Shown: positions 1 through 55,931, counted from the stretch's first letter. The stretch: 55,931 nt of DNA from Bacillales bacterium UBA7642 (GCA_002483745.1 DLIM01000025.1:1-55931), one strand, 5' to 3'. Translations and numbers: made by a program. Notes: generated by a model not told the origin, from the sequence alone.

Positions 1-121
1 TGAGTGGAAATTCTACTCAGCAGTTAACATTCTAAAAGAAGACTAAAGATCGAAAAAAGATTTTCAAATTGATATTTACTTGTTTTCAATGATTTTAATA
101 GACCGAAGATTTCTTATAATT

Positions 122-158
122 AAAAAGCTAGCCTAACCAAAGGGAGTCAGGCTGGCTT
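122..158 (-). terminator. Candidate rho-independent terminator downstream of the lipoprotein gene 168-1319
   Basis: On the minus strand, AGCCAGCCTGAC / GTTAGGCTAGCT form an imperfect 12-bp stem (one mismatch, one G-U) followed by TTTTAATT. Confidence 0.4.
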
Positions 159-167
159 AAGAATTAG

Positions 168-1319
168 TTAAACAGCAGCAAATTCAGCTAAATAAATAGC
201 GGTCTTTGCAGTTACTTTGATCTTATAGGTCCCGCTGGCTGAAAGCATAAAGCTAGCAGTAGAAGCAGCTTTTCCTGTTGCGACTGGGAATGTGGTTCCA
301 CTTCCGGTAATAGCTACATCACTAGAATTAGTGACAGAGACTGTAGTAGTAACGGCTAAAGAGGTATCAGTGGCATCAAAAGCTTTAGACATACCATGAA
401 TAGTTAAAGTGCCTGCTCCAGAAGCCGTAAAGTCAAATTCATCAGTCGCGGTCATGCTTAAGAAATTATAGAAATAATAGGCATCCTGAGTACTTTTTCC
501 GCCTAATTCTATGGCGATATTGTCGGAAGCCTTAACAGTGAAATTCCCATAAGCTTTGTCAGCTGTATACTTAGCTAAAGGCAAGGCTAATAGGGAATCA
601 AAGGAATTGCTAGAAGACATCGCTTCAGAAATCTCAGTTACCGGTAAAGTTGTCTTATCGGAATAGGTAATTTTTATAAAGTAGATGGAGATATTGGCAT
701 TAGAGAGAATATAGTATTTTCCACTGGAAGGAAGATTAAATTTTGTATCAACGGTAGCGGTTTTCCCAGAGCCATCATCTTTTAAAGGACAAGCTAAACG
801 ACCGACATATTGATCCACACTCCCATCATCTTTTATTTTGGCAGCATAAAGTATTCTAGAAGGATCATTGGATGACCCGCCTTTTGCCGAAATCTCACAG
901 ATGCCAGGATGAGCGGAAGTGAATTCAATTAAATGATTCTTTTCATCAACATCTGATGTTCCGTTAGTACTCCACACGCCTTTTGTAGCAGCATCACTCG
1001 TCTTTGTCCCATAGCCGGTGAAGAAACCATCGCTAGCTTTGTTGCTATCCGTTCCATCAACAGCCAAATTAGTATAATTAGTGGTGACATCAGGAGTTTT
1101 TTCCTGCGATGAAGAAGAGCTATTTTGGGAAGACGAAGAACTTGATGAAGAAACATTTGGTAAAGATGAAGAAGTAGTAGGCGAAGTTGAAGTTTTAGGG
1201 CTGGTTGATGAAGGGGTTTCAGTTGTTGAACTAAAAGGAGATTCTTTACTGGTCTGCCCACAAGAAGCTAAGCCTACAATCAATCCAGCAATTGCTGCAA
1301 CCTTGAAGATCTTTTTCAT
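168..1319 (-). CDS. Lipoprotein of unknown function with a Ser/Thr-rich linker
   Basis: The signal peptide ends in the lipobox LASC. A long S/T/P low-complexity linker follows, then two beta-rich modules. No recognisable enzymatic motif. Confidence 0.75.
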   Translation of the reverse strand: MKKIFKVAAIAGLIVGLASCGQTSKESPFSSTTETPSSTSPKTSTSPTTSSSLPNVSSSSSSSSQNSSSSSQEKTPDVTTNYTNLAVDGTDSNKASDGFFTGYGTKTSDAATKGVWSTNGTSDVDEKNHLIEFTSAHPGICEISAKGGSSNDPSRILYAAKIKDDGSVDQYVGRLACPLKDDGSGKTATVDTKFNLPSSGKYYILSNANISIYFIKITYSDKTTLPVTEISEAMSSSNSFDSLLALPLAKYTADKAYGNFTVKASDNIAIELGGKSTQDAYYFYNFLSMTATDEFDFTASGAGTLTIHGMSKAFDATDTSLAVTTTVSVTNSSDVAITGSGTTFPVATGKAASTASFMLSASGTYKIKVTAKTAIYLAEFAAV

Positions 1320-1545
1320 AAATTCTTTTCTATTACCCTTATTTCTTTTATATTTACCAAAATATTAAAAGAAATCCTTTACCTATAATAAAGTCTTATT
1401 TTCCCTTGTATGCAAGTTAAAATGGTCACTTATGTTCTCTTAGCACAAAGAAACTTGTCTTTTTCATCATTTAGAATTGAAAAGGCTTTCATAATGCTAT
1501 ATTAATGTATACAAGAAAGATATTAATTTTTTTACAGGAGGAAAA

Positions 1546-3096
1546 ATGAATTCACATAAAGACTTGTTTTTTCTAAATTTAGCTCTTGTCAGTTTCTTAG
1601 CTGCTGGCTGCCAAAATCATTTGTCTTCTTCCTCAGGACAAATCAGTTCTTCAAATGAATCGATAACAAGTTCTTCTTCTAAAAGTGATACCACAATTTC
1701 TTCTAGTTCATCAACTACTGTTCCGATTAATAAGAAGGATCTTTATATTTCACCTAAAGGCTCAGAGGATGCTGATGGGAGTTTAGCTAAGCCCTATAAT
1801 TTTATTCAAGGAATTAGAAACTTGCCAGTCGGCTCAACGATGTATCTTCTTGAAGGCACCTATTCTTATGGCTCAACTTTGATGATTGATTCAAGCATTG
1901 ATACTCATTTGGCTTCTTCCGAAAAAGAAAGGAAGACTATCAGACCAGCTTTTGATGAAAGCAATAAGGAAGTTAAAGTTATCTTTGATTTTTCTTCTAT
2001 GCCTTTTTATTCTTCTAATCGCGGGATTTCAGTCAATACTGATTACTGGCACATAATGGACTTTGAAGTTAAAGGAGCCGGAGATAATGGTGTTTACATC
2101 GGTGGAAACCACAATATCATAGAAAGATTAAATATTCATGATTGCCAGGATTCTGGTTTGCAGTTAGGAAGGAAAGCTTCAGGATTAAACAATATGGATG
2201 AATGGCCTTCCTATAATACCATTCTTAACTGCACTTCCCATGATAATCATGATCCTACTGGCGAAGACTCCGATGGCTTTGCCTGCAAACTAACAACCGG
2301 AATCGGAAATATCTTTGATGGCTGCATTTCATATAATAATGTGGATGATGGCTGGGACTTATATACAAAAAGTGAATCCGGTCCTATCGGTCCTGTCACT
2401 TTACAAAACTGTGTCGCTTTTAATAACGGGATTACTTCTTATGGTGTTGGAACTTCTAATTCCGATGGCAATGGTTTTAAGTTAGGTGGCGAAAGTATCC
2501 CCGTCAGCCATAAGGTTAATAACTGTATAGCTTTCAATAACTTAGCAACCGGATTTACTGATAATTCTAACCCTGGAACAATCAATATTCAGAACTGCAC
2601 ATCCTATAACAACGGGACAAGAGACTTAGATGCCAACAACATTGATATGTGCCGAAGCACAGTAACTTCTTCAAATGTCTATAAGAATATTCTTTCCTAT
2701 TGTGATGGCGTGAGGGTCTCCCCAATAGATGGAACTAGTGCGGTCTTTAACTCTAAAGACCAATATAAAGGCTCTGTATCTCATTGTATTTTCTATTATG
2801 GTATGGAAATGCTTCAAATAAATGGTCCTTTAGATGCCGATTATTCAGTAAACGGAAAGAACGGAACTATCCTTGAAACTAAAGATACACCATTTGTTTC
2901 CGTTTCTTCCCCACAGCCTCAATCTTCTAAAGGCGTATCAGCCAGTATTCATTATGACGTTCATACTCTTCTAAGAAGTAATGACGGGAAAGTGAAATTA
3001 GGAGATTTCTTAAGAATTAAGACTAATACAGTTTTTGCTACGGCTGGCGAAAACAGTAAACCTATTGGGGCTGATTTATCAGGAGGCAATGACTAA
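1546..3096 (+). CDS. Lipoprotein, right-handed parallel beta-helix protein resembling PL9-type pectate/polysaccharide lyases
   Basis: Lipobox LAAGC and a Ser-rich linker. Repeated beta-helix rungs carry DSDGFACKL, NVDDGWDLY and NSDGNGFKLGG motifs, which resemble the PL9 Ca-site and catalytic-Lys signatures as I recall them. Confidence 0.6.
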   Translation: MNSHKDLFFLNLALVSFLAAGCQNHLSSSSGQISSSNESITSSSSKSDTTISSSSSTTVPINKKDLYISPKGSEDADGSLAKPYNFIQGIRNLPVGSTMYLLEGTYSYGSTLMIDSSIDTHLASSEKERKTIRPAFDESNKEVKVIFDFSSMPFYSSNRGISVNTDYWHIMDFEVKGAGDNGVYIGGNHNIIERLNIHDCQDSGLQLGRKASGLNNMDEWPSYNTILNCTSHDNHDPTGEDSDGFACKLTTGIGNIFDGCISYNNVDDGWDLYTKSESGPIGPVTLQNCVAFNNGITSYGVGTSNSDGNGFKLGGESIPVSHKVNNCIAFNNLATGFTDNSNPGTINIQNCTSYNNGTRDLDANNIDMCRSTVTSSNVYKNILSYCDGVRVSPIDGTSAVFNSKDQYKGSVSHCIFYYGMEMLQINGPLDADYSVNGKNGTILETKDTPFVSVSSPQPQSSKGVSASIHYDVHTLLRSNDGKVKLGDFLRIKTNTVFATAGENSKPIGADLSGGND

Positions 3097-6000
3097 TGAA
3101 GAAAACCAAGATTGGTCTTTTTGCTCTTCTTTCTCTAATTGCCATAGCTCCCGCTCTCAGCTGTAATAACAGTAACATGGCTTCTAAAGAGGCTATTGTC
3201 ACTGAGACTCAAGACAAATGCCAGGAAGCTTTGAATCTGATTGACCTTAATGTCGATACTTCTAATGTTGTCTCTGATATTATTCTTCCTGTCAAAGGCA
3301 TCTATGGTGCTAAGTTTACTTGGTCTACTGAAAATGACGCTATTGTTTCTATCAAAGCCGTCCAAGCTGATAGCGCTAGTCCCATTTCAGCTTACCGAGC
3401 TATTGTTCACCATGATAGCAATAGTGCTAAGACTGCTAACATCATAGCAACAGCTCAGATTGGCTCGGACACTGAATCCGTGAAGAGCAAAAGCTTTTCC
3501 TTAACGGTTTCTAAAGCCACTAATGATAGCAGCTTAGAATTAGCCTTAAAGATGGAAGAGGATTTCTCTTCTTATCAGACCGGTGTAGATATTTCCAATT
3601 ATTATAAATGGCAGATGTCTAAAGGTGAGAAGCAGATAACACAGGTCATTGAGAAAGAATCCTTCCCTAATATTAACAATCTCGTTTCCAAAAAAGCCTT
3701 AGAAATCACTTCCACTAAAGCGGCTACTGATACTTACTATGATCGAAGAATCAATGTCAATGACACTGAAGCACCAAATGGTGCCATCTTAGAAGGCTAT
3801 TATCTCTATACTGGGTCCACAAATGGTATATCTATTAGTTTATTGTCTAACGGAAAAGCTATTGCCTCTTTGTCTTTTTCTTCAGAGAAATATTCCTACT
3901 TGGCTAGCAGCAGCTATTCAGACAGCAGTAAAACCACTTTGGAAGGTGTTTGGATTCCTTTTAGGATTTCATTCAGGAAATCAGGCTATTATTCCGCTTC
4001 GATCTATTCTTTTACTGATAAAAAATATATTGATCTAACTAAGGAAAGCAATACCTATTTTGAAGGCTATGGTGTCTCATCAGGAAACAAAGGCAATGCG
4101 GATACTTTAAGAATTGTCTCAAAATCAGGAATAAGGGAAGGGAAAAGTTATCTTTCTAATCTGAAATTAGATTCTCTAGAAAATCTTCCTGAAACCGAGC
4201 CTAGCAATCCTAATAGAAGTGAGGGCATAGGCAAAATCAGCAATTATGAAGCCACTATTCTATCCTATAAAGGTGAAGCAATCACGGGAATAGATCCTCA
4301 GAAATTCTTGGTAGCTAACCGTTTCAATCAAGAAAAGACCTATACCTATGGTACAGATTACACCATTAGCACCGTAACAAAGAAGACAGGCTTAGTCACT
4401 TACTACTATCATACCTTTACTTTGCTCTCGACAAGTGAAACCAAAGTCGTCATCCAGGAAGTCTATGAGGATGAGAAAGCCAACGTCGCAGACATTTATG
4501 ATTTTTCTGTTTCTTATTTGAAAGCTATTAAAACTGCTGATAATATCCCTTCTACTGAAGCTACTATCACCCTTTCTGGTCAGGTAATCAGAACTGATTC
4601 AGTCCTATATTATGCAATCTTGGAAAAAGGGGCCGCTAGGCCCACTAAAGAAGAAATCATCCAAGGCACTAATCTCGATAAGCTATCTGATAAAGGAAGC
4701 TTAGCTTTAACTACCCATGATTTCTCCTTAGTATCAAACAAGCTCAATCTATGCAAAGAATATGATGTCTATGCTGTAACTGAAAATACCAATGGCATCT
4801 CTGATATTTATTCTGAAAAAGAGATTTCGACCCTCATCAATATTTCAACCTGCAATGACTTCTATCTCATGGCTACAAATATAGAGACAAAATCAAGCAC
4901 TTTCCGTTTAATTAACAATCTTGATTTTTCGGATTATCAATGGGTACCTGATATTACCTCCCAATTAGAATTTTCGGGTGTTTTTGATGGTCAGGGCTAT
5001 TCGATAAGCAATCTTAATATTTCTTCCCCGACTGCCAAAGTTGGAATTTTCTATCGCTGTGCCGGTTCCATCAAGAATGTTACATTTATCAATGCCTCTG
5101 TCTCAGGTCTTGAAGATGTCGGGATCATCGCCGGTAACATCTATGGCGGCAATTATACCAATATCTCTTTTGAGAACTGCCAAGTCAGTCAACAGCAAGA
5201 CTGTGAAGGGGGCGCTGGCTATTTTGGAGCTCTCTGCGGAAGGATCCGTTCTTCATCAAATGAAACCGTCTTAAGTGGCATCTCAATTTCCGGTTTTAAG
5301 TTATCTTGCCCGAAATACTGTGGCTTATTGACCGGTGGCGTTGAAACGGGTTCTACCTGTTCTATCACGGGTCTTTATGCTGCTGGTAAAGTTGATACTT
5401 CCGGTGCCGCAATTGGCTTGATTGGAAGAAACCGAGGCATTACCTCAATCGACAACGGAATCGTCTATCTGACTATTGTCAACGCCAAGAAGGAAGTTGG
5501 CGTAGTAGCTGGACACAATAAAGAAGGAGGCTCTTTAACAATAAACAACTTCTTAGGTGACTTAAAGATAGAAAATATAACTCAATCAACTTATTTCAAT
5601 AACTTCATTGGATCAAATGATTTCTCGACATCAACCTATAAGGCTACTAACACTTACTTCATCAAAGAAGATTATTCTAATCTGGGGGATTCAATTACTC
5701 CTATTGCTACTGCCATTACTGTTGGTAAATCCATCAGCCTACCTTACCATGCCAAAAGCCGTGAATTTGAGGAAAATACTTTCATCAGAGACTTTAATAC
5801 TTCCTTGTATTTTGCTTATGATGAAGAATCTTTCTCTCCGATACTGAAAGTTAGAACTATCAAAGACTTGTCTTTTAAGGCTGATGACTTTATTAGTTAT
5901 GCTGATCAAATCGACACCACCAAAATCTTTGAGAACCATTATTTCATATATAAAGCTTCTGATGTCTTAGCTTATCTATCCAATGAGGAAAAAGCTAAAA

Positions 6001-6110
6001 TTCCTTCAGCTACTCTAGAAAAATTCAATAAAGCCAAAAAAGATTATGAAGATGCTCTAGGCAATCTAAATGGCATCGGTGACGATACTGATTACGGTTT
6101 TGAAAACTAG
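3096..6110 (+). CDS. Large surface lipoprotein (1004 aa) with an Ig-like N-terminal module and GLUG-like repeats
   Basis: Lipobox ALSC. The start overlaps the upstream stop (TAATG) and AGGAGG lies 10 nt upstream. The segment ILPVKGIYGAKFTWSTENDAIVS is typical of bacterial Ig-like modules. FSGVFDGQGYSISNLNI...VGIIAGNIYGG...VGVVAGHNKEGG resembles GLUG-motif repeats. Confidence 0.7.
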   Translation: MKKTKIGLFALLSLIAIAPALSCNNSNMASKEAIVTETQDKCQEALNLIDLNVDTSNVVSDIILPVKGIYGAKFTWSTENDAIVSIKAVQADSASPISAYRAIVHHDSNSAKTANIIATAQIGSDTESVKSKSFSLTVSKATNDSSLELALKMEEDFSSYQTGVDISNYYKWQMSKGEKQITQVIEKESFPNINNLVSKKALEITSTKAATDTYYDRRINVNDTEAPNGAILEGYYLYTGSTNGISISLLSNGKAIASLSFSSEKYSYLASSSYSDSSKTTLEGVWIPFRISFRKSGYYSASIYSFTDKKYIDLTKESNTYFEGYGVSSGNKGNADTLRIVSKSGIREGKSYLSNLKLDSLENLPETEPSNPNRSEGIGKISNYEATILSYKGEAITGIDPQKFLVANRFNQEKTYTYGTDYTISTVTKKTGLVTYYYHTFTLLSTSETKVVIQEVYEDEKANVADIYDFSVSYLKAIKTADNIPSTEATITLSGQVIRTDSVLYYAILEKGAARPTKEEIIQGTNLDKLSDKGSLALTTHDFSLVSNKLNLCKEYDVYAVTENTNGISDIYSEKEISTLINISTCNDFYLMATNIETKSSTFRLINNLDFSDYQWVPDITSQLEFSGVFDGQGYSISNLNISSPTAKVGIFYRCAGSIKNVTFINASVSGLEDVGIIAGNIYGGNYTNISFENCQVSQQQDCEGGAGYFGALCGRIRSSSNETVLSGISISGFKLSCPKYCGLLTGGVETGSTCSITGLYAAGKVDTSGAAIGLIGRNRGITSIDNGIVYLTIVNAKKEVGVVAGHNKEGGSLTINNFLGDLKIENITQSTYFNNFIGSNDFSTSTYKATNTYFIKEDYSNLGDSITPIATAITVGKSISLPYHAKSREFEENTFIRDFNTSLYFAYDEESFSPILKVRTIKDLSFKADDFISYADQIDTTKIFENHYFIYKASDVLAYLSNEEKAKIPSATLEKFNKAKKDYEDALGNLNGIGDDTDYGFEN

Positions 6111-6122
6111 GAGGATTGAATC

Positions 6123-6854
6123 ATGAAAAAAGTATGGCTTGTCTTACCGGTTTCAGTATTAATGGGTTTAGTCTCCTGTAATGAAGCCATTAGTTCTTCT
6201 AGTTCTTCCAATAATGATCTTACTAGCAGCACCACTTCAACAACTGCCGTTTTAGATGAGAATTACTACTTAAAGAAATTAGAAGAAAAGACTCAATATT
6301 ATTCGGTTTCTTATTCTTATACGGTCAAAGATACTCTCAATAACGTTTATAAGAAAGGAACTAAAAGAAAGTCTGTCTTTATCAGCAGTGAAGGAACAGA
6401 TACAAAAATAGAACATATCTTTGGTACCACTGCTACAAGGACTTCTTTAGATGAAAACAGCGAGACTAAAAATCTAGTCTTCAATTACTACTTTACGCCA
6501 TCTGCTACCTATTATCTAAGCGATGATAACCGCTATAACTTAAAAGAAGAGACCCATCCTGACATAGTTCCTTATACTTTAGCCTTTGATTTCACTAAGG
6601 CTAGTAATGTCTCACTTAAACTCGAAGGCTTCGATGCTCTTCTTTCAGGTACGGTCTTACAGGCCGATTCTAGTTCTTTTTTAGAGCAAGAAGGGGTTAT
6701 AATTTCATCTGATATCTCTTTCAAAGCTATTTTATCGAAAGATAGAGGCGCTTTTAAAGGATTCGAAACCAGTTTTACCCAATCCGGTTACCAAATTAAT
6801 TACAGTTATTCTTTTTCTTCTTTAATGTCCGTAATCATCTTGCCGAGTGTCTAA
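6123..6854 (+). CDS. Lipoprotein of unknown function
   Basis: Signal peptide with lipobox GLVSC and a Ser/Thr linker. GGAGG lies upstream of the ATG. Confidence 0.7.
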   Translation: MKKVWLVLPVSVLMGLVSCNEAISSSSSSNNDLTSSTTSTTAVLDENYYLKKLEEKTQYYSVSYSYTVKDTLNNVYKKGTKRKSVFISSEGTDTKIEHIFGTTATRTSLDENSETKNLVFNYYFTPSATYYLSDDNRYNLKEETHPDIVPYTLAFDFTKASNVSLKLEGFDALLSGTVLQADSSSFLEQEGVIISSDISFKAILSKDRGAFKGFETSFTQSGYQINYSYSFSSLMSVIILPSV

Positions 6855-7654
6855 TCAATGAAATGCAGAATATCTTTTAAGGCATAGTAGACACCGTCTT
6901 CTAGGCATGTCTTAGTCACAATCTCCGCTTTCTTCTTGCATTCAGGAACAGCATTACCTAAGGCAATGCCATGGAATTCTTCTATCATACCGGCATCATT
7001 TCCTTCATCACCGAAGCAATACACATTATCGTGATCAATATTTAAGAAATCAGCTAAAAAAGAGACTCCGACTTTCTTATCAGTTCCTTTTCTCATTACT
7101 TCAATGAATGGTGGAGCACTGCGGATGAAACTATATTCGTTCTTTTCGGATTCCGTGAATTGAAGCTTCAAAGAATCCTCTGGAGAAGAAGCTAACATGA
7201 CTTTAAATAAAGGATAGTCAGAGCTTTCGTCTTTGACAACATTAAGATCTATCTTCTCTTTCATCTTATTGCAGCGATACTCGTTTTCCGTCCAAAAAGA
7301 TGGCCGATAATAGATTACTCCATCGTTAACTGTGTAGCCATATACTGAGACTTCCTTATGGTCTTGAAACTTCTTAGAAAAATAGTCTAAATCTTTTAAG
7401 GTAAGAGTTCTTTTAAAAAGAAGATCCCTATTAAAAGAATAAACTCCAGATCCATTAGCGGCAATGGCAAATTTCTGGCCAGGATTAAAACAATCCAAAT
7501 ACTGTTTAATTCCGGTAAAATTCCTACCCGAAGCAATTGAAACAGCGTTTCCTTGAGCAAGCAATTCATTTACAGCAAGAATTTCTTTTGGGGGAAGCTT
7601 GTTTTGTCCTTGTGGGAGAAGAGTATTATCGATATCAAATGCAAAGAGTTTCAT
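6851..7654 (-). CDS. Cof-type HAD-IIB family phosphatase
   Basis: N-terminal FAFDIDNTLL (DxD motif), SGR, and C-terminal GDEGNDAGM. Confidence 0.85.
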   Translation of the reverse strand: MKLFAFDIDNTLLPQGQNKLPPKEILAVNELLAQGNAVSIASGRNFTGIKQYLDCFNPGQKFAIAANGSGVYSFNRDLLFKRTLTLKDLDYFSKKFQDHKEVSVYGYTVNDGVIYYRPSFWTENEYRCNKMKEKIDLNVVKDESSDYPLFKVMLASSPEDSLKLQFTESEKNEYSFIRSAPPFIEVMRKGTDKKVGVSFLADFLNIDHDNVYCFGDEGNDAGMIEEFHGIALGNAVPECKKKAEIVTKTCLEDGVYYALKDILHFID

Positions 7655-7676
7655 AGGTTATGCCTCTAATAATCAA

Positions 7677-7710
7677 TAGAAAAGACCGTTACCGAAGTAG
7701 CGGTCTTTTA
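7677..7710 (-). terminator. Rho-independent terminator after small membrane protein gene (copy A)
   Basis: Stem AAGACCGTTAC / GTAGCGGTCTT (one G-U) is flanked by an A-run and a T-run. Confidence 0.55.
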
Positions 7711-7726
7711 AGATATGTGTTCTAAA

Positions 7727-8047
7727 CTACTTCTTGTCAGCAGTATTAGTCTTATCGTCAGCCTTCTTGTCATCAGCAGACTTCTTCTCATCAGCGGAGA
7801 TAACATCCTTATCTCCAACCCATTCAGCGAAGGAGAAGACAGTGCCTTTAGAGATGACATAGATCAAGTTCATGATCCAGAAGACAAACGGAACCGGAGC
7901 AATTCCTAAAAGGATATCGAGCAGTAAAAGAGTAATGTTCTTACAATCTTTGATAATACGATAGATGACATAAAGAATAGGAAGGAAAATAGCAATAAGA
8001 ATCTTGGCAACATTCGGAAGCTTGTCCATCCAATTACAATAACTCAT
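7727..8047 (-). CDS. Small membrane protein (106 aa) with a charged K/D-rich tail, copy A
   Basis: It has two hydrophobic segments and a full-length paralogue of identical length at 17122-17442. Shared strings include CNWMDKL, VIYRIIKD, PFVFWIMNLIY and VFSFAEWVG. Confidence 0.7.
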   Translation of the reverse strand: MSYCNWMDKLPNVAKILIAIFLPILYVIYRIIKDCKNITLLLLDILLGIAPVPFVFWIMNLIYVISKGTVFSFAEWVGDKDVISADEKKSADDKKADDKTNTADKK

Positions 8048-8109
8048 TTCAATAACCTCCAGTGATTATTTATATTTCATATTATATAAATATTCAAATA
8101 GAAATGACA

Positions 8110-9093
8110 CTATTTATTACTACTATCAGCCTTAACTGAACCGTTTTCATTTATATTTTCTTCATCGGAAACCGGTCTATTATCTTTTCCAAAGTTGTTT
8201 TCCGTGTTTTTATCCGGGTCTATAAAGAAGACTTTTTTGAATTTATAGATAACTTTTGAGCGACTAACTTGTGTGTTAGAGACTTTGCTTATACCAATTT
8301 GAATAGTCTTTGGGAGAGCTTGAAGGAACTTCTCCTTAGAGAGAGTAAGTTTATCCTTTTGTTCTTCACGCATTTTCTCGTATTTGACTTCAATCCCTGC
8401 CTTCTTAGCCCAAGAAGTGATTTTCGTAAAGATACCTATTGATTGAATAAAATCTATCAGCATCACACCATAGGTAACACCCATGAAGAAAATGAAAACA
8501 ATATTGGCATTACGGCCATCGCTTGATCCAAACATAAAGCCAAAGGACTTCTTGAAGCCTTCAAAGACAAAGGGGCTTAATCCATAGTAGTAAATAATTG
8601 CGACAGCAAACCAGATAATGTCAAAGAGTGGGCAGACAATACCTAAGATATTTCCTTTGATGTTAGAGTAATCCCAAAGCCTGACTTTAAAGCCTCTGAC
8701 AAAGATCAAGCCGGCTACAAATTCAAGTAATACTAGGGAGCAACCCATTATAGTAATCGGAATTAGATCATAAACAGTTGGCCCAGAATAGTTGTTGATT
8801 CCAAACAAATCACCTAAAGGATTATAGAAAGTCATGTTTCTTGGTAAGTAGTAAACTAGCACCCAAGAAAAAGTAAACATGATCATCAAACCAAAGCCAT
8901 ACAAAGGAAGCCACGGTCCCTTCATAAAACCGGGGTTTACCCATCTATGAACAGTAAAGATCCTTCTAAAAAGAACTTCAATTCCATAGCCAATCAAATC
9001 GCCAAACAAAAACATAAAAGAATAAGCAAGGAACAATTCACTTCCAGTTGCAACTCTTCCAATAAAATCATCTTCTAAAATTAGAAAATTCAT
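8110..9093 (-). CDS. Polytopic membrane protein, CmpB-like (family annotated as putative ABC-transporter type IV), copy A
   Basis: GYGIEVLFRRIF...NPGFMKGPWLPLYGFG...RLWDYS motifs. A 327-aa paralogue lies at 17508-18491. Confidence 0.6.
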   Translation of the reverse strand: MNFLILEDDFIGRVATGSELFLAYSFMFLFGDLIGYGIEVLFRRIFTVHRWVNPGFMKGPWLPLYGFGLMIMFTFSWVLVYYLPRNMTFYNPLGDLFGINNYSGPTVYDLIPITIMGCSLVLLEFVAGLIFVRGFKVRLWDYSNIKGNILGIVCPLFDIIWFAVAIIYYYGLSPFVFEGFKKSFGFMFGSSDGRNANIVFIFFMGVTYGVMLIDFIQSIGIFTKITSWAKKAGIEVKYEKMREEQKDKLTLSKEKFLQALPKTIQIGISKVSNTQVSRSKVIYKFKKVFFIDPDKNTENNFGKDNRPVSDEENINENGSVKADSSNK

Positions 9094-9166
9094 AATTATT
9101 CAATCAATACCTTTTATGATAGCATATTATTAATAAGTTATTTACCTTATTTTGGAGGTTTATTTA

Positions 9167-10099
9167 ATGATTTCAAAAAGAATTGTGTTTCTCGGGACAC
9201 CTGATATATCGGCTTTTCTCTTAAAAGGTTTAATAGATTCCGGCTTTAATGTTATCGGAGTCGTCACTAAAGAAGACAAGGTCCGTGGAAGAAACAATAA
9301 AGTCGAAGAAAGCCCAGTTGCTAAAATGGCTCATTCTTTAAACATACCGGTCTTTAAGCCTCATCGTCTTAACAAAGACTTTTCTTTTTTGAATGAGCTT
9401 AAGCCTGACTTAATGCTTACTTTTGCATACGGTCAATTAATCTCAGATGAAATCCTAAAGATACCTACCCTGAAACCTTTAAACCTTCATGCTTCGCTGC
9501 TTCCTAAGTATCGCGGTGCTGCCCCTATCCAATATGCTTTAAGAAACGGTGAAACCGAAACCGGTGTCACTTTGATGGAAATGGTCCATGAAATGGATGC
9601 GGGAGATATCTATGGCGTTATTAAGACTAAAATAGAGCCAAACGACAACTATACTTCCTTATCCTACAAATTAGCTAGCACGGCTTTAGAAGTAGCAAAT
9701 AAATTTCTTCCTCTTTTCTTTGAGGGAAAGCTAAATCATATCGCTCAGGACCAAAAGCTAGCCACTTTCTGCCCTTCCATCAAGAAAGAAGAAGAAAAGC
9801 TAAATTTGGATGTCGAACCGGAAACCTTCATTAACCAAGTAAGATCCCTTTCATTAACTCCAGGTGGTTACTTAATGAACGGAAATGATGAGCTAAAGAT
9901 TTTTGAAGCCAGTAAACTTAACAGCTCAGTAACTGCCCCTATTGGCACCATCTTAGAAGTCAATAAGAAAAACCTGGTCCTCCAGTTAGGAAAAGGCCAA
10001 GTTAATATTCTTACATTGCAGCGTCCCGGAAAAAGAATCATGTCAGCAGCCGACTTCAATAATGGAGTCAGGGACTTTAAAGGGGTTGTTTTAAAATAG
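9167..10099 (+). CDS. fmt: Methionyl-tRNA formyltransferase, copy A
   Basis: IVFLGTP start, LNLHASLLPKYRGAAPIQ and MDAGDIY motifs, plus the C-terminal domain. The ATG at 9167 lies 8 nt after GGAGG; the track start at 9152 is a TTG. Confidence 0.93.
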   Translation: MISKRIVFLGTPDISAFLLKGLIDSGFNVIGVVTKEDKVRGRNNKVEESPVAKMAHSLNIPVFKPHRLNKDFSFLNELKPDLMLTFAYGQLISDEILKIPTLKPLNLHASLLPKYRGAAPIQYALRNGETETGVTLMEMVHEMDAGDIYGVIKTKIEPNDNYTSLSYKLASTALEVANKFLPLFFEGKLNHIAQDQKLATFCPSIKKEEEKLNLDVEPETFINQVRSLSLTPGGYLMNGNDELKIFEASKLNSSVTAPIGTILEVNKKNLVLQLGKGQVNILTLQRPGKRIMSAADFNNGVRDFKGVVLK

Positions 10100-10610
10100 G
10101 TTTAGGCTGAGAAGAAACTAAGACTTTGGTGATTTTATAAATATAGATGTTGTAGAAGGATTTTGAAAAATAGTGTGATTTTTGAATCTGATCATCTCTA
10201 AATTCATGTCTTCTGATCTTAGAGACATAGATTTTCTCACCGAAAATAACTAAATTTGACTTCTCAAAATAAGGAAACCCATCATCTAAAAGCAGATTAA
10301 GACCTGATTCTTTGAATTTATCACGGTCATATCCAGACATTTTCCTGAACATTGCCGAATACTGATGCCCTTCTTCTTCCATACGACATAAGCAGCATCT
10401 AGTCGAACGGTCAAGAAGCTTTCTGGTGTATCTTTCTTTTTTGATGAAAAGAGAAAACACTGGATAGTTGAACAAATAACCTAATTCTCCCCAGCTGACA
10501 GTCATCGCATTCTTTTTATCGCCTGCTTGGGAGACCAAAACCATATTATCCTGTGAAAACAGGGTAATGGGGTTCTCTTTGACAAACACTTCGCCACTGA
10601 TTTCTTTCAT
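10077..10610 (-). CDS. Flavin-reductase-like (FMN-binding split-barrel) protein, copy A
   Basis: NAMTVSWGELGY...SLFIKKERYTRKLL resembles flavin-reductase-domain proteins. The ATG at 10610 is preceded by AGGAG. The 3' end overlaps the fmt 3' end. Confidence 0.55.
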   Translation of the reverse strand: MKEISGEVFVKENPITLFSQDNMVLVSQAGDKKNAMTVSWGELGYLFNYPVFSLFIKKERYTRKLLDRSTRCCLCRMEEEGHQYSAMFRKMSGYDRDKFKESGLNLLLDDGFPYFEKSNLVIFGEKIYVSKIRRHEFRDDQIQKSHYFSKSFYNIYIYKITKVLVSSQPKPILKQPL

Positions 10611-10686
10611 AAATCCACTCCTTTGCAATTGTCTTAAAAATAAAACTAATTGCATATATAATAGAATTAGTCAGGTTCTAAATCAA

Positions 10687-11154
10687 ATGAATAAAACAAA
10701 CGTTATGCGTTTATTAGAAAGCCAAGGTATCCCCTATCAGCCTTTTGACTACACTAAATCCCATGCTGTCTCCGCTGATGAAGTAGCAAAAGCCCTTAAT
10801 GAAGACCCTTTAAAGGTTTTCAAAACCCTTGTCACTGTCGGAAAAAGCCGTGAGCATTATGTTTTTGTAGTTCCTTCTACTTCTGAGCTGGACTTAAAGA
10901 AGGCTGCTAAGGCCAGTGATGAAAAGAATATTGAAATGATTACTCAGAAAGAATTGCTTCCTCTTACCGGCTATATTCATGGTGGGTGTTCACCTATTGG
11001 CATGAAAAAGAAATTCCTAACCTTCGTAGACGAAAGCGCCTTGAAGTTCCCTAAGATCTATATTTCAGGTGGCCGGGTCGGGCTTCAAGTCCAAGTCAAT
11101 CCTCAAGACTTAGAGAAAATTACGGGATGTCAGTTTACTGATCTTTGCCTATAA
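10687..11154 (+). CDS. ybaK: YbaK/EbsC-type Cys-tRNA(Pro) deacylase, copy A
   Basis: 155 aa from the ATG at 10687. Contains the FKTLV lysine motif and GYIHGGCSPIG. Confidence 0.8.
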   Translation: MNKTNVMRLLESQGIPYQPFDYTKSHAVSADEVAKALNEDPLKVFKTLVTVGKSREHYVFVVPSTSELDLKKAAKASDEKNIEMITQKELLPLTGYIHGGCSPIGMKKKFLTFVDESALKFPKIYISGGRVGLQVQVNPQDLEKITGCQFTDLCL

Positions 11155-11167
11155 AAGGAGAGCAAAA

Positions 11168-12721
11168 ATGTATAAGCACCCAGATTGGTTGAAGACGGCA
11201 ATGTTCTATGAGATCTATCCTCAGACCTTCTTTGATAACAACAATGATGGAATCGGTGATCTTTATGGAGTGATTAGGAAGTTAGATTACATCAAAGATT
11301 TAGGATTCAATGCCATCTGGCTAAACCCAATTTTTGAATCACCTTTCTTTGATGCCGGTTATGATGTCACTGACTATAAGAAAGTTGCTAAAAGATATGG
11401 TAGCAACAAAGCTTTGACCTCGTTAGTCGAATTCGCCCATGAAAAGGGTATTAAAATCATCCTTGATTTAGTTCCGGGACATACCTCCATTTACCACAAA
11501 TGGTTCTTGGAATCACAGAAAGATGAAGTAAACCCGTATTCCAATCGCTACATTTGGACTAAAAATGTCTGGGACAGCCCTAAAGATCTCAATGTCATTA
11601 GGGGCTTCAGTCAACGTAACGCCGCCTGTATCACCAACTTTTTCTCTATTCAGCCGGCATTAAACTACGGTTTCAGCAAAATTGAGAATCCTGATTACGA
11701 AGAACCAATTTCAGGTAAAGGACCTCAGGGAACAATTGCCGCCATTATTGATGTCATCCGTTTCTGGCTAAAGCAAGGAGTCGATGGCTTTAGAGTCGAT
11801 ATGGCCGGCTGGCTAGTAAAAAGAGATCCTGATATGCAGGGAACAGTAGCAGTTTGGAAACAGATTTTTAGCACTGTCAAAGAAGAATTCCCTGAAGCTG
11901 CTTTCGTATCAGAATGGAATTCACCTAAAAACTCTTTAGCTTCTGGTTTTGACATGGATTTCCTTCTTCAAGATGAATTCAGCAAATACAATAGTTTACT
12001 GACTAGATCACATCATCCTTATTTCGGCTTTGACGACCAAGAAGGCGACAGCAGAAAGTATCTTGAATATTATCTTGATCTCTATAACTTTGCTAAAAGC
12101 CAAGGAAGCTATCTGTCTTTAATCAGTGGCAACCATGATACTTACCGCTTAGGAAAATACTTAAAGCCCGAAGAAGCCAAATTCTATTATGCCTTTATGT
12201 ATACGATGCCGAATGTTCCTTTCTTCTACTATGGCGATGAAATCGGTATGACTTATGAAGAAGGCTTAAAATCAGTAGAAGGCGGTTATCAAAGAACCGG
12301 TTCCCGAAGTCCGATGCAGTGGGATAGTTCCTATCAGGCTGGCTTTACTAAATCAGCAAACCCTTATATTAAAGTCAATCCCAATAAGAAAGACGTCAAT
12401 GCTGAATCCCAGCTGAGAGAAGAAGATTCTCTTCTCAATACTGTTAAAAAGCTCTTATCCTTGAGAAAAGATCATGTGGCTTTAAACAATGACGCTGATT
12501 TTAAGATTCTCTTTAACCAGGAAGGCAAAGAACCTTTGGCCTATCTAAGATCAAAAGCTAATGAAAATATCTTAGTAGCCTTTAACCCCGGAAAGGAAGA
12601 TAAGCAGATTCCCATTGAAAGAGAAAGTTTAAATACTCTCTATCAAATCGGGAATGTAAATCTAGCTAATCATCTTCTAGCCTTAGGAAAAGAAAGCTTA
12701 GCAATTATCCTAGTCAAATAA
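11168..12721 (+). CDS. Cytoplasmic GH13 alpha-glucosidase / oligo-1,6-glucosidase-like enzyme, copy A
   Basis: FYEIYPQTF..DGIGDL, DLVPGHTS, GVDGFRVDMAGW (nucleophile), FVSEW (acid/base) and GNHDTYR. No signal peptide. Confidence 0.88.
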   Translation: MYKHPDWLKTAMFYEIYPQTFFDNNNDGIGDLYGVIRKLDYIKDLGFNAIWLNPIFESPFFDAGYDVTDYKKVAKRYGSNKALTSLVEFAHEKGIKIILDLVPGHTSIYHKWFLESQKDEVNPYSNRYIWTKNVWDSPKDLNVIRGFSQRNAACITNFFSIQPALNYGFSKIENPDYEEPISGKGPQGTIAAIIDVIRFWLKQGVDGFRVDMAGWLVKRDPDMQGTVAVWKQIFSTVKEEFPEAAFVSEWNSPKNSLASGFDMDFLLQDEFSKYNSLLTRSHHPYFGFDDQEGDSRKYLEYYLDLYNFAKSQGSYLSLISGNHDTYRLGKYLKPEEAKFYYAFMYTMPNVPFFYYGDEIGMTYEEGLKSVEGGYQRTGSRSPMQWDSSYQAGFTKSANPYIKVNPNKKDVNAESQLREEDSLLNTVKKLLSLRKDHVALNNDADFKILFNQEGKEPLAYLRSKANENILVAFNPGKEDKQIPIERESLNTLYQIGNVNLANHLLALGKESLAIILVK

Positions 12722-12944
12722 GCAGGCACAAAAAATGGGTGAGCAAATAAAGCCCAATAGTAGAAAAAAATGCTATCAACATCAACGGGGTCGTAGCTAA
12801 AGGATTCATATAATGGGGAAATAGAAGTACAAAATAATAATACGGCCAATAATCCTAAGACAGCACTGACCATCAAAGAACCAATAATAAAATGTCGCTG
12901 AAAAAATAATATACCTTTTTTATAGGTGTAGATTTAACATCCAT
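12670..12944 (-). pseudogene. Possible frameshifted or truncated small membrane-protein gene running antisense into the GH13 3' end
   Basis: GGAAGG lies 7 nt upstream of the ATG at 12944. That frame stops after 23 codons, whereas adding one A to the A6 run (12916-12921) would join it to the 68-aa track ORF 12670-12876. The last ~17 codons are antisense to GH13 copy A. Confidence 0.3.
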
Positions 12945-13020
12945 GGATTAGCCTTCCTAATAAAACAACTTTTATATTATAGGTCTTCAAAAAGAAATAA
13001 AGAAGTGAATACTTTGTTTC

Positions 13021-13875
13021 TTATTTCAAGGCACTATATTTTAGTAAGCTGATAAGAGAAGAGGAGGTTTCATCTTTTGCCGGCATGTAAAAAACCAGGA
13101 TGACATAGACAATTGCCAATAATAAATAAGCTCCGGTGTAATACCAGTCAAAAACTTTGGCAGCTACGGGATGCTTTTCTTCGCTTTCATCATTGTTATA
13201 GAAAATTAAGAAAGGCAAGAGAACAAAAGCCCATTTCATATCTCCTATTTGCAATATAAGATTCGCATTCTCTAGGACTTGAGAAACAAAGGTTGTTAAA
13301 ATCCAATCAAGGATTGATAATCCAACCACGATTGATGAAATCAAGATGTTTTGAAAGCTTTGAGGGTATTCACTGATTTCTTTAGGAGTTTTACCAGCTT
13401 TAAGGTCGCTTTGTCTTAGAAAATAAAAGGTATAGATTAAAATCAGTCCTAAGAGTTCTTGAATAAAGCTTTGCCAGCTTAACAAAGCTTCCACTAAGTA
13501 GGGTATAGTAATAATATTGGCTTCACTTAAAGCTGAGAAAACGTAAGAAAGCAGAATATACAGCAAAGGAATGAATGAACAGGAACGGAATAATTTATGT
13601 TTTGCCGTTGTCGGTTTTTTAAAGACAGGCTCATGAAAAAGAAAGAAATAAAGAAAGATAAAAGCTGAAATGCTTAATAAGTAATTATCTGGAAACAGGC
13701 TTTTGGATAATGCACTAAGAATGTCTCCCCCGCCACCTAACTTTATTGACACTATATAAATAGCACTAGTAACGGCATAATAGATAAAACCTAGAATCAT
13801 ATAGTAGATGGCTAAAGTCCGAGAGGATTTATCACTCTTCAGCGTCATTATGAATGTCAATAAGAAAAGAATCAA
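13021..13875 (-). CDS. Polytopic membrane protein of unknown function (possibly the 3' part of a split gene)
   Basis: A 284-aa hydrophobic ORF with a TTG track start that overlaps the stop of ORF 13872-14072 as TTGA. Confidence 0.5.
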   Translation of the reverse strand: MILFLLTFIMTLKSDKSSRTLAIYYMILGFIYYAVTSAIYIVSIKLGGGGDILSALSKSLFPDNYLLSISAFIFLYFFLFHEPVFKKPTTAKHKLFRSCSFIPLLYILLSYVFSALSEANIITIPYLVEALLSWQSFIQELLGLILIYTFYFLRQSDLKAGKTPKEISEYPQSFQNILISSIVVGLSILDWILTTFVSQVLENANLILQIGDMKWAFVLLPFLIFYNNDESEEKHPVAAKVFDWYYTGAYLLLAIVYVILVFYMPAKDETSSSLISLLKYSALK

Positions 13876-14072
13876 AGAAAGATCACCGGATATAATAAAG
13901 GCTGAAAAAAGGTCGAAAATGCGCTAATATTTGTAAAATCAAAATACCCTAGAAAAACTAGATATACAAATAGAAAGGGAATGAAGTAAAGAGTTAATCC
14001 TAAATCACCGATTGCATCAAAAAAAAGATTGTTGCTAAAAGACTTACGACAAAGTTTTTCATAATGATTCAC
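13872..14072 (-). CDS. Small hydrophobic ORF, possibly the 5' part of the downstream membrane-protein gene
   Basis: 66 aa with two hydrophobic segments. It ends ...YPVIFL*, and the next ORF continues ILFLLTF one frame away. Confidence 0.35.
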   Translation of the reverse strand: MNHYEKLCRKSFSNNLFFDAIGDLGLTLYFIPFLFVYLVFLGYFDFTNISAFSTFFQPLLYPVIFL

Positions 14073-14102
14073 ATTAAGACTATATTCTCCTAACAGAGAA
14101 AA

Positions 14103-15527
14103 TTAAAACGAAGATATTGGGTTTGAAGAATCGCCTTTGCTAATTTCGCATCTCTCATCGAGCCTTTTCTTGAAAATCCTCGGAGTAAGAATGAAATAGA
14201 AAATGCTCGATACTATTCCTGAAGCCACATCGGCAATCAGTTCGGCATAGAAACAAGAAGAGGCGTCTTTAGTAAGGTAAGCTAACAGATACAAAGATGG
14301 AATGTAAAGAATCAGTTTACGGTTCAATGATAACCAAATTGAGTATTTAGCTTGACCCATTCCAGTCAAGCCATCAACAAAGACATACTGGAAAGACAAA
14401 GGAATGATGCCATACATATAGACTTGAATGAATTTGACAGAGGCATCCACAATTGAGGCACTGTCACCACCGGAATTGGAGAAGCCCACAAACATCTGAC
14501 TGAAAGGGCGACTGATTAAGAAAGAAAATCCAAAACAGACAGTTGTGAAACCTAAGGCAAACAAAGTTATCTGCTTTTCGGCTTTCTTAATCAGAGGAAT
14601 ATTCTTTGCCCCGTAGTTATATCCTAAGACCGGTTGAGTACCGGATGAAATGCCTAAAAGAGGACCTGTGACCAATGATTCAAAAGCCTGGACGATAGTG
14701 GCTACTTCAATAAAGTAATCTCCTTGATCCCCGCCGGTTTTCTCTAAGACACTGTTCAGAAGAATCAAGATCAGGGAATCACTGGCCGTGATGATGAAAG
14801 GTGAGAACCCAAGTTTCAATATCTGGAAAACAATCTTAAGAGAATAGCCCCCAAAGGACAAAGGAACGGTGGCTTTCTTTAGTAAAAAGAACAAAGCTAA
14901 GCCAAAAGACAGAAACTGGGAAATCACAGTAGCTATTGCTGCACCTTTAACACCTAGATTAAAGACAAAAATGAACAACGGGTCCAAGAAAATATTGAGG
15001 ATGCAGGCCGACAGAGTCGAAATCATGGCAAATAAAGAATAGCCTTGTGCCGAGAGGAATTGATTAAGACCAGTTGCAATAATGGAAAAGAAAGTGCCCA
15101 TCAGGAAAAAGGTCATATAGGTCTTGGCATAGGAAAAAGAAGTCTTGGAGGCACCAAAGGCATACAGCATTGGGTCAAGAGAGAGATAGAAAGTCAACAT
15201 GATCAAAGCTGAAACAACCAAAAGCATTAGGAAAGCGTTTGAAAGAATCTGTTTAGCTTTATGAGGATTCTTTTCCCCTAAGGCAATAGAAAACAAAGGT
15301 GCTCCGCCTAAACCAATCAAATAGCCAAAAGAAGAGATCAGAGTAGTAATTGGTGAGCAGACACCTAAGCCAATCAAAGAAATAGAGCCGACATCCGGTA
15401 TATTTCCGACATAGATTCGATCAACGATGTTATATAAAACATTGACAAGCTGAGCCAGCATGGCCGGCAAAGCCAGTTTCAGGATGGAATTCCAGGTCTT
15501 ATCACTGCCTAAATCAACGCTTTTCAT
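14103..15527 (-). CDS. MATE family efflux transporter
   Basis: 474 aa with 12 predicted TM segments. The N-terminal ILKLALPAMLAQLVNVLYNIVDRIYVG is typical of MATE/NorM-like proteins. Confidence 0.85.
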   Translation of the reverse strand: MKSVDLGSDKTWNSILKLALPAMLAQLVNVLYNIVDRIYVGNIPDVGSISLIGLGVCSPITTLISSFGYLIGLGGAPLFSIALGEKNPHKAKQILSNAFLMLLVVSALIMLTFYLSLDPMLYAFGASKTSFSYAKTYMTFFLMGTFFSIIATGLNQFLSAQGYSLFAMISTLSACILNIFLDPLFIFVFNLGVKGAAIATVISQFLSFGLALFFLLKKATVPLSFGGYSLKIVFQILKLGFSPFIITASDSLILILLNSVLEKTGGDQGDYFIEVATIVQAFESLVTGPLLGISSGTQPVLGYNYGAKNIPLIKKAEKQITLFALGFTTVCFGFSFLISRPFSQMFVGFSNSGGDSASIVDASVKFIQVYMYGIIPLSFQYVFVDGLTGMGQAKYSIWLSLNRKLILYIPSLYLLAYLTKDASSCFYAELIADVASGIVSSIFYFILTPRIFKKRLDERCEISKGDSSNPISSF

Positions 15528-15692
15528 TTTTAGTTTTTCTTTATCCGATTAATTCTACTCTTTATTAATAGCAAAGGAGGTTTTAAGCGGTTTTTTAAAG
15601 CACAACTTGATAATGAAATTGCGTTTTTTGATACATTTAATGAATTCGTTTGTATAATAGAGGCGAAATTTACAAAGGAGATTTCAAACTAC

Positions 15693-16997
15693 ATGAACAA
15701 ACAAGCAATTGTGAAGGTATTCGGTCGTCAGATCATCGATTCCCGCGGCAATCCGACAGTTGAAGCTGAAGTGACTTTAGCCGATGGCTCTTTTGGAAGA
15801 GCTTCATCCCCTTCTGGCGCTTCTACCGGCAGCCGTGAAGCTATCGAGTTACGTGATGGCGATAAGAAGATGTTCGGTGGCAAGGGTGTCTTAAAGGCTG
15901 TCAACAATATCAATACTGAGATCAGTAAGGCCGTCATCGGTCTTGATGCCACTAACACCGCTTTAGTTGATGAGACCATGATTAAGTTAGATGGAACTAA
16001 GAACAAGTCCCGTCTGGGCGCCAATGCTATTTTGGCTGTTTCCTTAGCCGCTGCTAAGGCTGCTGCCAATAGTTATGGTGAACCTTTATACAGATTCATC
16101 GGCGGAACAAGTGCCAATACTCTTCCGGTTCCGATGATGAACATCATGAACGGTGGTGCACACGCCTTCGATAATATCGATTCCCAGGAATTCCTTATTA
16201 TGCCAGTCGGTGCCACTTCCTTCAGTGAATGTCTCCGTTGGTGCACCGAAGTCTTCCATGCCTTACAGTCCATCTTAAAGAGCCGCAATTTATCTACTGG
16301 TGCCGGTGATGAAGGCGGTTTTGCTCCTAATACCGCTACTGGCGCTGATGAAGAAGTCTTGGATTTAATCATTGAAGGCATCAAGAAGGCCGGCTATGTT
16401 CCTGGAAAGGATTTCTTCCTTGCCATGGATGCCGCTGCCAGTGAATGGTTAGTCAAGGGCAAGGTCGGAATGTATCATCAGCCGAAGTCTGGCAAGGATT
16501 TCACTGCTGATGAACTCATCAAGCATTGGGAGAAGCTAGTCGACACTTATCCTATCATCTCCTTAGAAGATCCTTTAGCTGAAAATGACTGGGCAAACTG
16601 GGCAAAGCTTAATAAGGCTATTGGCCACAAGGTTCAGATTATCGGTGATGATCTCTTTGTCACCAACACTGAATATATCGCCCGTGGCATCAATGAGAAT
16701 GTTGCCAACTCTTCTTTGATCAAACTCAACCAGATCGGTACTTTGACTGAAACCATCAATGCTATCAAGATGGCTAAGAATGCTGGCTGGACCGCTGTTG
16801 TCTCTCACCGTTCCGGCGAGACTGAGGATACTTCCATTGCTGACTTAGTCGTCGCTTTGAATGCCGGTCAGATCAAGACTGGTGCTCCGAACAGAACTGA
16901 ACGTGTTGCTAAATACAATCAGCTTTTAAGAATCGAAGAACAGCTTGGCGACAATGCCGTCTATCCTGGTATCAACGCCTTCAGATTCAATAAGTAG
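15693..16997 (+). CDS. eno: Enolase (phosphopyruvate hydratase)
   Basis: Full-length, 434 aa. Contains [27 protein letters not shown] and [22 protein letters not shown]. An extended -10 (TGTATAAT, 15651-15658) lies upstream. Confidence 0.98.
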
Positions 16998-17016
16998 TTC
17001 TCCTTAAACTAATAAA

Positions 17017-17049
17017 GGTCAGTCGGCAATCTGTCGGCTGACCTTTTTT
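17017..17049 (+). terminator. Rho-independent terminator of eno
   Basis: GGTCAGTCGGCA / TGTCGGCTGACC hairpin (one G-U) followed by TTTTTTG. Confidence 0.7.
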
Positions 17050-17070
17050 GATGACAAATATTCAATTAAG

Positions 17071-17103
17071 AAAAAAGACCGCAACTTTAGGTTTGCGGTT
17101 TTG
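17071..17103 (-). terminator. Terminator (bidirectional shape) after small membrane protein gene (copy B)
   Basis: Stem ACCGCAA / TTGCGGT is flanked by AAAAAAG upstream and TTTT downstream. Confidence 0.55.
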
Positions 17104-17121
17104 GAAAACAGCTGTTAAATA

Positions 17122-17442
17122 TTACTTCCTGTCAGTATCGTCTTTCTTCTCTTCAGTCTTAGTGTCATCCTTCTTAGTCTCTTCCTTTAAAGGATCCTTA
17201 CTTCCAACCCATTCAGCGAAGGAGAAGACCTGACCCTTGGTGATGATGTAGATAAGGTTCATGATCCAGAAAACAAAGGGAATCGGAACAATGCCTAAGA
17301 GAATATCCATCAAAAGCAAAGTAGTGTTATTGGCAGTTACATCCTTAATGATGCGATAAATGACGAAAAGAATGTCCAAGAAAATAGCAAGAATAATCTT
17401 AACCGGCTTCGAAAGTTTGTCCATCCAATTACAGAATTCCAT
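17122..17442 (-). CDS. Small membrane protein (106 aa) with a charged K/D/E-rich tail, copy B
   Basis: Full-length paralogue of 7727-8047. Confidence 0.7.
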   Translation of the reverse strand: MEFCNWMDKLSKPVKIILAIFLDILFVIYRIIKDVTANNTTLLLMDILLGIVPIPFVFWIMNLIYIITKGQVFSFAEWVGSKDPLKEETKKDDTKTEEKKDDTDRK

Positions 17443-17507
17443 TTTATTTACCTCCTTTGTATGTAACCATATGTTATATTCTACACATCTTTAAAGATAA
17501 AATATAG

Positions 17508-18491
17508 CTATTTTTTACTCTTATCGCCTAAAGCATCTTCTTTTTCGTTTGTTTTGACAGGACGATTGTCTTGCCCAAAGTTGTCCTTAGTGTTTTTATC
17601 CGGGTCGATAAAGAATTTTTTCTTAAAATTATGAACGAATTGGCTTTCCTTCTTGGCATTCGATATGGTTGTTATTCCCTTCTGTATCGGAGAAGGAAGA
17701 GAAGCTAAGAAAGCTTTCTTTGACAGAGAAAGTTTATCCTTCTGCTCTTCACGCATCTTCTCATAACGGACTTCAATGCCGGATTTCTTAGCCCAGGAAG
17801 TTATTTTTCCGAAGATTCCTAAGGAATTGATGAAATCCAGTAGCATAACACCATAAATCACACCTAGGAAGAAAATGAAGATGACATTGGCAGTAGATGA
17901 TTTGCCATCGGCCGAAGGATTAAACATGAAGGCAAAACTGTTTTTGAAGCCTTCATAGACGAAAGGACTCAATCCATAGTAGTAAATAATGGCTACCACA
18001 AACCAGAGGACATCAAACATCGGGCAAACAATGCCTAAGATATTGCCTTTGATATTGGAATAGTCCCATAAACGGACTTTGAATCCCCGGACAAATATCA
18101 GACCGGCAATGAATTCCAGAAGTATCAAAGAGAATCCCATGATCAATATTGGGACTAAATCATAGACAGTGGCGCCGGAGACATAATTCAAAGAGAATAA
18201 ATCACCTAAAGGATTGTAAAACACCCAGCTTTTCGGTAAATAATAGACTAAAACCCAATCAAAGGTGAACATCAGCATTAAACCAAAACCATACAGAGGA
18301 AGCCAGGGCCCTTTCATGAAACCGGGGTTAACCCATTTCTTAGCCGTGAATATTCTTCGGAAAAGAACTTCAATTCCATAGCCTATCAAGTCACCAGTCA
18401 GAAACATGAATAGGTAAGCTAAAAACAATTGACTGCCATTAGCCATAATCGGAGCAGAATCACTTAACATCATTACTGAATTCATAGTCAA
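17508..18491 (-). CDS. Polytopic membrane protein, CmpB-like, copy B
   Basis: 327 aa with the same motifs as 8110-9093 (GYGIEVLFRRIF, NPGFMKGPWLPLYGFG, RLWDYS). Confidence 0.6.
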   Translation of the reverse strand: MTMNSVMMLSDSAPIMANGSQLFLAYLFMFLTGDLIGYGIEVLFRRIFTAKKWVNPGFMKGPWLPLYGFGLMLMFTFDWVLVYYLPKSWVFYNPLGDLFSLNYVSGATVYDLVPILIMGFSLILLEFIAGLIFVRGFKVRLWDYSNIKGNILGIVCPMFDVLWFVVAIIYYYGLSPFVYEGFKNSFAFMFNPSADGKSSTANVIFIFFLGVIYGVMLLDFINSLGIFGKITSWAKKSGIEVRYEKMREEQKDKLSLSKKAFLASLPSPIQKGITTISNAKKESQFVHNFKKKFFIDPDKNTKDNFGQDNRPVKTNEKEDALGDKSKK

Positions 18492-18566
18492 TCGCAGCCT
18501 CTTTTTTCTTTAATTATGATAGCATATTATTATCAGAATACGATGCATAAAGAAGGAGATAAAATT

Positions 18567-19499
18567 ATGGGAAAAGAAAAAATCGTTTTTTTGGGAACGC
18601 CGGAGATATCAGCCTATCTTTTAGAAGGCTTAGTCACTAACGGCTTCAATGTCGTTGGAGTCATCACCAAAGAAGATAAAGTCCGGGGAAGAAACAATCA
18701 GGTTGAAGAAAGCCCCGTTGCCCTTAAAGCTCACCAATTTAATATTCCGGTCTTCAAGCCTCACCGTCTCAACAAGGATTTTGCCTTTTTGCCTTCATTG
18801 GATTCTGATCTTCTACTGACTTTTGCCTATGGCCAATTGATTTCGGATGAGATTCTAGCCTTGCCTCATTTCAAGCCTCTTAATCTTCATGCTTCTTTAC
18901 TGCCTAAGTACCGAGGGGCTGCTCCTATTCAATATGCTTTACGTAACGGAGAAAAAGAAACCGGTGTCACTTTAATGGAAATGGTCCATGAAATGGATGC
19001 CGGAGACATCTATGGGGTTAGGAAATTGGCAATTGACCCAAAAGACAATTACACAAGCCTTGCCAATAAGTTAGCTGCCTTAGCCTTAGAAGTAGCTACA
19101 ACCTATCTTCCGCTTTTCTTCAAAGGTGAAATCAAACCAGTTAAACAAGATCCTAACTTAGTTTCCTTTTGCCCTAGCATCAAGAAAGAAGAAGAAAAGC
19201 TGAATTTAGCAGTTGATCCAATTACCTTTGTCAACCAGGTACGTTCTTTATCACTCACACCTGGCGGATATGTCTTGGCTAATGGTGAACAACTGAAAAT
19301 TTATGAGGCTGAAGCCTTAAACGACAGTGTCACGGCACCGGTAGGTACTATTATTGAAGCCCATAAGAAAAACCTGGTCATCCAATTAGGAAAAGGCCAG
19401 GCAAAGATTCTAACTTTACAGCGTCCAGGCAAGAAGATGATGAGTGCCGCCGACTTCAACAACGGGGTCAGAGACTTTTCAAAGGTAGTGCTGGATTAA
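18567..19499 (+). CDS. fmt: Methionyl-tRNA formyltransferase, copy B
   Basis: The ATG at 18567 follows GAAGGAG. Carries the same catalytic motifs, LNLHASLLPKYRGAAPIQ and MDAGDIY. Confidence 0.93.
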   Translation: MGKEKIVFLGTPEISAYLLEGLVTNGFNVVGVITKEDKVRGRNNQVEESPVALKAHQFNIPVFKPHRLNKDFAFLPSLDSDLLLTFAYGQLISDEILALPHFKPLNLHASLLPKYRGAAPIQYALRNGEKETGVTLMEMVHEMDAGDIYGVRKLAIDPKDNYTSLANKLAALALEVATTYLPLFFKGEIKPVKQDPNLVSFCPSIKKEEEKLNLAVDPITFVNQVRSLSLTPGGYVLANGEQLKIYEAEALNDSVTAPVGTIIEAHKKNLVIQLGKGQAKILTLQRPGKKMMSAADFNNGVRDFSKVVLD

Positions 19500-20007
19500 T
19501 TCTGGCATCGCTAGTCAGGACTTTTGTAATCTTGTAAATATAGATGTAGTAAAGGGAATTCTCAAATTTGTGGGTCTGTTTGATTTGTTTATCCGCTAAG
19601 TCGCCACGATGAATCTTCGAGACATAGACTTTCTCACCGAAAATGACAAGATTGGATTTCTCGAAATACGGGAACCCGTCATCACTTAATACCTTCAGTC
19701 CCGATTCAGCAAACTTATCATGATCATAGCCAGACATCTTCCTGAACATGGCTGAATACTGATGTCCGACTTCATCCATCCTGCAAAGCACGGACCGCGT
19801 AGACTTATCAAGAAGCTTGCGTGAATATCTTTCTTTTTTGATGAATAAAGTGTAAACCGAATAATTAAAAAGATATCCAAACTCACCCCAAGAGACGGTC
19901 ATGGCATTCTTCTTGCCTTCAGCACTCGAAATCAAAACCATATTGTCCTGGGAAAATAAAGTAATTGGATTTTCCTTAACGAACACTTCACCGCTGATTG
20001 TTCTCAT
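19468..20007 (-). CDS. Flavin-reductase-like (FMN-binding split-barrel) protein, copy B
   Basis: 179-aa paralogue of 10077-10610 with GGAGAGGA upstream. Its 3' end overlaps fmt copy B by 32 nt. Confidence 0.55.
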   Translation of the reverse strand: MRTISGEVFVKENPITLFSQDNMVLISSAEGKKNAMTVSWGEFGYLFNYSVYTLFIKKERYSRKLLDKSTRSVLCRMDEVGHQYSAMFRKMSGYDHDKFAESGLKVLSDDGFPYFEKSNLVIFGEKVYVSKIHRGDLADKQIKQTHKFENSLYYIYIYKITKVLTSDARINPALPLKSL

Positions 20008-20078
20008 AATTCCTCTCCTCTAGTTTTCTAAAAGCTTCAGATTGATTATATAATATATTCATAGAGGTCCGAAACCAA

Positions 20079-20546
20079 ATGAATAAAACCAATGTTATGA
20101 GAATTCTGGATAGTCTGAAAATCACCTATAAAGCTCATGATTACTCCAAAACGGATGCTTTAAGTGCAGATAGCGTAGCCAAGGCTCTTAATGAAAATCC
20201 CTTGAAAGTCTTCAAAACCCTCGTAACGGTTGGGAAAAGCAAAGAACACTATGTCTTCGTTGTCCCCTCTACAAGTGAGTTAGACTTAAAGAAAGCCGCC
20301 AAAGCCGCCGATGAGAAGAATATCGAAATGATCACTCAAAAAGAATTGCTGCCACTTACAGGTTACATACATGGTGGCTGTTCTCCGATTGGAATGAAGA
20401 AACGCTTAGCTGTCTTTGTGGATAGTACCGCTAAAGGCTTTGATACTATTTATGTCTCTGGGGGAAAGGTTGGTCTTCAGGTCGAACTAAGCCCGAATGA
20501 TCTAAATAAAGCCACTGATTGTCAGTTCGTTGATTTGCAAGCCTAA
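20079..20546 (+). CDS. ybaK: YbaK/EbsC-type Cys-tRNA(Pro) deacylase, copy B
   Basis: 155 aa, with FKTLV and GYIHGGCSPIG conserved. Confidence 0.8.
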   Translation: MNKTNVMRILDSLKITYKAHDYSKTDALSADSVAKALNENPLKVFKTLVTVGKSKEHYVFVVPSTSELDLKKAAKAADEKNIEMITQKELLPLTGYIHGGCSPIGMKKRLAVFVDSTAKGFDTIYVSGGKVGLQVELSPNDLNKATDCQFVDLQA

Positions 20547-20562
20547 AAAGGAGAATGTATAT

Positions 20563-22116
20563 ATGAATTCACATCCGGAATGGCTAGACAAGGCGTGCTT
20601 CTATGAGATTTATCCTCAATCCTTCTTGGATACCAATAATGATGGCATCGGAGACTTAAAGGGAATCGAGGAAAAACTGGATTACATCAAAGGTGTCGGT
20701 TTCAATGCTTTGTGGCTGAACCCGATTTTCGAATCCACATTCTTTGATGCCGGCTATGATGTCTCTGATTATAAGAAAGTTGCTACCCGTTATGGCGGAA
20801 ACATAGCTTTAACTAGACTAATAAAAGCCTGTCATCATAAAAAAATTAAGTTGTTATTAGACTTAGTTCCCGGACATACCGCGATTGACCATCCTTGGTT
20901 CAAGGAATCAATGAAAGATGAAAAGAATCCTTATTCGGAAAGATACATTTGGACTACCAATGTCTGGGAATGCCCAAAGGATCTTAATTGTATCCGTGGG
21001 TTCAGCCAACGAAACGGAGCCTGCATCACTAATTTCTTCTCTATACAACCGGCTTTGAACTACGGATTCACTAATATTGAGAATCCGGATTTTGAAAAGC
21101 CAATTACAGCAAAAGGTCCTCAGGACACTATCAAAGCCATGATCGATGTGATTCGTTTCTATCTTAAGCAAGGGGTTGATGGCTTTAGAGTAGATATGGC
21201 TGGCTGGTTAGTGAAAAGAGATCCGGAAGGAAAAGGGACCATGGAAGTCTGGAAACAGATTTTCAAAACCATAAACAAGGAATTCCCAGAAGCGGTCTTT
21301 GTCTCCGAATGGTGCAATCCCCGAAGATCCTTATCCAGCGGATTTGATATGGACTTTTTGCTCCAGGACGAATTCAACCTCAACGATTCTTTGTTGACTC
21401 GCTGCAAGCATCCTTATTTCCGTTTTCATGAAACTGAAAGCGACAGTAAGGTCTTCATGGATTATTTCGAAGACTTATATGAAGTGGCGAAATCAAACGG
21501 CAAATATCTGTCACTCATTTCTGGCAACCATGACACTATCAGAATAGCTAAATCCTTGAATAATCAGGAATTGAAGTTCTATTATGCCTTCATGTATACC
21601 GTTCCAAATGTTCCCTTCATGTATTATGGAGATGAACTAGGTATGAAATACGAGGAACATCTGAAATCAGTGGAAGGCGGTTATCAAAGAACCGGTTCAA
21701 GATCACCGATGCAGTGGACAAAGTCTACTTTAGCCGGCTTCACGAGAAATAAGAATCCTTATATTTCCATCAATCCTGATCGAAAAGGATTAAGCGTAGA
21801 AGAAGAAAGCAAAGATTCCAAATCCCTGCTTTGGTTTGTCAAAGAGCTGCTGACCGTCAAAAAAGAACATCCGGCTTTGGACAATAATGCCTCTTTCAGA
21901 ATCGAATACAATCAGGCGGGTCAGTTCCCGTTAGTCTATACTCGAGAAAAAGGTGACGATAAAGTAATGGTTGTCTTTAATCCTACTGATGTCAAGAAAG
22001 TCATACCTTTTAACCGTGAGAAAGTAAAACTTCTTCTTAAAATCGGCAAAGCCGATTTAGCCGATTGCTACATCAACATCAATAAACAATCTCTGGCAAT
22101 CTTCTCAATCAAGTAA
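20563..22116 (+). CDS. Cytoplasmic GH13 alpha-glucosidase-like enzyme, copy B
   Basis: The ATG at 20563 follows AAAGGAG. Catalytic motifs GVDGFRVDMAGW, FVSEW and GNHDTIR are present. Confidence 0.88.
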   Translation: MNSHPEWLDKACFYEIYPQSFLDTNNDGIGDLKGIEEKLDYIKGVGFNALWLNPIFESTFFDAGYDVSDYKKVATRYGGNIALTRLIKACHHKKIKLLLDLVPGHTAIDHPWFKESMKDEKNPYSERYIWTTNVWECPKDLNCIRGFSQRNGACITNFFSIQPALNYGFTNIENPDFEKPITAKGPQDTIKAMIDVIRFYLKQGVDGFRVDMAGWLVKRDPEGKGTMEVWKQIFKTINKEFPEAVFVSEWCNPRRSLSSGFDMDFLLQDEFNLNDSLLTRCKHPYFRFHETESDSKVFMDYFEDLYEVAKSNGKYLSLISGNHDTIRIAKSLNNQELKFYYAFMYTVPNVPFMYYGDELGMKYEEHLKSVEGGYQRTGSRSPMQWTKSTLAGFTRNKNPYISINPDRKGLSVEEESKDSKSLLWFVKELLTVKKEHPALDNNASFRIEYNQAGQFPLVYTREKGDDKVMVVFNPTDVKKVIPFNREKVKLLLKIGKADLADCYININKQSLAIFSIK

Positions 22117-22127
22117 AAAATCAAAGC

Positions 22128-22164
22128 ATGAAAAATGGGGAAGGCAGTTAGCCTTCCCCATTTA
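22128..22164. terminator. Bidirectional rho-independent terminator between GH13 copy B and fba
   Basis: Perfect 13-bp stem AAATGGGGAAGGC / GCCTTCCCCATTT with loop AGTTA, flanked by A and T runs. Confidence 0.8.
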
Positions 22165-22177
22165 AATTGACTCTTAT

Positions 22178-23053
22178 TTAGTAATTAGCCTTGTTGACAG
22201 AACCGAAGAGCTTGATCTTCTCTTCAACCTTGGCCTTGATAGCTTCATAGCCAGGCTTCAATAACTTACGAGGATCGAAACCCTTGTTAAGATAATCATG
22301 AGCTAAGCCAGCAGCGCAATACTTTTCAGTAGCTTCAGCGAAAGCCAACTGGCATTCAGTGTTGACATTGACCTTAGAAACACCTTCGATGATAGCCTGT
22401 TTGACCTGATTATCAGGAATACCGCTTCCGCCATGTAAGACAAGAGGAATATTATTAGTAGCAGCATTGATCTTGGCTAAGACATCAAGATGAAGTCCCT
22501 TCCAATCCTTAGGATAGATGCCATGGATGTTACCGATACCGGCAGCTAAGCAATCAATACCTAAAGACACAATCTGAGCACATTCCTTAGGATCAGCAAT
22601 TTCACCATCAGCAGTGACGCCATCCTCAGTTCCACCAATGGAGCCGACTTCAGCTTCGATTGATAAACCATTATCATGAGCCAGATTTACTAACTCCTTA
22701 GTATGAGCAATGTTAGTTTCAAAGCTATCATGAGAACCATCATACATGATGGAAGTATAGCCGGCAGCAATGCAGGCTTTAGCACCTTCATAAGTGCCAT
22801 GATCAAGATGTAAGCAAACCGGAACAGTGATATTCAAATCCTTATCAAGAGCACGGACAAGCTGAGCAACAGCATAGAAGCCACCCATATACTTGCCGGC
22901 ACCTTCAGAAGTAGCAATGATGACAGGAGAGTTAAGTTCCTGAGCGGCTAAGAGAATCGCCTTAGACCATTCGAGGTTGTTGGTGTTGAAATGACCAACA
23001 GCATAGTGACCGTCTTTAGCAACTCTTAACATTCTTGTAAGATTAACTAACAT
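22178..23053 (-). CDS. fba: Class II fructose-1,6-bisphosphate aldolase
   Basis: 291 aa. Contains VPVCLHLDHG, VLHGGSGIP and GVSKVNVNTE motifs, with AGGAGG upstream. Confidence 0.95.
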   Translation of the reverse strand: MLVNLTRMLRVAKDGHYAVGHFNTNNLEWSKAILLAAQELNSPVIIATSEGAGKYMGGFYAVAQLVRALDKDLNITVPVCLHLDHGTYEGAKACIAAGYTSIMYDGSHDSFETNIAHTKELVNLAHDNGLSIEAEVGSIGGTEDGVTADGEIADPKECAQIVSLGIDCLAAGIGNIHGIYPKDWKGLHLDVLAKINAATNNIPLVLHGGSGIPDNQVKQAIIEGVSKVNVNTECQLAFAEATEKYCAAGLAHDYLNKGFDPRKLLKPGYEAIKAKVEEKIKLFGSVNKANY

Positions 23054-23087
23054 TATTTGAAACCTCCTAAGTTTCGAAAGCTCTACT

Positions 23088-23116
23088 ATTCTATATAAAT
23101 TTTTTCACCCTGTAAA
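23088..23116 (-). promoter_or_regulatory. Candidate sigma-70-type promoter of fba
   Basis: On the minus strand, TTTACA - 17 nt - TAGAAT lies about 35 nt upstream of the fba start. Confidence 0.45.
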
Positions 23117-23297
23117 GAAATCTTGACACAAATATGCTTAAAAAGAGATAGCCAAACTTCTTTTTGAAATTACCTTTTTGCATATAAAGAAATGAAAAGC
23201 GTATCAAATAGTATCTTAGAATTTTTCCCTTACGGAAAAGTCTCTTGAAAATTCTCCTATTTTGTCTAATTTAAAGACTTTTTTAAGCCATTCTTGC

Positions 23298-23326
23298 TTG
23301 ACAATTTTGCTATGAAGAAGTACGAT
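23298..23326 (+). promoter_or_regulatory. Candidate promoter of the FucI/AraA-like operon
   Basis: TTGACA (23298-23303) - 17 nt - TACGAT (23321-23326). It lies inside the 5' extension of the track ORF, which supports the ATG at 23348 as the true start. Confidence 0.45.
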
Positions 23327-23347
23327 TTACGTAAAGGAATTTGCCAT

Positions 23348-24920
23348 ATGTCTACAGTAAAACTTTTGCTAATTGATGAAAAAAGTATTTGCTATGGTTC
23401 TTCATCAAAATTTTATGACCTCTTTTTTGAAAAACTACATAATGAATGCCCGGAATTAAACTTTTCTTTTGCTAAATCAAACGATGATTTTTACTCTGGG
23501 GATAAGTGTTCTAGTACCAGGCATGAAAGGTGGTTTGGACCGGTCCTTTATTGATGCCATTTTTCACTTTACCCCACCTTTTTATATTCTTCCTATTCCT
23601 GGTTCAGATTCCACTTCTGTCGCAATTGATATGTCAGGATTCTTCAATAGATATAACATTCCACATATTGTCATGCTGGGAAGCGGTGAAGAAATCTGCA
23701 ATTCTATAAAACAATGTATTATTAACACCAAATTGATGGATACAACTGATTCTTTGTATATCGGCTTTATTGGGGCCAATGGTGCTATAAATACTTTCTC
23801 TTCTGATATGCCTATTCTTAAATTACGTAATAGGTTCAGCACAAAAATAAAAATCATAAGAGAAACCGAAGTCTTTGAGTCTTTCGTCAATACTCCTTCT
23901 ATGACCATCCCACAAAATTTCTTTAAAGTATCATGGGATTATTATGAGCTTGATAAATCCTACCGACTGTATTTAGTTTTAAAGAACATTATTAAGAAAT
24001 ATAAGCTAGACGGCCTAATGATTTCCTGCCTGGAAATCACGAAGTATCTAAAAACCACCGGTTGTTTAGCTTTGGCCAAACTTGATGAAGAAGGGTATTT
24101 GGTTTGCTGTGGAAATGATTTAGCCACAATACCAGCCGTCCTGATAGCTAAATCCATTCTTAAACTTCCTTGCTTTATTGCCCATCCCTATAACTTCCTT
24201 ACCGAAAAGAAATCGGTGGATATGGCCGGTTCTTATCTTTCGTATAACATTTGCCCTTCATATCAAGCAGACACTGAAGGCATGAGTAGACAAGGATTAT
24301 GCCTAAAAGGGAATATTCCTTTAGGCCCTGTCACTTTATTGAAGATTTCAGGTTTCACTAATTTTTATTTCTGCCTTGAAGCTAATCTCACTGAAAATAT
24401 TGAAGCACCTAATGTGGCAACAAATGCAGTCAGAATAGTTTTCGACAATTATGATATGTCTGATTACTCGCTACCTATCGGGAAAAGAATAATCATAATA
24501 CCAGGACATCAGAAAGCAAAAATTGATGATTATTTAATTCATCGTGGATTTACCAGTTTTAGAAAGCCTAAAAATCCAAAGTCCTATTATTTAGAGGTTT
24601 CCCACAAGAGTTTCATGTTAATCAGAGACCGTCAAAAGGTTGTCTCCTTTAGCAAACAGGTGGATTACTGCGGTTCTTTAAAGATTGGAACAGTAGTAAG
24701 ACTAATTGATGAAGACACGGGTGAAATAACTTCTATTAAGTTTGAATCGACCGAAACCTATAATTCTGCTCAGGAGATAATCAATAAGTTCGGTAAGTCA
24801 ATTTTGAATTATGATGGGACTTATATCAATATGTACGGAACCAAAAAAACGGTTGAGGAATTAGATAAAGATCATGAGGTATATTCAGTTGCTGTTTTAA
24901 ATAAATGTCCAAACCAATAA
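23348..24920 (+). pseudogene. FucI/AraA-like (sugar-isomerase-fold) protein paralogue 1, reading frame broken at a G4 run
   Basis: The N-terminal ~50 codons (MSTVKLLLIDEK...NDDFYSG) are in one frame and the remaining 470+ codons are in the +1 frame. Removing one G from GGGG (23498-23501) gives ...FSFAKSNDDFYSGISVLVPGMKGG..., collinear with paralogue 2. This could also be a homopolymer sequencing error. Confidence 0.55.
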
Positions 24921-24952
24921 CATTTCTAAATCTAAGGTGTTTTTTAAAAATT

Positions 24953-24981
24953 TTGTCAACTAAGCTGATTTATAATATAAT
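24953..24981 (+). promoter_or_regulatory. Candidate internal promoter for paralogue 2 and the ADA-like gene
   Basis: TTGTCA (24953-24958) - 17 nt - TATAAT (24976-24981), followed by AGGAGG and the ATG at 25004. Confidence 0.5.
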
Positions 24982-25003
24982 AAATTAGGAGGAAAGGAAA
25001 TTT

Positions 25004-26572
25004 ATGATAAATATTTTGGTGATGCCCTTACGTGCCAAAAAAACTCCGGCTGCATTAAGAAAAGCTGCAAATGGTTATATACAGGAACTTTTTGGCAATG
25101 ATGATTTCTCATTTAAAATCATTGAAAATGTTATTGATCTCTCAAAAGAAGGTCTAGGTATTGTTTTAGTGGAAACCAATTATATCCAGGAACAGTTTTG
25201 GAATATTCTTTTAAGACTTCCTTCTCCGGTTTTCCTTCTCCCTATACAAGGTAATGGCTCAATAGGAGCCGCTTCTGATATTTCTTCCTACCTTAATTTC
25301 CGTCATATTGAGTGCCATCTACTTATTGGCACAAACGATAATATCAGAAAAGTTATTAGGACTTATGCCTTTTCTGGCTCAATAAAAGGTTTCACTAACC
25401 ATATCGGTGTCATTATCTCCGAAGAAAATGTTATGCTGAACAGCTACAACGTCAATTACAAAGCCTTACGTGGATGTTTTGATATGGAGAGCGTATCAAT
25501 CTCCGAACAGGAGTTGGTCGATATTTTTAATTCTAAACCAAAAATGAAGATGCCTAGGGATTTCTTCAAATCCACTTGGGATTATTATGAGCTGGATAAA
25601 AGTTATCGTCTATATCTTGCCTTAAAGGATCTTATTAAGAAATACAATCTAAAAGGTATTACTATGGAATGCTTTTCCTTATGCAATACTTTAAGAGCTA
25701 CAGCCTGTTTAGCTTACGACAAGCTAACTGAGGAAGGGTACTACATTTCTTGCCACAATAACATTTCGGGAATAATCTGCGCCAGTATCTCCAACAATTT
25801 ATTTAAAGAACCTGTTTTCCAAGGCTCCACTTATTCTTTGGATTTTGAAAACAAGATTGCTATCTTCGCTAGCTCTTATGTTCCTACCTCCATGTGTGAA
25901 AGCTTTGCTTACGATACAGAAAGCCAAACCAATCTGGGTGTAAGCATCAAAGGCAAGATGAAGAAAGGGAACGTCACAATTTTTATTGTCTCCAATAATT
26001 TACGTTATTACTTTGCCGATGAAGGAACCATCATCGATAATCTTGATTTAGAATCCAATCCTCGGGCTACAGCAATCAAAGTTAAATGGAAAGACTTTGT
26101 TGCTCCAAGTCTAATGTCTTTTGTGGGTTCCCCAATCTATATCATCTACGGAAATCACAAAAAGGAATTAACTGAATTCTTTGAAAAACGTGGTTTCAAT
26201 TCCTATGATAAGAGAATTAATGATCTTACCCCCTCTATTGTTTATTTGCCTAACGATAGTTTTGAAAGACTTAAGAAGAGCAAACGGACTTGGGATATTT
26301 CTTTTAAGGATTCGGTTTTTGAAAGATTCAATGAAGGAACGACAGTTACAGTATTTAATGAAGACGTATTTGATGAGCACATCACTTACATAATTAACCG
26401 AAAAGTTGCCTATCCTGATTACTCTTCTTTAATCCGCGACTTAGAAACTGGAAAATACACTATCGATCCTAAAGAACTGCCAGCTGCTAAAAAAGTCTAT
26501 GATACCCGTTTTAAGGATGAGGATAAGAAGACAAAGTCTTTCTCACTTATCTTATTCCAAAGAATTCAATAA
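25004..26572 (+). CDS. FucI/AraA-like (sugar-isomerase-fold) protein paralogue 2 with a ~125-aa C-terminal extension
   Basis: The central block WDYYELDKSYRLYLALKDLIKKYNLKGITMECFSL...ACLAYDKLTEEGYYISCHNN aligns by eye to the AraA/FucI-family core (E. coli AraA ...GFHAFTTTFEDL...LAVQRLMQQGYGFAGEGD). The catalytic acidic residues are not conserved. Confidence 0.6.
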   Translation: MINILVMPLRAKKTPAALRKAANGYIQELFGNDDFSFKIIENVIDLSKEGLGIVLVETNYIQEQFWNILLRLPSPVFLLPIQGNGSIGAASDISSYLNFRHIECHLLIGTNDNIRKVIRTYAFSGSIKGFTNHIGVIISEENVMLNSYNVNYKALRGCFDMESVSISEQELVDIFNSKPKMKMPRDFFKSTWDYYELDKSYRLYLALKDLIKKYNLKGITMECFSLCNTLRATACLAYDKLTEEGYYISCHNNISGIICASISNNLFKEPVFQGSTYSLDFENKIAIFASSYVPTSMCESFAYDTESQTNLGVSIKGKMKKGNVTIFIVSNNLRYYFADEGTIIDNLDLESNPRATAIKVKWKDFVAPSLMSFVGSPIYIIYGNHKKELTEFFEKRGFNSYDKRINDLTPSIVYLPNDSFERLKKSKRTWDISFKDSVFERFNEGTTVTVFNEDVFDEHITYIINRKVAYPDYSSLIRDLETGKYTIDPKELPAAKKVYDTRFKDEDKKTKSFSLILFQRIQ

Positions 26573-26587
26573 CAAAGGAGTCCTCAC

Positions 26588-27520
26588 ATGATTGAACTTA
26601 ACATTAATTTAGAAGGTTCGCTTTCGCCAGAAACGTGTTTTGATTTTTATCGGGATCAAAGCTGTCCTCTTCCCTGTAAAGACGAAAAAGAAATGAAAGG
26701 TCTTCTTTCTATTACTAAACCTTTTTCGGATGAAGTCACTATTGAAAACAGCCTCTACAAAATGACTCTTCCGGTCCTTCAGCAGAATCAGGCTATCGAA
26801 AGAGCCGCTTACGAATTAGTTACTAAGTTAGCCAAGCAAGGTACTTCCTATGCTGAGATTGCTTTAGCACCAATCCGTTTCACTCACCAGACTTTATCCC
26901 AGTTAGCAGTCGTAGAAGCCGTAATTTCCGGTGTAAGCCGTGCCCGAATGGACTTGAAAGGTCAAATCCAAGTCAATCTGGTCTTAGGTTTAGTCAGGGG
27001 CGAGAAGGAATCTAATAACTTGGAGACTGTAGAAGTAGCTAACCGTCTAAAAGGGACTATTGTTAACGGTCTTATACTAGAAGGCGAAGAAAACACTCCG
27101 GTTAGTAAATACCAGAAGGTACTTAATCAGGCCTATAAGCTGAATATTCCTTTCAGTGTGGCTACTAACAAGCTTCAGGATACTAAGGATGCTATAACTT
27201 TAGGTGCTAAAAGAATCATTGGCGGATTGGCTTGCACAGAAGATGAGGAAGTCATCAAGATGATCAAAGACAAGAATGTCCTTATCGTCACTTCCTTGCT
27301 CCAGCTGTTCTATACCGGGAAGCTTAAGCGTTTAATTGATCATCCTCTTCCTCTGATGAAAAAGAATGGCCTTAAGGTTGTTCTATCCAGTTCCGATCCG
27401 GCTCTCTTTGATTCTAACATCAACCGCGAATACACATTGGCCCGTGACCTCTTCTTTATCTCCTATAAGGATTGCATGGATATGGAGAAGTTGGCTTTTG
27501 AAGAAAAGCTGATGAAGTAA
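26588..27520 (+). CDS. Adenosine-deaminase-fold (amidohydrolase superfamily) protein lacking canonical Zn/catalytic residues
   Basis: Collinear by eye with E. coli Add: LNINLEGSLSPET vs DIHRHLDGNIRPQT, AVVEAVISGVSRA vs GVVEAVIDGVREG, LILEGEE vs LDLAGDE, LSSSDPALF vs INTDDPGVQ. The HxH, HAGE and RIGHG residues are replaced. Confidence 0.6.
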   Translation: MIELNINLEGSLSPETCFDFYRDQSCPLPCKDEKEMKGLLSITKPFSDEVTIENSLYKMTLPVLQQNQAIERAAYELVTKLAKQGTSYAEIALAPIRFTHQTLSQLAVVEAVISGVSRARMDLKGQIQVNLVLGLVRGEKESNNLETVEVANRLKGTIVNGLILEGEENTPVSKYQKVLNQAYKLNIPFSVATNKLQDTKDAITLGAKRIIGGLACTEDEEVIKMIKDKNVLIVTSLLQLFYTGKLKRLIDHPLPLMKKNGLKVVLSSSDPALFDSNINREYTLARDLFFISYKDCMDMEKLAFEEKLMK

Positions 27521-27522
27521 AC

Positions 27523-27557
27523 AAAAGGCTGCCATAAAAGGTAGCCTTTTTGTTTTG
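27523..27557 (+). terminator. Rho-independent terminator of the FucI-like/ADA-like operon
   Basis: AAAAGGCTGCC / GGTAGCCTTTT hairpin followed by TGTTTTG. Confidence 0.7.
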
Positions 27558-27581
27558 CTTCCTAAAAGAATTTCTTTGCTT

Positions 27582-27613
27582 AAAAAACTCCTAGGTTTAT
27601 GCCTAGGAGTTTT
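27582..27613 (-). terminator. Rho-independent terminator of the nucleoside ABC operon
   Basis: Perfect 12-bp stem AAAACTCCTAGG / CCTAGGAGTTTT, with a T-run on the minus strand. Confidence 0.75.
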
Positions 27614-27632
27614 ATTAAAATCTGTAAGAGAG

Positions 27633-28637
27633 CTAACGCTGACCGACTTCGTAAGGTATGCCTTCAGCTTTGGGGCACCCGGACTTCTTTCTAGTCATAA
27701 TCAAGACGATCAAGACAATGGCATAAGGAAGGAGGTTATAGAAGTACATCGGAAGAGGAAGGTTCTTTAGCAAAGGAATGGTATTATAAACGACTGCTAA
27801 GCTTTTAAGGAAGCCGAATAATAAGGAACCTAAACCAATCCAAAGCGGATTCCAGTTGCCGAAGATCATAATGGCTAAAGCTAAGAAGCCTAAGCCGCCA
27901 ACGGAGTTTTCAGCCTCAGTACCAGTCTGAGTAGCAATATAGATGAAGCCTCCTAAACCAGCTAAAGCACCAGAGATAGAGGTACCTAAGTATCTCATCT
28001 TCTCCACATTGATACCGACACTTGCCGCAGCCTGAGGATGTTCTCCGCAAGCTCTGATATGGGTACCGGTCTTAGACTTATAAAGCCAGATAGCCAAAAA
28101 GATAAACAAAATGATGATTATATAAGTGGAAGTATAGATTCCGTTAAAGAGGAAGTCTAACAAAGAATTATTGTTAATAGCATCAACGAATCCCGTAAGC
28201 CCAGCATTAGTATAAGTGCTAGTAGAAAGCTGGAAGGAGCCACCTGAAGTGATTCTTTCGGAATTGAAGAACATTAAGCCAAAGGTTGAAACCAAAGCTG
28301 GAGCCAACATATTCAGCGCTGTACCGCCTATTGTTTGATCAGCTTTCATCTTGATAGCAGCAAAAGATAATAGGAGTGAGAAGATACAGCCAGAAGCAGC
28401 ACCAATTAGCATGCCTAAAATGTAAAGCCATTGATTAGTTGAGGTATTGGCACCTAAGACGTTACCATTAACCATGAAACGGCAGAAGATACATCCGATG
28501 AAGGCACCGAAGATCATTTCACCATCGAGGCCTAAGTTGATGATGCCTGAGTGTTCTGAGAAGGCACCGGCCAAGGCTACAATCATCAAAGGAATCATAC
28601 AAAGAATCGTTTGATGAAGAATAAATGTTGCAGACAT
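27633..28637 (-). CDS. ABC transporter permease (BMP-family nucleoside/simple-sugar importer, second permease)
   Basis: A 334-aa polytopic protein. Its start overlaps the upstream stop (TAATG), and it sits in an operon with a BMP lipoprotein and a duplicated-ATPase subunit. Confidence 0.8.
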   Translation of the reverse strand: MSATFILHQTILCMIPLMIVALAGAFSEHSGIINLGLDGEMIFGAFIGCIFCRFMVNGNVLGANTSTNQWLYILGMLIGAASGCIFSLLLSFAAIKMKADQTIGGTALNMLAPALVSTFGLMFFNSERITSGGSFQLSTSTYTNAGLTGFVDAINNNSLLDFLFNGIYTSTYIIIILFIFLAIWLYKSKTGTHIRACGEHPQAAASVGINVEKMRYLGTSISGALAGLGGFIYIATQTGTEAENSVGGLGFLALAIMIFGNWNPLWIGLGSLLFGFLKSLAVVYNTIPLLKNLPLPMYFYNLLPYAIVLIVLIMTRKKSGCPKAEGIPYEVGQR

Positions 28638-29872
28638 TATTCATTACCTCCTTTTGTTTTAAGACCTTTAACAAGGATTTTCTCGTAAAGACTACTAGCT
28701 TGTTTAGCGTCCCTGTCCTTATGTTTAAATCTAATTAATAAGCCTTTGAAGAAATTAGAGAAACCAGCCAAGTAAATGATAACTGCAACAATGATATCAG
28801 CAAAGTATCTGTTGTAGCCAACACTGACTAAGTTAGTTCCTGAAGCATTGATGTAACGGATGAATAAGGCAGCAAAGATACAGGCAATAGGATTGCAGTT
28901 AGCTAAGAAAGCACCAGCAATTCCAGTGAATCCATAATCAGGTAAAATCTGATAAACGGATTGATACTGAATCTCAATACCAGGATTAAGGTAATACAAA
29001 GCACCACCAAGGCCAGCTAAAGCACCAGCCAAACCCATGGCAATAAGAATATTCTTCTTATCGTTAATACCAGCGTACCTAGCTGAGAACTTGTTCAATC
29101 CGCAGGCCCTCATAGAATAACCCAGGGTAGTCTTATTCATTAAAAGCCAGCATAAGATAGCGATAACAACAGCAAGGAATATGCCAATATCCAAATAAGA
29201 ATTGTTAGTCAATGCCTTTAAGCCTAGATTTGGTGTGCCATTGCCGGTTGAAGAAGTAGTAAGCAAATATGCCGATTTGCCGCCAGGCTTATTGACCATG
29301 AAAGAAAGGTTATCAAGAGAGAAAACCCAAGTGAAGATGTTGGCAGCAATCCAGTTTGTCATAATAGCGACAATAACTTCATTGATGCCAAAATAAGCTT
29401 TCAATGCGCCTGGAATAAGCCCCCAAAGTATGCCCGCAATTGCAGCAATGACCAAAGCTAAAATCCAAATAAACACGCCTTGTGTCGCATTAGAAGTGGA
29501 ATCAATAGAAAGAGCAACCAGTAATGCACACATCGTTCCCATTAAGAACTGGCCTGGGGCACCAATGTTGAATAGACCAGTCTTATAAGCAACAGCAACA
29601 CTCAAGGAAGTGAATATCAAAGGGACGGTATAGAAAACCATATTGCCAAAGTCATTAGCCTTATCAAGAGCAGTGAAAGGACCAGAGAATAAGTACCCTA
29701 AACCCTTTAAAGGATCAGCATCAGCAAGAGAAGAGGAGAAGGAAGCAAAAATCATTATAAGGAAACCAACCAGCAAACCAATAAAGACGCAAATCAAAGA
29801 TGAGCCCAAAGAAGTTAAACCATCGGCAGGAGCAGAAAACAAACGTTTGACTTGTTTATTTGATTTCTTCAT
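28637..29872 (-). CDS. ABC transporter permease (BMP-family importer, first permease)
   Basis: Polytopic. The ATG at 29872 follows GGGGG; the track start at 29890 is a TTG. It overlaps the ATPase 3' end. Confidence 0.8.
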   Translation of the reverse strand: MKKSNKQVKRLFSAPADGLTSLGSSLICVFIGLLVGFLIMIFASFSSSLADADPLKGLGYLFSGPFTALDKANDFGNMVFYTVPLIFTSLSVAVAYKTGLFNIGAPGQFLMGTMCALLVALSIDSTSNATQGVFIWILALVIAAIAGILWGLIPGALKAYFGINEVIVAIMTNWIAANIFTWVFSLDNLSFMVNKPGGKSAYLLTTSSTGNGTPNLGLKALTNNSYLDIGIFLAVVIAILCWLLMNKTTLGYSMRACGLNKFSARYAGINDKKNILIAMGLAGALAGLGGALYYLNPGIEIQYQSVYQILPDYGFTGIAGAFLANCNPIACIFAALFIRYINASGTNLVSVGYNRYFADIIVAVIIYLAGFSNFFKGLLIRFKHKDRDAKQASSLYEKILVKGLKTKGGNE

Positions 29873-31478
29873 TTTTGTGGCCCCCTTCAACTAAAGTAGC
29901 AACTTCTTTTTCAACGCCCTCACCAAGAGAGTTTCCATTTTCATCAACCTTCATTCTCTTAGCACCAGCCATGTAGAGACCAAGCTCAGGAATAGTGACA
30001 TTCTTGGGATCAAAGGAACCAACTATTTCACCTTCATACATGACTAGAATTTTATCAGCAAGATTCATAACCTCTTCAAGTTCAAGAGAAACAAGTAACA
30101 CAGCTGAACCCTTATCACGGTCGGCAATAATCTTTTTATGAATGGATTCTACGGCACCGACATCAAGACCACGGGTAGGCTGAACAGCCACAAGAAGTGA
30201 ATGATTCTTATCAAGTTCACGTCCAACAATGACTTTCTGCTGATTACCGCCAGACATACTTCTAGTAATCGTTTCGCTTCCCTGAGATGTACGAATATCG
30301 TAAAGCTTAATTAGTTGATCCGAATATTCTTTACGTTTCTTAAAATTAATCCATCCATGATTAGAAAATCTTTTATCACGGTATTGTTCAATAACCATAT
30401 TCTGCTGAATATTATAGTCAAGAACCAAACCATATTTCTGACGGTCTTCAGGAATATGAGACATACCATTTTTGATTTTTGTGAAAATGCTTTTCTTGGT
30501 AACATCAATATTGTTAAGAACAACATTACCCTTTTTAACATTTTCAAGCCCAGTAATGGCATTGACTAATTCCGTCTGACCATTGCCTTCAATACCGGCA
30601 ATGCAGACAATCTCTCCGGAATGAACCTTAAAGGAAACATCCTTCACAGTTTCCTTATGGGTATAAGGATTCTTAACAAAAAGATGAGAAACGTTCAAGA
30701 CTTCCTTCCCAGGCTTAGCATCAGCCTTAGGAACGTTGAAATGAACTTCACGTCCAACCATCATTTCAGCCAATTTCTGCTGGTTAGTATCCTTAGTAGC
30801 AATAGTACCAATACATTTGCCTTTTCTTAAGACCGTGCAGGTATCGGCTACTTCCATGATTTCATTAAGCTTATGAGAAATAAAGAGAATGGATTTTCCT
30901 TCTCTTGCCATATTCTTCATTGTCTTCATCAAGTTTTCGATTTCCTGAGGAGTCAAAACAGCGGTAGGTTCATCAAAAATGAGAATATCGTTATCACGAT
31001 AAAGCATTTTGAGAATTTCAGTACGCTGTTGCATACCAACAGAAATATCGCTGACCTTAGCATTAAGATCGACTTCCAAACCATATTTCTTCATCAATTC
31101 TTCGCATTTAGCACGGGCTTTTTTCTTAGTTACCCAGCCACCATGAGAATCTTCATCGCCCAAGATAATGTTATCAAGGACACTGAAGCACTCAACAAGC
31201 ATAAAGTGCTGATGAACCATACCGATGTGAAGAGCGGTAGCATCATTAGGTGACTTAATGTGAACTTCTTTTCCGTCTTTATAAATAGCGCCTTCATCTG
31301 GCTGATAAAGACCAAAAAGAACACTCATTAAAGTCGATTTTCCGGCACCGTTTTCTCCTAAAAGGGCATGAATCTCACCTTTTTTTAATTGAAGATTAAT
31401 ATGGTCATTAGCTCGGATTCCGGGGAAATCTTTAACGATATTCCGCATTTCGATTACATATTGAGGTTTTTCTTCCAT
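29856..31478 (-). CDS. ABC transporter ATP-binding protein with two fused ATPase domains
   Basis: Walker A GENGAGKST, signature VGMQQRTEIL, Walker B ILIFDEPT, and a second domain with MSGGNQQKV and LLVAVQPTRGLD. Confidence 0.9.
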   Translation of the reverse strand: MEEKPQYVIEMRNIVKDFPGIRANDHINLQLKKGEIHALLGENGAGKSTLMSVLFGLYQPDEGAIYKDGKEVHIKSPNDATALHIGMVHQHFMLVECFSVLDNIILGDEDSHGGWVTKKKARAKCEELMKKYGLEVDLNAKVSDISVGMQQRTEILKMLYRDNDILIFDEPTAVLTPQEIENLMKTMKNMAREGKSILFISHKLNEIMEVADTCTVLRKGKCIGTIATKDTNQQKLAEMMVGREVHFNVPKADAKPGKEVLNVSHLFVKNPYTHKETVKDVSFKVHSGEIVCIAGIEGNGQTELVNAITGLENVKKGNVVLNNIDVTKKSIFTKIKNGMSHIPEDRQKYGLVLDYNIQQNMVIEQYRDKRFSNHGWINFKKRKEYSDQLIKLYDIRTSQGSETITRSMSGGNQQKVIVGRELDKNHSLLVAVQPTRGLDVGAVESIHKKIIADRDKGSAVLLVSLELEEVMNLADKILVMYEGEIVGSFDPKNVTIPELGLYMAGAKRMKVDENGNSLGEGVEKEVATLVEGGHKNEEIK

Positions 31479-31555
31479 AATTTAGAATCCTTTCGAATTT
31501 TTAATAAAAAGGCCCTTACCTTTAAAGTAAAGGCCTCTTTTTGATTCTACAAAAA

Positions 31556-32695
31556 TTACTTATCTAAAGTAACTTTAATGTGGGTCATAGAAGCAGTATT
31601 AGTAGCCCACCAAGCAGCATCATTGATGTCAGAAGGAACAGTTCCATCAGGTACTACAGTACCATCCTGAACAGCTTTAAAGATAGTATTGTACTGAGCA
31701 GTAGTCCAAGTTCTAAATCTCCAGGAATCAGTATCAGTAGGAAGACCAGTGGCATTATCAGAAGCGCCAAGGTTCTGATTCTTGCCGCCAAGGGTTGAAT
31801 CCCAAGAGCCACCATAATACTGACCTAAAATCTTCTGGACAGAGGCATTTAAGCCCTTAGTAGCAGAAGTGATAACCTGTTTAGAAAGACTAGCCTGATC
31901 AACATCAACACCGATAATGTACTTATTAGTCTGTGAACCAACAGCAGCAACTACGGAGTTAATCATAGAACCACCGCAGGAGAAGACAACTTCAGTTCCG
32001 CTAGTATACCAACCAGAAATCTGAGTCTGAAGTTCAGTAGAAGCAGAGAAAGCAGAACTGTACTTATAAGAAATCTTTACTTCAAGAGGAGTGGTAACTC
32101 CCTTTTCTTGGGCACCAGCTTCGATACCTTGGACATAACCCCAAGCATATCTTTCACAAGCAGGGTTAGTTCCTCCGCCACCGAAAGTTCCACCAAGCTT
32201 AGTAAAGCCATCCATAGCAGCGCCATAACCGGCAAAGTAGCCAGCTTCCTGTTCCTTATAAGTAATAGCAGTTACATTGCTAAGAACAGTACCATTATCA
32301 ACTCCTTTATCATTGACGGAATCAGTTAGTGACCAGCCATCAACGAAGACGAACTTGACATCACTATGAGCCTTAGCAACGGTTCTCATAGCAGCAGCCT
32401 GAAGATAACCAGGGGCAACAATAACCTTGGCACCATTCTGGACAGCTAAGTTGTAAGCGGCAATACGATCGTTATCGTTTGCAGTTGAACCATTGGCAGG
32501 CTGATAGTACTTGTAGGAAAGCTTGTTGGCCTCGGCATAATCCTTAGCACCTTCATAAGTGCCTTGGTTAAAGCCACCATCCATCAACGAACCAACATCA
32601 GTTACAACAGCGATTTCATAAGTGCTCTTCTCACCGCAGCCAGCAAGAGCGAAGATAGAGGCAACAGCTAATAAACTGACTAATGATTTTTTCAT
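31556..32695 (-). CDS. BMP-family (PnrA/TmpC/Med-like) substrate-binding lipoprotein, probably nucleoside-binding
   Basis: Lipobox LAGC. Contains VVTDVGSLMDGGFNQGTYEG and VIVAPGY motifs typical of the basic membrane protein family. Confidence 0.85.
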   Translation of the reverse strand: MKKSLVSLLAVASIFALAGCGEKSTYEIAVVTDVGSLMDGGFNQGTYEGAKDYAEANKLSYKYYQPANGSTANDNDRIAAYNLAVQNGAKVIVAPGYLQAAAMRTVAKAHSDVKFVFVDGWSLTDSVNDKGVDNGTVLSNVTAITYKEQEAGYFAGYGAAMDGFTKLGGTFGGGGTNPACERYAWGYVQGIEAGAQEKGVTTPLEVKISYKYSSAFSASTELQTQISGWYTSGTEVVFSCGGSMINSVVAAVGSQTNKYIIGVDVDQASLSKQVITSATKGLNASVQKILGQYYGGSWDSTLGGKNQNLGASDNATGLPTDTDSWRFRTWTTAQYNTIFKAVQDGTVVPDGTVPSDINDAAWWATNTASMTHIKVTLDK

Positions 32696-32906
32696 ACGGT
32701 TTCCTCCTTGAGTATGAAATTTAAGAAAACAGGCCCCAAATTACTTGTGGACCTTCTCGACTTAACTCTTACTTGGATTTAGGAAAAGCGGCACATCCTT
32801 TCGCTTTCAGAGTTACTTTGGAAAAATGGTTGAGATTTCATTTCTTATAGTCTTAGATAATGAGAAGTGCAAACCAGTTTCTTTTGTATCTGTTTTCTTC
32901 TTCATT

Positions 32907-32934
32907 ATTTTATCACAACATTTCACTATGGCAA
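32907..32934 (-). promoter_or_regulatory. Candidate promoter of the nucleoside ABC operon
   Basis: On the minus strand, TTGCCA - 16 nt - TAAAAT with an upstream TG (TGATAAAAT). This implies a leader of about 200 nt. Confidence 0.4.
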
Positions 32935-33126
32935 CAAAAAAAAGAATAAGTTTTAAAAATGTACAATATTCTAATAAAAATGGTTCCTTTTTTCTTAAAA
33001 GGTGAAATAAAGCTATTTTTTCTATTTCCTTGCTTATTGCCTTTTTATAAGGGAAAATATGGAAAAAGTTAAGTTTAAATAAATATTAAAATAGAAAGCA
33101 AGTAAGGAAAACTAGCCTTTTAAGAA

Positions 33127-34503
33127 TTAATCTTCCTTAGAAAGTCTTTTCTTAATCTCTTTGATGACTGAAGGGATGATGGGCTTATTGATTTCAACAT
33201 AAGAGCCTTGTCCTTGGATTTCTCTGATAGTTAAGCTTTGTCCATTGTAATTGATGGTTGTTTTTACCTTATATTCTATCTTTCCAACTAAAAAGCCGGC
33301 ATACATGAAATCATTCAGGCAGTCTTTTTCACTCTTCCAGACCTTGGTTATTTCGTTTTCTCTAAGAAGTACATTGATAGGTCTAATCTCACGATTGTCT
33401 TTTCTGACTTTGGGGGCGCCTTTATGAACTAAAGATGAAGGAAAATATGTTTTCCCTTGATTATTGGACACTAACCGGAATCTAAGAATGTTGTTGAATT
33501 CCTGATTCTCGTTAGGGGCATTAAAATAAATATCTTTCTGATAAGTGACTTTTTCAGTCTTAGAAAATTTCTTTAAATAGGCAATAGCCTTAGTATTAAG
33601 AACCGGAATTATTTCTTTAGTGATATAAAGGTCACCTGCTCTTAACTCAGAGAAGGTCATATCGTTGTTCAAAACAATATCAGCTTGGCTTCTTGAAGGA
33701 AGAATAGTAGATAAGTAGGCATTAACTATGTACTTAAAATACAAAGAAATAGTAAAGACATTATCTGCTGAAGTTAATTTAGCATCTCTGATGATACGTC
33801 TTAAGAAAAGAGACTTAGGGTTTCCATCGATAAAATTAGTAACTAAAGGAGCATCAGAAAGCTCATTGACTAAAAGTGGATCAAGCGCATAGATGCCTTC
33901 AACAATAATGACATCAAGTTTGGAGCCATCAATTATCTGCTTTGACGGCACCCTTTCAGAAACGACCTTAGAGTAGGTCTTTTCCTGTATTTTTTTGCCA
34001 TCTAAAAGTTTCTTAACATCCAAAGCAGCTTCTTTTAAGTTATAAACTGAGGGCTCATCAAAGTTCAGTTTCTTCCACTCATTCTCAAGTCCTTTAATAA
34101 AAAGAGGCATATCCTTAGCATGCAAAAGTTCTCTAGTATTGGATTCAATTTCTTTTAAGATCGAAGGCGAGTACTTTTTATCGAAAGGAACATTATAAAT
34201 AATCTTTTTAATTACCCTTTCAATCTCTTCAATGTTCTTCAATTTGCCATGAAAGTAATTCTGGTTAACTTTGTTAGGGATGATACCAGAGAGACCAAAA
34301 TTATATTGATCAAGAGAAATAATGACTGAGTGATGTTTACTGGCACCTAAAAGATTTCTCAAATACCTAGCCGCATAGGATTTCCCTGAGGAAGAAGCGC
34401 CAGAAATCAGAACCACAGCTTTTGGTTTAGTCTCCTGTATTTCTTCTATCAAGTCGAGATTAGCAAATCCAAACTTATCAATATGGTGATATTCAAAGCT
34501 CAT
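33127..34503 (-). CDS. Uridine-kinase-like P-loop kinase fused to a C-terminal CYTH-like domain
   Basis: ISGASSSGKSY (P-loop), SLDQYNFG, NFDEPSVYNL...LLDGKKIQEKTYS and VIIVEGIYAL match the Udk family. The C-terminal ~170 aa (QKDIYFNAP...ILRFRLV...HKGAPKV...KVKTTINYNGQSLTIREIQGQGSYVEIN) matches the CyaB/ThTPase (CYTH) pattern. Confidence 0.65.
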   Translation of the reverse strand: MSFEYHHIDKFGFANLDLIEEIQETKPKAVVLISGASSSGKSYAARYLRNLLGASKHHSVIISLDQYNFGLSGIIPNKVNQNYFHGKLKNIEEIERVIKKIIYNVPFDKKYSPSILKEIESNTRELLHAKDMPLFIKGLENEWKKLNFDEPSVYNLKEAALDVKKLLDGKKIQEKTYSKVVSERVPSKQIIDGSKLDVIIVEGIYALDPLLVNELSDAPLVTNFIDGNPKSLFLRRIIRDAKLTSADNVFTISLYFKYIVNAYLSTILPSRSQADIVLNNDMTFSELRAGDLYITKEIIPVLNTKAIAYLKKFSKTEKVTYQKDIYFNAPNENQEFNNILRFRLVSNNQGKTYFPSSLVHKGAPKVRKDNREIRPINVLLRENEITKVWKSEKDCLNDFMYAGFLVGKIEYKVKTTINYNGQSLTIREIQGQGSYVEINKPIIPSVIKEIKKRLSKED

Positions 34504-35289
34504 CTAGTTCACCTTTAAAGTTATCCAATTAAGTAAAGAAGCAGCAGAATTATAGAAAAGCCTGCCAATAGAGAAAGTGGAAGAATCATCTAGCTTCAAA
34601 TCAGAGACAAGCCAATTGTTTAAACCAGTGACACCATTATTCAAAGTCAGCTGATCAATTAAAACTAAAACCATCATCAAACCGAAAATGAAGACTGAAG
34701 TTAAAACAATCTTGCTGATTGATCCGGCAAATCTTCCTAAGAAGCTTTTACCTTTCTCACCAAAGATATCTCTTTCTTCACTGCTTTCATTGCCGTTACT
34801 ATCCTTAGAAGAGACTTTATGTTTGCATAGAGCCTTAACGATAGCGAAAGAGACAATAAAGAAGACTAGCACACAGATAGCAATCAAAGTCCAAAAAGCA
34901 AAAGAAGAACCTAAAGCCGAGCTGACCGTTTTATTAGTAACCGTAGCTCTTGTGATAAACATCGGCTTAAAGAAAGTCGGAAATCCTAAATCACCTAAAG
35001 CAGTCGACATGGCACTCTCCTTGGCCGAAGAATCAAGAGAGGAGATATCCAATGTAAAGTCAGAAGTAGTTGGAAGCTTAGAAGCAAAGAAAGAAGTCAG
35101 AGAGGAATTACCTAAGGAAGTATTCATCAAGGCTCTAGCTACCGGTACGCCACCAAAATAGCCGACTAAGGCCCCAACCAAAAAAGCAAACCTACCTGCT
35201 CCGTTCTTTCCGAATCCTTTGGCAAAGCCCCAAAGAAAAGCTAGAATCAGCAAAACAATGATGACAATATCAATAATTCCAAGTTTCAT
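34504..35289 (-). CDS. cvpA: CvpA-family membrane protein
   Basis: N-terminal IIDIVIIVLLILAFLWGFAKGF... is typical of the colicin V production protein family. It has four or more TM segments. Confidence 0.65.
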   Translation of the reverse strand: MKLGIIDIVIIVLLILAFLWGFAKGFGKNGAGRFAFLVGALVGYFGGVPVARALMNTSLGNSSLTSFFASKLPTTSDFTLDISSLDSSAKESAMSTALGDLGFPTFFKPMFITRATVTNKTVSSALGSSFAFWTLIAICVLVFFIVSFAIVKALCKHKVSSKDSNGNESSEERDIFGEKGKSFLGRFAGSISKIVLTSVFIFGLMMVLVLIDQLTLNNGVTGLNNWLVSDLKLDDSSTFSIGRLFYNSAASLLNWITLKVN

Positions 35290-35822
35290 TAATAATAGAT
35301 GCTATCCTTGATTTTCTTTTCAAATTCTTCACCCTTGAGTTCTTTGATGATAGCTAAGCCAAAATCGATAGTAGCTGAGCAGCTTCTTCCAGTGATTAAT
35401 TTACCATCGACAACCACATACTGATCTAAGAAGGTACCGCCAAAGTCTTCATTCATAGAAGTAAAGCAGGTATATTTCTTGCCACTTAATAACCCAAGAT
35501 GACCTAAAATAGTCGGCCCGGCACAGATAGCGGCAAGATATTTGCCAGAAGAAGCAAAATAATTGATTAATTTAAGAAAATCAGGATTGCGTTCTTCAGC
35601 AATATATTCTGGTCCACCAGGAATGACTAACATATCATAGCTAGTAGGATCGATTGTGCTTAAATCAACTAGCTCAGAGCAGGTGACATCATAACGGCCG
35701 GTTGCCTTGTCATCATCAATTGCGGCTAAAGTCACTTCAATCCCAGCTCTTCTTAAAAGGGCAATCGTTCCAATAGCCTCTAATTCTTCAAAGCCATCAG
35801 TTATTACTTCAAGAACTTTCAT
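35289..35822 (-). CDS. DJ-1/PfpI/ThiJ family protein
   Basis: The ATG at 35822 gives MKVLEVITDGFEELE... Contains the nucleophile-elbow AICAGP and VIPGGP. Confidence 0.85.
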   Translation of the reverse strand: MKVLEVITDGFEELEAIGTIALLRRAGIEVTLAAIDDDKATGRYDVTCSELVDLSTIDPTSYDMLVIPGGPEYIAEERNPDFLKLINYFASSGKYLAAICAGPTILGHLGLLSGKKYTCFTSMNEDFGGTFLDQYVVVDGKLITGRSCSATIDFGLAIIKELKGEEFEKKIKDSIYY

Positions 35823-35908
35823 AATTAACCCCCATCTATAAATTTCTTTAAACAAAGTTCCTATTATTTTATATAATATGTTAGTTGAAATAAAGTAAAA
35901 CAAATTAA

Positions 35909-37048
35909 ATGCGCACTATTGTTAAAGAAAAGAATTCAAGCCTAGGTTATTCCTTCCCTTTTGAAGGAGAAAAGCATCTTGCTACCTTGATTATCCTCCC
36001 TTATCGGGAAGATACTTGGAGAGAGTCTGCTCTTCCAGCTTTAGAGGAATACTTAAGCTTAGTCAAGGCAATCAGCCAATTTGAAAGAGTCGTAATCATT
36101 ATTGATCCTCGGATTTCCTATCAGACGGTCAAGAATTTTCAGCTTCCCAATGTCACTATCCTAAGGTTATATAGTGATGATAGCTGGGCTAGAGATACCT
36201 TGCCGGTCTTCCTGAAAGACCAGAAAGACGATCTTTTAGGTGTGGATTTCGGTTTCAATAGCTGGGGTGGAGATTTTAATGGTCTTTATAAGCCTTGGGA
36301 TTTAGATAATGCTATTGGAAGAAAAGTCCTCTTAGAATTAAAGATTCCTCGATTAGCAGAAAAGGATTTCATCCTAGAAGGTGGAAGCATTCATACCGAT
36401 GGAGAAGGAACACTTCTAACTACCTCTGAATGCCTTCTTTCCAAAGGAAGGAACCCAAACCTTACTCAAAGTCAGATTGAAGATGAATTAAAGAAAACTC
36501 TAAATATTCAGAAAGTCCTCTTTTTGCCTTTTGGAATCTATGAAGATGAAACCAGCGGGCATGTCGATAACATTGCTTGCTTTTTAAAGCCAGGTACCGT
36601 CTTATTATCCTGGACTGATGATAAAAACGACCCTCAGTATGATCGTTCTTTGAAAGATTTGGAATATTTGGAAAGTGTCACTGATGCAAAAGGTAGAAAA
36701 CTTGAGATTATTAGAATGCCTCTACCCTCAGTCCAGTATCTAAGCGATAAAGAGGCTAGCGGCATTAAAATCGATGGCAAAGCCATTGAAAGAAAAGGCG
36801 GTAGACGTCTAGCTGCCTCTTATGTGAATTTCTATATGGGCCAGGATTTCATAATTCTTCCTCAGTTCCATGATGCTATGGATGAAAAGGCTGTTACAAT
36901 CCTTGATAGTTTCTATCAGGGAAAGAAGAAAATAATCCCCCTTTACTCAAGAGAAATCCTTCTTGGCGGTGGCAACCTCCATTGCGTCACTAAGCAGGTT
37001 CCATATTCGGACTTATATGAAGTCGAACCCAAGGAGAACGAAAAATGA
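35909..37048 (+). CDS. aguA: Agmatine deiminase
   Basis: 379 aa. Contains WARDTLPVF, GGSIHTDGEGTLLTTSECLL, SGHVDN and the C-terminal GGGNLHCVTKQ (catalytic Cys). Confidence 0.9.
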   Translation: MRTIVKEKNSSLGYSFPFEGEKHLATLIILPYREDTWRESALPALEEYLSLVKAISQFERVVIIIDPRISYQTVKNFQLPNVTILRLYSDDSWARDTLPVFLKDQKDDLLGVDFGFNSWGGDFNGLYKPWDLDNAIGRKVLLELKIPRLAEKDFILEGGSIHTDGEGTLLTTSECLLSKGRNPNLTQSQIEDELKKTLNIQKVLFLPFGIYEDETSGHVDNIACFLKPGTVLLSWTDDKNDPQYDRSLKDLEYLESVTDAKGRKLEIIRMPLPSVQYLSDKEASGIKIDGKAIERKGGRRLAASYVNFYMGQDFIILPQFHDAMDEKAVTILDSFYQGKKKIIPLYSREILLGGGNLHCVTKQVPYSDLYEVEPKENEK

Positions 37049-37920
37049 AAGTAACCTTATCGGCAACTCAGATGAGCTGTTCTAGTAGCTATGATGAAAA
37101 CATCAAAAAGGCTACTAAGATAATCAAAGAAGCCAAAAAGCAAGGCGCCGATGTAGTTCTGCTCCAAGAGCTTTTTGAAAGAAATTACTTCTGCCAGATT
37201 GAAGATTACAGTCGCTTTGATTTTGCTGAAGATTATCAGCACAGCAGGACACTAGATTATTTTGAAAAGGTAGCCAAAGATAACCAGGTTGTACTTCCGG
37301 TTTCCTTCTTTGAAAAAGCCGGAAACTGCTACTTCAACTCAATATGTGTTATTGATAGCACTGGAGAAAGATTAGGGCTATATAGGAAAACCCATATTCC
37401 AACAGGCGAATGCTATGAGGAAAAATTCTATTTCACTCCCGGAGATACCGGATTCAAGGTCTTCAATACCCATTATGGTAGATTAGGTATTGCTATCTGC
37501 TGGGATCAGTGGTTTTTAGAGACTGGAAGAATCCTGGCTTTAAAAGGTGCCCAATACTTGTTGTTCCCGACCGCTATTGGTTCAGAGCCGATTTTGCCTA
37601 TTGATTCTCAGCCCCATTGGCAGAATGCCATGGTTGGTCAGTCAGCTTTAAACATCATGCCTGTTGTGGCCTCTAACAGAATCGGAACTGAAAAAGAAAA
37701 GAATTCCTCAATGACTTTCTTTGGCAGTTCATTCATTACCGATGAATGTGGAAACGTTGTTGCAAAAGCCAGCCGTGACAAGGAAGAAATTCTAGTCCAC
37801 TCTTTTGATTTGGATCAGATTGATGCTAAAAGAAGAGATTGGGGTATCTTCCGTGATCGTCGCCCTGAGATGTATAAGGACATTCTTTTAAATGATGCCA
37901 CTTCTAAGGAGAACAAATAA
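37045..37920 (+). CDS. aguB: N-carbamoylputrescine amidase (nitrilase superfamily)
   Basis: Contains LQELF (Glu), YRKTHIP (Lys) and ICWDQWF (Cys). Its start overlaps the aguA stop (ATGA). Confidence 0.88.
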   Translation: MKVTLSATQMSCSSSYDENIKKATKIIKEAKKQGADVVLLQELFERNYFCQIEDYSRFDFAEDYQHSRTLDYFEKVAKDNQVVLPVSFFEKAGNCYFNSICVIDSTGERLGLYRKTHIPTGECYEEKFYFTPGDTGFKVFNTHYGRLGIAICWDQWFLETGRILALKGAQYLLFPTAIGSEPILPIDSQPHWQNAMVGQSALNIMPVVASNRIGTEKEKNSSMTFFGSSFITDECGNVVAKASRDKEEILVHSFDLDQIDAKRRDWGIFRDRRPEMYKDILLNDATSKENK

Positions 37921-38684
37921 TGGTTTTCTTATCATTCAATGTAAATTCTATCCGTGCCTATCTAAAGAAAGGCTTTGTTGATCAGATTGAAAAGCTTAAG
38001 CCTGACTTTTTAGGCATTGAAGAATTGAAGCTTACTGAGACTGAGCATAAGGATTTCCCTTATATGCCTGAAGCTTATACGCCTTATTGGAGTGTCTCCA
38101 AGATCAAGAAAGGCTATGCTGGAACAGCAATTCTAGCAAAGAAAAAGCCGATAAGTGTTAACTATGGCCTAATTGACCACAAATACGATGATGAAGGAAG
38201 AGCTATCACTCTTGAATACCCGAGCTTCTATTATGTGAATCTTTATGTCCCTAATTCCGGTGAAGAATTAAAGCGTCTAGATTTCAGAATGGGATTTGAA
38301 AGCGATCTCCGCAACTACTTAACTGCTTTAATGAAGAAAAAACCGGTAATTGTATCAGGTGATTTGAACGTTGCTAACGAGCCTATCGATTTAAAGAACC
38401 CGGATAGCAACCATCATTCAGCTGGCTTCACCGATGAAGAAAGAAGAGAGTTCAAGAAGCTTCTTTCTATTGGATTTGTCGATACTTTCAGAACTCTTCA
38501 CCCAGATGAAAAGAAATACTCCTATTGGTCATACAAACGTAACGCCAGGGCTACCAATGCCGGATGGAGAATCGATTACTTCTTAGTCAGCAAGGAAATA
38601 TTCCCTAAAGTGAAGAAATCAGAAATTCTTAATGACGTCGAAGGTTCTGATCACTGTCCTATTCTTTTAGATATAGATCTTTGA
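37920..38684 (+). CDS. xth: Exodeoxyribonuclease III (AP endonuclease)
   Basis: Contains SFNVNSIRA, GIEELK, SGDLNVA, WRIDYFLVS and SDHCPILLDI. It overlaps the aguB stop (TAATG). Confidence 0.92.
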   Translation: MVFLSFNVNSIRAYLKKGFVDQIEKLKPDFLGIEELKLTETEHKDFPYMPEAYTPYWSVSKIKKGYAGTAILAKKKPISVNYGLIDHKYDDEGRAITLEYPSFYYVNLYVPNSGEELKRLDFRMGFESDLRNYLTALMKKKPVIVSGDLNVANEPIDLKNPDSNHHSAGFTDEERREFKKLLSIGFVDTFRTLHPDEKKYSYWSYKRNARATNAGWRIDYFLVSKEIFPKVKKSEILNDVEGSDHCPILLDIDL

Positions 38685-38797
38685 TTCTTAGATTAAAATT
38701 TAGCTTAACTTCATTGTTTTTTTAGTAATATTAGAGTAACTTATATGTATCAATAGGAATCTTTCTATATTAGTGATGCCTTTTTTTGGAGGAGAGA

Positions 38798-39691
38798 ATG
38801 ACAAACAAATATCTCATTTTAACTGATGCCTGCTGTGATCTATCACGAGCTGACTTGGAAAAGAATGGTATTTTAGTTGTTCCGATGGAGTTTTCTTTAG
38901 GGAAAGAAGTCTTTCTGACTGCTCCTAATAAAGATCAGCTTCCTATTTCAGTCTTTTATGACAAAATAAGGAAAGGGGAAAGGGGTGGCTCTTCTCATAT
39001 TACTACCTCATCTTATATTAATTTCCTTCGTCCTTATCTAGAAGATGGCAATGACATCATCCTAGTAACAGTATCAAGTGCCTTAAGTTCTAATTTCTCC
39101 CATGCTTTCTCAGCTGTGAACGCTTTAATCAATGAATACCCTGAAAGAACTATTAAAGTCTTGGATTGTTTAAACATAGGTTCCGGAATGGATCTTATCT
39201 TAACCTATATGGCTGATAATAAAGCAAAAGGCCTAAGTATCATGGACAACTATCTTGATGTCTATGATAAAATAGCCTTCGTTCATACTTGGGTTTCCAT
39301 AAAAGATTACAAAAACATCAATCACCGGGCTTTATTAAGCTTACCCCATGACTTTTTAATGAAATCCTTCAAAATGAGGCCTATTCTTCATATCGATAAC
39401 TGTGGCAACATGGCTTTAGCTAATTCTGCAAAAACCTCCAAAGTTGCCATGGATTTGCTTTTTAACCATGTTAAAGCGACAATCATAGAACCCACAAAGC
39501 AAACTATCTTCATTACCTGTGATATCAATACTACTGATGCTTTAGCGCTTAAAACCCGTTTAACCTCTGAGCTTAAAGTCAAAGAAGTAAAGATTCTTTC
39601 TAGTTCACCTATTATCTGTCTTAACTCCGGACTGAACACTTTAACTATCAGTTATTTAGGGAAAATGAGAAAGATTAAGCGTCCTATCTAA
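38798..39691 (+). CDS. DegV-family fatty-acid-binding protein
   Basis: N-terminal YLILTDACCDL, about 297 aa. GGAGGAGAG precedes the ATG at 38798. Confidence 0.75.
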   Translation: MTNKYLILTDACCDLSRADLEKNGILVVPMEFSLGKEVFLTAPNKDQLPISVFYDKIRKGERGGSSHITTSSYINFLRPYLEDGNDIILVTVSSALSSNFSHAFSAVNALINEYPERTIKVLDCLNIGSGMDLILTYMADNKAKGLSIMDNYLDVYDKIAFVHTWVSIKDYKNINHRALLSLPHDFLMKSFKMRPILHIDNCGNMALANSAKTSKVAMDLLFNHVKATIIEPTKQTIFITCDINTTDALALKTRLTSELKVKEVKILSSSPIICLNSGLNTLTISYLGKMRKIKRPI

Positions 39692-39718
39692 AATTATTTA
39701 AATTAAGGAAAACCATAA

Positions 39719-41482
39719 ATGGATCAAAACAACAACACTGGTGCCCAAGCACCGAAAGTCAATTACGTTAGCGAAATCGGAAATTATCCGATCAAAGTCG
39801 TCGCTTTAGGCGGACTGGATGAGATGGGCAAGAACTGCTATGTCATCGAAGTCAACAATGATGTCTTCATTATCGAAGCAGGCTTGAAATACCCTAATGC
39901 TCAAATTCCTGGAGTCGATACTATTATTCCTGATTTTGACTATATCAGAGGAATAGCTAACCGTGTCAAAGCCATCATCATTACCCATGGCCACGATGAT
40001 CAATATGGAGCTTTACCCTACTTACTTAACATCTGCAATGCTCCTATCTATGCTACCGAAACCACTATTGCCATCATCAAAACCAGCTTAGCAAAGAAAT
40101 TTAGAAGAATCGATAATGCCAATTTTGTCAAAATAATGCCCAGTTCAACCATAACTATTTCCGGACATATCTTTGAATTATTCCAAACCACCCATAGTGT
40201 CGCCGAATCTTTCGGCTTTGCCTTAAAGACTGATTATGGAAATATTGTCTATACTTCTGATTTCATGTCCGATTATTCGCCTTTGAAAGGCTTCCAGTTC
40301 GATTTACCTAAGGTGGCCCGTCTTTCTGAAGGCGAAAAGACTTTCCTTTTGATGACCGAATCAGAAGCTGCTGATAAAGCAGGAATTGCTTCCCCTAACC
40401 ATAAGATCACTGATCAGATCAAGGAAATCATTGAAGATGCTTCTGGCAAAACCTTTATTTCTATCTACAGCCAGAACTTCTATAACATTCAGGAAGTCAT
40501 CAACTTAGCTAGAAGATTCCATAAGAAAATCTGCATTGCTAATCCTGAGCAGATTCCTTTCTTTGATGCCATGGCTAAAATCGGTGATATTGTTATCCCC
40601 GAATCCATGAGAATCACCCCTAATGAGATTCCTTTCAATAATCCTAACGATGTCATTGTCTTAGTCTCTGGCAATGGTGATTCCTTATTCAATTACAGCA
40701 AAGAAATCTGCTATGGCAATATTACCAACCTGAAAGTCAACACTAATGATACCTGGATTATTGCTTGTCCTTCAGTTCCCGGTACTGAGGTTGCTTATAC
40801 TGATGCTTCCGATACTATCTATAGAACTGACTGCCATGTCTTAGCTCTCACCAGAAAGAAAGTTTCTTCTATGCATGCTCAGCAGGAAGACTTAAAGATG
40901 ATGATTTCATTATTCCGCCCTAAATACTATATGCCGGTAAAAGGTGAATTCAGGCTTTTGATGGATAACGCCAAATTAGCCATTGATTTAGGTATTGGCT
41001 TAAATCACTTCAACACTTTCGTCTACGATAACGGCATGGCCTTAGCCTTCGACTATAATGGCAATGTCGTCAGGAAGATTATCAATGTCAAAAACGGTGA
41101 TGTTATGGTCGATGGGACCTCAGTCGGTGATGTCAAGGAAGCCGCTATAACTGAAAGAACCCAGATGGCTGATGGCGGAATCGTCTTAATCGGCTTGACT
41201 ATCTCTTCCAAGAAGAAAAAGATTGTCTCTTCGCCTGATATCCAGATGCGTGGATTCCTCTATCTCAAGGACAGTGAACCGGTTATCAACCAGGTTACTA
41301 ATATTCTCTTATCCCAAGTCAATTTTTGCCTCGATAGCGGCAAAAGAATCAATTGTCAGGAGATTGAAAAGAAAGTCTCCGAAAAGGTCTCACGTTTCAT
41401 CTTCAAGTCTACTTCAAAGGAGCCTTCCATTCTCTGCGAGATTCTCGACGTTGATACCCTTGAGAGTATTGACCCTCGCTAA
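39719..41482 (+). CDS. rnj: Ribonuclease J homologue with substituted second-site Zn ligands (J2-like)
   Basis: Collinear with B. subtilis RNase J1: LGGLDEMGKN, ITHGHDDQYGALPYLL (J1: ITHGHEDHIGGIPYLL), TTHSVAES, YTSDF, and PVKGEF (J1: PIHGEY). Confidence 0.85.
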   Translation: MDQNNNTGAQAPKVNYVSEIGNYPIKVVALGGLDEMGKNCYVIEVNNDVFIIEAGLKYPNAQIPGVDTIIPDFDYIRGIANRVKAIIITHGHDDQYGALPYLLNICNAPIYATETTIAIIKTSLAKKFRRIDNANFVKIMPSSTITISGHIFELFQTTHSVAESFGFALKTDYGNIVYTSDFMSDYSPLKGFQFDLPKVARLSEGEKTFLLMTESEAADKAGIASPNHKITDQIKEIIEDASGKTFISIYSQNFYNIQEVINLARRFHKKICIANPEQIPFFDAMAKIGDIVIPESMRITPNEIPFNNPNDVIVLVSGNGDSLFNYSKEICYGNITNLKVNTNDTWIIACPSVPGTEVAYTDASDTIYRTDCHVLALTRKKVSSMHAQQEDLKMMISLFRPKYYMPVKGEFRLLMDNAKLAIDLGIGLNHFNTFVYDNGMALAFDYNGNVVRKIINVKNGDVMVDGTSVGDVKEAAITERTQMADGGIVLIGLTISSKKKKIVSSPDIQMRGFLYLKDSEPVINQVTNILLSQVNFCLDSGKRINCQEIEKKVSEKVSRFIFKSTSKEPSILCEILDVDTLESIDPR

Positions 41483-41494
41483 AAAGCTTTGCAA

Positions 41495-41533
41495 CAAAAA
41501 AAGGTTACTGGAGATAATCCAATAACCTTTTTT
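41495..41533. terminator. Bidirectional terminator between rnj and deoC
   Basis: AAGGTTACTGGA / TCCAATAACCTT stem (one mismatch) is flanked by an A7 run and a T6 run. Confidence 0.7.
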
Positions 41534-41548
41534 AGTTTAAGAAATAGT

Positions 41549-42187
41549 CTACTTGATCAGCTCAACACCGTGAGAAGTACCAATACGGGTGGCCCCAGCC
41601 TTAATCATAGCAATCATGGTGTCCTTGTCTCTAATTCCACCGGCGGCTTTAACGCCCATATCCGGGCCAACCGTCTTTCTCATCAAAGCGACATCACTAA
41701 CAGTGGCTCCGCCTTTAGAGAAGCCAGTAGAAGTCTTAACAAAGTCAGCTCCGGCAGCTTTAGCTAGCTTGCAGGCTCTAACCTTTTCTTCATCGGTAAG
41801 TAAGCAGCATTCAATGATGACTTTCAATGTTAGATGTCCGCAGACCTTCTTTAACTCAGCAATTTCGGTCTCGACATATTTGTCATCGTGGTCTTTCAGT
41901 CTTCCGACATTGATGACCATATCAAGTTCCTGTGCGCCCTCAAAGATAGCTTCCTTAGCTTCGGAGATCTTAGCAGCCATCAAAGTAGCACCTAAAGGGA
42001 AACCAATGACAGTACAGACTTTAGTATCACTGCCTTTAAGAAGTCTAGCAGCTAAAGGTATATAGCAAGGGTTGATGCAGACAGAGGCAAAATGATTGTC
42101 TTTTGCTTCTTGGCAAAGCTTCTCAATGTCAGCTTTAGTAGCTTCTGGCTTTAAGTCAGTGTGGTCAATAAAACGATTATATTCCAT
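41549..42187 (-). CDS. deoC: Deoxyribose-phosphate aldolase
   Basis: 212 aa. Contains [22 protein letters not shown] and FVKTSTGF (Schiff-base Lys). Confidence 0.93.
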
Positions 42188-42246
42188 GGTATTACCATCC
42201 TTGACACTATTCTAGCAAAAATGTTTGTCTTTTTTAAGGGTAGCTA

Positions 42247-42276
42247 TTGAAAAAAGAGTGGTTTCTTTGCTATAAT
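42247..42276 (+). promoter_or_regulatory. Candidate promoter of rpsT
   Basis: TTGAAA - 18 nt - TATAAT, about 50 nt upstream of the rpsT ATG. Confidence 0.5.
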
Positions 42277-42327
42277 CCTAAGTCGCTGTTAAGATTTCTT
42301 AATATAGAGAAAGACAGGAGATATAAA

Positions 42328-42639
42328 ATGGCTAACATTAAGTCACAGAAAAAGAGAATTGAGATTGATGAGAGAAACAGACAGGCTCATGCTTCTTTCA
42401 AGAGTCAGATGAGAACTGCTGTCAAGAAAGTCAATGCTGCTATTGCCGCTAACGACAAGAAGGCTGCTACAGCTTTACTTCCTGAAGCTATTTCTTTAAT
42501 TGACAAGTCCGTTAAGATGGGAATCCAGAAGTCTAACACTGCTGCTAGACAGACCTCTTCTTTAATGGCTAAGGTCAATGCTTTAGACAAGAAGGCTGCT
42601 GAAGTCAAGCCTGAAGCTAAGGCTGCTGAAGCTAAGTAG
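42328..42639 (+). CDS. rpsT: 30S ribosomal protein S20
   Basis: MANIKSQKKRIEIDERNR... begins at the ATG at 42328 after AGGAG. The track ORF is extended upstream. Confidence 0.93.
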   Translation: MANIKSQKKRIEIDERNRQAHASFKSQMRTAVKKVNAAIAANDKKAATALLPEAISLIDKSVKMGIQKSNTAARQTSSLMAKVNALDKKAAEVKPEAKAAEAK

Positions 42640-42666
42640 TTTTAAATCTTTATTTTGTTATAAAAC

Positions 42667-42693
42667 AAAAAGGAGGATAATTCCTCCTTTTTT
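42667..42693. terminator. Bidirectional terminator between rpsT and holA
   Basis: AAAAAGGAGGA / TCCTCCTTTTT stem with a TAAT loop. Confidence 0.75.
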
Positions 42694-42707
42694 GGCGTGT
42701 TTTTGAA

Positions 42708-43712
42708 TTACTTATTAAGATAATTCTTATTAAATAAGGCAATGAAGAGTTCTAACCGATTATCAGCATCATCAAGACTGACTTTGACGTCCTCCTCGAT
42801 ATGGCCTAAATCATTAAGGATTCTTACAAAAGCATGGTAGGAGAAGCTTCTAGTGTCTTTTCTTGTGTAATATAGCCTTTTAGGATTGATTCTAACGCCT
42901 TTTCCTGATAGTTCTTTAGCTATTGAGTCATCCCCATAGCCCTCTTCTATCAAATACTTCACTAGGGCCATGAACCTAAACTGACTGACCATGGCTGGAA
43001 GAATACTCAGAGGGATGTTCCCGGCTTCCCTTAAGTCCTGATAAGTCTTTAAAGCTTTCTTGGTATCCCCTCTTACTAGAGAAGAGACGATTTCGAAGAT
43101 GTTGTCCTCCAGGGGTTTGATGACAAGCTTTGCCACCACGGAAATATCGACTTTGTCAGAATAAAGAAGGACTTTCTTGAGGTTATTGACAAAGGTCAGA
43201 TAGTCATTATTGCTTCTCTCATAGAGCATTAAGGCCGCATTCCTATCAATAGTCTTGTTTTGATCCTTAGCTTCTCTAAAAGCAAAGGAAACGTAGTCTT
43301 CTTCATTGAGAAGATAGCAATTATTAAAATCGGCGGCAATATCCTTTAAAGCCTGGACTAAAGAGTTTTTAGCACCTAAGGGACCATTAGCAACCATAAT
43401 CAAATCCGTATCCGGAGAAGGGTCTTTGATATAAGAGGCTAAGCCATCATAGTCCTGATCAGCTTCCTTGATGGAGCCTTTTTGAGTCTTAGGAGTCTCA
43501 GTAAGATAGTAGCAGTTAGTACAAAGAATGGTTTTACGGCCACCAAAAAGAGATAAGGACTGGCAGTCAGCGATTAAATCGCTGACAGAATCCTTATAGC
43601 CATCATATTTGATTAAATCATCAGGAAGCCGGCCTTCATTCCGGCTTAATAGCCTCTCTTTAGCCTTTGCTTCTGATAATCCTTCGTCAGGCCCAAAGAA
43701 AACTGAAATCAT
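42708..43712 (-). CDS. holA: DNA polymerase III delta subunit
   Basis: 334 aa. The N-terminal region with SLFGGRK and the helical C-terminal domains are typical of HolA. Assignment is from overall pattern only. Confidence 0.6.
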   Translation of the reverse strand: MISVFFGPDEGLSEAKAKERLLSRNEGRLPDDLIKYDGYKDSVSDLIADCQSLSLFGGRKTILCTNCYYLTETPKTQKGSIKEADQDYDGLASYIKDPSPDTDLIMVANGPLGAKNSLVQALKDIAADFNNCYLLNEEDYVSFAFREAKDQNKTIDRNAALMLYERSNNDYLTFVNNLKKVLLYSDKVDISVVAKLVIKPLEDNIFEIVSSLVRGDTKKALKTYQDLREAGNIPLSILPAMVSQFRFMALVKYLIEEGYGDDSIAKELSGKGVRINPKRLYYTRKDTRSFSYHAFVRILNDLGHIEEDVKVSLDDADNRLELFIALFNKNYLNK

Positions 43713-44218
43713 TTTTCAGAGATTTTTACTACGGTTTTAACTGGCTCATCAACAACAGTGGCTTTTTCAATGATGACAGGAGTTAACGGTCTATCGTCTC
43801 CATCTTTCTTGACGGAAGCTATTTTATCAACCACATCCATGCCTTCAACGACTTTGCCAAAGGAAGCATACTGCCCATCAAGGAAACTATCATCATGATC
43901 ACAGATAAAGAACTGACTTCCGGCAGAATCGGGATCATTAGTCCTAGCCATGGAGATGACGCCGCGTTTATGGGAAAGGGTATTCTTATGGTTATTGATA
44001 TTGAATTCACCGGCAATACTATATCCTGGTCCTCCAGCTCCCGTACCAGTAGGATCACCGCCTTGAATCATGAAGTTCTTAATGATGCGGTGGAAAACTA
44101 AGCCGTCATAGAAGCCATTCCTGGCTAATTCGACAAAATTAGCACAGGTATTGGGGGCTTTATCATAAGCTAACTCAATTTTAATATCTCCTAGTCCCTT
44201 AATAGTTAGGATAACCAT
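43709..44218 (-). CDS. ppiB: Cyclophilin-type peptidyl-prolyl cis-trans isomerase
   Basis: Contains FHRIIKNFMIQGGDPTGTGAGGPGY and SMARTNDPDSAGSQFFI. Confidence 0.93.
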   Translation of the reverse strand: MVILTIKGLGDIKIELAYDKAPNTCANFVELARNGFYDGLVFHRIIKNFMIQGGDPTGTGAGGPGYSIAGEFNINNHKNTLSHKRGVISMARTNDPDSAGSQFFICDHDDSFLDGQYASFGKVVEGMDVVDKIASVKKDGDDRPLTPVIIEKATVVDEPVKTVVKISEK

Positions 44219-44263
44219 GGGTTTTACCTCTTTTTTCTTTTACTATTATACCTTAATACGGCA

Positions 44264-44300
44264 TGAAAAAAGCCAGGCTTTTTATGACCTGGCTAAGTTT
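44264..44300 (-). terminator. Rho-independent terminator of gpmA
   Basis: AGCCAGG / CCTGGCT stem followed by TTTTTTC on the minus strand. Confidence 0.6.
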
Positions 44301-44301
44301 T

Positions 44302-45060
44302 TTACTTCTTCTTGATGCTGTCTTGATTCTTAACAGCATTGATCTTAGCTTCAATAGCACTCTGATCGCCAAGATAGTAGTGCTTAATAGGCTTAAGATC
44401 TTCATCAAGCTCATAGACTAGCGGTACGCCGGTAGGAATGTTTAAACCGGCAATATCGGCATCGGAGATATTATCAAGATACTTGACTAAAGCTCTTAAA
44501 GAGTTGCCATGGGCAGCGATTAAGACCTTCTTGCCAGCCTTGATCTGGGGAACGATAACGGAATTGTAGTAAGGAACAACACGGGCAATAGTATCCTTTA
44601 AGGATTCATGAAGCGGAAGCTCCTTAGGATCAATGCCCTTATACATTTCCTGATTAGCAGGATTACGCTTATCTTCAGAATCAAGAGCCGGAGGAGCGAT
44701 ATCAAAGCTTCTTCTCCACTGATGAACCTGCTCAGCACCATACTTAGCAGCAGTATCAGCTTTGTTCAAGCCCTGTAAAGCACCGTAATGTCTCTCATTG
44801 AGATGATAATCCTTAATGACAGGAAGATAATCCTGATCAATACCATCAAGGATATGCCAGGCAGTATGAATAGCTCTCTTTAAGACAGAAGTATAGACCA
44901 CATCGAACTTATAGTTGTCTTGAGCTAAAAGCTTACCAGCATTGATAGCTTCGTTAAGACCCTTCTCGGAAAGCTCGACATCAGTCCAGCCAGTGAAGTA
45001 ATTGAGTTTGTTCCACTCACTCTCACCATGACGGACTAAAACTAATTTGATTGTGCTCAT
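44302..45060 (-). CDS. gpmA: 2,3-bisphosphoglycerate-dependent phosphoglycerate mutase
   Basis: The ATG at 45060 follows GGAGG. Contains [21 protein letters not shown] and [10 protein letters not shown]. Confidence 0.93.
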
Positions 45061-45122
45061 TTTGTCCTCCAATAATGACATGAACATTATAGACTCTTAA
45101 ACGCCTTTTTTGTAGTAGAAGA

Positions 45123-45755
45123 CTACAAGTTTTTATACATGATTATTTCAATCTGCTTAGTGATATCACGGCACTTATCAGTAACATACTCAAACATGCC
45201 ATAGACATCTTCGCCTACAACGGTAGCATGGCTATTAGAATCACCGTTTCTCAAGTAGAGAGCATGGACATTCTGCTCATAAAGATGATCGGTCTGCTCC
45301 TCAATGTTTCTGACTTTCTCAATAAGAGGATCCATAATCTTCTTATTAGTTAAGTTGCCCAGATTCTTAACCACTTCATTTACTGCCACGACGCATTGAT
45401 AGGCGACATCAACGAATAAACCGGTCTTTTCAGGTAAATCAGTGTAGTTTCTGACATAGATCTTATAAGAGATTTCATCAATAGAGTCAGTCAAGTCATC
45501 GATAGCATCCAAAAGCAGGAAAATATCTTCCCTATCGATTGGAGTCATAAACTCCTTAGCCAGTCTTTCTTCAGTCTCATGCTTGATGTCATCAGCTTCA
45601 TGTTCAATGGCATGGACGGAATTCTTTAGGTCTAATGAGGAAGTATCAGGAAAGTTAAGAATACCTTTCTTGAGTTCTTCCATTGCCCTCAAAGAATAAG
45701 AGATGACTAAACCGAACTGCTCGAAGAAGTAATTAGGCTTCTGTTTACCGAACAT
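45123..45755 (-). CDS. DUF47-family (PhoU-like) phosphate transport regulator
   Basis: A 210-aa helical protein immediately downstream of the PiT transporter gene in the same operon; this DUF47-PiT pairing is the classical arrangement. Confidence 0.7.
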   Translation of the reverse strand: MFGKQKPNYFFEQFGLVISYSLRAMEELKKGILNFPDTSSLDLKNSVHAIEHEADDIKHETEERLAKEFMTPIDREDIFLLLDAIDDLTDSIDEISYKIYVRNYTDLPEKTGLFVDVAYQCVVAVNEVVKNLGNLTNKKIMDPLIEKVRNIEEQTDHLYEQNVHALYLRNGDSNSHATVVGEDVYGMFEYVTDKCRDITKQIEIIMYKNL

Positions 45756-45771
45756 AATAACGTCCTCCTAT

Positions 45772-46977
45772 TTATCTAATGCCTGGAATGGCAAATAACA
45801 AAAGCGTCATAAGGAAACCGATAAGGATACAGCCAGGGAAGGTAAAGACCCAAGTCAAAACCATATCGATAGCAACACGCCAGTTGACAGCCTTCGTGCC
45901 TTTAGTTAAACCCACGCCAATGATAGAGCAGGTTTTAACTTGGCTAGTACTGACCGGCCATCCACATAAAGAAGAAACCATTAAAGCTATAAAAGCTGAT
46001 ATATCAGTAGCAAATCCCTGATATGGCTCTAAATCAACCATACCCATGCCAACCTTTTTAATAATACGGTAGCCGCCAATTGAGGTGCCTAAGCCCATAA
46101 CGATAGAAACTAGAACAGGAAGCCAAAGGAATTCAGGTGCCTGAAGGAATTCCATAATGAATCCGGAAGAATTCGGATCGGCTAAAGCAACGATATTAGA
46201 GCTAGGGAAGGCTTTAGTGCCAAGGAACAAAACCAGATAAATGACACCGACAAATTTCAAGCCATCCTGAGCGCCATGGGCAAAAGCCATTCCGGCCGCG
46301 GAGATAATCTGCGACCACTTAAAGAACTTAGTGGTCTTTCTTCTTACTATATTCTTGCAGATTCGCTCAATAAGCTTAGTAATCAAAAAGCCTAAGATTA
46401 AGCCCACAACTGAGGATATAGCAAAGCCAATACCGACATTAGTCCAAGAAGAAGCACCAGGAGACACGTTATATCCTAAAGCCATCATAGCAAAGCAAGC
46501 ACCGGTTAATCCGGCTACTAGGGCATGTGATTCAGAGCTAGGCATACCAAAAACCCAAGCTAGAACGCCCCAGGCCACTACGCCAATCATACCGGCTGAT
46601 AGACCAATCAAAGCATTCTTAGCATTAGTGATGACTTGCTCAGAAGAAACAGTTGAGCTTTCAGTAAGCGAACCAAAATCCACAATACCGGCAATGGATT
46701 CTGCCACACTTGCGGCAAAGAGGGAAAAGACCATAACACCAATAAAATTAAAAAAGGCGGCCATAATAATGGCTTTCTTTGGAGATATGGCACGAGTTGA
46801 GATACAAGTGGCTACCGAATTTGGAGCATCAGTCCAGCCATTGATGAAGACAACTGCTAAAGCTAATAAAACAGTAATAACAATCAGAGGACTTTGAGAA
46901 AGGAGTTCAAAAAACTGCTTGAGACTAACGCCTTGAAAGCTGGTTTCCAACACTAAGGGAATTGATGTGAATCCCAT
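45772..46977 (-). CDS. pit: PiT-family inorganic phosphate transporter
   Basis: Contains NGWTDAPNSVAT and FAHGAQDG, the signature repeats of the PHO4/PiT family. Confidence 0.88.
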   Translation of the reverse strand: MGFTSIPLVLETSFQGVSLKQFFELLSQSPLIVITVLLALAVVFINGWTDAPNSVATCISTRAISPKKAIIMAAFFNFIGVMVFSLFAASVAESIAGIVDFGSLTESSTVSSEQVITNAKNALIGLSAGMIGVVAWGVLAWVFGMPSSESHALVAGLTGACFAMMALGYNVSPGASSWTNVGIGFAISSVVGLILGFLITKLIERICKNIVRRKTTKFFKWSQIISAAGMAFAHGAQDGLKFVGVIYLVLFLGTKAFPSSNIVALADPNSSGFIMEFLQAPEFLWLPVLVSIVMGLGTSIGGYRIIKKVGMGMVDLEPYQGFATDISAFIALMVSSLCGWPVSTSQVKTCSIIGVGLTKGTKAVNWRVAIDMVLTWVFTFPGCILIGFLMTLLLFAIPGIR

Positions 46978-47184
46978 TTTAACCTCGTTGTTTTTTAGGT
47001 TCTAATAAATATTATCTTTTTAATATATAGCAAAAAATATCCTAAAGATAGGTAAATTTTCATTAGTAGGGTTTCCAAATTTTAAAAATAATTTAAAAAA
47101 GTTAAGATAAAGTGCTTTCATATATATAAATTTTAATAAGAAATAGCAGTTAATAATCGATAAATTCAGAATTGCAAAACGCTT

Positions 47185-47218
47185 ACAAAAAATCCCTCAG
47201 TTTATAAAAGACTGAGGG
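47185..47218 (-). terminator. Orphan minus-strand rho-independent terminator with no annotated gene upstream
   Basis: Perfect 8-bp stem CCCTCAGT / ACTGAGGG. On the minus strand it is followed by ATTTTTTGT. Confidence 0.6.
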
Positions 47219-47713
47219 TGCATTAAAAAGTGGAATTTAATTATCAATTTAGGGCCAAATAATGAAAACAATACTAATGACAAGGGATTGTCATTTAGAT
47301 TTCAAATTATTTGTCTAATTGAATATACGCTTATTTTTTCAATATTTAAAGTATTCACAATGATTTATTTCCTTTTTTTAGTAATTATTAACATATTTTA
47401 AGCTTTGTCTAAACTAATAGTTTACTTTATAAATTGTTTTTAAGTTATAATAAGATAAATAAAATATTTTTTTCTATAATTGTAAAAAATAATATTGGCG
47501 TATATTTATGGTTAAGCCAAAACTTCCTATTTTTCAAATGTAAATTGATTTTCCACAATTTCTTTACAAAATTCTTTTCTTTGAAAAGTAAAAGACTTGT
47601 TGATATTGACCATTCCTTGGTCTTAAAATAATCAAGTAAAGGAATTCTTTACTCAACTAATTGTATTAGATGAAAATTATTTATTGATTCAAGTTTTAGC
47701 TAGAGGGGAACTT

Positions 47714-49630
47714 ATGTTTGAAAATTTAAAGTCCAAAATCAAAATCGGAAATGTGACGATTAATAACCGTTTTGTGATGCCAACTCTTAAGCTTAACCTA
47801 TGCACTAAGGATGGCTATATTACTCAACGGGACTTAGGTTTCTTTATTGCCAGAGCTAAAGGAGGTTTCGGCCTTATTTTCACTGATGAAATCTCCCTAG
47901 ATAATGTCTTTAAGGTTGATCCTTATGGTCCAAACTATTCTTCCCAGCATAAATTACAAGATATTCAAGTACTAACAAAGAGTGTTCATAAGTATAAAAG
48001 CAAAATTTTTGCTTCTTTTTGCCAGCCTGGTATGGAATCCTGCCAAACAGTCACTGATAAGAAATTCCCTGTTCCAAGCATAGAATTTCGTTATCATTCA
48101 ATCAGGCAAAACGTTTTAACTGATTTTGAAATTAAAAAAGTTATTAGAGACTTTGTTAAAGCTACCCACTTCTCAAAGGAAGCCGGATTTGATGGTCTTT
48201 GTCTCAATGCTTCTAAGGATTACCTTCTTGGTGCCTTTTTATCTCCTTTCTACAATCATCGTGATGATCAATATGGCGGAAACTTTGAAAACAGGTTTAG
48301 GATTGTACAGGAAATCTATCATGAAATACGAATAAACTTAGGAGCTGACTTCCCTATAGGTATTAAATTATCTATTTGTGATACCGCTGTTCCAGGACGG
48401 ACTTTTGAGGAAACCAAAAAGATTGCTATTGAATGTGGGAAATTGGGATTTGATTTCGTTATGATCATTCCTCCTTTCACACCTGATAAAAGAATATCCG
48501 GTTCATACTATGAATCTATGCCTAAAGAAAACACATTTGAAGACTGCAAAGAAATCCGCCGATCACTCAAGATTCCTCTTATGTTAACTGCTAATGTCTC
48601 AGATCCCCGGATCGGTGAACAGTGCCTAAAGGATAAAGTCTGTGATTTAGTGGCTTTTGGCAAGTCCGGTTTAGCTGATTCCGATTTTCCAAATAAGGTT
48701 ATTAATAACCATTTACTAGATATCGCTCCTTGTATTCATTGTATTTCCGGTTGCTCAGAAAGTCTTTTACTGACTGGATCTTCTAAATGCGTTGTAAATC
48801 CTTTCTTAGGGAATGAAGAATTTATCAAAATCGAAAAAGCCAAAAATCTTCTTCGAATTGGCATCATTGGCTTAGGCTTAGCTGCTACTTCTATGGCTCT
48901 TTATTTAGCAAAGGCTGGACATAGTGTGGAAATCTATCATTCTGAAGATAAGATAGGCAACCCTTATGGCACCTATGGTCAAAACAAGAATGAATATCCT
49001 GTTTTCTTGGATTGGATGCTTCGACAATATAAGAAATATAAGGTAACTTTGCATCTCAACTCTAGTCCCACTCCTAAAGAAATATTAGCTATGAATTTTG
49101 ATCGTATCATTATTGGCTATGGTGCTAATCCTTATAAGCCCACTATTAAAGGCATCGACAACAAAGACGTCTATCCTGTTGAAGATTTATTCTTAGGAAA
49201 AGTTACTGCAGGTGAGAACAATGTTATTTTAGGTTCTGGCTATCAAGCCTGTGAAGCGGCTACTTTCTTATCGGATAGATATAAGCAGGTTACCATACTT
49301 ACTAAAAACGATTACCTTCTAAGTGACTTAGATGGCTTACCTAACCCTGAATTCACTGCTCGTCTTTTCCAAAGCGGGGTATCTTTCTATAGAATCTACC
49401 AAGACCCCACAATCACTAGGCATTCTGTGATTTTCAATATCAAAGACCGACGTCTCATGGTCCTTTATGACCGAGTCTTTTATGCAACCGGTTATGACAA
49501 TATGGTTCCTGTCTATAATCAGCTATTGACCTTAGGCTATCCTAAAGACAACATCTTCATTATCGAGAAGAAAGGAAACGTTGGTCTATCAGCTGTTGAA
49601 GGAATCAGAGTAGCTAAACTAATTCAGTAA
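47714..49630 (+). CDS. OYE-like FMN oxidoreductase fused to an Fe-S motif and an FAD/NAD(P)-binding domain (2,4-dienoyl-CoA/enoate reductase class)
   Basis: The ATG at 47714 follows AGAGGGGA. It has an N-terminal TIM-barrel OYE pattern (ARAKGGFGLIFTDE), the Cys cluster CIHCISGC...C, and the Rossmann motif IGIIGLGLAATSMALYLAKAGH. Confidence 0.8.
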   Translation: MFENLKSKIKIGNVTINNRFVMPTLKLNLCTKDGYITQRDLGFFIARAKGGFGLIFTDEISLDNVFKVDPYGPNYSSQHKLQDIQVLTKSVHKYKSKIFASFCQPGMESCQTVTDKKFPVPSIEFRYHSIRQNVLTDFEIKKVIRDFVKATHFSKEAGFDGLCLNASKDYLLGAFLSPFYNHRDDQYGGNFENRFRIVQEIYHEIRINLGADFPIGIKLSICDTAVPGRTFEETKKIAIECGKLGFDFVMIIPPFTPDKRISGSYYESMPKENTFEDCKEIRRSLKIPLMLTANVSDPRIGEQCLKDKVCDLVAFGKSGLADSDFPNKVINNHLLDIAPCIHCISGCSESLLLTGSSKCVVNPFLGNEEFIKIEKAKNLLRIGIIGLGLAATSMALYLAKAGHSVEIYHSEDKIGNPYGTYGQNKNEYPVFLDWMLRQYKKYKVTLHLNSSPTPKEILAMNFDRIIIGYGANPYKPTIKGIDNKDVYPVEDLFLGKVTAGENNVILGSGYQACEAATFLSDRYKQVTILTKNDYLLSDLDGLPNPEFTARLFQSGVSFYRIYQDPTITRHSVIFNIKDRRLMVLYDRVFYATGYDNMVPVYNQLLTLGYPKDNIFIIEKKGNVGLSAVEGIRVAKLIQ

Positions 49631-49635
49631 TAAAA

Positions 49636-49668
49636 AAGCCCCAATGGCAAACATTGAGGCTTATTTAG
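49636..49668 (+). terminator. Candidate terminator of the oxidoreductase gene
   Basis: AAGCCCCAATG / CATTGAGGCTT stem (one mismatch) followed by a weak T-tract (ATTTAGTT). Confidence 0.45.
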
Positions 49669-49669
49669 T

Positions 49670-49747
49670 TGGTGCCCTTGAAGGGACTCGGACCCTTGGC
49701 CCCCTGATTCGAAGTCAGATGCTCTAATCCAGCTGAGCTACAAGGGC
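49670..49747 (-). tRNA. tRNA-Arg (anticodon UCG) with encoded CCA
   Basis: Minus-strand fold: GCCCTTG-TA-GCTC-AGCTGGATTA-GAGC-A-TCTGA-CTTCGAA-TCAGG-GGGCC-AAGGG-TCCGAGT-CCCTT-CAAGGGC-A-CCA. The cloverleaf closes completely, with anticodon loop CU-UCG-AA. Confidence 0.9.
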
Positions 49748-49947
49748 AGAAACGCTTATCTATTGTATCAAATCAGCTAAGTTTTTTCCTCAATAAGTTA
49801 AAAATTCTTTCATCCATCACTTCAATTATTATGGTTTGGATTTGAAACCCTCTTTTTTATTTTTAATTTATCAAACTAAAGAGTACTTTTCTTTATTTAA
49901 TTGTATAATAGATTAAACATTCTATAGAAGGAGACTGAATTTAAAAA

Positions 49948-51564
49948 ATGACAGAAATAAAAATGATTCAGAAACGTGTCTTCCCTAGCTTCCTTGTTAA
50001 AATCTGGGAATCTTTTAAGAGCGTCATTCCTATTGCGGTTGTTGTCTTGATACTATATTTCACCGGAAAAGATAATGCTTTTTCGTGGGCTAGTGATAAA
50101 AGTTCTTTTGGCTTTCCCAAAGAACTTTTATTCTTTCTTCTGTTTTCCCTGGTCGTTGCCTTAGGATTAGGACTCTTCTCAATCGGCGTTGATCAATCAT
50201 TAGAAAGAATCGGTAAGACAGTTGGTTCCTCCTTGACCAAAAAGCAAAGCATCGTCTTTATGGTCGGAATTACCTTCATCATTGGATTCTTGATTACTTT
50301 TGCTGAGCCTGACTTAAAAATCCTAGCTCAGGAAGTCGGTATGAATGAATGGGTACTCATTACAGTTATTTCGGTAGGTGTCGGTTTATTTCTTGTCTTA
50401 GGGACGCTAAGAATTATCTTCCAATGGGATATGAGAGTAGCCTTCTTAGCAGCTTATGCTACTATCTTTATCTTAGCCAATATTGCTCCTAAGGCTTTCT
50501 TGGCTATCGCCTTTGATTCTGGAGGAGTAACAACCGGACCAGTTACTATTCCTTTTATTTTAGCTTTTGGCTCTGGTATTGCTGCCACCAGACAAGGTTC
50601 AAAATCCGGAAGTGATGAATTCGGTCTAGTGGCTCACGCCACTATGGGTCCTATTATTGCGGTCATAATTTTAGCAATCTGCATATCTATTAGTAACCCT
50701 GATTTTGTCTTGTCCTATCAGAACGAGACTGTCGATATTGGCCTTTCTTTTTCTAGCTATGGCTCCTCTCTTCTTTCAAGCCTTAAAGAAACCAGTTTAG
50801 CTATCGGGCCTTTAGCTCTTTTCTTTATCGTCTATGATTTGTTCATTCTAAAGCTTTCCAAAAAGGATATCATCCATGTCTTCTTTGGTCTCTTCTTATG
50901 CTACTTAGGTCTGATTTTCTTTATGAGTGCCGTTAATACCGGCTTCAAGCCGATTGCTTTATCTATCGGCAAAGCCTTAGGGAATCAGAATGAATTCCCC
51001 TTAGCTATTGTAATCGGAGCTTTATTTGGCTGCTTTGCCGTTTTAGCTGAACCAGCAGTTATGGTCTTAACTGATAGGATTGTCCAAGTCAGTGAAGGCT
51101 CAATCAAAAAGGGTAGTTTCCTTTTCACAATGGCAATCTCTATTGCCTTAGCCGTTATGCTTTCAGTTATCCGAGTCTTTTATGGATTCTCTTTACTTTA
51201 CTATATAGTTCCTGGATATCTTCTAGTCTTCTTATTAAGTTTCTTTGTACCCCGTATTTATTCGTCAATGGCATTTGATGCTGGTACGGTCGCTTCTGGT
51301 CCTATGGCAGCTTCTTTCACTATGCCTTTCATTCTTGGACTGGCTTCTTCTTTATACTCTGATAAAGCCAATTATTCGGATTTGATTTATGAAAACGCCT
51401 TTGGCGTCATTTCTATGATTTCCTTGCTTCCTATTATCGTTGTTGAAGCAACTGGTCTTTATGCCACTATCAAAACCAACATCATCTACAGCAAGGCCAG
51501 AAAGCAGATTACGATGCCTGACGATGATCAGATTATTCATTTCACGGAGTCTAACACGATATGA
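49948..51564 (+). CDS. DUF1538-family integral membrane protein (two internal homologous halves)
   Basis: 538 aa, polytopic. The halves share FAEPDLKILAQEV / LAEPAVMVLTDRI and AFDSGGVTTGPVTIPFILAFG / AFDAGTVASGPMAASFTMPFILG. An extended -10 (TGTATAAT, 49903-49910) lies upstream. Confidence 0.65.
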   Translation: MTEIKMIQKRVFPSFLVKIWESFKSVIPIAVVVLILYFTGKDNAFSWASDKSSFGFPKELLFFLLFSLVVALGLGLFSIGVDQSLERIGKTVGSSLTKKQSIVFMVGITFIIGFLITFAEPDLKILAQEVGMNEWVLITVISVGVGLFLVLGTLRIIFQWDMRVAFLAAYATIFILANIAPKAFLAIAFDSGGVTTGPVTIPFILAFGSGIAATRQGSKSGSDEFGLVAHATMGPIIAVIILAICISISNPDFVLSYQNETVDIGLSFSSYGSSLLSSLKETSLAIGPLALFFIVYDLFILKLSKKDIIHVFFGLFLCYLGLIFFMSAVNTGFKPIALSIGKALGNQNEFPLAIVIGALFGCFAVLAEPAVMVLTDRIVQVSEGSIKKGSFLFTMAISIALAVMLSVIRVFYGFSLLYYIVPGYLLVFLLSFFVPRIYSSMAFDAGTVASGPMAASFTMPFILGLASSLYSDKANYSDLIYENAFGVISMISLLPIIVVEATGLYATIKTNIIYSKARKQITMPDDDQIIHFTESNTI

Positions 51565-52337
51565 AATTAAATTTGCTGGAAAGAATCACTTCATCCCATT
51601 TCCCTTATGATGAGACTCACGACTTAGAAAGAGTCGGGTTCTTTATGTCGATTGTCCCCGATGGACAAGCTTTAGCAATCAAAGATCTTCTGGATAAGGC
51701 ACAGGCGGCTTTTTCTTTCCTCACTCACGGAAAAGGAACGGCTTCTAAGGAAATCTATGATGTCTTAGGAATTGAAGAAAACCGCAAACAGATTGTTTTT
51801 TCTTTAATGCCAATGAAGAACTGGCCTAATCTTAAGGATCAGCTTGTCAGAAGATTCAAAATTTCTGACTACACTAAAGGCGTTGCTTGTATGGTGGATA
51901 TAGATTCCTTGTCTTCAGTCAGTGTCTACCGCATGGTAACAAATAATCGAATTGATGAGCCAAAGAAAGGAAAAAGACCTATGGATACTGAAGTAACGAA
52001 ACCAAGTGATGACTTTGAAATCATTATGACCATTGTCAATGATGGCTATTCTGATATTGTCATGTCGGCTGCCAAGAAGGCTGGAGCAAGAGGCGGAACG
52101 ATTCTTTCTGCTAGAGGCACCGGCAATAAGGATATGGAGAAGTTCTTTGGTATTGTCATCACTCCAGAAAAGGAAATCGTTATGATTATTGTCCCTAAAG
52201 ACATAAAGGATAACGTCTTAGCTTCTATTTCTAAGGAGTGCGGTATCAATACTAAGGGCCAAGGCATTGCCTTCTCCCTAAAAGCCAGTGATGTCACCGG
52301 CATTGTAGAGACTGAAGAGCCTCCTAAAAACAATTAG
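51561..52337 (+). CDS. Tandem P-II-like (GlnB-fold) signal-transduction protein
   Basis: There are two P-II-like modules: FFMSIVPDGQALAIKDLL...THGKGTASKE and FEIIMTIVNDGYSDIVMSAAKKAGARGGTILSARGTGNKD...IVMIIVP. The start overlaps the DUF1538 stop (ATGA). Confidence 0.65.
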   Translation: MKLNLLERITSSHFPYDETHDLERVGFFMSIVPDGQALAIKDLLDKAQAAFSFLTHGKGTASKEIYDVLGIEENRKQIVFSLMPMKNWPNLKDQLVRRFKISDYTKGVACMVDIDSLSSVSVYRMVTNNRIDEPKKGKRPMDTEVTKPSDDFEIIMTIVNDGYSDIVMSAAKKAGARGGTILSARGTGNKDMEKFFGIVITPEKEIVMIIVPKDIKDNVLASISKECGINTKGQGIAFSLKASDVTGIVETEEPPKNN

Positions 52338-53737
52338 ACTTGGCTCAGAGGCTTATTCTTAGTAACCTCATCTTTATCAGTATTGTTATTTAAGGTCATA
52401 TCGGGAGTCGGTGATTCTTCACCGACTAAGGTGGCCTTTTCTTTTTCTCTTAGAAGTGAATGGGTTAATAAGCTATTCCGATGAATTCCTTTATTCGCAT
52501 TAATGGCTTCTTTGCTGATTGAGCCGCTCTTAATTAAAGCTAACTTAGCTAAACCAGGTCCAATCATTTCGTAAAGTATAGAAGAGCAAAGGATAATTGA
52601 AAGGAAGGTAGATCCTAAAGTTCCACCTAATAACCTAGCTCCCATATCGGCTAAGCCAATAGCAACTCCGGCCTGCGGAATTAAGGCAAAGCCGAGGTTT
52701 ACGGCGACTTTCTTAGGTTCCTTAGCTAAGTAACAGCCAATGAATGCCCCAGCATATTTGCCAATTATTCTTAAGAAGAAATAGGCAACCCCTAGAAGAC
52801 CAATGACCGCAAAATTAGAAAAGTCCATCTTCATTCCGCTAAGCACAAAGAAAAGACACATTATCGGAGGAGTAAAATTGTCTAATTGAGTAAAGATGAC
52901 ATCATCTTTCTTGAAATTTATATAGCTGGCACCAAAGACCATGCAACACATCAAGGGCGAAATAGAAATCATCGGTAAATCACAAATACCGCAGAGCAAT
53001 AATAAAGTAGCTACAGTTAATATCAAACGGTTGTCCTGACTTCTTTTAGCTGACATCAGTTTGCTATGGATGAATCCTAAAAGAATACCTAAGCCAATAG
53101 CGGCAATGTTATAAACAAGGGGAAGAACTACTGATTTAACAATATCAACATTGTTGCCACTCATGCCATTAACTAAAGCAATAGCTAAAGTGTAGCAAAT
53201 CAGACAAACTGCATCATCGAGGGAGACTACTTGAAGAAGAATATCTACAAACTCACCTTTAGCCTGATACTGCCTTATAGTCATCATAGTAGAAGCCGGA
53301 GCAGTAGCAGTGGCAATAGCTCCTAAAAGCAAAGCAAAGTTCCAACTGACTGAGTTCCAAAAAATAGCTTTAACAAAAACAGTAACCACAATTCCGGCTA
53401 ACACTGATTCAAAGACTGTAATAACAATTGTCTTTTTAGCAGTCTTCTTAATTGTATCAATACGGAAATATCTGCCAACACCGAAAGCAATGAAAGCTAA
53501 AGCCACATCGCTTAAGAAGCCCATCCCACTTATAATATTATTGGGAATTAATCCTAAGCAGAAAGGACCGATAAGGCAACCGGTAAGAATATAAGCAGTG
53601 ACATTAGGAAGCTTTAAAACCTTAGTAATTCTAGTCAATAAGAAAGCTACAAAAAGCATTATTGCTAATGCAATTAAGACTGTCGGAAGATAACCAAAAA
53701 CAGAATAATACTGTTGTAAATCAAATGGAAATTTCAT
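52334..53737 (-). CDS. Cation:proton antiporter (CPA2 / Na+/H+ exchanger family), no RCK domain
   Basis: N-terminal LKLPNVTAYILTGCLIGPFCLGLIP, 12-13 TM segments and a hydrophilic C-terminal tail. Confidence 0.8.
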   Translation of the reverse strand: MKFPFDLQQYYSVFGYLPTVLIALAIMLFVAFLLTRITKVLKLPNVTAYILTGCLIGPFCLGLIPNNIISGMGFLSDVALAFIAFGVGRYFRIDTIKKTAKKTIVITVFESVLAGIVVTVFVKAIFWNSVSWNFALLLGAIATATAPASTMMTIRQYQAKGEFVDILLQVVSLDDAVCLICYTLAIALVNGMSGNNVDIVKSVVLPLVYNIAAIGLGILLGFIHSKLMSAKRSQDNRLILTVATLLLLCGICDLPMISISPLMCCMVFGASYINFKKDDVIFTQLDNFTPPIMCLFFVLSGMKMDFSNFAVIGLLGVAYFFLRIIGKYAGAFIGCYLAKEPKKVAVNLGFALIPQAGVAIGLADMGARLLGGTLGSTFLSIILCSSILYEMIGPGLAKLALIKSGSISKEAINANKGIHRNSLLTHSLLREKEKATLVGEESPTPDMTLNNNTDKDEVTKNKPLSQV

Positions 53738-53800
53738 AATTTTCGTACCTGGATGCTTGTATTCTAAGCAGGTTCTAACAAAATTGTATATTAATGTATT

Positions 53801-53828
53801 TTGACCATCGATAAATTATTGTTATAAT
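53801..53828 (+). promoter_or_regulatory. Candidate promoter of the LysR gene
   Basis: TTGACC (53801-53806) - 16 nt - TATAAT (53823-53828). This favours the ATG at 53848, preceded by AGAGGA, over the track start at 53827. Confidence 0.55.
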
Positions 53829-53847
53829 GTCTATAGAGGAAAATAAA

Positions 53848-54744
53848 ATGATAGATCAAAAACTATTGACCTTAATATCAGTTGCAGAAACAGGATCATT
53901 TTCTAAAGCTGCAAAAAAACTATGTTTAACTCAACCAGCAGTTTCAACTCACATAAAGCTTTTAGAAAGAGAGCTTAATGTTAAGCTATTTACCCGAGGC
54001 AATAATCAGCTAAAACTCACTAACGAAGGCATAATTGTCTTAACATACGCTAAAAGAATTCAATCAATGTATTCCGAACTTCAGACAAAGATTACGGATT
54101 CAAAGAACAACACCCTAACTCTAGTTATAGGTGTAACTCATACAGCTGAATCAAGTGTTGTCATGGAAGCACTTGGCCGATATGCAAACGAAACACCCAA
54201 CATACGTATAACGTTTATTACAGGGTCTATAAAAACTCTTTATGGGTTGCTATCAGATTATTCTATAGATGTTGCCATTGTTGAAGGAAACAATACTAAC
54301 CCGCAATTCAACTCTCTCCTTCTTGATACTGACTCTCTTTTATTAGCGGTATCTCCTAAAAATCATTTGGCCAATCAAGGCATGGCGACTCTTGATCAGT
54401 TAAGAAAAGAAAAAATGATTTTAAGAAGACCAAATTCTGGTACAAGACAGCTATTTGAATCCAGTATCAAATCTCAAGGTTTAAGCATTTCGGATTTTGA
54501 AGTTAATATCGAATGTGATTCTCTCTTTACTATCAAAGACTTAGTTGAAAAGAATATCGGTGTCTCCGTCTTAGGAAAATCCACCTGCATTGAAGAGGTT
54601 AAGAAGCATGACTTGGTTTTGCTTCCTATCGTTGGTCTATCAATGATCAGAGAAGTAAATATCATCTACCCCAAGGATTTCTCCCATCCCGAAGTCCTTA
54701 CCGGAATAATCAATGCCTACAAGTTAGCTGTCAAGAATGAATAG
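53848..54744 (+). CDS. LysR-family transcriptional regulator
   Basis: Winged-HTH LLTLISVAETGSFSKAAKKLCLTQPAVSTHIKLLE followed by a periplasmic-binding-fold effector domain. It is divergent from the CPA2 gene. Confidence 0.9.
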   Translation: MIDQKLLTLISVAETGSFSKAAKKLCLTQPAVSTHIKLLERELNVKLFTRGNNQLKLTNEGIIVLTYAKRIQSMYSELQTKITDSKNNTLTLVIGVTHTAESSVVMEALGRYANETPNIRITFITGSIKTLYGLLSDYSIDVAIVEGNNTNPQFNSLLLDTDSLLLAVSPKNHLANQGMATLDQLRKEKMILRRPNSGTRQLFESSIKSQGLSISDFEVNIECDSLFTIKDLVEKNIGVSVLGKSTCIEEVKKHDLVLLPIVGLSMIREVNIIYPKDFSHPEVLTGIINAYKLAVKNE

Positions 54745-54880
54745 GTATTTAGTCTTTTAATGCGTCTATAAAATCAATTTATGATGACCTCTTTGTGTTG
54801 CTTTATATTGCTTTTTAAGGTAAAATTCTTAAGTAAGAAGTTTTAGACCATTCCAATATTTTTTTAACTTTTTTTGTGAT

Positions 54881-54906
54881 GCACACAGAAATGTGTGTCT
54901 TTTTTG
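54881..54906 (+). terminator. Weak terminator-like hairpin immediately upstream of the YitT-family gene RBS
   Basis: CACACA-GAAA-TGTGTG stem-loop followed by CTTTTTTG. The stem is only 6-7 bp. Confidence 0.3.
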
Positions 54907-54920
54907 AGGGGGTATTTACG

Positions 54921-55931
54921 ATGAAAAAAGAAGCAAAATCAAAACTATTCATAGAGGCTAAAAATATCTTTTTAGTTCTTTTTGGCTGTTTTGTTTTAGC
55001 GGTAGCAGATGCTATCTTCATTGTTCCCTGCAATATCGTTAACGGTGGAGTGGATTCAATAGGTATCATTATTAATTATTATCTAAAGCCCATCTTGGGC
55101 TACGATGTCTCCGATATCTTTATTGCCGTCTGTCAAACGGTCCTTTGGATTATTGGATTATTCTTCCTAGGTAGAAAATTTTCTTTTCATACCCTCTTAG
55201 GATCCCTAGCTTTCCCGCTTTTTTATGCATTGCTATTTAGAACTAACTTGCTGGATGCTATCGGCTTTACTGAAGTCTACCAAGCAAACACGAATCCTGA
55301 TGGTTCAATAAGTTTAGCTTTTTTGATACTATCAGGAATTTTCGGTGGTTTCCTTTCTGGCGCTGGGGTTGCATTAACCTATCTAGGTGATGGATCGACT
55401 GGCGGCTTTGACGTTGTGAGTTTCATTATTGCTAAATACGGACTGATGAAACAGGATTATTCCGGATTCATTATGGACACTTCTTCGATAATCATTGGCT
55501 TAATAGTTTTTAGAGATTGGCAACTAGCCTTAGTGGGAATCCTTTCAGCTGTAGTCTGTGCCTTTGCCATCAATTTAATCTACATTCGTGCCAATTCCTA
55601 TTTGATTGCCGATATCATCTCTGACAATTCTAAAGTTATCCAGGATTTCATTCATGAAAAGCTAGGCCATGGAACAACTGTCCTAGATGCTTTAGGAGGA
55701 TATACCGGAGAAGAAAGAAAACTTATCAGAGTAGTCATCTATAAAAGAGATGCCCAGGAATTAAAAAGGTTCATAGCTAGTGTAGACCCAAAGGCTTTTG
55801 TTAGCTTTACTACGGCAAGAGCAATTAACGGAGCTGGTTTTGAGGCTTTAGAAGTATCAGCTAGAGACAAAGAAAGAATACTAACTAAATATGGAATTAC
55901 ACCTAGAAAGCCTAAAAAGGAAGGCGAGTAA
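54921..55931 (+). CDS. YitT-family membrane protein with a C-terminal DUF2179 domain
   Basis: The ATG at 54921 follows GAGGGGG. The N-terminal TM region carries NGGVDSIGIII, and the C-terminal region reads GHGTTVLDALGGYTGEERKLIRVVI...AFVSFTTARAINGAGF. Confidence 0.8.
   Translation: MKKEAKSKLFIEAKNIFLVLFGCFVLAVADAIFIVPCNIVNGGVDSIGIIINYYLKPILGYDVSDIFIAVCQTVLWIIGLFFLGRKFSFHTLLGSLAFPLFYALLFRTNLLDAIGFTEVYQANTNPDGSISLAFLILSGIFGGFLSGAGVALTYLGDGSTGGFDVVSFIIAKYGLMKQDYSGFIMDTSSIIIGLIVFRDWQLALVGILSAVVCAFAINLIYIRANSYLIADIISDNSKVIQDFIHEKLGHGTTVLDALGGYTGEERKLIRVVIYKRDAQELKRFIASVDPKAFVSFTTARAINGAGFEALEVSARDKERILTKYGITPRKPKKEGE

Follow-up and report, generated by a model that had tools for sequence, protein, structure and literature searches.

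The window, that is the whole 55,931-nucleotide stretch of DNA from an uncultured Bacilli bacterium analyzed here, carries three consecutive genes on its plus strand, par1, par2 and an ADA-like gene, which converge on the genes of an ABC importer. The earlier note had placed three plus-strand genes at this position, followed by a terminator, and both statements are borne out by the ORF layout and by a good hairpin at 27523-27550. The features of the locus are the following.

23298..23326, plus strand: promoter-like site TTGACA-17-TACGAT, 10 of 12 consensus matches, 5' of par1
23348-24920, plus strand: par1, full extent, broken by a 2-bp deletion in the window strain
23348..23554, plus strand: N-terminal fragment of par1, a 68-codon ORF homologous to the N-termini of par2 and P0002
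23469..24920, plus strand: main ORF of par1, degenerate AraA/FucI-fold core and C-terminal ASCH-like domain
23500..23509, plus strand: site of the 2-bp deletion in par1, the gap falling between 23504 and 23505 in the alignment of the window, L003 and L042
24953..24981, plus strand: best promoter-like match, TTGTCA-17-TATAAT, 11 of 12, just 5' of par2
25004-26572, plus strand: par2, isomerase-fold core and ASCH-fold domain
25004..26194, plus strand: par2 residues 1-397, degenerate AraA/FucI-fold core (AF2 model and Foldseek)
25562..25657, plus strand: par2 residues 187-218, conserved subfamily-specific patch FF..WD.YELDK.YR..L..K..I.KY...G
26195..26572, plus strand: par2 residues 398-522, ASCH-fold (PUA-like) domain without the canonical ASCH motif (Foldseek and domain profile)
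26588..27520, plus strand: ADA-like gene, Pfam PF00962, without the four zinc ligands, the catalytic Glu and the catalytic His
27523..27550, plus strand: hairpin terminator, 11-bp stem and T-run, between the convergent ADA-like and importer permease genes
27633..32695, minus strand: Bmp/PnrA-type (CUT2) ABC importer, tail-to-tail with the trio
27633-28637 and 28637-29890, minus strand: importer permeases, two BPD_transp_2
29856-31478, minus strand: importer ATPase, double-ABC
31556-32695, minus strand: Bmp lipoprotein, PF02608, E 7e-30

The promoter-like site proposed at 23298 is present, with a leader of only about 15 nt to the par1 ATG at 23348, but such sites are not enriched in the window (17 found versus 17.0 expected from shuffled sequence), and it is thus weak evidence. 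The better match at 24953-24981 is separated from par2 by a strong ribosome-binding site, TAGGAGGAAAGG, and the ADA-like gene, which begins 16 nt beyond the stop codon of par2, has AAAGGAG as its upstream ribosome-binding site. Since the stronger promoter-like match lies directly 5' of par2, transcription of all three genes as one operon is not established. The term "operon of three" used in the earlier note is too strong, given the frameshift that par1 carries in the window strain and the near-consensus promoter belonging to par2 itself.

Gene 1 does not form a single ORF in the window: it is split by the 2-bp deletion, the window reading GGGGATA--AGTGTT where the intact allele has GGGGATATTAGTGTT. 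The 68-codon ORF stops early because of this frameshift, and translation of the main ORF, whose ASCH-like domain spans about 24543-24917, could restart at ATG 23484 or ATG 23523. The deletion is shared by L003, L004 and L005, and par1 is uninterrupted in the intact alleles P0221, P0228 and L042. The frameshift occurs in many strains and is common in the population.

The par1 and par2 products share 30% identity over 398 residues (E 1e-61), and neither has a Pfam match; their sole NCBIfam match is SftI, at 17-31 bits for a cut-off of 700. That both are paralogues with the AraA/FucI fold, as proposed from the sequence, is confirmed by the AF2 model of the par2 core (pLDDT 90), by Foldseek matches of this core (E 8e-18 for AraA, about 1e-10 for FucI), and by the match of a family profile with AraA sequences (E 4.5e-8). 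The same profile aligns its CEGD motif with the AEGD of AraA, a position occupied by CGND in par1 and CHNN in par2. As had been suspected, the catalytic Glu and the later His are missing in both paralogues: the position of E. coli AraA E306 holds H in par2 and G in par1, that of H350 holds S and G, respectively, and the H450 region reads SPI in par2 and KRI in par1, with P and R at the position itself. The position of AraA E333 is already Ala throughout the uncharacterised family of about 400 aa, named "L-fucose isomerase-like", in which the two proteins are nested. None of the outcomes that the earlier note named as refuting it came about: profile and structural alignments revealed no shifted catalytic residues, no other well-characterised family claims any of the three proteins, and the genes occur together elsewhere, as described below.

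Both paralogues have an additional ASCH-fold domain at the C-terminus. In the model of this domain (pLDDT 75), the top 14 Foldseek matches are all ASCH proteins, with TM scores of 0.41-0.58 when query-normalised and up to 0.67 when target-normalised, and the domain profile matches PH0355 over its full length (E 4.8e-4). Pfam ASCH (PF04266) matches none of the six members of the subfamily. When a GxKxxExR-type motif was sought, the segment aligned to "GKKKIEGR" of PH0355 was found unconserved among the six members, and the Lys21/Thr24/Arg26/Glu74 set of YqfB, whose Lys-Thr-Glu triad is defined in PMC6972931, has no conserved counterpart among them. In IMG, the homologue P0010 carries the name "ASC-1-like (ASCH) protein".

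The third protein matches PF00962 over residues 3-304 with 124 bits for a cut-off of 27 (E 9e-36) and a PDB adenosine deaminase with E 8e-17, but does not reach the equivalog level of TIGR01430 (152.3 bits versus 216.55). Its description as an adenosine deaminase-fold protein devoid of the canonical residues is correct, six of them being replaced. Compared with mouse/human-type ADA, the zinc ligands are changed (H15 to N, H17 to N, H214 to A within a 3-residue deletion, D295 to S), as are the catalytic residues (E217 to K, H238 to G), and D296 is the only active-site residue retained among those compared. The public annotation of this protein is "adenosine deaminase". Comparison with the known anti-phage defence systems in PADLOC gave a single match, that of the ADA-like protein to CARF_ADA (E 3e-10), by generic ADA-domain similarity; par1 and par2 match no defence-system model, and the neighbouring genes are housekeeping genes.

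The nucleoside importer said to lie tail-to-tail with the trio proved to be a set of Bmp/PnrA-type genes at 27633-32695 on the minus strand, the Pfam domain composition of which was read on near-identical contigs. By analogy with PnrA, BmpD and other characterised members of the family, its substrate is probably a nucleoside. All relatives examined likewise have an importer of this kind beside them. However, the window importer is a different orthologue from that of L008/L009 and is inverted relative to theirs, so the trio is not strictly linked to one particular importer.

A phmmer search returned 667 hits, the top members of about 400 aa matching over residues ~35-395 with E 1e-44 to 1e-17. 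Within this family, six proteins of about 520 aa form one clade, a very rare subfamily that accounts for six clusters (50% identity) in a set of 1.84 billion representatives. Motif residues of the ~400-aa family are 97-100% conserved (120 members); of its 29 listed conserved positions, about 6 are unchanged in par2 and about 7 in par1, mainly cysteines. The closest relatives of catalytic type are also found near importers: P0011 is tail-to-tail with a Bmp importer, P0016 closes a Bmp importer operon, and some 3 kb separate P0012 from permease and ATPase genes of the CUT2 type.

Co-occurrence of the genes was checked in other genomes, and they are found together in other lineages. Along with the importer, L008/L013 carry two isomerase-ASCH copies and a dead ADA, and L009-L012 a single copy and an intact ADA, the dead isomerase-ASCH gene of L009 lying 33 nt upstream of the intact deaminase; L029 has a single copy followed by a Bmp lipoprotein gene. 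The intact deaminases of L006 and L009 are syntenic with the ADA-like gene. Related lineages display the steps: an intact deaminase alone, one dead isomerase-ASCH gene with an intact deaminase, and two dead copies with a dead deaminase. The ASCH-fold domain, the par1 deletion, the nesting in the ~400-aa family and these stepwise lineages were absent from the earlier note.

All three genes are weakly constrained and fast-evolving. Between the window and L042, pN/pS is about 0.79 for par2, 0.37 for the ADA-like gene, 0.23 for par1 and 0.03 for the neighbouring aldolase, from small counts; within the species, the trio ranges from 0.2 to 0.8. Every comparison made gave a pN/pS below 1. The trio shares 27-44% identity with its orthologues versus 60-76% for flanking genes, and the ADA-like protein shares 33-40% with the syntenic intact deaminases versus 57-77% for neighbouring genes. 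In addition, constraint no longer centres on the old active site but on the subfamily-specific helix: mean identity within the subfamily is 0.31 at the 36 family columns that are at least 90% conserved, versus 0.52 at the 70-90% columns, and patch 187-218, mostly one helix (194-214 in the AF2 model), is conserved and is a candidate new interaction surface. The earlier note had suggested a ligand-binding, regulatory or new-chemistry module. Former active-site positions are unconserved among the six relatives; this speaks against a ligand pocket having been conserved where the catalytic site used to be, and weakens that part of the proposal.

The interpretation we tentatively favour, at somewhat less than an even chance, is that these proteins are lineage-restricted, non-catalytic pseudoenzymes serving the Bmp-type nucleoside importer next to them or nucleoside salvage. 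The folds with their residue losses, the single clade, the importer neighbourhood, the retained frames, the shifted constraint and the expression signals of par2 and the ADA-like gene favour this reading; the weak constraint, the par1 frameshift, the rarity of the family and the differing importer orthologue count against it. We infer a history in which an importer-linked, catalytically equipped ancestor of about 400 aa from the AraA/FucI superfamily would have gained a C-terminal ASCH-fold domain and lost its metal and catalytic residues. The degenerate isomerase-ASCH gene would next have become tightly coupled to an adjacent adenosine deaminase gene, and in the window's branch it would have been duplicated, the zinc site of the deaminase partner being lost as well. 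The proteins may function through binding, whether to one another, to the deaminase-fold protein, to the importer or to a nucleoside, a regulatory or scaffolding subunit being one possibility; in the window strain, par2 and the ADA-like protein would be the working pair and par1 would be dispensable.

Another explanation, which we judge rather unlikely, is that the three genes are relics in slow decay since the ancestral isomerase and deaminase activities became unneeded, their frames being open because decay is incomplete or expression harmless. The free variation at former active-site positions, the pN/pS of 0.2-0.8 next to the aldolase value, the par1 frameshift and the low identity to orthologues are all in line with such decay. 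However, pN/pS remains below 1 and, par1 excepted, the ORFs have kept their full length across four diverged lineages and all complete variants seen, those in public assemblies numbering 12 for par2 and 13 for the ADA-like protein. The dead ADAs of the window and L008 are both full length at 44% identity (75% for the flanking PRK, DJ-1 and PAD), and a neutral 310-codon sequence at such a distance should carry many stops and indels. They also share derived features, RIIGG, SSD and the 3-residue deletion that removes the HAG carrying H214. The conserved subfamily-specific helix, the strong ribosome-binding sites and the tight gene spacing likewise speak against decay.

It is quite unlikely, in our view, that the proteins use non-ancestral residues to catalyse a novel reaction, with imported nucleosides or the sugars of these as substrates. 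Candidates for such residues are the retained C223, C235 and C250, the His replacing the catalytic Glu (par2, P0002, P0008) and, in the ADA fold, the retained D296. Of the cysteines, C223 and C235 are invariant and C250 nearly so; a change of E to H at CEGD together with one of H to E at HFE (par2, P0008) could preserve a metal site, the combination in P0008 being H/H/E; and the ASCH family includes salvage nucleoside amidohydrolases. Against this, the cysteines are common to the whole family and, these aside, no catalytic-type residue is common to all six members; the PH0355 and YqfB residue sets lack conserved counterparts and the entire metal site of the ADA fold is gone. Finally, that these are ordinary sugar isomerases and an adenosine deaminase with misaligned catalytic residues, as the public name and the passed Pfam threshold of the third protein would suggest, is very improbable, being contradicted by HMM, profile-profile and PDB alignments, which all put non-catalytic residues in catalytic columns, by the TIGR01430 score (152, below 216.55) and by the loss of HAG and the substitution of the HAGE Glu (E217) in the dead ADAs.

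No described or characterised system was found to match the composition of the trio, in keeping with the earlier statement that none was known. AraA and FucI (4r1o, 7cwv, 2ajt, 1fui) have a three-domain fold like par2 residues 1-397, but identity is just 10-13% and neither Pfam nor NCBIfam gives a match above threshold; they differ from par1/par2, in which the E306/H350/H450 equivalents are replaced, an ASCH-fold domain is added and the neighbours are nucleoside importer genes instead of ara or fuc genes. The nearest sequence relatives are in the ~400-aa family (e.g., P0011, P0012, P0016), which has the same core and whose closest members adjoin Bmp-type or CUT2-type ABC importer genes. Unlike par1/par2, which have lost almost all of them, this family retains GG.E, NSL.A..E, G.PS.WL, CEGD, N, HC, HFE, CRTQ and NHH, and it has no ASCH domain; it is distantly related to sulfoquinovose isomerase SftI (NF048012, 17-77 bits versus a cut-off of 700). 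The ADA-like protein is collinear with adenosine deaminase (PF00962; mouse ADA 1a4l, 3rys) over the whole TIM barrel, apart from H15N, H17N, D295S, E217K, H238G and the deleted H214. The last ~125 residues of par1/par2 fold like ASCH proteins (PH0355 2z0t, PF0455 1s04, YqfB 9kyf; TM 0.55-0.67) but are fused to an isomerase-fold core; E. coli YqfB is an N4-acetylcytidine amidohydrolase, and a nucleoside-salvage link for this domain is plausible. Regulatory pseudoenzyme subunits such as HisZ with HisG offer a possible parallel, a dead paralogue of an enzyme family being kept beside an active partner and presumably cooperating with it. In L009, a dead isomerase-ASCH protein adjoins an intact deaminase, its presumed partner; in the window, the presumed deaminase partner is also dead.

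Par1 and par2, two paralogous genes whose products combine an AraA/FucI fold with a C-terminal ASCH-fold domain, precede on the plus strand a gene coding for a protein with an adenosine deaminase fold (ADA-like). The region is organized as follows.

22178-23053, minus strand: fructose-bisphosphate aldolase gene, divergent from par1
23348-24920, plus strand: par1, in two pieces (68-codon ORF, ATG at 23348; main ORF, end at 24920)
25004-26572, plus strand: par2, 522 aa
26588-27520, plus strand: ADA-like gene, 310 aa
27523-27550: hairpin terminator bounding the three plus-strand genes
27633-32695, minus strand: Bmp/PnrA-type ABC importer, complete, downstream of the ADA-like gene

The nucleoside-type importer that the earlier note placed on the opposite strand is a complete Bmp/PnrA-type system. 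The par2 and ADA-like genes each have a strong ribosome-binding site and are separated by 16 nt. The three genes do follow one another up to the terminator, but the operon proposed for them is not established as a single transcript, which is possible. The promoter-like site proposed at 23298 is present, but such matches are equally common in shuffled sequence (17 found against 17.0 expected), and the best one of the region, TTGTCA-17-TATAAT at 24953-24981, lies directly 5' of par2. No Rfam match to a riboswitch or leader RNA was obtained upstream of par1, no shared operator was seen in the aligned upstream regions of the window and of the related loci L006, L008 and L009, and the PADLOC models gave no defence-system match for the locus. 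Across the 56-kb window as a whole, the gathering threshold of Rfam was exceeded once, by a tRNA gene (49673-49747, minus strand). Elsewhere, the longest ORF of an alpha-amylase-family gene (TTG at 20530) overlaps by 17 nt (20530-20546) the end of a tRNA_edit-domain gene, an overlap that probably comes from choosing the longest ORF, as gene callers on related contigs start this gene about 30 nt later. On the other side, the importer converges on a gene (33127-34503, minus strand) coding for a 458-aa protein whose PRK/uridine-kinase-family domain is confined to residues 144-279, with long unannotated stretches on both sides; this neighbour is kept in the window, L006, L008 and L038 (56-75% identity).

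Par1 and par2 share 30% identity (E 1e-61). Neither matches a Pfam family, and their sole NCBIfam match is a weak one to the sulfoquinovose isomerase SftI (17-31 bits for a cut-off of 700). Word-indexed searches with par2 and with a six-member alignment recovered P0001 and P0002 alone, and phmmer, run exhaustively on 1.84 billion representatives, gave 667 relatives. Three of these (P0008, P0010 and P0014) are full-length proteins of about 520 aa, P0002 being a fourth; the others, of about 390-420 aa, align to par2 residues 35-395 or so, match weakly the SftI, Pfam AraA_central and Fucose_iso_C models, and are labelled "L-fucose isomerase-like protein" in IMG. Scanning genome contigs yielded a single genuine locus of the subfamily, which belongs to a MAG labelled Bacilli bacterium, together with distant members of the 400-aa family, and scanning metagenome contigs yielded a single distant locus. 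For par2, an AF2 model built on the alignment of phmmer relatives (pLDDT 90) matched L-arabinose isomerases best in Foldseek (E 8e-18), then L-fucose/D-arabinose isomerases, and the profile of the 400-aa family found AraA among PDB sequences at E 4.5e-8, with the family "CEGD" aligned on the AraA "AEGD". The AraA/FucI fold, first assigned by eye, is therefore correct. In a neighbour-joining tree, the six proteins of about 520 aa form one clade nested inside the family.

The 400-aa family (L034, L037, L038-L041; P0011-P0157) is itself widespread in anaerobic bacteria and archaea, including Halanaerobiales, Bathyarchaeia, Hadarchaeota, Spirochaetes and Clostridia. Five cysteines are conserved in it and the CEGD/HC/HFE/CRTQ/NHH motifs are invariant; one protein of the family, P0073 (864 aa), also carries a fused M28 peptidase domain. 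Its Bacilli members lie within or beside Bmp-type or CUT2-type ABC importer genes; with its closest members in uncultured Bacilli beside nucleoside-type importers, the family may hide a new nucleoside or pentose step in anaerobes.

Conservation in 120 members of this family reaches 97-100% for GG.E, NSL.A..E, G.PS.WL, C-E-G-D, N, H-C, H-F-E, C-R-T-Q and N-H(H). In profile alignments to E. coli AraA, the Glu of CEGD corresponds to E306, the HC pair falls at most one residue from H350, NHH corresponds to the "AHH" holding H450, and the E333 position is Ala throughout the family. At the E306, H350 and H450 positions par2 has H, S and P/I, and par1 has G, G and R/I, in agreement with the loss of canonical catalytic residues first noticed by eye. 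Alterations are as extensive in the other 520-aa proteins but differ from one to the next, the CEGD position reading CHNN, CHND, LKND or CAQG. Pairwise identity among the six proteins is 31% at the 36 columns that are at least 90% conserved in the family and 52% at its moderately conserved columns, indicating that the old active site has been freed from constraint and not rebuilt as a new conserved pocket. Conversely, par2 residues 187-218 (FF..WD.YELDK.YR..L..K..I.KY...G), for the most part one helix in the AF2 model, are conserved in the subfamily only. The par1 reconstruction used in the motif, tree and conservation analyses carries about four wrong junction residues, far from the scored motifs.

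The C-terminal ASCH-fold domain is an addition of the present analysis. In the full-length Foldseek search, about 125 residues past the isomerase core matched PH0355, a small PDB protein. Modelled alone (pLDDT 75), this domain gave 14 top matches, all to ASCH-domain proteins including PH0355, AF2351, Zymomonas ASCH, E. coli YqfB, PF0455 and PF0470, with TM values of 0.41-0.58 under query normalisation, reaching 0.67 under target normalisation. Built from six sequences, the domain profile matched PH0355 over its full length (E 4.8e-4), and IMG independently names P0010 an "ASC-1-like (ASCH) protein"; the Pfam ASCH model does not detect the domain. The segment aligned with GKKKIEGR of PH0355 is unconserved in the six proteins. 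Likewise, the YqfB residues Lys21, Thr24, Arg26 and Glu74 (PMC6972931) have no conserved counterpart there, as judged by sequence alignment.

The ADA-like protein is covered over its whole barrel by Pfam A_deaminase (124 bits) and scores 152 with the TIGR01430 equivalog, under the cut-off of 216.55. Alignments to solved deaminases (mouse/human-type numbering) and to intact relatives show H15 and H17 both replaced by N, a 3-residue deletion that eliminates "HAG" from the HAGE motif and with it H214, a K in place of E217, H238 replaced by G (RIIGG) and D295 by S (SSSDP). All four zinc ligands are thus missing and D296 alone is retained, which bears out the assignment of a deaminase fold devoid of catalytic and metal residues. 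Public databases name the P0003 cluster, to which this protein belongs, "adenosine deaminase", with "aminodeoxyfutalosine deaminase" given for one fragment. Its residues predict a protein unable to bind zinc; the practical point is that the public name is likely a functional mis-annotation that will propagate.

Neighbourhoods of relatives were then compared. Four near-identical contigs from independent samples (L003-L005 and L042) carry the same three genes; the source habitats include anaerobic digester and fermentation samples such as SRR1561990. L008/L013, the Bacilli bacterium MAG, whose PRK, DJ-1 and PAD proteins are 75% identical to those of the window, combines two 520-aa copies with a dead ADA-like gene and then the Bmp importer, on the same strand; its ADA-like protein, once the called start was moved to an upstream ATG, shares the 3-residue deletion and reads YVN, RIIGG and SSD. 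In L009-L012 (aldolase 77% identical), a single 520-aa copy (P0010) is followed after 33 nt by an intact deaminase (HLH, HAGE, GH, DD) and then by the importer. Isomerase-ASCH and ADA-fold genes thus occur together in lineages other than that of the window. L006 (aldolase 74% identical) has the intact deaminase and importer, and an isomerase-like gene was not found at this locus. Sister lineages therefore display an intact enzyme alone, a dead protein with a live enzyme, and two dead copies with a dead enzyme. The dead ADA is confined to the branch with the duplicated isomerase-ASCH gene; both are probably one evolutionary event, and the association is thus an observation rather than a correlation. 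A Bmp lipoprotein gene follows the P0014 gene. Among catalytic-type relatives, P0011 and a Bmp importer are arranged tail-to-tail, P0016 closes a Bmp-ATPase-permease-permease operon converging on the same PRK gene, and P0012, adjoining ABC-F-type ATPase and PRPP synthetase genes, has CUT2-type permease and ATPase genes at a distance of about 3 kb. Since these closest catalytic-type relatives are also importer-linked, the link predates the loss of catalytic residues. Compared to L008 and L009, the importer of the window is inverted, and it is much closer to that of L006 (59-72% identity) than to theirs (33-60%), unlike PRK, DJ-1 and PAD, which are closest to L008 (75%), suggesting that the importer cassette was replaced or rearranged.

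The data are read most economically if the AraA-fold/ASCH-fold proteins are pseudoenzymes, as is, in the window's branch, the ADA-fold protein. The main rival of this reading, slow decay of the genes, was weighed against their maintenance. The dead ADAs of the window and L008 share derived characters and are both full length (310 and 309 aa) at only 44% identity, their flanking genes being 60-75% identical; neutral drift to such identity would be expected to bring many stops and indels, which argues for retention. In public assemblies, distinct full-length variants number 12 for par2 and 13 for the ADA-like protein. The differences from L042 are as follows.

Differences between the window and L042
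par1: 7 synonymous, 6 non-synonymous, pN/pS about 0.23
par2: 4 synonymous, 12 non-synonymous, pN/pS about 0.79
ADA-like: 3 synonymous, 4 non-synonymous, pN/pS about 0.37
aldolase: 9 synonymous, 1 non-synonymous, pN/pS about 0.03

The three genes are weakly constrained, with pN/pS above that of the aldolase on small counts, and counts from closer strains are likewise small. Par1 moreover carries a lesion, 2 bp missing between 23504 and 23505 (site 23500-23509; GGGGATA--AGTGTT against GGGGATATTAGTGTT in L042). As this deletion is common to the window, L003, L004 and L005 while par1 is one intact ORF in at least two other assemblies (L042:1421-1545, P0221; and P0228), many strains can either dispense with par1 or tolerate its product in split or truncated form. 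Its frame is a within-species presence/absence polymorphism, and public par1 gene calls are mostly of 465 or 478 aa, starting beyond the lesion. A T inserted in a T5 run was ruled out as the cause of the frameshift, the intact L042 allele showing the 2-bp deletion 12 nt downstream; programmed frameshifting was rejected, given coexisting intact and deleted alleles and no evident slippery or stimulatory context.

New chemistry on the old scaffolds retains some plausibility, three cysteines and some His/Glu swaps having persisted. Ordinary enzymes with shifted catalytic residues are contradicted by every alignment, none placing such residues in the paralogues or the ADA-like protein.

The earlier observation of folds, residue losses and an importer neighbour thus held and was extended. 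Its functional reading, a ligand-binding, regulatory or new-chemistry module, finds partial support: the analysis establishes the folds, the lost residues, the phylogeny, the synteny and the shift of constraint, while the way in which the proteins act is inferred, and the unconserved old active site speaks against a conserved ligand pocket there. What would keep the pseudoenzymes in place is a role connected with nucleoside import or salvage, through binding, scaffolding or regulation, and in the window's strain the working pair would be par2 with the ADA-like protein. More specifically, although we consider it improbable, a nucleoside-binding complex made wholly of ex-enzymes (AraA/ASCH-fold and metal-free ADA-fold subunits) might control the Bmp importer or salvage enzymes post-translationally, in a manner like inducer exclusion, docking via the par2 187-218 helix. 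Demonstrating such a non-catalytic nucleoside-sensing complex would raise the importance of the system. If functional, this would be a rare bacterial small gene cluster of pseudoenzymes only, its surviving stages forming a natural series for the transition from enzyme to binding or regulatory protein. Searches of the literature on SftI, bacterial ADA pseudoenzymes and PnrA/ADA operons yielded no account of this set of genes; compared with known systems, this one consists of known folds in a new combination, with a very narrow distribution and weak constraint.
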